In this document: piece after piece, positions 1-32,000 of the stretch | Layout: every line of letters starts with the position of its first letter | Position numbering within the stretch: position 1 is the first letter of the stretch | From: Tannerellaceae bacterium | GTDB taxonomy: Bacteria; Bacteroidota; Bacteroidia; Bacteroidales; Tannerellaceae | NCBI GenBank assembly: GCA_036734445.1 | Contig: DAIMYP010000003.1 | Span: 63,854-95,853 of the forward strand | DNA length: 32,000 nucleotides | Direction: 5' to 3' | The notes under the pieces: generated by a model | Seen by the model: only the letters and a program-made list of their open reading frames with translations | The model's database searches: none | What the model was told of the DNA's origin: nothing | Position numbers and translations under genes: made by a program

Positions 1-451
1 TCACGACTTTTGTACTTTCGATCTCAGCCGGAAGGAGTTGTAGAAACGACTGCATACCATAGAAAAGTCCTTGAGGTGTTTTAGCTTTAATTATAACGCC
101 TTTTGTGGATACTACTAAAGTATAGCCTTCATTGTTTACAGAAGCCAGTGTCGGATCGATCATTAAATCGATGTCACCTGAAGAGGCTTTGTTTGTTGTC
201 GTGATGTTGTAGCCGGTTGACAACTTCATCTTGGCAGCAAAGAATTCTGCCACTTTTTTCGATTCAGGAGTAGAGGCCGCAATTGCAGCGCCTCTGCTTA
301 GTTTGAACGTGCCTTCGTTTTGTGTCAAACTTACAGGTTGAGGAATAATATGGATTCCTTTATTATAAGGCATCTCTTTTGTTGTTCCTCCGCTACAAGC
401 TGTCAGTGCACAAAGAACTGCGCCCATACAGATTGAAATCAGTGTTTTCAT
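1..451 (-). CDS. GH20-family beta-N-acetylhexosaminidase lipoprotein, N-terminal ~150 aa only (the gene continues past the left edge)
   Basis: This ORF is truncated and absent from the ORF track. My own minus-strand translation from the ATG at 451-449 gives MKTLISICMGAVLCALTACSGGTTKEMPYNKGIHIIPQPVSLTQNEGTFKL...NNEGYTLVVSTKGVIIKAKTPQGLFYGMQSFLQLLPAEI. It has a lipobox (LTAC). The IIPxP..L....G.F.L and EGY.L.V....I.I.A....G.FYG.Q..LQLLP patterns are typical of the GH20 N-terminal domain. Confidence 0.75.
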   Translation of the reverse strand, partial: MKTLISICMGAVLCALTACSGGTTKEMPYNKGIHIIPQPVSLTQNEGTFKLSRGAAIAASTPESKKVAEFFAAKMKLSTGYNITTTNKASSGDIDLMIDPTLASVNNEGYTLVVSTKGVIIKAKTPQGLFYGMQSFLQLLPAEIESTKVV

Positions 452-463
452 ACGTTTATTGTT

Positions 464-1744
464 TTACCATGCGAAAATTGGATACTCTTTCATAATGCTG
501 TTAACTTTATTGCGAACAGCAGTAATTGTATTATCATTCAGTGGATCAGCTAGAACCGTATCAATCATTTCAACAATCTCACCCATCAATGCTTCTTTTG
601 CGCCACGAGTAGTGATTGCCGGTGTTCCAACTCTGATACCAGAAGTTTGGAAAGCTGAGCGACTGTCAAACGGTACCATATTCTTATTTACTGTGATATC
701 AGCTGCAACCAATGCTTTTTCAGCTACTTTACCTGTCAGTTCCGGGAATTTCTTCCTCAAATCAATCAGCATGCTGTGGTTGTCAGTACCATCGGAGATC
801 ACTTTATATCCTTTGTCCATGAAAGCCTGAGACATAACAGCAGCATTAGTCTTTACCTGCTTTTGATAAACTTTGAATGAAGGATCGAGAGCTTCGCCGA
901 AAGCAACTGCTTTGGCAGCAATAACATGTTCCAGCGGTCCGCCCTGGATGCCTGGAAAAACAGCAGAGTCAAGTAACTGAGACATTTTTTTGATTTCACC
1001 CTTTGGTGTGCGTTTGCCCCACGGATTCTCAAAATCTTTTCCTAACAGAATAATGCCACCACGTGGTCCGCGCAATGTTTTATGTGTTGTTGAGGTAACA
1101 ATATGAGCATATTCCAACGGGTTATTCAGTAATCCCGCTGCAATTAATCCTGCTGGGTGAGCCATATCAATCATCAGTAGTGCACCGACTTTATCGGCAA
1201 TTTCTCGCATACGTTTGTAATCCCATTCGCGTGAATAGGCAGAACCGCCCCCGATAATCAGTTTTGGCTTTTCTTTCAACGCCATTTCTTCCATGTGGTC
1301 GTAATCAACGCGACCTGTTGCTTCATTCAGATTGTATCCGACAGCTCTATATAAGATACCAGAACTGTTAACGGATGATCCGTGAGATAGGTGTCCGCCA
1401 TGAGCCAAGTTAAGTCCTAGCAATGTATCGCCTGGATTAAGAACAGCTAGAAGAACAGCCGCATTAGCTTGTGCTCCTGAGTGAGGCTGAACATTTGTCC
1501 ATTCGGCATGAAAAATTTCTTTCAACCGTTCAATGGCGATGGTTTCACTCTGATCAACAACTTCGCAACCTCCGTAATAACGTTTTCCGGGATATCCCTC
1601 GGCGTATTTGTTGGTCATACAACTTCCCATGGCTTGCATTACCTGGTCGCTTACAAAGTTCTCTGAAGCAATCAACTCCATACCCTTGAGTTGGCGCTGA
1701 TGTTCTTTCTCAATGATGTCGAAAATGATATTGTCTCTTTTCAT
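464..1744 (-). CDS. glyA: serine hydroxymethyltransferase
   Basis: 426-aa ORF of full SHMT length. Hallmark motifs are [22 protein letters not shown], and the PLP-lysine region [15 protein letters not shown]. Confidence 0.97.
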
Positions 1745-1806
1745 TACATGTGTAAATTTGGTTATACCAATGATTCCTCAATATTCACTATTGTAGAGGA
1801 TTGTTG

Positions 1807-1814
1807 CAAATGTA
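1807..1814 (-). promoter_or_regulatory. candidate Bacteroides-type -7 promoter box for glyA
   Basis: Plus-strand CAAATGTA reads TACATTTG on the minus strand and fits the published Bacteroides consensus TAnnTTTG. It lies about 60 nt upstream of the glyA ATG at 1744. Confidence 0.35.
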
Positions 1815-1870
1815 CGATAAATATTTGTATGTAGAAATAAAACTCTTCTGAAATGTATTGTGTTAATGAT

Positions 1871-2926
1871 TTATTCTATTTTTATGACAGTTTGTTCGTG
1901 ACTGCTTTTAATTGCTGCTTCAATAAGTTGAATGACGGGTAGTACATCTTTTGCATCAGTTATTAGTGCTTCCTTGTAACGTAAATGGGCAAATATGTTT
2001 GCATAAAATTCAGCATAATTGCCTGCTACACTTGGATATTTACCACTGAACGATGAGCCTCCTTTTTCGGTGCGAAGTAATCCCCATATACTTTCATTTT
2101 CTTCGCCCCAATGCGGTGAATTAGGCTTTTTCCCTGCATTAAGATCAGCTTCCTGACAATCGAAGCCGTATTTTATATATGAACCTTCTGTTCCGTGGAG
2201 TATGAAACGCGGCTCAGGTTCACACATCAAATAGCTTGATTTAAGTGTTACTTTTAGGCTTGGAACTTTTGAAGGATGAATAAAATGAATTAAGAAATAG
2301 TCGTCCACTATTCCATTTGTACGCATAGTATCAATGTCCGCATATAGTGCTTCAGGCACTCCAAAAAGTTGGACAGCCTGATCAATTACATGTGAACCTA
2401 GGTTATAAATCAATCCACCGCCCTGTTCTCCTGTTTCTTTCCAAGTATTCTGTTTAATATAATTGCGATATCGTGGGAAAGTAGATTCGAATTCTACCAA
2501 TCTTCCCAATAGTTCGTAATCAATAATTTCTTTTATAGTCAAGAAATCTGAATCCCATCGCCTATTTTGAAAGACACTTAACATTAATCCTTTTTGTTTT
2601 GCTAGAGTAATTAGTTCTTTGCCTTCTTCAGTAGTTGTGCAGAATGGTTTTTCAATAATCACATTCTTTCCGGCTTTGAGTGCTTGTCGTGCAAATGGAT
2701 AATGTGTGCTGTCTGGTGTATTGATGACAACAATTTCAACATCTGAAGCCAGCAATTCCTCAAGGCTTCTCATTATATGTACTTGAGGATAACGAACTTT
2801 CGAAAGATCTTTGCTGCGTTCAACAATCGCAGTCAGTTCAAAATTCATATTTGTACTGATAAATGGTGCGTGAAATATCTGTCCTGACATACCAAATGCT
2901 GCTAGTCCTATCTTTATTTTTTTCAT
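1871..2926 (-). CDS. Gfo/Idh/MocA-family NAD(P)-dependent oxidoreductase
   Basis: 351-aa ORF. It has an N-terminal Rossmann segment (KIGLAAFGMSGQIFHAPFI) and the family EKP motif (NVIIEKPFCTT). The C-terminal alpha/beta domain length is typical of the family. Confidence 0.85.
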   Translation of the reverse strand: MKKIKIGLAAFGMSGQIFHAPFISTNMNFELTAIVERSKDLSKVRYPQVHIMRSLEELLASDVEIVVINTPDSTHYPFARQALKAGKNVIIEKPFCTTTEEGKELITLAKQKGLMLSVFQNRRWDSDFLTIKEIIDYELLGRLVEFESTFPRYRNYIKQNTWKETGEQGGGLIYNLGSHVIDQAVQLFGVPEALYADIDTMRTNGIVDDYFLIHFIHPSKVPSLKVTLKSSYLMCEPEPRFILHGTEGSYIKYGFDCQEADLNAGKKPNSPHWGEENESIWGLLRTEKGGSSFSGKYPSVAGNYAEFYANIFAHLRYKEALITDAKDVLPVIQLIEAAIKSSHEQTVIKIE

Positions 2927-3152
2927 AAATTTTATATTACCATTAATGGATTCATTGTTCCTTCCGTTGCAATATTATTCATAATTTGTGAGATGAGCAA
3001 TATCTCTTTATGAAAAGTGGAACTTTATTTTTTAAGTATAAAATGTATGTATTTTTTTGGGAAATAAATTGTTAAAAGGAATGTGAGATGGAACAATGTA
3101 CGATGACATGCTAAAAGTAAAAGTAAGATATGAGTTATATGCATAAAATGAT

Positions 3153-3160
3153 TATATTTG
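3153..3160 (+). promoter_or_regulatory. candidate -7 promoter box for the 3231-4757 gene
   Basis: TATATTTG matches TAnnTTTG. It lies about 70-75 nt upstream of the start codon in a very AT-rich 300-bp intergenic region. Confidence 0.3.
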
Positions 3161-3230
3161 CCAATATCCAATAAATATATCTTTTCTCTTTTAAGTAGAT
3201 TGCATTATAAAATATGGAGTTAAGGAGGAA

Positions 3231-4757
3231 ATGTTGATGAAAAAAGTTTTAGGTTTGGTCATGATTGTTTTGATATGTCACAGTATGGAAGGATGGGCAC
3301 AAGATTTGCGAGATATTGTTTCTGACGATGATCTTTCGTTCTTGAAGATGATGACTGTTACGGTTATAGATAGTTCATGCGTGCATACAGGACAGAGCGT
3401 AAGTATTTTGTCCGGTCAGAACAAAACCGGTGGAACATTAATACTTCCCGGAGCTAGAGGCTGTTATCCGGCATTTTGGATTCGCGATTATGCCATGGCA
3501 CTCGATTGTGGTATTATTGCTCAAAAAGCACAACAGCACATGTTGAATGTGACGGCAAAGACGCAGTGTACTCAGACTTGGATTACAAAAAATGGGTGTT
3601 TGATCCCGTTTGGTTCGGTGGCAGACCATGTAAGGATAAATGATGGGTTGCCTGTCTATTTTCCTGGCACATATAGTTATGAGGAGCAAGGAGATGGAAG
3701 ATGGGGAATGACTCCACCATACACTGATCAGTTCCTTTTTATCCACATGGCTTACTGTTATACGAGAATGTTTGAAATGAGCAAAGTTCTTAGGAAGTCT
3801 ATCGGAGGCTATGAATTGATGAATCGACTCGAATGGTCTTTCAATGTGCCGCCATCGCATAAGGATAATCAGATTGTTTATACTACAAGTGATTTTAGAG
3901 GCGTCGATTTTGGATTTCGCGATGCGATTGTCATTGAAGGTGATTTGGCAATTTCTTCAGTCTACAAATATCGTGCTGCAAAGGAAATGGCTGAGTTATT
4001 TGGTCTTTTGGGAAATAAGGTGAAGATGAAATATTACAATAATGTTGCTGCAGCGTTGAAAAAAAATATCCCAGTTGTATTCTGTAACAAAAGAGGACTT
4101 TTGATGGCGGGAACAAAATTAGGACGGCAGGGCGATGTTTGGAGTACAGCTTTGGCTGTATATTTTGGAATTCTTGAGAATGAAGATAAAGAAAAAGCCT
4201 GTCGTGCGTTGGCTGAAGGTTATAAACATAAAATGTTGTCCTATAAAGGGAACATTCGCCATGTAATGTGTGATGAAGACTTCAGTGAATTGTCGATGTG
4301 GGAAGTCGGTAAACAAAATAATTTACCCAAAAAGGGAACATACCAGAATGGTGCCTATTGGGGGACAGCTACAGGATGGGTTTGTTATGCTATAGCTCAA
4401 GTCGATATGGCTGCGGCACAACAGTTGGCAAAAGAATATATCACAGATCTGCGAGAAAATGATTTTCGTCAAGGAGGAAATTGCGGTGCACCTTATGAAT
4501 GTTTCAATGTGGATTATGCTCAAAATCCTATTTATATGACAACTGTTGCATCACCACTAGATGCTTTTCTTGTGATGAAAGGTCAGTCTTGGTGGCAAAA
4601 GAAAAGCAACGAATTGACAGGCCTTACGACCTTTGGTGGAGGCGGAAGCGAATCTTCATATTTTGACACGATTGATAGCGCTATTACTGAAGAATCTCTC
4701 AATCCATTGAAAACGCGAGTTGAAGAAATGAACCATACTCCCGACGTAGAACATTGA
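3231..4757 (+). CDS. secreted protein of unknown family, probably an (alpha/alpha)6 six-hairpin glycosidase-like fold
   Basis: 508-aa ORF with a signal peptide (MKKVLGLVMIVLICHSMEGWAQ). Motifs are YPAFWIRDYAMAL, DVWSTALAVYFGIL and YQNGAYWGTATGWVCYAIAQ. Helix-rich segments such as AKEMAELFGLLGNKVKMKYYNNVAAALKKNI follow the same pattern as the GH63-like protein at 17319-19337. The start may be ATG 3237, because AAGGAGG sits at 3222-3228. The gene call is solid but the fold and function call is tentative. Confidence 0.45.
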   Translation: MLMKKVLGLVMIVLICHSMEGWAQDLRDIVSDDDLSFLKMMTVTVIDSSCVHTGQSVSILSGQNKTGGTLILPGARGCYPAFWIRDYAMALDCGIIAQKAQQHMLNVTAKTQCTQTWITKNGCLIPFGSVADHVRINDGLPVYFPGTYSYEEQGDGRWGMTPPYTDQFLFIHMAYCYTRMFEMSKVLRKSIGGYELMNRLEWSFNVPPSHKDNQIVYTTSDFRGVDFGFRDAIVIEGDLAISSVYKYRAAKEMAELFGLLGNKVKMKYYNNVAAALKKNIPVVFCNKRGLLMAGTKLGRQGDVWSTALAVYFGILENEDKEKACRALAEGYKHKMLSYKGNIRHVMCDEDFSELSMWEVGKQNNLPKKGTYQNGAYWGTATGWVCYAIAQVDMAAAQQLAKEYITDLRENDFRQGGNCGAPYECFNVDYAQNPIYMTTVASPLDAFLVMKGQSWWQKKSNELTGLTTFGGGGSESSYFDTIDSAITEESLNPLKTRVEEMNHTPDVEH

Positions 4758-5360
4758 GAACAATGTACCGACTCCAATAAGTTTCCAGTCCCAATGACCG
4801 AAGAAAATGAAGCAGCAGACAATGCCGATGAAAACGAGCGTGGTGTCGCTGCCAATCTTGACTTTTCCAAATTCAATGTTGAAGGTTTTCGAAACAGCTT
4901 GGAAGAATCCTTCGTAAGCCATCAGCAAGACTTTGCAATGGACTTCTAGGGTGATGCCGTAAGCCATAATTGCCCCTCCGGCGCAAAGCTGAAGGAAGCG
5001 GATAAGATAGCCTGATAGTGTACTGTCGAACTGGAAAGGTATAGTCATCCACATCGTTAGATCGGTATAGAATCCAAAAAACAGACTGATTACGATCTGT
5101 AACAGCTGGATTTTTTCATAGTTTTTTCTTAACAATAGAATCTGAGTCAGTATAAGCATCATTTGTATGCAAATGATGTATTCGCCCATCGTTAACGGCG
5201 AACCAGGAACCAGACTTAGTATGTATGGCGGGCAAGAAATGGGCGACGATCCTAGATTGGCACGGATGGAAAGCGATGTGCCGAGGGCAATAAGAAAGAG
5301 AGAGATAAAGAAAACTGTGTATCTGCGCAGTAATTCATTTTTGTTTTTGTTTTGTTTCAT
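4656..5360 (-). CDS. YczE/YyaS/YitT-type polytopic membrane protein
   Basis: 234-aa ORF with about six hydrophobic helices. The N-terminal ALGTSLSIRANLGSSPIS motif (G..L...A.LG.SP) is typical of this family. It is divergent from a LysR regulator. Confidence 0.6.
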   Translation of the reverse strand: MKQNKNKNELLRRYTVFFISLFLIALGTSLSIRANLGSSPISCPPYILSLVPGSPLTMGEYIICIQMMLILTQILLLRKNYEKIQLLQIVISLFFGFYTDLTMWMTIPFQFDSTLSGYLIRFLQLCAGGAIMAYGITLEVHCKVLLMAYEGFFQAVSKTFNIEFGKVKIGSDTTLVFIGIVCCFIFFGHWDWKLIGVGTLFSMFYVGSMVHFFNSRFQWIERFFSNSAINRVKI

Positions 5361-5427
5361 CGTATGAATTAATATGCTTTATTGTTATTTTTCGGAGGCG
5401 AAAGTAAGAAAAAGGATTTTTTGCACT

Positions 5428-5435
5428 TATATTTG
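5428..5435 (+). promoter_or_regulatory. candidate -7 promoter box for the LysR gene
   Basis: TATATTTG matches TAnnTTTG and lies 39 nt upstream of ATG 5475. Confidence 0.35.
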
Positions 5436-5474
5436 CTCTATGAATTGTTTTTATTGTTTTAATTGATTTTGCTA

Positions 5475-6365
5475 ATGGAACTTACTCAATTGAAGTATTT
5501 TGTGAAGCTTGCTGAAGAGTTGAGTTTCACTGAAGCGGCGAAGAAGCTGTTCATCACGCAGAGTGCACTCTCGCTCAGTATCAAGAAGTTGGAAGAAGAA
5601 TGTACTACGCCGCTTTTCGACCGCATTGGCAAATATACATACTTGACGGAAGCGGGAACAACTTTTGCAGATTTTGCACAGCGGGCTATCAAAGAAGTTG
5701 AGACGGGAATGAAATGCATACAGGAAAAAAATGGCATTTATACGGGGAAACTGCAGGTAGGAGTAGTGTACAGTCTTCGTGATATTCTGAACGAGTGCGT
5801 CCTGGAGTTTACGCAAAAATATCCCGAAGCAGGACTGAGTATCGTTGAAACTAATTCGGTGAGGGAGCTAGCTGATCTTGTGCTTAAGGGTAAAATAGAT
5901 TTTGCTCTCACTTACAAGTCCAAGATGATGTCGCCACTGCTAGAATGTTCGATGCTTTTCGAGACGCCATTGTGCGTCATTGCACAAAAGGATCATCCTG
6001 TAACAGCAAACATGAGAATATCTCTTAAGCGACTGAAAAAGTATCCATTTGTATTCTTTCCCCAAGGAATCCATACGCGGATGGAAATCGAGCAAATGTT
6101 TATCAAAAAGAATCTACCTGTACTGACACCGCGTATCGAAGTGAACGATGCGAGTCTGATTTTGCAACTTGTTAGTTCAGGTCGCTGGTTGACAATTCTC
6201 TCGGAAGGCGTTGTTGAAAGCTGGGAAAATTTGAAGGCAATTCCTATAACTGGTGCTGCGGAGAAACTTAAAGGTTGTTTGATCCGTCCTAAAGAAAAGT
6301 TTATGCCCATACTCGAACACGAATTCTATCGCATTGTGAAGGAGCATTGGGGAAAAACTGTATAG
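5475..6365 (+). CDS. LysR-family transcriptional regulator
   Basis: The N-terminus MELTQLKYFVKLAEELSFTEAAKKLFITQSALSLSIKKLEEE is a canonical LysR winged helix-turn-helix. The ~296-aa length fits a LysR substrate-binding domain. I moved the start from the track's TTG 5463 to ATG 5475. Confidence 0.9.
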   Translation: MELTQLKYFVKLAEELSFTEAAKKLFITQSALSLSIKKLEEECTTPLFDRIGKYTYLTEAGTTFADFAQRAIKEVETGMKCIQEKNGIYTGKLQVGVVYSLRDILNECVLEFTQKYPEAGLSIVETNSVRELADLVLKGKIDFALTYKSKMMSPLLECSMLFETPLCVIAQKDHPVTANMRISLKRLKKYPFVFFPQGIHTRMEIEQMFIKKNLPVLTPRIEVNDASLILQLVSSGRWLTILSEGVVESWENLKAIPITGAAEKLKGCLIRPKEKFMPILEHEFYRIVKEHWGKTV

Positions 6366-6412
6366 GGCGGAAGAATACTTTCTCTTTTCTTTGTACTTCA
6401 AGGATTTTTAGG

Positions 6413-6420
6413 TATTTTTG
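6413..6420 (+). promoter_or_regulatory. candidate -7 promoter box for tetR-fabG-rluA
   Basis: TATTTTTG matches TAnnTTTG and lies 25 nt upstream of ATG 6446. Confidence 0.35.
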
Positions 6421-6421
6421 C

Positions 6422-6444
6422 GCACAGTTTTAAACAAAATGTGC
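6422..6444. promoter_or_regulatory. imperfect palindrome, candidate TetR operator
   Basis: GCACAGTTTT-AAAC-AAAATGTGC. The arms are complementary apart from a one-base bulge. It sits between the -7 box and the tetR start codon. Confidence 0.3.
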
Positions 6445-6445
6445 A

Positions 6446-7045
6446 ATGTCGATTATAGTTTCTAAAACACGGGATATGTTGATTGATGTGGCAAGACAGT
6501 TGTTTGCCCGGATTGGTGTCGACGATACTACGATGAATGATATTGCAATGGCTTCAAAGAAGGGGCGTCGTACACTATACACGTATTTCAAAAATAAGAA
6601 TGAAATCTATCAGGCTGTTGTGGAGACTGAATTAAATAGGCTCTATAAGATGTTGCAAGATGTGGCGGTAAAAGATTTGCCTGCTGACGAAAAATTAATC
6701 ACTTTCATATATACTCGCTTGGATGCTATCAAGGCAATTGTATTGCGCAACGGAACGCTTAGGGCAAATTTCTTTCGTGATATCTGGCGTGTCGAGAAGG
6801 TGCGCAAGAACTTTGATATACGTGAAACAGAATTGATTAAAGGCATACTTGAGGCAGGTATTAAGGAACATGTGTTCGAAATGCCAGATGTTGGCATTAC
6901 AGCAGTCGTGTTGCACCATGCGCTTAAAGGACTTGAAGTTCCTTACATACGTGGAAGTATGGGCGATACGACTAATCAACGCCTGAGACGTAAGGATAAT
7001 GTTGTGAATTTGATTTTTAATGGAATAAAAATAAAAAAATTATAA
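6446..7045 (+). CDS. TetR/AcrR-family transcriptional regulator
   Basis: 199-aa ORF. The N-terminal TetR helix-turn-helix is LIDVARQLFARIGVDDTTMNDIAMASKKGRRTLYTYFKNKNEIY. Confidence 0.9.
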   Translation: MSIIVSKTRDMLIDVARQLFARIGVDDTTMNDIAMASKKGRRTLYTYFKNKNEIYQAVVETELNRLYKMLQDVAVKDLPADEKLITFIYTRLDAIKAIVLRNGTLRANFFRDIWRVEKVRKNFDIRETELIKGILEAGIKEHVFEMPDVGITAVVLHHALKGLEVPYIRGSMGDTTNQRLRRKDNVVNLIFNGIKIKKL

Positions 7046-7055
7046 ACATATTGAT

Positions 7056-7802
7056 ATGAAATTATTAGATGGAAAAGTGGCTGTTATCACAGGTGCAGCC
7101 CGTGGAATTGGCAAAGCCATCGCTTTGAAGTTTGCTTCGGAAGGAGCAGATATTGCATTTACAGATTTGGTAATCGATGAGAATGGTTTGGCAACTCAGA
7201 ATGAGATTGAAGCTCTTGGTGTGAAAGCTAAAGGTTATGCATCGAACGCTGCAAATTTTGAAGAAACTCATAATGTGATTGCCGAGATCGTGAAAGATTT
7301 TGGTCGTATTGATATTCTTGTAAATAATGCAGGTATCACAAAAGACGGATTAATGCTTCGTATGACGGAAGCACAGTGGGATGCAGTTATCGCTGTCAAT
7401 TTGAAGTCTGCATTCAACTTCATCCATGCATCTTTGCCTACGATGATGCATCAGAGAAGTGGAAATATTATTAATATGGCATCCGTCGTTGGTGTTCATG
7501 GTAATGCTAGTCAAGCTAATTACGCTTCATCGAAGGCTGGCCTGATTGCTTTAGCTAAATCTATCGCTCAGGAAATGGGTCCGAAGGGTATTCGTGCCAA
7601 TGCAATTGCTCCAGGTTTTATTGAGACGGCAATGACAGCTGCCTTACCGGATAAGATTCGCGAAGAGTGGATTAAGAAGATTCCATTACGCCGTGGAGGT
7701 CAGGTTGAAGATATCGCCAATATCGCTACATTCTTGGCATCAGACATGTCGTCATATGTCTCTGGACAGGTAATCCAGGTCGATGGCGGAATGAATATGT
7801 AA
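7056..7802 (+). CDS. fabG: 3-oxoacyl-[acyl-carrier-protein] reductase (SDR family)
   Basis: 248 aa. Motifs are TGAARGIGKAIA, NNAGITKDGLMLRMTEAQWDAVIAVNLKS, the catalytic YASSKAG, and the C-terminal GQVIQVDGGMNM. These match FabG closely. Confidence 0.88.
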   Translation: MKLLDGKVAVITGAARGIGKAIALKFASEGADIAFTDLVIDENGLATQNEIEALGVKAKGYASNAANFEETHNVIAEIVKDFGRIDILVNNAGITKDGLMLRMTEAQWDAVIAVNLKSAFNFIHASLPTMMHQRSGNIINMASVVGVHGNASQANYASSKAGLIALAKSIAQEMGPKGIRANAIAPGFIETAMTAALPDKIREEWIKKIPLRRGGQVEDIANIATFLASDMSSYVSGQVIQVDGGMNM

Positions 7803-7811
7803 TATTGTTTT

Positions 7812-8492
7812 ATGGAAGTTATTTACGAAGATAATCATATCATTGCAGTTGATAAGACATGTAGTGAGATTGTTCAAGGAGATAAGACCGGTGATGCTCC
7901 TCTTTCTGACATGCTTAAGGTATGGCTGAAAGAGAAGTATGCCAAACCGGGAAATGTATTTGTCGGTGTTACACATCGCTTGGATCGTCCCGTGAGCGGT
8001 GTTGTCATTTTTGCAAAGACTAGCAAGGCTCTAACCCGCATGAATGACATGTTTCGTGATGGCGAAGTAAAGAAAATCTATTGGGCAATTGTGAAAAACG
8101 AGCCACCAACACATGAGGGTGAACTTGTGAACTGGCTTGTACGCAATGAAAAACAGAATAAAAGCTATGCGTACGATAGCGAACGACCGGATGCTAAAAA
8201 AGCAGTTCTCGATTATAAGGTGATTGCTCGCTCAGATCATTATTTTCTGCTTGAGATTGAGTTGAAGACAGGGCGACATCATCAGATTCGTTGTCAATTG
8301 GCAAAGATCGGCTGTCCAATCAAAGGCGACTTGAAATATGGTTTCGCGCGTTCGAATCCCGATGGTGGAATTAGTCTACATGCGCGAAGTGCCGAATTTA
8401 TACATCCTGTTTCAAAACAAAATGTTAAGATTGTGGCACCTGTTCCCGATGAAAATTTGTGGAAAGCGCTTACTTCTTCATTGACTGAATAA
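7812..8492 (+). CDS. RluA-family pseudouridine synthase (no S4 domain)
   Basis: 226 aa. It has the catalytic HRLDRPVSG motif and the KTGRHHQIRCQL motif, and begins IYEDNHIIAVDK, which is typical of the family. It starts 9 nt after fabG. Confidence 0.85.
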   Translation: MEVIYEDNHIIAVDKTCSEIVQGDKTGDAPLSDMLKVWLKEKYAKPGNVFVGVTHRLDRPVSGVVIFAKTSKALTRMNDMFRDGEVKKIYWAIVKNEPPTHEGELVNWLVRNEKQNKSYAYDSERPDAKKAVLDYKVIARSDHYFLLEIELKTGRHHQIRCQLAKIGCPIKGDLKYGFARSNPDGGISLHARSAEFIHPVSKQNVKIVAPVPDENLWKALTSSLTE

Positions 8493-10488
8493 CTTTGTAA
8501 AGTTCTTCATTTGAGAGATCTTTACCATAAGTAGCGTAATCCATCCGAAAATTGCAACCGTTTTTGTATTCTGAACAGCCATAGGCAGTTTTACCACGGA
8601 GAATCGTTCCTTTGTGACAGACTGGACAGAGCAAAATTGCTTTTGAAGCTTTTTTTGGCGAGGATTTTACTTTCTTTTGTTCTAGCTCTTTCCTTTCGAT
8701 AGTGATGCTATGTCTGCTTTGATCGGAAAGCACATTTTGTACTACCTGCTTAACCATCTGTTTTAATTCTTCCAAAAATAGAGGCGCTTCGTATTTACCT
8801 CTTTCTATTTGGCGCAGTTTTTTCTCCCAAAGTCCTGTCAGTTCGGCACTTTTGAGTAATTCTTCCTGAATGGTGCCAATAAGTTCGACACCAGTAGCTG
8901 TTGGATATAGATTCTTGCGCTCTTTGCGGATATAGTTGCGTTTGAATAGTGTTTCGATAATGGCAGCGCGTGTAGATGGACGACCTATGCCATTTTCTTT
9001 CAACGCATCGCGAAGTTCGTCATTATCAACAAGTTTCCCAGCAGTTTCCATTGCTCTCAGGAGCGTTGCTTCAGTGTATGGTTTCGGTGGTTGTGTCCAT
9101 TTTTCGGCCAATGATGGCTGATGAGGGCCGCTTTCGCCTTTGACAAAGGCTGGAAGGACACGTTCGTTGTTGTCTTCTTCGTCGTTATCGCTGTTCTTTT
9201 GTTCACTGCCGAAGATAATACGCCATCCTGGTTTAAGAATTTGCTTGCCATTGGTTTTGAAATCAACTTTGGCAGCCTTTCCCAGTACAGTCGTTGTCGA
9301 TATTTCACAGTCGGGGTAGAATGCAGCAATAAAACGTCGGGTTACCATGTCATACACTTTTTGTTCGTTCTCGGACAGTCCTCGAGGAGTAATTCCGGTT
9401 GGAATAATGGCATGATGGTCTGTGACTTTCGAATTGTCAAACACTCGTTTATCTTTGCGCAGTTTACCGGTCAGCAATGGCATAGTGAAGTTCGCATAAT
9501 TGGCCAATCCTTTGAGAATATTTGGGACCTTAGGATATATGTCGTCGCTCAAGTATGTAGTGTCGACACGTGGATAAGTAGTCACTTTTTTCTCGTATAA
9601 TGATTGAATCAGTTTCAGTGTATCGTCGGCTGTAAATGCATGTTTTTTATTGCATTCTACTTGCAGTGATGTCAAGTCGAAGAGACGGGGAGCATACTCT
9701 TTACCTTTCTTTTCAGAAATGTCGGTAACTGTGAAATCAGATTGTTTGATAGCTTCGAGAAACTGTTCGCCTTCTTCCTTAGAGGAAAACTTGCCTTTGC
9801 TTGCAGAAAATGTCGTGTCGCGATAAACTGTTTTTAGTTCCCAATAGGCTTCGGGCTTGAAGTTTTCGATTTCTGCTTGTCGATTGACAATTAGAGCGAG
9901 TGTTGGTGTCTGCACACGTCCGATGGAAAGTACTTGTTTATTTTGTCCATAACGAAGCGTGTACAGTCGTGTCGCATTCATGCCGAGCAGCCAATCTCCA
10001 ATAGCACGAGAAAGGCCTGCTTCGTAAAGCTTGTTGTAGTCTTTCTGATCTTTGAGACTTTTGAACCCTTCGCGGATAGATTCTTCGGTGAGCGAAGAAA
10101 TCCAAAGGCGATATACAGGGCATTTGCAGCCTGCTTTGAGCATCACCCAGCGTTGGATCAGTTCTCCTTCTTGTCCGGCATCACCGCAATTGATTACCAT
10201 TTCGGCATTTTGCATCAGTCCTTTGATGATTTCAAACTGTTGTTCATAGGTTGGATTGGATATCAGTTTGATGCTGAAACGGGGAGGAATCATCGGCAAG
10301 GAACTAAGGCTCCACCGTTTCCAGCTTTCGGTGTATTCCTGCGGTTCTTTTAATGTGCATAAATGGCCGTACGTCCAAGTCACTTGATATCCATTACCTT
10401 CGATATATCCTTTTTTTGACTGGGTCGCACCGAGTACTTCTGCAATTTCACGTGCTACACTGGGCTTTTCTGCAATACAAACTTTCAT
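8470..10488 (-). CDS. topB: DNA topoisomerase III with a C-terminal zinc ribbon
   Basis: The Toprim N-terminus is MKVCIAEKPSVAREIA. Type IA core motifs are GDAGQEGE, SIGRVQTPTLALIV and TTYPRVDTTYLS. The C-terminal region is CPVCHKGTILRGKTAYGCSEYKNGCNF. I set the start to ATG 10488 rather than the track's TTG 10494. Confidence 0.9.
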   Translation of the reverse strand: MKVCIAEKPSVAREIAEVLGATQSKKGYIEGNGYQVTWTYGHLCTLKEPQEYTESWKRWSLSSLPMIPPRFSIKLISNPTYEQQFEIIKGLMQNAEMVINCGDAGQEGELIQRWVMLKAGCKCPVYRLWISSLTEESIREGFKSLKDQKDYNKLYEAGLSRAIGDWLLGMNATRLYTLRYGQNKQVLSIGRVQTPTLALIVNRQAEIENFKPEAYWELKTVYRDTTFSASKGKFSSKEEGEQFLEAIKQSDFTVTDISEKKGKEYAPRLFDLTSLQVECNKKHAFTADDTLKLIQSLYEKKVTTYPRVDTTYLSDDIYPKVPNILKGLANYANFTMPLLTGKLRKDKRVFDNSKVTDHHAIIPTGITPRGLSENEQKVYDMVTRRFIAAFYPDCEISTTTVLGKAAKVDFKTNGKQILKPGWRIIFGSEQKNSDNDEEDNNERVLPAFVKGESGPHQPSLAEKWTQPPKPYTEATLLRAMETAGKLVDNDELRDALKENGIGRPSTRAAIIETLFKRNYIRKERKNLYPTATGVELIGTIQEELLKSAELTGLWEKKLRQIERGKYEAPLFLEELKQMVKQVVQNVLSDQSRHSITIERKELEQKKVKSSPKKASKAILLCPVCHKGTILRGKTAYGCSEYKNGCNFRMDYATYGKDLSNEELYKVIQSMKK

Positions 10489-10516
10489 TCGCAAATTTTC
10501 TTCTCTAATGATACTG

Positions 10517-10524
10517 CAAAAGTA
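10517..10524 (-). promoter_or_regulatory. candidate -7 promoter box for topB
   Basis: Plus-strand CAAAAGTA reads TACTTTTG on the minus strand and matches TAnnTTTG. It lies 28 nt upstream of ATG 10488. Confidence 0.35.
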
Positions 10525-10537
10525 AACAATTTTTCAG

Positions 10538-10545
10538 TACTTTTG
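10538..10545 (+). promoter_or_regulatory. candidate -7 promoter box for the ECF sigma gene
   Basis: TACTTTTG matches TAnnTTTG and lies 40 nt upstream of ATG 10586. It overlaps the TTTTTCAGTAC element at 10530-10540. Confidence 0.35.
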
Positions 10546-10585
10546 CTTCGATTAATCTAAGCAGACACGAATTACACATTTAACA

Positions 10586-11170
10586 ATGGATGAGGTCAAT
10601 CTAATTCGCGGATTAAAACAAGGTTCAAAGTCGGCATTTGATGCTATCTATGCGATGTATTTCAAACGCCTGTTTGTTTATTGTCTAAGGTTTACCAAAT
10701 CAAGTGAAGATGCAGAGGAAATAGTACAGGATGTTTTCCTTCGTTTATGGAATATTAGAGAATCGATTCAGCAAGAAGATACATTGCGTTCGCTTTTGTT
10801 TATTATTTCAAAAAATTATCTGATCAATGCTTTTCATAAAAATATTAATTCCCCAGTTTACGAAGATTATGTGAATTACCAAGAGCAGATTGCTGTTGAT
10901 AATATCAGTCGGATGGAATATGAGGAATTTGTACATCAGTTGAATCATGCAATGTCGCGATTACCCAAAACACAACAGCTGGTTATTGAACTTTCACGTT
11001 TTAAACAATTGTCGAATAAAGAAGTTGCTGAGCGGTTATCTTTGAGTGAACAGACGGTGAAGAATCAGCTGTCATTGGGGTTGAAGATGCTTCGCTCGTT
11101 ATTGGGAAATGCACCTATTATAGGGCTATTTTTTATTTTAAATGACCTTTTTCGGTACGTCGACAAATAA
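10586..11170 (+). CDS. ECF-type RNA polymerase sigma-70 family factor
   Basis: 194 aa. Region 2 is FDAIYAMYFKRLFVYCLRFTKSSEDAEEIVQDVFLRLW. Region 4 is LPKTQQLVIELSRFKQLSNKEVAERLSLSEQTVKNQLSLGLKML. A FecR-like gene follows immediately. Confidence 0.92.
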   Translation: MDEVNLIRGLKQGSKSAFDAIYAMYFKRLFVYCLRFTKSSEDAEEIVQDVFLRLWNIRESIQQEDTLRSLLFIISKNYLINAFHKNINSPVYEDYVNYQEQIAVDNISRMEYEEFVHQLNHAMSRLPKTQQLVIELSRFKQLSNKEVAERLSLSEQTVKNQLSLGLKMLRSLLGNAPIIGLFFILNDLFRYVDK

Positions 11171-11178
11171 TTATTGTC
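11148..11178 (+). promoter_or_regulatory. bipartite element TTTTTCGGTAC-N15-TTGTC, candidate ECF-dependent promoter for the anti-sigma gene
   Basis: The 11-mer at 11148-11158 and TTGTC at 11174-11178 have the same sequence and spacing as the copy upstream of susC. The element lies inside the 3' end of the sigma gene. TTGTC ends 20 nt before ATG 11199. Confidence 0.4.
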
Positions 11179-11198
11179 ATTATTAGTAAAGAAGGAAT

Positions 11199-12173
11199 AT
11201 GAAAGACTTATATAAGAAATATGTAACGGATCACTTGACACATCAAGAACTTGAAATGCTGAAGAATACAGATCCTTCCATTTTAGATCGAGAACTTGAG
11301 CGATTCATGGAAGAGGAGTGGCAGAGTGATATGTTGGATTCATCAAATGTCTCCGAGGAACTGATGGTTCGTGTCAAATCGCAATTGGATGAGAAGATTC
11401 AACTTCGACGTTTGAGCATGCCTCTTTATGTGAAAGTATTTGCTTGGGCTGCAGCAGTTTTATTGCCGTTGCTTATTCTTTCGACTTTTTATCTTTATCA
11501 TGAAAATCATCAGTTGGTTTCTGAAGAAATGGTTGTAGCTACAGGTTTGGGTGAACGGGCAACTATTACATTGCCTGATGCTACAAAAGTGACACTTAAT
11601 GCAGATTCGAAGTTGACCTATATTCCAAAGGTATATAATAAGAAAGAAAGAAAAATCAAGTTTTCAGGAGAAGGTTATTTCGAAGTTTCAAAAGATAAAG
11701 AACGTCCGTTCCTTATTGATGCAAAAGGATTAAATATTACTGTTCTTGGAACAACCTTTGATTTGTTAGTGAGGAATAATGAAAAAACGGCTGAATTATC
11801 TCTTGAATCAGGTAAAGTGATGTTTCGTTCGCTATTAAGCGGAAAATTTGTAATCTTGAATCCAAACCAAAAAGTCGTTCTTGATCAGTCGACTGGCAAT
11901 TTGGTGGTTATGAAAGACGAATCTCAATATGTGGCACCATGGAAACGAAATGAATTGGTATTTCGAAATGCTCCTTTGTCTTCAGTTCTTTCGAGCATAG
12001 AAAAAACGTATGGGGTACATATTGTTATGGGTTGTAAGGAATGTAATTCAGATTTGTTCACGGGAACTTTAGTGACAAATGATATTAATGGTGTATTGGA
12101 AGTAATTGAAGAAGCTTATCAGCTTAAGGCGGTAATGAACGGACATGAGATTTCTATCGTTAAAGTAAAATGA
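11199..12173 (+). CDS. FecR-family anti-sigma factor / transmembrane sensor
   Basis: 324 aa. It has a single transmembrane helix (VFAWAAAVLLPLLILSTFYLY) and a FecR periplasmic domain (GEGYFEVSKDKERPFLIDAKGLNITVLGTTFDL). It lies between an ECF sigma gene and an STN-domain SusC gene. Confidence 0.9.
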   Translation: MKDLYKKYVTDHLTHQELEMLKNTDPSILDRELERFMEEEWQSDMLDSSNVSEELMVRVKSQLDEKIQLRRLSMPLYVKVFAWAAAVLLPLLILSTFYLYHENHQLVSEEMVVATGLGERATITLPDATKVTLNADSKLTYIPKVYNKKERKIKFSGEGYFEVSKDKERPFLIDAKGLNITVLGTTFDLLVRNNEKTAELSLESGKVMFRSLLSGKFVILNPNQKVVLDQSTGNLVVMKDESQYVAPWKRNELVFRNAPLSSVLSSIEKTYGVHIVMGCKECNSDLFTGTLVTNDINGVLEVIEEAYQLKAVMNGHEISIVKVK

Positions 12174-12192
12174 TATTTGTGTATTATCGGAG

Positions 12193-12227
12193 AACCATTT
12201 CTTTTCATCGATTAGAAATGGTTTTTT
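12193..12227 (+). terminator. rho-independent terminator after the anti-sigma gene
   Basis: A perfect 10-bp stem pairs AACCATTTCT (12193-12202) with AGAAATGGTT (12214-12223) across an 11-nt loop. The stem runs into TTTTTT (12222-12227). Confidence 0.6.
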
Positions 12228-12246
12228 ATGTTATATAGCATATTAT

Positions 12247-12277
12247 TTTTTCGGTACATGTTTAAAAAAGGCTTGTC
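12247..12277 (+). promoter_or_regulatory. bipartite element TTTTTCGGTAC-N15-TTGTC, candidate ECF-dependent promoter for susC/susD and the GH genes
   Basis: The 11-mer at 12247-12257 and TTGTC at 12273-12277 are identical in blocks and spacing to 11148-11178. The element lies downstream of the 12193-12227 terminator and about 60 nt upstream of ATG 12337. Confidence 0.4.
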
Positions 12278-12336
12278 TTTACCGTCAAAGATCTAACAAA
12301 GGTCACAATTCATTATTAACTTTAATTTTGAGTAAG

Positions 12337-15300
12337 ATGGATAAACATCGAAAAGTGAATTTTTTCGCAGTATTGTTCTTTTTGTCTTTATTCTGTTGCT
12401 TCAGCATTCAGGGACAAGAACAGAAAGTAGCAGTTAATTTGAAAAATGCTTCTTTGAAAGAAGTATTTAGTGTAATTGAGAAACAAACATCTTATCGTTT
12501 CTCGTATCGCAGTGCCGCTATTGATAACCGAAAGGATATCAATGTACAGAAAAGTGGTGTATCAGTTACAACGGTGCTTGATGAAGCTTTGAAAGGACGT
12601 GATTTGGAATACAAGATTGTCTCATCGAAGATGATTGTCATTTCAAATAAAGTCACCAATAAGGCTATACCTTTCACCAAGCAGAAGAGGGTCTCGGGTG
12701 TTATCACGGATACAAAAGGAGAACCGATAATTGGGGCAAATGTGGCTGTGAAAGGAACATCAAATGGTACTATTACGGATATTGACGGGAAGTTCGACAT
12801 CGAAGTTCCTGCCAATACCACATTGAAAATTTCATACATTGGCTATCAGCCTATGGAAATAAATATTGGCAACAAGAGTACGATAGATATAAAACTTTCT
12901 GAAGATACGCAGGCTTTGGATGAAATAGTTGTTGTTGGTTATGGTACGCAAAAAAAATCGGATGTTTCTGGTTCTGTAACGACCGTTTCGGGTGAAAAAC
13001 TTGCTAAAATTCCTACAGCCAATGCAGAAACTGCACTTCAGGGAATGGCTCCTGGTTTGTCAGTCAATTTCGGAAGTGGTTCGGCTGGATCGACAGGAAC
13101 CTTACAAGTGCGTGGTGTAACAACGTGGGGAACCGATAACTCGCCTTTGGTTATTATTGATGGTGTACCTGGGGATATGTCGTATTTGAATCCTGAAGAT
13201 ATTAAATCAATGTCTGTATTGAAAGATGCAGCAACAGCTGCTATTTATGGTGCACGGGCTGCCGCAGGTGTGATTTTGATTGAGACGAATAGAGGAACAG
13301 TACAAGCACCAAGAATCCAATTCTCAGCTTATTTAGGAATGGATGACTTGCCTAAACGTATGGAAGTCTGCAATTCTGCAGAATTTGTAAAAGTTCGCAA
13401 GATGGCTCTTTCAAATGCAGGAATAGCTGAAAGCCGTTGGCCGAAATATATTTCTGCATATGAGAAGGATCCTACTCAGTTCGCTGATACGGATTGGCAG
13501 AAGGAATACTACCGCAGAGGACTTACTCAAAAATATAATGTTGGTTATACGAGCGGTAATGAAGTGACAAATGTAGCACTTTCTACATTCTATTCAAAGA
13601 CCGATGCTATTGTCATTGGTACAGGTGATACAAAATATGGTTTCCGACTCAACTCAGATGTTAAGAGAGGCAACTTTAAAATGGGTGAATCTGTAAGCTA
13701 TAGTCGCTGGGAATCAGATTTAGAAGCCAGCTCTGGTTTTCCAAGCATGTATCAGGTAACAAATATAGAACCACTTGCTTTTGTTTATGATAAAAATAAC
13801 GATGGTGGATACGGTGGAGCTATTGCCGGAATGGGAATGTCGGATGCTGCAAACGTTGTAGGTTATAATAAACTTGTTGAAAACACAGCAGCTAATGACT
13901 ATATAGCAGCATCAGGTTATCTTCAGTACGAACCGATTAAAGATTTGGTTTTAAAATTCAAAGCAAGTCGAAATATTTATTTCGGAAGTTCAAGAAACTT
14001 TACTCCAACTTATGAATTGGGCGTGATGAAAGTAAATAATCGTGCATCATTATATGAAGAGCGGACAAAGACAATGAGCGATTTGTTGGAATTTACAGCC
14101 AATTGGAATAAAACTTTTCTACAGAAACATAGCGTACAAGCTCTATTTGGTATGTCACAGGAAGAAAATCGCTATGACGGCATCAATGCTTCAGGTAAAA
14201 AGTTTGAAAATAATGAAATGAGTTTACTAGGCCAGGCACAGGAGGATTTTGCCATTGGAGGAACTAAAACACGCAGTGGTTTACGGTCAGTGTTTGGACG
14301 TTTGAATTATAATTATTTGATGCGTTATATGATTATGGCCTCTTGCCGTTATGATGGTTCTTCACGTTTTGCCGATGGAAACAAATGGGGCGTTTTCCCG
14401 TCGGTCTCTGCCGGGTGGAATATCGCCAATGAGCCATTTTGGGGAAACATGAAAGAAACGGTTTCGACTTTAAAATTACGTTTGAGTTATGGTGGTTTGG
14501 GTAACCAGTCTATAGGTTTGTATAAATATATTCCTAAGTTGTCATCAAACACCGATTATTTGAATTATCCTTTTGGAGGGAAAGATGTTTCTTTAGGTTA
14601 TGCAATAACCGAGTTGCCATCATCTAACATTAAATGGGAGACGACTATTTATAAGAATGTAGGTATTGATGTAGGTCTTTGGAATAATAAACTTGAACTG
14701 TCAGCTGAAGCTTATATAAAGAATACAAAAGACATGCTTTCGACAAAGAATATTAGTCTTTGTACCGGATTTGGTTCATTAACGGTTAATGACGGAAAGC
14801 TGCGTACTACTGGTTTTGAAATGCAGGCAATTTATCATGGAAATGCAGGCAAGCTGAAATATGATCTGGATATGAATCTCACACATTATAAGAGTGTACT
14901 GAAGTCGATGGCCGATCCGAATTATCTTTATGAATATGGCGCTATGAGAACGTATGTCGGAGGCGAGATCGGTGAGTTCTGGGTAGTCAAGACCGATGGT
15001 ATTTTCCAAAGTGCACAAGAAGTAACTGAGTGGAACAAGATACATGGCTATTATGACAAGAATAACGAATGGCATGGTATGCAACCGTCAGCTAAACCGG
15101 GAGATATTAAATTTATTGACCAGAATGGCGATGGAATGTTGGATTCAAGTGATAAGGTGAAAGTGGGAAGTGGAACGCCAAAAGTAGCTTTGGCATTTAA
15201 TGTGAATCTGACCTATGGCGATTTTGATTTAGTAGCTAATTTCTATGGACATTTTGGTGTGAAACGTTATAATTATACCAAGTATCAGTTGCAGCGCATG

Positions 15301-15669
15301 GACCAAGTGTTTAATTATGGCAAGGATGCATTGAATGCATGGACTCCTGAGAATACCGATACCGATGTTCCGCGTGCCGTACAAGGCGATCCGAACAAAA
15401 ATAATCGCGTGTCGGACCGATATGTAGAGAATGGCGATTATTTGCGTCTGAATAATTTGCAGTTGGGTTATAATCTTCCTGCAAGTACTTGTCACAGCCT
15501 AGGCATTTCCAACTTACGTGTATATATTGGAGGTGAACGTTTGTTTACTATAACAGGATATAAGGGCTACGATCCTTCAACAGGTTCGACAGTTGGACGC
15601 ATCGGCTATGATTATGCTTCAACACCTCTGAGTCGTACCTATATGGCTGGCATCAAATTTAGTTTCTAA
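12337..15669 (+). CDS. SusC/RagA-family TonB-dependent outer-membrane transporter with an N-terminal STN signalling domain (transducer type)
   Basis: The order of domains is a signal peptide, an STN-like segment (VNLKNASLKEVFSVIEKQTSYRFSY...LEYKIVSSKMIVIS), and a carboxypeptidase-regulatory-like domain (VSGVITDTKGEPIIGANVAVKGTSNGTITDIDGKFDI). These are followed by a plug (DEIVVVGYGTQKKSDVSGSV) and a terminal beta-strand ending in F. I moved the start from TTG 12328 to ATG 12337. Confidence 0.95.
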   Translation: MDKHRKVNFFAVLFFLSLFCCFSIQGQEQKVAVNLKNASLKEVFSVIEKQTSYRFSYRSAAIDNRKDINVQKSGVSVTTVLDEALKGRDLEYKIVSSKMIVISNKVTNKAIPFTKQKRVSGVITDTKGEPIIGANVAVKGTSNGTITDIDGKFDIEVPANTTLKISYIGYQPMEINIGNKSTIDIKLSEDTQALDEIVVVGYGTQKKSDVSGSVTTVSGEKLAKIPTANAETALQGMAPGLSVNFGSGSAGSTGTLQVRGVTTWGTDNSPLVIIDGVPGDMSYLNPEDIKSMSVLKDAATAAIYGARAAAGVILIETNRGTVQAPRIQFSAYLGMDDLPKRMEVCNSAEFVKVRKMALSNAGIAESRWPKYISAYEKDPTQFADTDWQKEYYRRGLTQKYNVGYTSGNEVTNVALSTFYSKTDAIVIGTGDTKYGFRLNSDVKRGNFKMGESVSYSRWESDLEASSGFPSMYQVTNIEPLAFVYDKNNDGGYGGAIAGMGMSDAANVVGYNKLVENTAANDYIAASGYLQYEPIKDLVLKFKASRNIYFGSSRNFTPTYELGVMKVNNRASLYEERTKTMSDLLEFTANWNKTFLQKHSVQALFGMSQEENRYDGINASGKKFENNEMSLLGQAQEDFAIGGTKTRSGLRSVFGRLNYNYLMRYMIMASCRYDGSSRFADGNKWGVFPSVSAGWNIANEPFWGNMKETVSTLKLRLSYGGLGNQSIGLYKYIPKLSSNTDYLNYPFGGKDVSLGYAITELPSSNIKWETTIYKNVGIDVGLWNNKLELSAEAYIKNTKDMLSTKNISLCTGFGSLTVNDGKLRTTGFEMQAIYHGNAGKLKYDLDMNLTHYKSVLKSMADPNYLYEYGAMRTYVGGEIGEFWVVKTDGIFQSAQEVTEWNKIHGYYDKNNEWHGMQPSAKPGDIKFIDQNGDGMLDSSDKVKVGSGTPKVALAFNVNLTYGDFDLVANFYGHFGVKRYNYTKYQLQRMDQVFNYGKDALNAWTPENTDTDVPRAVQGDPNKNNRVSDRYVENGDYLRLNNLQLGYNLPASTCHSLGISNLRVYIGGERLFTITGYKGYDPSTGSTVGRIGYDYASTPLSRTYMAGIKFSF

Positions 15670-15687
15670 CATTAAAAAGTAAGCAAA

Positions 15688-17220
15688 ATGAAAATAAAGA
15701 ATATCATATTAAGTACAGCTGTTTTATCGAATCTGCTTTTAGCATCCTGTACAGGCTCATTCCTCGATGAGGATAGAAACCCGAATTCACTTTCTCCAAA
15801 TATATTTTGGAAAAGTGAGGCAGATATAATGAAAGGGCTTACAAGTGCGTATGCTTATATGCAGCCGAACGTAGATTGGGCAATTCCATATGAAAGATAT
15901 ATTGTAATAGACAACTACAGGAGCGACGAGATTGATTTTCGTGCCGATGTTAGTTCATGGATGAGCATTGCAATGTTTACAAATGATCCCACAAATTCGG
16001 TTACCGAAACGGAATGGACAAATTTGTATACAGGTATCAATTATGCAAATCAGTGCATTGATAATATTCCAAATGTGCCTGATGATGACTCAAAGTTGGG
16101 TGATGTCAAGAAGCAGGCTCTTGCTGAAGCTCGTTTCCTACGTGCCTATTATTATTATCGCCTTTATTTGAACTTTGGCGAGAATGTACCTATTTACACG
16201 CATGAACTAAAAGGAACAGATGAGGAATTTTATCCTAAACAGGCTACCAACGGCGAACTGGTCAGCTTTATTGAGTCTGAATTGAAGGATATTCAGTCAG
16301 ATCTTCCTGAAAAGTATACGTCAGAAAGCGACGGAGGACGCATAACGCGTTATGCAGCTGCAGCTGTACTTGGTAAGTTTTATATGTTCCGTCACGAAAC
16401 AGCGAAAGCTGAACAGGAATTCAAAAAATTGATTGGAAAATACGAACTGATGGATAACTATGCAGATAACTTCGACGGACTGCATAAGAATAATAAAGAA
16501 TCGGTACTTGAAGTTCAGTTTACTGGTAATATGACAGGCGGCCATTATGAATACAATTTATTCGCTATTCATTTAGCTCCGTTCTCGGCTTATGATGGTG
16601 GTTATGAAGAAGCATATCCCTCGAATTGGCTTTTTGATTTGATGAAGACAGATAAGACAGTTGATGGGAAATATAGCCCTCGAACGTTGGCAACCATAAT
16701 TTTTGACGATCCTGATTGTCGCCCTTCTTATTATGAGGATGGCAAATCGTTCTCTGATTATCATGAACCGGGACAATTCTTCTGGCATAAATATGTAACA
16801 TGGGATAAATCCTTAAGTTCTGACTGGTATTACAGCGGATATAATGTGACATTAATTCGTTATGCCGACATTCTGTTGCTTTATGCGGAATGTTTGAACG
16901 ACAGGGGTGCAACGTCTGAAGCTATTCGATATATTAATCAGGTTCGTAATCGTGTTAATGTACCAGAACTGCCTGTATCTATGTCTAAAGATCAGGTCTT
17001 GAAACATTTGCAGGATGTTGAACGTCCATGCGAGCTGGCATTAGAAGGTGATCGCTGGTATGACTTGATTCGTTGGAATATTGTTGGAACTACTTTGACC
17101 TCTCATAAGAAACCTTACGTAGAAAACTATGTAGACAGTAAACACAAATTGTTCCCTATTCCTCATAAGGAATTCTTGATGAATCCAACGTGGGAACAGA
17201 ATCCAAATTTCAGTAAATAA
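15688..17220 (+). CDS. SusD/RagB-family glycan-binding outer-membrane lipoprotein
   Basis: 510 aa with a lipobox (LLASC). SusD-type TPR-like motifs are EARFLRAYYYYRLYLNFG, IRYADILLLYAECLN and RPCELALEGDRWYDLIRW. It starts 18 nt after susC. Confidence 0.93.
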   Translation: MKIKNIILSTAVLSNLLLASCTGSFLDEDRNPNSLSPNIFWKSEADIMKGLTSAYAYMQPNVDWAIPYERYIVIDNYRSDEIDFRADVSSWMSIAMFTNDPTNSVTETEWTNLYTGINYANQCIDNIPNVPDDDSKLGDVKKQALAEARFLRAYYYYRLYLNFGENVPIYTHELKGTDEEFYPKQATNGELVSFIESELKDIQSDLPEKYTSESDGGRITRYAAAAVLGKFYMFRHETAKAEQEFKKLIGKYELMDNYADNFDGLHKNNKESVLEVQFTGNMTGGHYEYNLFAIHLAPFSAYDGGYEEAYPSNWLFDLMKTDKTVDGKYSPRTLATIIFDDPDCRPSYYEDGKSFSDYHEPGQFFWHKYVTWDKSLSSDWYYSGYNVTLIRYADILLLYAECLNDRGATSEAIRYINQVRNRVNVPELPVSMSKDQVLKHLQDVERPCELALEGDRWYDLIRWNIVGTTLTSHKKPYVENYVDSKHKLFPIPHKEFLMNPTWEQNPNFSK

Positions 17221-17267
17221 AGCTTTTTATCAGGATTTCTTTTTTATATAGATATTTCTATAACTAT

Positions 17268-17292
17268 TCTCCGGAAAACTATTTTCCGGAGA
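17268..17292 (+). terminator. perfect 11-bp stem-loop between susD and the GH genes (intra-operon attenuator or RNA-stability hairpin)
   Basis: TCTCCGGAAAA-CTA-TTTTCCGGAGA forms a perfect stem. No clean T-run follows it (AAGTTTTA). Confidence 0.4.
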
Positions 17293-17318
17293 AAGTTTTA
17301 AATCACTTATTTAAATGT

Positions 17319-22567
<5,249 letters not shown>

Positions 22568-22759
22568 AAATAAAATGTTTAGGAAGGGTTGATTTATAAA
22601 AGCGTTTTTGTTCCCTTCCAAAATTTGTAGTAGAGTGTAAACGCCGTGTTATTTTATCTCTGAAGTTCGGATGATTGAAAAACGCGGCGTAATTTTATTA
22701 TTTATGTTCGAATAGTATGAAAACTCCGCTTTGCTACTCCATTAGAATTGATATAATAC

Positions 22760-22815
22760 AAAAACGCGTTTTGCTTTCGAAGCCTGATATCAGGCAGAAA
22801 GAAAACGCGTTTTTT
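22760..22815. terminator. long nested hairpin, probably a bidirectional terminator between the convergent GH2 and GH36 genes
   Basis: The outer arms are AAAAACGCGTTTTGCTTTC and GAAAGAAAACGCGTTTTT, which differ by one indel. The apical palindrome is GCCTGATATCAGGC (22782-22795). An A-run precedes and a T-run follows the structure, so it resembles a terminator on both strands. Confidence 0.5.
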
Positions 22816-22871
22816 ATATAGTGATAAATATGAAATCCTATTGCACCTCAAGACTGATTGCCCGTCGATGT

Positions 22872-25109
22872 TTATTCGGCTGTAATCTCATACATGTGAC
22901 TTGTTGTCTGCATAGTGCTGAAAACATTCAGTCCCACTTTCATCAGATAATCGCCCGAATAAATTTTCGGACCTTCATTGCCGGGCATCATCGGAGGCAT
23001 CATCGGACGATCGCCTTTGGATCTTGGCATTTGATTGATTTCCTCAATCTTATAGTTCTTTGTCGGATCCAAACCTTGCAGTTTGACAGGCATCATCTTT
23101 TCTTGGAAGCGTGGATGAATATCGAAAGCGTAAAGAACGGCCTTGTTTTTATTGTCGCCTACATACATTGTGGCTGTATGGTTGCCTTCGTATGGAGAAA
23201 CAAGACGATACATATCGCCATCGAGGGTGATATTCTCCAAACGTTTGTAGTTGGCTACAGCAGTCTTGCAGTATGTCATTTCGTCGGGCGTCAGATTCTT
23301 TAGGCTCATGTCGAAGCCTAACTTGCAAAGCATGGCAACGTCTGTGCGGAACTTGATGCTTGTAGTTTTGTTCCAATCAGTTACATGTGCGCAAATCGCC
23401 TTAGCAGGGAAGAACTGCGAGAAGCCCCATTGGATAAAGAGACGTTCGATCGGATCAGTATCATCACTTGCCCAGAACTCGGTAAAATATTTCAATGCTT
23501 CATAGTCGCAACGGGCACCGCCGCCTGAACAAAGCATAATCGGAAGGTTAGGATATTTGGCTTTCACACGATTGAACACATTGTAAAGACCTCGTACATA
23601 TTTTACATACAACTCATTCTGTTTCGTTTTTAGATATGGTGAGTATATGTTGGTGATCGGGCTGTTGCAATCCCATTTGAAGAAGGCAAGGTTAGGATTT
23701 TCAGTCATTATATTGTCCAAAACTCCGAACACATGGTCTTGTACCTTCGGATTACTCAAGTCCAGAACCAACTGATTGCGGAAATAATAGGTTTCGCGAT
23801 TTGGCTGATGGATAACCCAGTCTGGATGTTTCTCAAAGAGCTCACTCTTCGGGTTTACCATCTCAGGTTCAATCCAGATGCCGAACTTCACACCAGCATC
23901 TTTAGCCGCTTTAACCAAATATGGAACGCCATTAGGCAGTTTGCTGTGAGTTACTTCCCAATCACCTAGTCCGGCATGGTCGTCTTTGCGTGGATATTTG
24001 TTGCCGAACCATCCGTCGTCAAGCAGAAACATATCAACACCTAATTCTTTTGTTTCTTTCATCAGGCCGCTCAAAATTTCTTCATTAAAATTGAAACCGG
24101 TGTTTTCCCAGTTGTTCAGCAAAGTCATACGACTGCCTTTGCCGTCTTTCAACTGATAATTGCGAGCCCAATTGTGAAAATTGCGGCTTGCCTGGCCTGT
24201 ACCACTTTGGCTGAGAGTGAAAATAAATTCAGGTGTGTTGAAAAGTTCGCCCGGTTGCAGATCGTAAATAGAGGCATACGGATTGATGCCTGAACTGATA
24301 CGAAGAACGCCTGCGTCGTCTACTTCGAAAGTGAAGCGGAAATTGCCTGTCCAACCGATTGTACCAAGCAGAACTTCACCTTGCTGTTCATTTGCCGGAG
24401 CATTGACACCCAATTCGAAAAATGGTTGAAGCATCATTGCTGCACGCGAACCCAATTTGGTGTCGAGCACTTTTTTGCCGAACTCAAGCTTTTGTGTGTG
24501 CATTCCTACTTCCTTTGCCCAATTGCCATCGAACTGAGTCAAATAATAGGATGCATTGTCAAGATAGAGCATTGATGAAGCATATCGGCTCATCAGAATA
24601 GCACCTTTCTCGGAATGCGAAATCTCAGTCCATGTCTTGAATATGTTTTCTTTGGCATAAGTAATGTAATGAATCTTTACTGTAACTGGGTAGACATCAT
24701 CTTTAAGTGTGATAATCGTTTCTGTCACATTGTTGTCCTGATTCTTGACATCAGATGAAACATACTTCAGATAAGTGGTCATGTTTCCATCGACATGCGT
24801 GATTGCCAGTGCCGATTCATAATAATCTTCAGCTCCGGAAGTTTGATACACTTCGCCGCTGTTTACACCCATTGGAGGCATTCCTGGTCCACCGCGACGT
24901 ACATCTTTAAATTGGTTCAAATCAGACTCATTTATCAGTTTGACTCCAAAATACTTTTGATAGAGTCGCCCGTTCTGGCCGACATTCAATATCAAGTCAG
25001 TTTCATTAGTAGAAATGCGGATTAGTTGAGAACCATCCGCTGCAAGTGCCTTTACATTCATAAAGAACAAACTTAAAATAAATAATGCAATGATTTTTTT
25101 CATGGCCAT
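22872..25109 (-). CDS. GH36 alpha-galactosidase, secreted
   Basis: 745 aa with a signal peptide. GH36 hallmarks are VDMFLLDDGWFG, FFKWDCNSPI, MLCSGGGARCDYEAL and FWASDDTDPIERLFIQ. The start is ATG 25109 or ATG 25103. Confidence 0.9.
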   Translation of the reverse strand: MAMKKIIALFILSLFFMNVKALAADGSQLIRISTNETDLILNVGQNGRLYQKYFGVKLINESDLNQFKDVRRGGPGMPPMGVNSGEVYQTSGAEDYYESALAITHVDGNMTTYLKYVSSDVKNQDNNVTETIITLKDDVYPVTVKIHYITYAKENIFKTWTEISHSEKGAILMSRYASSMLYLDNASYYLTQFDGNWAKEVGMHTQKLEFGKKVLDTKLGSRAAMMLQPFFELGVNAPANEQQGEVLLGTIGWTGNFRFTFEVDDAGVLRISSGINPYASIYDLQPGELFNTPEFIFTLSQSGTGQASRNFHNWARNYQLKDGKGSRMTLLNNWENTGFNFNEEILSGLMKETKELGVDMFLLDDGWFGNKYPRKDDHAGLGDWEVTHSKLPNGVPYLVKAAKDAGVKFGIWIEPEMVNPKSELFEKHPDWVIHQPNRETYYFRNQLVLDLSNPKVQDHVFGVLDNIMTENPNLAFFKWDCNSPITNIYSPYLKTKQNELYVKYVRGLYNVFNRVKAKYPNLPIMLCSGGGARCDYEALKYFTEFWASDDTDPIERLFIQWGFSQFFPAKAICAHVTDWNKTTSIKFRTDVAMLCKLGFDMSLKNLTPDEMTYCKTAVANYKRLENITLDGDMYRLVSPYEGNHTATMYVGDNKNKAVLYAFDIHPRFQEKMMPVKLQGLDPTKNYKIEEINQMPRSKGDRPMMPPMMPGNEGPKIYSGDYLMKVGLNVFSTMQTTSHMYEITAE

Positions 25110-25140
25110 TGTGATTAATTAGTAATTCTTTAATTGGATG

Positions 25141-25148
25141 CAAATATA
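25141..25148 (-). promoter_or_regulatory. candidate -7 promoter box for the GH36 gene
   Basis: Plus-strand CAAATATA reads TATATTTG on the minus strand and matches TAnnTTTG. It lies 31 nt upstream of ATG 25109. Confidence 0.35.
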
Positions 25149-25221
25149 ATTAAGTTTCTTTGAATTTCTTATAAAAATAGGTTTTTGCTTGTGTAAAAAC
25201 TTCCGTTTTATAAAAAATGCC

Positions 25222-25229
25222 TATATTTG
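25222..25229 (+). promoter_or_regulatory. candidate -7 promoter box for the cysQ...sulfotransferase operon
   Basis: TATATTTG matches TAnnTTTG and lies 31 nt upstream of ATG 25261. Confidence 0.4.
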
Positions 25230-25260
25230 TGTACTGACAAACTAAGAAAAAAACTGAATA

Positions 25261-26082
25261 ATGGACGAATATTTAAATTATCTATATGTGGCTATTCGTG
25301 CTGCAATCGATGCCGGAAGGGCAATTATGGAAATTTATGATAGTACGAAGGAAAATATTGTCGTTGAATGGAAAGCTGATAATTCGCCTTTGACTCAAGC
25401 CGATAAGCAGGCTCATAAAATCATATCCGTTATTCTTTCAGCAACACCGTTTCCGGTTCTGAGCGAAGAAGGGAAGATGATTCCTTTTGCAGAGCGTAAA
25501 AAGTGGAAAACACTGTGGATAGTTGATCCACTTGATGGGACGAAAGAATTTATCAAACGTAATGGTGAGTTTACCGTAAATATAGCATTAGTGAAAGAAG
25601 GAGTTCCAGTGATGGGCGTGATTTATATTCCTGTTCGTGAGGAACTTTATTTCGCTACAGAAACTTTGGGAGCTTACAAGCTGAATAAAATTAATGGTAT
25701 CAGTCAGCCGTCGGTGAACGACATGATTGCAAAAGCTTTGAAATTGCCAAATGCAACAGGACATCAAGGAATTGTTGTCGTAGCTTCTCGTTCACATCTG
25801 AACGAAGAGACGATGAGTTATATTGACAACCTGCGCCGTCAAGGACAACCTGTAACATTGATTAGTAGCGGAAGCAGTCTGAAAATTTGCCTAGTAGCCG
25901 AAGGATCTGCTGATATTTATCCGCGTTTTGCGCCAACGATGGAATGGGACACAGCTGCTGGACATGCAATAGCTCGCGCTGCCGGTTGTCAAATTTATCA
26001 TACTGATGAGATGACGCCATTGAATTACAATAAAGAAGATTTACATAATCCTTGGTTCATCGTCAAAGCGCAGCAGGCATGA
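25261..26082 (+). CDS. cysQ: 3'(2'),5'-bisphosphate nucleotidase (PAP phosphatase)
   Basis: 273 aa of the inositol-monophosphatase fold. CysQ-specific stretches are LWIVDPLDGTKEFIKRNGEFTVNIALV and SSLKICLVAEGSADIYPRFAPTMEWDTAAGHAIARAAG. Confidence 0.9.
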   Translation: MDEYLNYLYVAIRAAIDAGRAIMEIYDSTKENIVVEWKADNSPLTQADKQAHKIISVILSATPFPVLSEEGKMIPFAERKKWKTLWIVDPLDGTKEFIKRNGEFTVNIALVKEGVPVMGVIYIPVREELYFATETLGAYKLNKINGISQPSVNDMIAKALKLPNATGHQGIVVVASRSHLNEETMSYIDNLRRQGQPVTLISSGSSLKICLVAEGSADIYPRFAPTMEWDTAAGHAIARAAGCQIYHTDEMTPLNYNKEDLHNPWFIVKAQQA

Positions 26083-27629
26083 GTTTTGAAATCATATTTG
26101 TTTTGTTGGCGTTGATCGGAATGGTCGCCGCATTGATATGGGATAGAATGAGGCCTGGAATGGTGCTTCTAACTGTCGTTGTTGTATTTATGTGTGCAGG
26201 TATTCTGACACCAAAAGAGATGCTTGAAGGATTTAGTAACAAAGGAATGATCACTGTCGGACTGCTGTTTTTGGTGAGTGAAGGAATCCGACAGAGTGGA
26301 GCTTTAGGGCAGTTGGTTAAAAAACTTCTTCCTGTACAAAAAACGACAATTTTCAAGTCGCAACTCCGTATTCTTCCTTCTATTGCTTTCATCTCTGCCT
26401 TTCTTAATAATACACCTGTTGTTGTCATCTTCGCCCCGATTGTTAAGCGTTGGGCAGAATCGATAAAACTTCCAGCTACAAAATTTCTTATTCCACTTTC
26501 TTACGTTACTATCCTGGGCGGTTTGTGCACATTGATTGGAACGTCTACGAATCTTGTTGTTGATGGTATGATTCAAGATGCCGGATATGAAGGGTTTTCC
26601 ATGTTCGAACTGGGAAAGATTGGTATTTTTGTAGTCCTTTTTGGTATAACATATTTGTTTATTTTTTCCAATAAACTTCTTCCTGATTCGCGCAAAGATG
26701 CTTACGAAGAGGAAGACGAAAGCAATACAGGCAATCTTCGAAGAGTTGAAGCTGTGTTGGGTCCGCGTTTTCCAGGCATCAACAAGTCGTTGGGTGATTT
26801 TAATTTCACACGTCATTATGGTGCAATTGTTAAGGAAGTTAGAAGCGGCGGACAGTGTTATTCGCACGATTTGGAAAGGGTTGTTCTTCATGAAGGCGAT
26901 ACGCTGATTCTCTGGGCCGATGATTCGTTTGCTGCCACATGGGGAGAGTCGAGCGTGTTTCTATTGCTCGCCAATAGTAAAGACAAAGAGGAACCGTTCT
27001 CGAAGAAAAAACGGTGGCTGGCACTCGGATTGCTCATCTTTATGATAACGGGAGCAACGGTTGGCGAATTGCCGTTTATGAAAGAGATGTTGCCCGGTAT
27101 GCATTTGGATATGTTTTTCTTTGTTTGTGTCACAACGATTATCATGGCATGGACGAAAATTTTCCCTCCAAAAAAATATACCAAATATATATCATGGGAT
27201 ATTTTGATAACGATTGCATGCGCGTTTGCTATTAGTAAAGCAATGGAAAATTCAGGCGTTGCTGCTTGGTTGGCTCAAAATATTATCGGATTGTCGCATA
27301 ATATGGGGCCGTATGCATTGTTGGCTATTGTTTATATTATTACTAACGTTTTTACGGAACTTATCACGAATAATGCCGCGGCGGCTTTGAGTTTCCCTAT
27401 CGGACTTTCTGTCGCAACTCAATTAGGCGTGAATCCGACGCCTTTCTTTGTGGCTATTTGTGTAGCGGCATCAGCAAGTTTCAGTTCGCCGATAGGTTAT
27501 CAGACGAATTTGATTGTACAAGGTATTGGCGGTTATAAGTTTACTGATTTTGTGAAAATCGGTTTGCCTTTGAATGTGATTACATTTTTGGTTTCAGTGA
27601 TTCTGATTCCAATGATTTGGAGTTTTTAA
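26079..27629 (+). CDS. SLC13/DASS-family anion permease with a central TrkA-C-like insert
   Basis: About 516 aa and polytopic. The two halves carry hairpin-type motifs (LIGTSTNLVV; ELITNNAAAALSFPIG; SFSSPIGYQTNLIV). The cytoplasmic insert RRVEAVLGPRFPGINKSLGDF...VVLHEGDTLILWADD resembles a TrkA-C domain. I set the start to ATG 26079, which overlaps the cysQ stop as ATGA. Confidence 0.8.
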   Translation: MSFEIIFVLLALIGMVAALIWDRMRPGMVLLTVVVVFMCAGILTPKEMLEGFSNKGMITVGLLFLVSEGIRQSGALGQLVKKLLPVQKTTIFKSQLRILPSIAFISAFLNNTPVVVIFAPIVKRWAESIKLPATKFLIPLSYVTILGGLCTLIGTSTNLVVDGMIQDAGYEGFSMFELGKIGIFVVLFGITYLFIFSNKLLPDSRKDAYEEEDESNTGNLRRVEAVLGPRFPGINKSLGDFNFTRHYGAIVKEVRSGGQCYSHDLERVVLHEGDTLILWADDSFAATWGESSVFLLLANSKDKEEPFSKKKRWLALGLLIFMITGATVGELPFMKEMLPGMHLDMFFFVCVTTIIMAWTKIFPPKKYTKYISWDILITIACAFAISKAMENSGVAAWLAQNIIGLSHNMGPYALLAIVYIITNVFTELITNNAAAALSFPIGLSVATQLGVNPTPFFVAICVAASASFSSPIGYQTNLIVQGIGGYKFTDFVKIGLPLNVITFLVSVILIPMIWSF

Positions 27630-27638
27630 GTTTTAAGG

Positions 27639-28250
27639 ATGAAAGAAGAACAACAACATATTTATCCAGTCTTCGACAAGATGTTGAAGCGTGAAGACAA
27701 AGAACAATTGTTGAAGCAACGCAGTGTGATGATTTGGTTCACAGGGCTAAGTGGTTCTGGAAAGAGTACACTGGCAATTGCTTTGGAGCGTGAATTGCAC
27801 CGGCATGGTTTGCTTTGTCGCATCCTGGATGGTGATAATATTCGTTCTGGAATTAATAATAATCTGGGTTTTACAGAAGCTGATCGTACAGAAAACATAC
27901 GTCGGATTGCGGAGATCGGAAAACTTTTTGTTGATACGGGAATTATCACGATTGCTGCATTTATCAGTCCGATGAATAGTTTGCGCGAGATGGCTGCTTC
28001 TATCATTGGCAAAAACAATTTCCTTGAAATATATGTTAATACATCGTTAGCAGAATGCGAACGACGCGATGTGAAAGGTTTATATGCCAAAGCACGTCGC
28101 GGTGAGATAAAAGAATTCACGGGCATTTCGGCACCTTTTGAAGCACCATTGGATCCTGATTTAGTATTGGATACTTCAATATTAAGCGTGCAGCAGTCTG
28201 TGAATGAATTATTAAAATTGATTTTACCCAGGGTAATGGTAGATAAATGA
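27639..28250 (+). CDS. cysC: adenylyl-sulfate (APS) kinase
   Basis: 203 aa. It has the P-loop [14 protein letters not shown], plus [27 protein letters not shown] and AAFISP. Confidence 0.93.
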
Positions 28251-28251
28251 T

Positions 28252-29160
28252 ATGTCAGAATATAAATTAAGTCATTTGCAAGAGTTGGAGGCTGAGTCCA
28301 TTTATATTATTCGTGAAGTGGCTGCCGAATTTCAGAATCCTGTGATGCTCTATTCAATAGGTAAGGATTCGTCGGTGATGGTGCGTCTTGCCGAGAAGGC
28401 TTTTGCACCGGGGAAAGTGCCATTTCCTTTGATGCATATCGATTCAAAATGGAAGTTTAAGGAGATGATTCAGTTCCGCGATGAGTATGCGAAGAAATAT
28501 GGTTGGAATCTGATCGTTGAATCGAACATGGAGGCTTTTCGTGCTGGCGTTGGTCCGTTTACACACGGAAGCAAAGTTCATACTGATTTAATGAAGACGC
28601 AGGCTTTGTTACATGGTCTGGATAAATATAAGTTCGACGCTGCCTTTGGTGGTGCGCGTCGCGATGAGGAAAAAAGTCGTGCTAAAGAACGAATCTTTTC
28701 ATTCCGCGACAAGTTCCATCAATGGGATCCGAAAAATCAGCGCCCAGAATTGTGGGACATCTATAATGCTCGTGTCCATAAGGGTGAAAGCATTCGTGTT
28801 TTTCCTCTTTCGAACTGGACAGAATTGGATATTTGGCAATATATTCGTTTGGAGCAGATTCCAATAGTTCCGCTTTATTTTGCTAAGGAACGTCCATGCG
28901 TGGAAATTGATGGAAATTTGATTATGGCTGATGATGATCGTCTACCCGAAAAGTATCGTGACAAAATTAAAATGAGAAAGGTTCGTTTTCGTACTTTAGG
29001 CTGCTGGCCACTGACGGGAGCTGTTGAAAGCGATGCAGATACAATCGAAAAGATTGTGGAAGAGATGATGACGACAACCAAAAGCGAACGCACGACGCGA
29101 GTCATTGATTTTGATCAGGATTCGAGTATGGAACAAAAGAAACGAGAAGGATATTTCTAA
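28252..29160 (+). CDS. cysD: sulfate adenylyltransferase subunit 2
   Basis: 302 aa. [46 protein letters not shown] is near-identical in pattern to enterobacterial CysD. The C-terminus is KKREGYF. It starts 1 nt after cysC. Confidence 0.95.
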
Positions 29161-29207
29161 TTGTCAGAATAATAGACGCAAGACAATAAACAGAATATGA
29201 AATTTAG

Positions 29208-30692
29208 ATGAAAGGAGAACAACAAAATATAAATTCAAAAAGCCAGTTAAATATCAAGGAATTTCTTGATCGCGACGAACAGAAAGATTTGCTTCGTTTT
29301 CTAACTGCCGGTTCGGTGGATGATGGCAAATCAACTCTGATTGGGCGTTTGCTATTCGACAGCAAGAAGATTTATGAAGATCAACTCGATGCGCTCGAAC
29401 GCGACAGTAAGCGTATGGGCAATGCGGGTAATCATATCGATTATGCATTGTTGTTGGATGGACTAAGGGCTGAACGCGAAGAAGGAATTACCATTGATGT
29501 GGCTTATCGTTATTTCAGTACGAATAATCGAAAATTTATCATTGCCGATACGCCTGGTCATGAGCAATATACGCGTAATATGATAACTGGTGGTTCAACG
29601 GCAAATCTGGCCATTATTCTTGTCGATGCCAGATTGGGTGTGATTACACAGACGCGCCGTCATACTTTTCTAGTTTCGCTTCTTGGTATTCGTCATTTGG
29701 TATTGGCGGTGAACAAAATGGACCTTGTGAATTTTGATCAGCAGACTTTTGACAAGATTGTTGCCGATTATAAGACTTTTGTTGCTCCATTGGATATTCC
29801 AGATGTGACATGTATACCGCTTTCGGCTTTGGATGGCGACAATGTTGTTACAAAAAGCGAACGAACACCGTGGTATACAGGAAAATCATTGCTCGGTTTT
29901 TTGGAAACAGTTCCTATTGATCTTGATCGCAATTATAGCGATTTACGTTATCCTGTGCAATATGTTCTGCGTCCGAATCAGAATTTTCGTGGTTTTAGTG
30001 GTAAGGTGGCGAGCGGTATTGTGCGTAAAGGTGATATAGTGAAAGCTCTCCCTTCAGGTAAAATCTCGAAAGTGAAAAGCATCGTAACATATGATGGCGA
30101 ATTGCAGCAGGCTTTTCCTCCACAATGTGTTACACTGACCTTGGAAGATGAAATAGATGTTTCTCGAGGCGAAATGTTGGTTCATCCGGATAATCTTCCA
30201 ATGATCGGACGACATTTCAAAGCAATGCTTGTCTGGATGGATGAGGAACCGATGGATATGAACAAGCCGTTTTATATTAAACAGACGACGAATGAAACTC
30301 GTGCTCATGTAGATGAAATCCATTATAAAGTTAATGTGAATACGATGGAACATCTGTCGCTTGAGAACGGATTGCTGACAGAGGCGTCGCTTCCCATGCA
30401 GTTGAACGAGATTGCTTGTGTCACATTTACTACAGGAAAGACGTTGTTTTTCGATTCCTATAAACAGAACAGGCAGACAGGTTCGTTTATTTTGATTGAT
30501 CCGATTACAAACAACACTTCGGCAGTTGGAATGATGATTGCACTTGACGATTCTCAATCAGTTACCGATTATGTTAATGGGTTGACAATCGATTTGCAGG
30601 AGTTGAAAATAGGCGAGGAGCATTACGAGGCTATCCGTAAAGTTTGTGACGAATTGCAAAAACAAGGTTGTAAAGTGAATTTGATAGAATAA
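29208..30692 (+). CDS. cysN: sulfate adenylyltransferase subunit 1 (GTPase)
   Basis: 494 aa. The GTPase motifs are G1 [15 protein letters not shown]3 [12 protein letters not shown] and G4 NKMD. EF-Tu-like domains II and III follow. There is no fused APS-kinase domain. Confidence 0.93.
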
Positions 30693-30764
30693 AAATAGAG
30701 GTAAAGACAGGGCTTTCGACAATAAAGTCGGAAGCAAACTGTGGATTATCAATAGTGTATTAAT

Positions 30765-31877
30765 ATGGGTTTATTGGAGTTTAGTAAATTACCGATCAAC
30801 ACATTAGTTGGTGCCGATTGGAGGACATTCAAGGAAGTGACGGCCAATATGTCTATCGATAAAGAGTATCGTAGTAAGTTCTATTTGACAAAGGCCGTTT
30901 GCCGATTGTTGAGTTTACTTGTTCCTATCGAAAACGCTTGTTACCAGAAGTTAATGAATAATCCGATAGAAATGGATCCGTTATTTATCCTTGGTCACTG
31001 GCGTAGTGGAACTACATTCGTTCATAATGTTTTTGCTCAAGATCAGCATTTTGGCTACAACACAACTTATCAGACTGTTTTCCCAAATCTGATGCTTTGG
31101 GGACAATCTTTTTTTAAGAAGAACATGACTTTCCTGATGCCGGACAGAAGACCTACGGATAATATGGAACTCAAAGTGGATCTTCCTCAGGAAGAGGAAT
31201 TTGCTTTGGCAAACATGATGCCGTATACGTATTATAATTTCTGGTTTTTTCCTAGACATATGCTGGAATATTGTGATCGCTACATGTTGCTCGATAATAT
31301 TAATGAACATGAGCTGCAAGTTTTTAAAGAAACTTTTCTCAAGCTGATTAAAGTGTCACTTTGGAATACACATGGAGTCCAATTTTTGAGTAAAAATCCG
31401 CCTCATACGGGGCGTGTCAGACTTTTACTGGAGATGTTTCCGAACGCGAAGTTTATTTATATGAAACGCAATCCATATACAGTTTTCGAAAGTACACGCA
31501 GTTTTTTCAAAAATACAATTGTTCCTCTTCGTCTTCAGAATATATCGGAAGAACAATTTGAAAGCAATTTGTTAGAGGTCTATCGTCGTCTGTTTTATAA
31601 ATTCGAAGAACAAAAAGTGCGTATTCCTAAAGGAAATCTTGTTGAAGTGAAGTTTGAGGAATTTGAACGTGAACCTATGGAAATGACAGAAGCAATATAT
31701 CAACAATTAGATTTGCCAGGATTTGCTGAATCTAAAGATCGGATTTTTAAATACATCCATTTAAAAGATGGCTATTCGAAAAATCATTATAAATATGATG
31801 ACAACACACTGAAGACAGTGGAAGAAAATTGGGGAATGGCGCTTAAAGCTTGGAATTATTCGTTGGAACAATCATAG
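30765..31877 (+). CDS. PAPS-dependent sulfotransferase (bacterial Sulfotransfer_3-like)
   Basis: 370 aa. The 5'-phosphosulfate-binding loop is LGHWRSGTTFVHN (GHWRSGTT = nt 30993-31016). A 3'-phosphate-binding-like segment, FIYMKRNPYTVFES, is analogous to the YxxRNxxDxxxS motif of cytosolic sulfotransferases. It is the last complete gene of the PAPS-synthesis operon. Confidence 0.8.
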   Translation: MGLLEFSKLPINTLVGADWRTFKEVTANMSIDKEYRSKFYLTKAVCRLLSLLVPIENACYQKLMNNPIEMDPLFILGHWRSGTTFVHNVFAQDQHFGYNTTYQTVFPNLMLWGQSFFKKNMTFLMPDRRPTDNMELKVDLPQEEEFALANMMPYTYYNFWFFPRHMLEYCDRYMLLDNINEHELQVFKETFLKLIKVSLWNTHGVQFLSKNPPHTGRVRLLLEMFPNAKFIYMKRNPYTVFESTRSFFKNTIVPLRLQNISEEQFESNLLEVYRRLFYKFEEQKVRIPKGNLVEVKFEEFEREPMEMTEAIYQQLDLPGFAESKDRIFKYIHLKDGYSKNHYKYDDNTLKTVEENWGMALKAWNYSLEQS

Positions 31878-31891
31878 AATTTGATGAAATT

Positions 31892-32000
31892 ATGAAGAGT
31901 CGTTCTGTTTGTTTTTTTATTTTATTTCTATTAGATTGCTTGCTGTTTGAAGGATATGCTCAGCGTGTTACCTCATTGTTGTATGGCGATATGGACAATT
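31892..32000 (+). CDS. secreted protein of unknown function, N-terminal 36 aa only (runs off the right edge)
   Basis: This ORF is truncated and absent from the track. My translation is MKSRSVCFFILFLLDCLLFEGYAQRVTSLLYGDMDN, which is signal-peptide-like. It starts 14 nt after the sulfotransferase stop. Confidence 0.45.
   Translation, partial: MKSRSVCFFILFLLDCLLFEGYAQRVTSLLYGDMDN

Follow-up and report, generated by a model that had tools for sequence, protein, structure and literature searches.

We conclude, with a probability of roughly 80%, that this region is the Tannerellaceae (Parabacteroides-like) orthologue of the BT0411-BT0416 cluster of Bacteroides thetaiotaomicron, combining PAPS supply and steroid sulfation in one transcription unit. 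In the proposed pathway, sulfate would be imported by a DASS/SLC13-type permease and converted with ATP to PAPS by CysD/CysN and CysC, enzymes placed in their families by sequence. This conversion by CysDN plus CysC is established chemistry. The Sulfotransfer_3 enzyme would use PAPS to sulfate a hydroxyl acceptor. If it behaves as its orthologue BtSULT does, this acceptor is most likely the 3-OH of cholesterol or of another flat A/B-ring steroid. The by-product PAP would be hydrolysed by CysQ, in line with its family assignment.

Given this orthology, the system class is already described, and the copy in the window (the whole 32-kb stretch of DNA analysed here) adds no new principle. Gut Bacteroidales make cholesterol sulfate and other steroid sulfates that change the host's cholesterol levels and the migration of its immune cells, which makes a record of the organisms with this pathway useful. 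The complete cluster is now seen in a Parabacteroides-like lineage, with a predicted active-site core almost identical to that of the characterised enzyme.

Gene layout and transcription of the block

Six genes lie on the + strand in the order cysQ, permease, cysC, cysD, cysN, and Sulfotransfer_3 gene (Table 1), with successive junctions of -4, 9, 1, 47, and 72 nt. The ORF calls reproduced exactly the genes, coordinates, and five junctions that had been read from the sequence beforehand. The permease ATG sits inside an ATGA overlap with the cysQ stop codon, and independent gene calls chose the same start in L086, one of three metagenome contigs (L086-L088) that carry the window organism's own copies and are 99.9% identical to window positions 20,765 to 32,000.

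Table 1. Features of the gene block and its borders, in window coordinates.
Feature	Position	Strand	Basis
Promoter box TATATTTG (TAnnTTTG, Bacteroidetes-type -7)	25222..25229	+	sequence read; putative promoter function
cysQ, 3'(2'),5'-bisphosphate nucleotidase, 273 aa	25261..26082	+	TIGR01331, Inositol_P
DASS/SLC13-like permease, 516 aa	26079..27629	+	CitMHS, Na_sulph_symp
cysC, APS kinase, 203 aa	27639..28250	+	NF003013, APS_kinase
cysD, ATP sulfurylase small subunit, 302 aa	28252..29160	+	NF009214
cysN, ATP sulfurylase GTPase subunit, 494 aa	29208..30692	+	NF003478
RNA hairpin, cysN-sulfotransferase spacer	30700..30750	+	folding energy
Predicted PAPS-dependent sulfotransferase, 370 aa	30765..31877	+	Sulfotransfer_3, BT_0416 orthologue
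PCMD-domain (PF13201) gene, 5' end only, 36 codons	31892..32000	+	translation and homologues

The block would form one transcription unit beginning at the TATATTTG box, the first base of which lies 39 nt 5' of the cysQ ATG. The TAnnTTTG motif is common in the window (47 copies against 32.6 +/- 5 expected). The box that the original prediction had pointed out is present, and its position is conserved: 44 of 56 related loci have a TAnnTTTG box at most 150 nt upstream of cysQ, and in the Parabacteroides loci it lies 30-40 nt upstream, matching its position in the window. We infer from these data that it acts as the promoter of the block. A scan for sigma-70-type promoters, a consensus ill-suited to Bacteroidota, returned sites at chance level (22 against 18.5 expected). 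An internal promoter before the sulfotransferase gene was rejected, as neither the 47-nt nor the 72-nt gap contains a TAnnTTTG box. A riboswitch in the leader was likewise rejected on the grounds of the short 5' UTR and the lack of an Rfam match; the search across the whole window, which also covered leader RNAs, returned no Rfam match and no tRNA.

Terminator-like sites in the window numbered 5 against 5.6 expected by chance, all of them within genes and none in the gaps, in agreement with the earlier reading that the block holds no convincing internal terminator. The spacer between cysN and the sulfotransferase gene is predicted to fold into a stable RNA hairpin (minimum free energy -19.7 kcal/mol, z = -4.7, with 0 of 200 shuffled sequences as stable) that is confined to the window organism's copies and occurs in 0 of the other 85 loci. 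We do not read it as an intrinsic terminator because no U-tract follows 3' of the stem, and a repeated mobile element was rejected because the hairpin is present as a single copy in the window organism alone. It could uncouple the expression of cysN and the sulfotransferase gene in this organism.

The transcription unit most likely extends into a seventh gene, encoding a secreted PCMD-domain protein. The original prediction of a six-gene operon held for the six genes and fell short in extent, having missed this conserved downstream gene. It begins 14 nt past the sulfotransferase stop codon and is cut by the window end; its 5' end encodes a signal peptide, and the full gene in L086-L088 encodes 319 aa. 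A PCMD homologue stands directly 3' of the sulfotransferase gene in 56 of 73 loci, the B. thetaiotaomicron-type locus included, and two homologues matched Pfam PCMD at E = 4e-23 to 8e-26. The gene is placed as BT0417 is, and in Bacteroidaceae and Tannerellaceae it is inherited together with the sulfotransferase gene, where the surroundings outside the block change. We found no mention of the PCMD gene of this cluster in the accessible literature. The functional unit may conceivably comprise all seven genes, with the PCMD protein an unrecognised extracytoplasmic part of steroid sulfonation that acts, for example, in sterol capture or in handling of the sulfated product; we put this forward tentatively, as a rather unlikely suggestion. 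The PCMD gene is nonetheless the one point of the cluster that might repay work. In L086, 348 nt separate the PCMD gene from rplU, and a simple scan of this stretch returned no canonical terminator. AT-rich inverted repeats are visible by eye in this gap.

Enzyme assignments and orthology to BT_0416

CysQ, CysC, CysD, and CysN were assigned by the curated (equivalog or subfamily) cutoffs of NCBIfam. CysQ scored 279 bits against TIGR01331 (cutoff 228.8) and matched Pfam Inositol_P at E = 2e-49, and CysC scored 246 bits against NF003013 (cutoff 163) and matched Pfam APS_kinase at E = 5e-63. CysD reached 498 bits against NF009214 (cutoff 413) and CysN, which carries no fused CysC, reached 700 bits against NF003478 (cutoff 590). 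The permease passed Pfam CitMHS (213 bits) and Na_sulph_symp (55 bits) but failed the cutoff of the DASS subfamily model TIGR00785 (104 versus 199 bits). Of the identities first proposed from motifs, those of the four cys products were thus placed above curated cutoffs, and that of the permease stood as DASS/SLC13-like and not at the TIGR00785 level. The nearest solved structures of the permease are VcINDY (5e-20) and SLC13A1/2/3/5, with the Na+/sulfate cotransporter SLC13A1 at 2e-12, and its central loop has a TrkA_C match below cutoff (E = 0.04), too faint for a domain assignment. The protein is best called a DASS/SLC13-like member of the ion-transporter superfamily. It is presumed to be a sulfate importer, a substrate suggested by the operon context and the distant similarity to SLC13A1.

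A comparison of the 370-aa protein with sulfotransferase families had been proposed as a check, and the match is significant, with E = 8e-41 and 141 bits (cutoff 27) for Pfam Sulfotransfer_3 (PF13469) and 30.6 bits (cutoff 22) for PF00685. Both PAPS-binding motifs named in the original prediction are present, the GHWRSGTT loop at residues 77-84 and the 3'-phosphate motif YMKRNPYTVFES at residues 232-243. Almost every position of the two is invariant among 12 homologues, and they align with their counterparts in mycobacterial STF9. An AF2 model of moderate quality (pLDDT 71, pTM 0.77) places GHWRSGTT between a strand at 70-77 and a helix at 83-90, and KRNPYTVFES (234-243) between a strand at 229-234 and a helix at 237-255; its confidence is low at 99-161, where conservation is highest and the acceptor presumably binds. 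All top Foldseek matches to this model in the PDB were sulfotransferases (STF9, STF1, CurM ST, TPST2, and SULT2A1), led by STF9 with a TM-score of 0.66 and E = 1.5e-8.

In B. thetaiotaomicron, BT_0416 is a PAPS-dependent cholesterol sulfotransferase adjoining Bt_0411-Bt_0415, and it makes cholesterol sulfate from cholesterol in vitro as well as in E. coli and mice (PMC9417993; Le et al. 2022). Our scan of species genomes kept 80 loci, none of them that of B. thetaiotaomicron; a further protein search gave no match under that species name, and a cluster listing showed only the sister species B. faecis. We recognised a B. thetaiotaomicron-type locus, L081, through the published cloning primers for BT_0416, as the gene-specific parts of both primers match its sulfotransferase gene with 0 mismatches. 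L081 carries the same six genes in identical order on the same strand, which bears out the parallel with BT0411-BT0416 drawn in the original prediction; the published role of BT_0416 agrees with the sulfotransferase activity named alongside it (PMC9417993). The comparison with BT0416 that had been called for gave 67.9% identity between the window sulfotransferase and the L081 protein over 368 aa, with one gap. Identity rises to 80-95% in the core (residues 81-160 and 201-240) and stands at 95% in residues 141-160, the most conserved stretch of the family; across all six proteins it ranges from 62 to 92%, with CysD at 92%. Because of the ~68% full-length identity, the shared gene order, and neighbours that diverge in step, the window enzyme is taken as an orthologue of BT_0416, and not as a stray paralogue.

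The wider synteny comparison across Bacteroidales, also suggested at the outset, points the same way: about 60 of the 80 kept species loci, from several families, share the order cysQ-permease-cysC-cysD-cysN-sulfotransferase. The closest named genomes are Parabacteroides, with sulfotransferases 73-80% and CysD 94-96% identical to those of the window, and the genome scan returned no species-representative genome above 80% identity for the sulfotransferase; the window organism itself appears in metagenome contigs only. Bacteroides sp. 3_1_19, presumably a Parabacteroides strain, carries no weight in this comparison. Parabacteroides distasonis is reported to have the cluster (PMC11503954), and for Parabacteroides merdae a review credits Yao et al. 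with confirming sulfotransferase activity (PMC12667688).

The acceptor and the fate of PAPS

Steroids with a flat A/B ring are the preferred acceptors of BtSULT (PMC13449962) and, in our view, the most likely ones for the window enzyme. A less probable reading, to which we give little weight, is that the same machinery serves another main acceptor, such as bile acids, hydroxy fatty acids, a glycan, or the organism's own envelope lipid, and that the PCMD protein might belong to that process. Identity to the BT_0416 type is just 68%, a distance at which the acceptor range may have shifted. Hydroxy fatty acids are the acceptors of ErSULT, a further Sulfotransfer_3 enzyme from the gut, and a strain with a BtSULT homologue also made labelled bile acid sulfates (PMC13449962). 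The gene conserved beside the enzyme has a "putative carbohydrate metabolism domain" (PCMD), and a profile search of the window found glycoside hydrolase and SusC/SusD genes adjoining the operon; in the locus comparison, however, these glycan genes are not conserved beside the block in other genera. The nearly unchanged core, the orthology backed by synteny across families, and the activity reported in that review for a Parabacteroides homologue also argue for steroids over another main acceptor.

Steroid sulfation need not be the only use of the PAPS made. In B. thetaiotaomicron, lactose induces Bt_0412 but not Bt_0416 (PMC9417993), so that the sulfotransferase is not in every case regulated together with the PAPS genes. 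PAPS from the cluster may also serve other enzymes.

It is very unlikely that the block serves ordinary assimilation, with cysDNC and cysQ feeding a PAPS reductase and a sulfite reductase encoded elsewhere for cysteine synthesis and the sulfotransferase a mere neighbour, even though CysD, CysN, CysC, and CysQ are the canonical enzymes of assimilation. As first noted from the sequence, the 32-kb window lacks reductive genes: no cysH or sulfite reductase domain was found in any ORF of at least 130 aa, and the sole PAPS_reduct-fold match is CysD itself. Across about 60 species the sulfotransferase gene keeps its place beside the cys genes, whereas the flanks vary, which also argues against a chance neighbour. 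Bacteroides species require reduced sulfur for growth, which likewise speaks against assimilation. Some Bacteroidota do channel PAPS-derived sulfite into sulfonolipids (PMC13449962), but B. thetaiotaomicron, a carrier of this cluster, possesses ATP sulfurylase and APS kinase without a PAPS- or APS-reducing enzyme (PMC11610557). That the cluster serves mainly to provide APS or PAPS as end products for sulfite-reducing neighbours (Bilophila, for instance), a role hypothesised for B. thetaiotaomicron from co-culture transcriptomics and the growth of Bilophila with APS (PMC11610557), is hardly credible here, as the block encodes no adenine-nucleotide exporter and the presence of CysQ and the sulfotransferase argues for PAPS use inside the cell.

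Comparison with known systems

The closest characterised system is BT0411-BT0416 of B. thetaiotaomicron, with which the window shares the six-gene order on one strand, the tight junctions, and the PCMD gene after the sulfotransferase gene. The two differ in the cysN-sulfotransferase spacer, which is 72 nt with the hairpin in the window and 11 nt in B. thetaiotaomicron, in the host, which is Tannerellaceae-like and not Bacteroidaceae, and in the flanking genes. The same cluster occurs in the nearest named genomes, those of P. distasonis, P. merdae, P. gordonii, and Parabacteroides sp. AM08-6, and the Parabacteroides locus L001 has a divergent GH36 gene upstream, as in the window.

Among solved structures, the best relatives of the window enzyme are STF9 (PDB 2z6v) and STF1 (PDB 2zq5), at E = 1e-10 and a TM-score of 0.60-0.66. 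They share its 5'-phosphosulfate and 3'-phosphate motifs at ~15% identity; unlike the window enzyme, they have other biological acceptors and no linkage to cysQ-permease-cysCDN. ErSULT of Eubacterium ramulus is likewise a PAPS-dependent Sulfotransfer_3 enzyme of a gut bacterium, but according to the authors it is not homologous to BtSULT, and it acts on another acceptor class (PMC13449962). Human SULT2A1 and SULT2B1 carry out the PAPS-dependent sulfation of steroid hydroxyls that is predicted for the window enzyme. They are functional analogues and not close relatives, because they belong to Sulfotransfer_1 rather than Sulfotransfer_3, with ~13-14% identity and a TM-score of 0.35-0.37. Finally, E. 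coli cysDNC/cysQ encode the same PAPS-making and PAP-clearing enzymes as the window; in E. coli, PAPS passes through CysH and CysIJ to sulfide, whereas the window has a sulfotransferase in place of a linked reductase.

Gene layout and transcription signals

ORF calling on the window returned six plus-strand genes at exactly the coordinates given in the original prediction, and the junctions read there (-4, 9, 1, 47 and 72 nt) were all reproduced.

ORF calls for the six-gene block, with protein identity to the Bacteroides thetaiotaomicron-type locus L081
Gene	Coordinates	Strand	Identity to L081	Remark
cysQ	25261-26082	+	62.5%	
permease	26079-27629	+	75%	start is the ATG of the ATGA overlap
cysC	27639-28250	+	75%	
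cysD	28252-29160	+	92%	
cysN	29208-30692	+	75%	
sulfotransferase	30765-31877	+	68%	370 aa

The TAnnTTTG-type box predicted upstream was read as TATATTTG at 25222-25229. Its motif occurs 47 times in the window, where 32.6 +/- 5 copies would be expected; by itself this is weak evidence. Among 56 related loci, 44 have a box no more than 150 nt upstream of cysQ, and in Parabacteroides it stands 30-40 nt before cysQ, the same as in the window. Because the box recurs upstream of cysQ in related loci, TATATTTG at 25222-25229 is probably the operon promoter. Scanning of the 47-nt and 72-nt gaps found no copy of the motif. A second TATATTTG box, at 25141-25148 on the minus strand, points away from the first in the 151-nt gap between cysQ and a GH36 gene (minus strand, start at 25109), and together the two look like a divergent promoter pair. 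The absence of a convincing internal terminator was borne out by a scan of the window, in which terminator-like sites occurred at chance level and every one lay inside a gene; the window contained no Rfam families or tRNAs.

The spacer between cysN and the sulfotransferase gene is 72 nt in the window as compared with 4-40 nt in relatives. It holds a stable hairpin at 30700-30750 (-19.7 kcal/mol, z = -4.7) that is not followed by a U-tract and is exclusive to the window organism's copies among the loci compared. This hairpin may act in transcript processing or stability, or as an attenuator.

Sulfate activation enzymes, permease and sulfotransferase

The CysQ, CysC, CysD and CysN identities proposed from motifs each scored above the NCBIfam curated cutoff. 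The permease, predicted to be of the SLC13/DASS type, passed both the CitMHS and Na_sulph_symp models of Pfam, and the proteins of solved structure closest to it are VcINDY and members of the human SLC13 family, among them the Na+/sulfate cotransporter SLC13A1; however, its score is under the TIGR00785 DASS cutoff, and therefore "DASS/SLC13-like" is the accurate label. Its substrate is presumably sulfate.

The last protein of the six matched a sulfotransferase family in the Pfam check that had been proposed for it (Sulfotransfer_3, E = 8e-41). The predicted PAPS-binding loop GHWRSGTT and 3'-phosphate motif YMKRNPYTVFES are present and nearly invariant among homologues, and in alignment they coincide with the PAPS-binding motifs of the mycobacterial enzyme STF9. 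An AlphaFold model (pLDDT 71, pTM 0.77) places both motifs in strand-loop-helix elements, and the best PDB matches of the model are sulfotransferases without exception. Compared with the L081 sulfotransferase, segments 81-160 and 201-240, which hold both PAPS motifs and the most conserved stretch of the family, are 80-95% identical, and the peripheral helices are variable.

Block boundaries and distribution

A seventh plus-strand ORF starts at 31892, 14 nt past the sulfotransferase stop, and is cut by the window end (32000). In three metagenome contigs with 99.9% identity to window positions 20765-32000 (L086-L088) it is full-length, encoding a 319-aa PCMD-domain protein (PF13201; L086:11128-12087) that carries a signal peptide, and is followed by a 348-nt spacer and rplU-rpmA. 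Of the 73 loci in which the downstream position could be judged, 56 have a PCMD homologue immediately after the sulfotransferase gene. The B. thetaiotaomicron-type locus is one of them, with the homologue at the BT0417 position. A search of the available literature found no paper on this gene, and the solved relatives of the protein are only structural-genomics "putative glycoside hydrolases" with weak E-values. Past the window end, the 348 nt separating the PCMD gene from rplU (L086:12088-12435) contain several AT-rich inverted repeats based on TTCGAATG/CATTCGAA, such as CATTTGATTCGAA...TTCGAATCAAATG; a simple scan of this spacer in L086 found no canonical terminator, and the repeats may mark the operon end or a leader of the ribosomal protein genes.

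Outside the block from cysQ to the PCMD gene, neighbours vary by genus, with GH36, a SPOR-domain gene or proB upstream and rplU, ligA, a LacI-family gene or an OmpA-family gene downstream, and the block boundaries are clear. The window also contains, upstream of the block, a plus-strand locus of the polysaccharide-utilisation type (10586-22567), encoding an ECF sigma factor, a FecR anti-sigma, a SusC-like TonB receptor with an STN domain, SusD, a GH63/MGH1-like hydrolase and a GH2 beta-galactosidase, after which comes the minus-strand GH36 alpha-galactosidase. This glycan locus is not kept beside the block in other genera.

In the synteny comparison suggested for Bacteroidales, about 60 of the 80 species-representative genomes among the matches listed share the six-gene order, including members of Parabacteroides, Coprobacter, Bacteroides, Phocaeicola and Mediterranea and MAGs that carry Prevotella, Rikenellaceae and Odoribacter labels. 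Among those matches, Parabacteroides sp. AM08-6 (L001; sulfotransferase 80%, CysD 96%) is the closest genome with a name, and it too has a divergent GH36 gene upstream of cysQ. The window organism is accordingly Parabacteroides-like. The cluster has been reported in P. distasonis (PMC11503954), and a review credits Yao et al. with confirming P. merdae sulfotransferase activity (PMC12667688). None of the matches listed in the homologue search exceeded 88% identity to the window sulfotransferase, a figure that understates sampling of the window organism: by exact-sequence look-up, the same collection has 54 blocks with the identical protein, the contigs reaching more than 1 Mb. Four MAG loci (L057, L063, L070 and L080; Alloprevotella, unnamed Bacteroidales and Bacteroidaceae) have a sulfotransferase homologue (65-66% identity) with neither upstream cys genes nor a downstream PCMD gene; in L070, the cys genes are found on the opposite strand at a distance of about 5 kb.

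Proposed mechanism and relation to the BT_0416 cluster

As the original prediction stated, BT_0416 (BtSULT) of B. thetaiotaomicron produces cholesterol sulfate: Le et al. 2022 (PMC9417993) showed this in vitro, in E. coli and in mice. The same study placed the PAPS genes Bt_0411-Bt_0415 next to it and found the cluster in B. ovatus and B. fragilis too. No hit in the homologue searches bore the name B. thetaiotaomicron, so we traced the B. thetaiotaomicron-type locus through the gene-specific parts of the published BT_0416 cloning primers, both of which match L081 with zero mismatches; the matches fall exactly on codon 2 and on the stop codon of the sulfotransferase gene there. The gene order of L081 (Inositol_P, CitMHS, APS_kinase, PAPS_reduct for CysD, GTP_EFTU for CysN, Sulfotransfer_3) upholds the proposed parallel with BT0411-BT0416, and the suggested comparison with BT0416 gave the sulfotransferase identity in the table.

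Family assignments and BT_0416 orthology support the predicted operon of anion import, sulfate activation, transfer and PAP clearance. The permease would bring in sulfate; CysDN with CysC would form PAPS and CysQ would clear PAP, both by established chemistry; and the sulfotransferase, judging from orthology, would move the sulfo group from PAPS onto a steroid 3-hydroxyl. We give this whole mechanism a probability of about 80%. BtSULT favours flat A/B-ring steroids (PMC13449962). That identical machinery serves another acceptor in the window organism is unlikely. A standard assimilatory pathway, whose reductases would be encoded outside the window, would share the activation genes and is considerably more doubtful. 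As predicted for CysH and sulfite reductase, a domain search of window ORFs of at least 130 aa found no PAPS reductase or sulfite reductase domain, CysD itself excepted, and the remaining window genes are SHMT, regulators, topoisomerase III and the ECF-sigma/FecR/SusC/SusD/glycosidase locus; B. thetaiotaomicron lacks any PAPS- or APS-reducing enzyme but does have ATP sulfurylase together with APS kinase (PMC11610557). Export of APS or PAPS as a cross-feeding product is very improbable for a block that includes a sulfotransferase gene.

Since the window sulfotransferase is a BT_0416 orthologue, the class of system is already described, the outcome foreseen for that case. Compared through L081, the BT0411-BT0416 cluster has the same six genes in the same order as the window, with proteins 62.5-92% identical.
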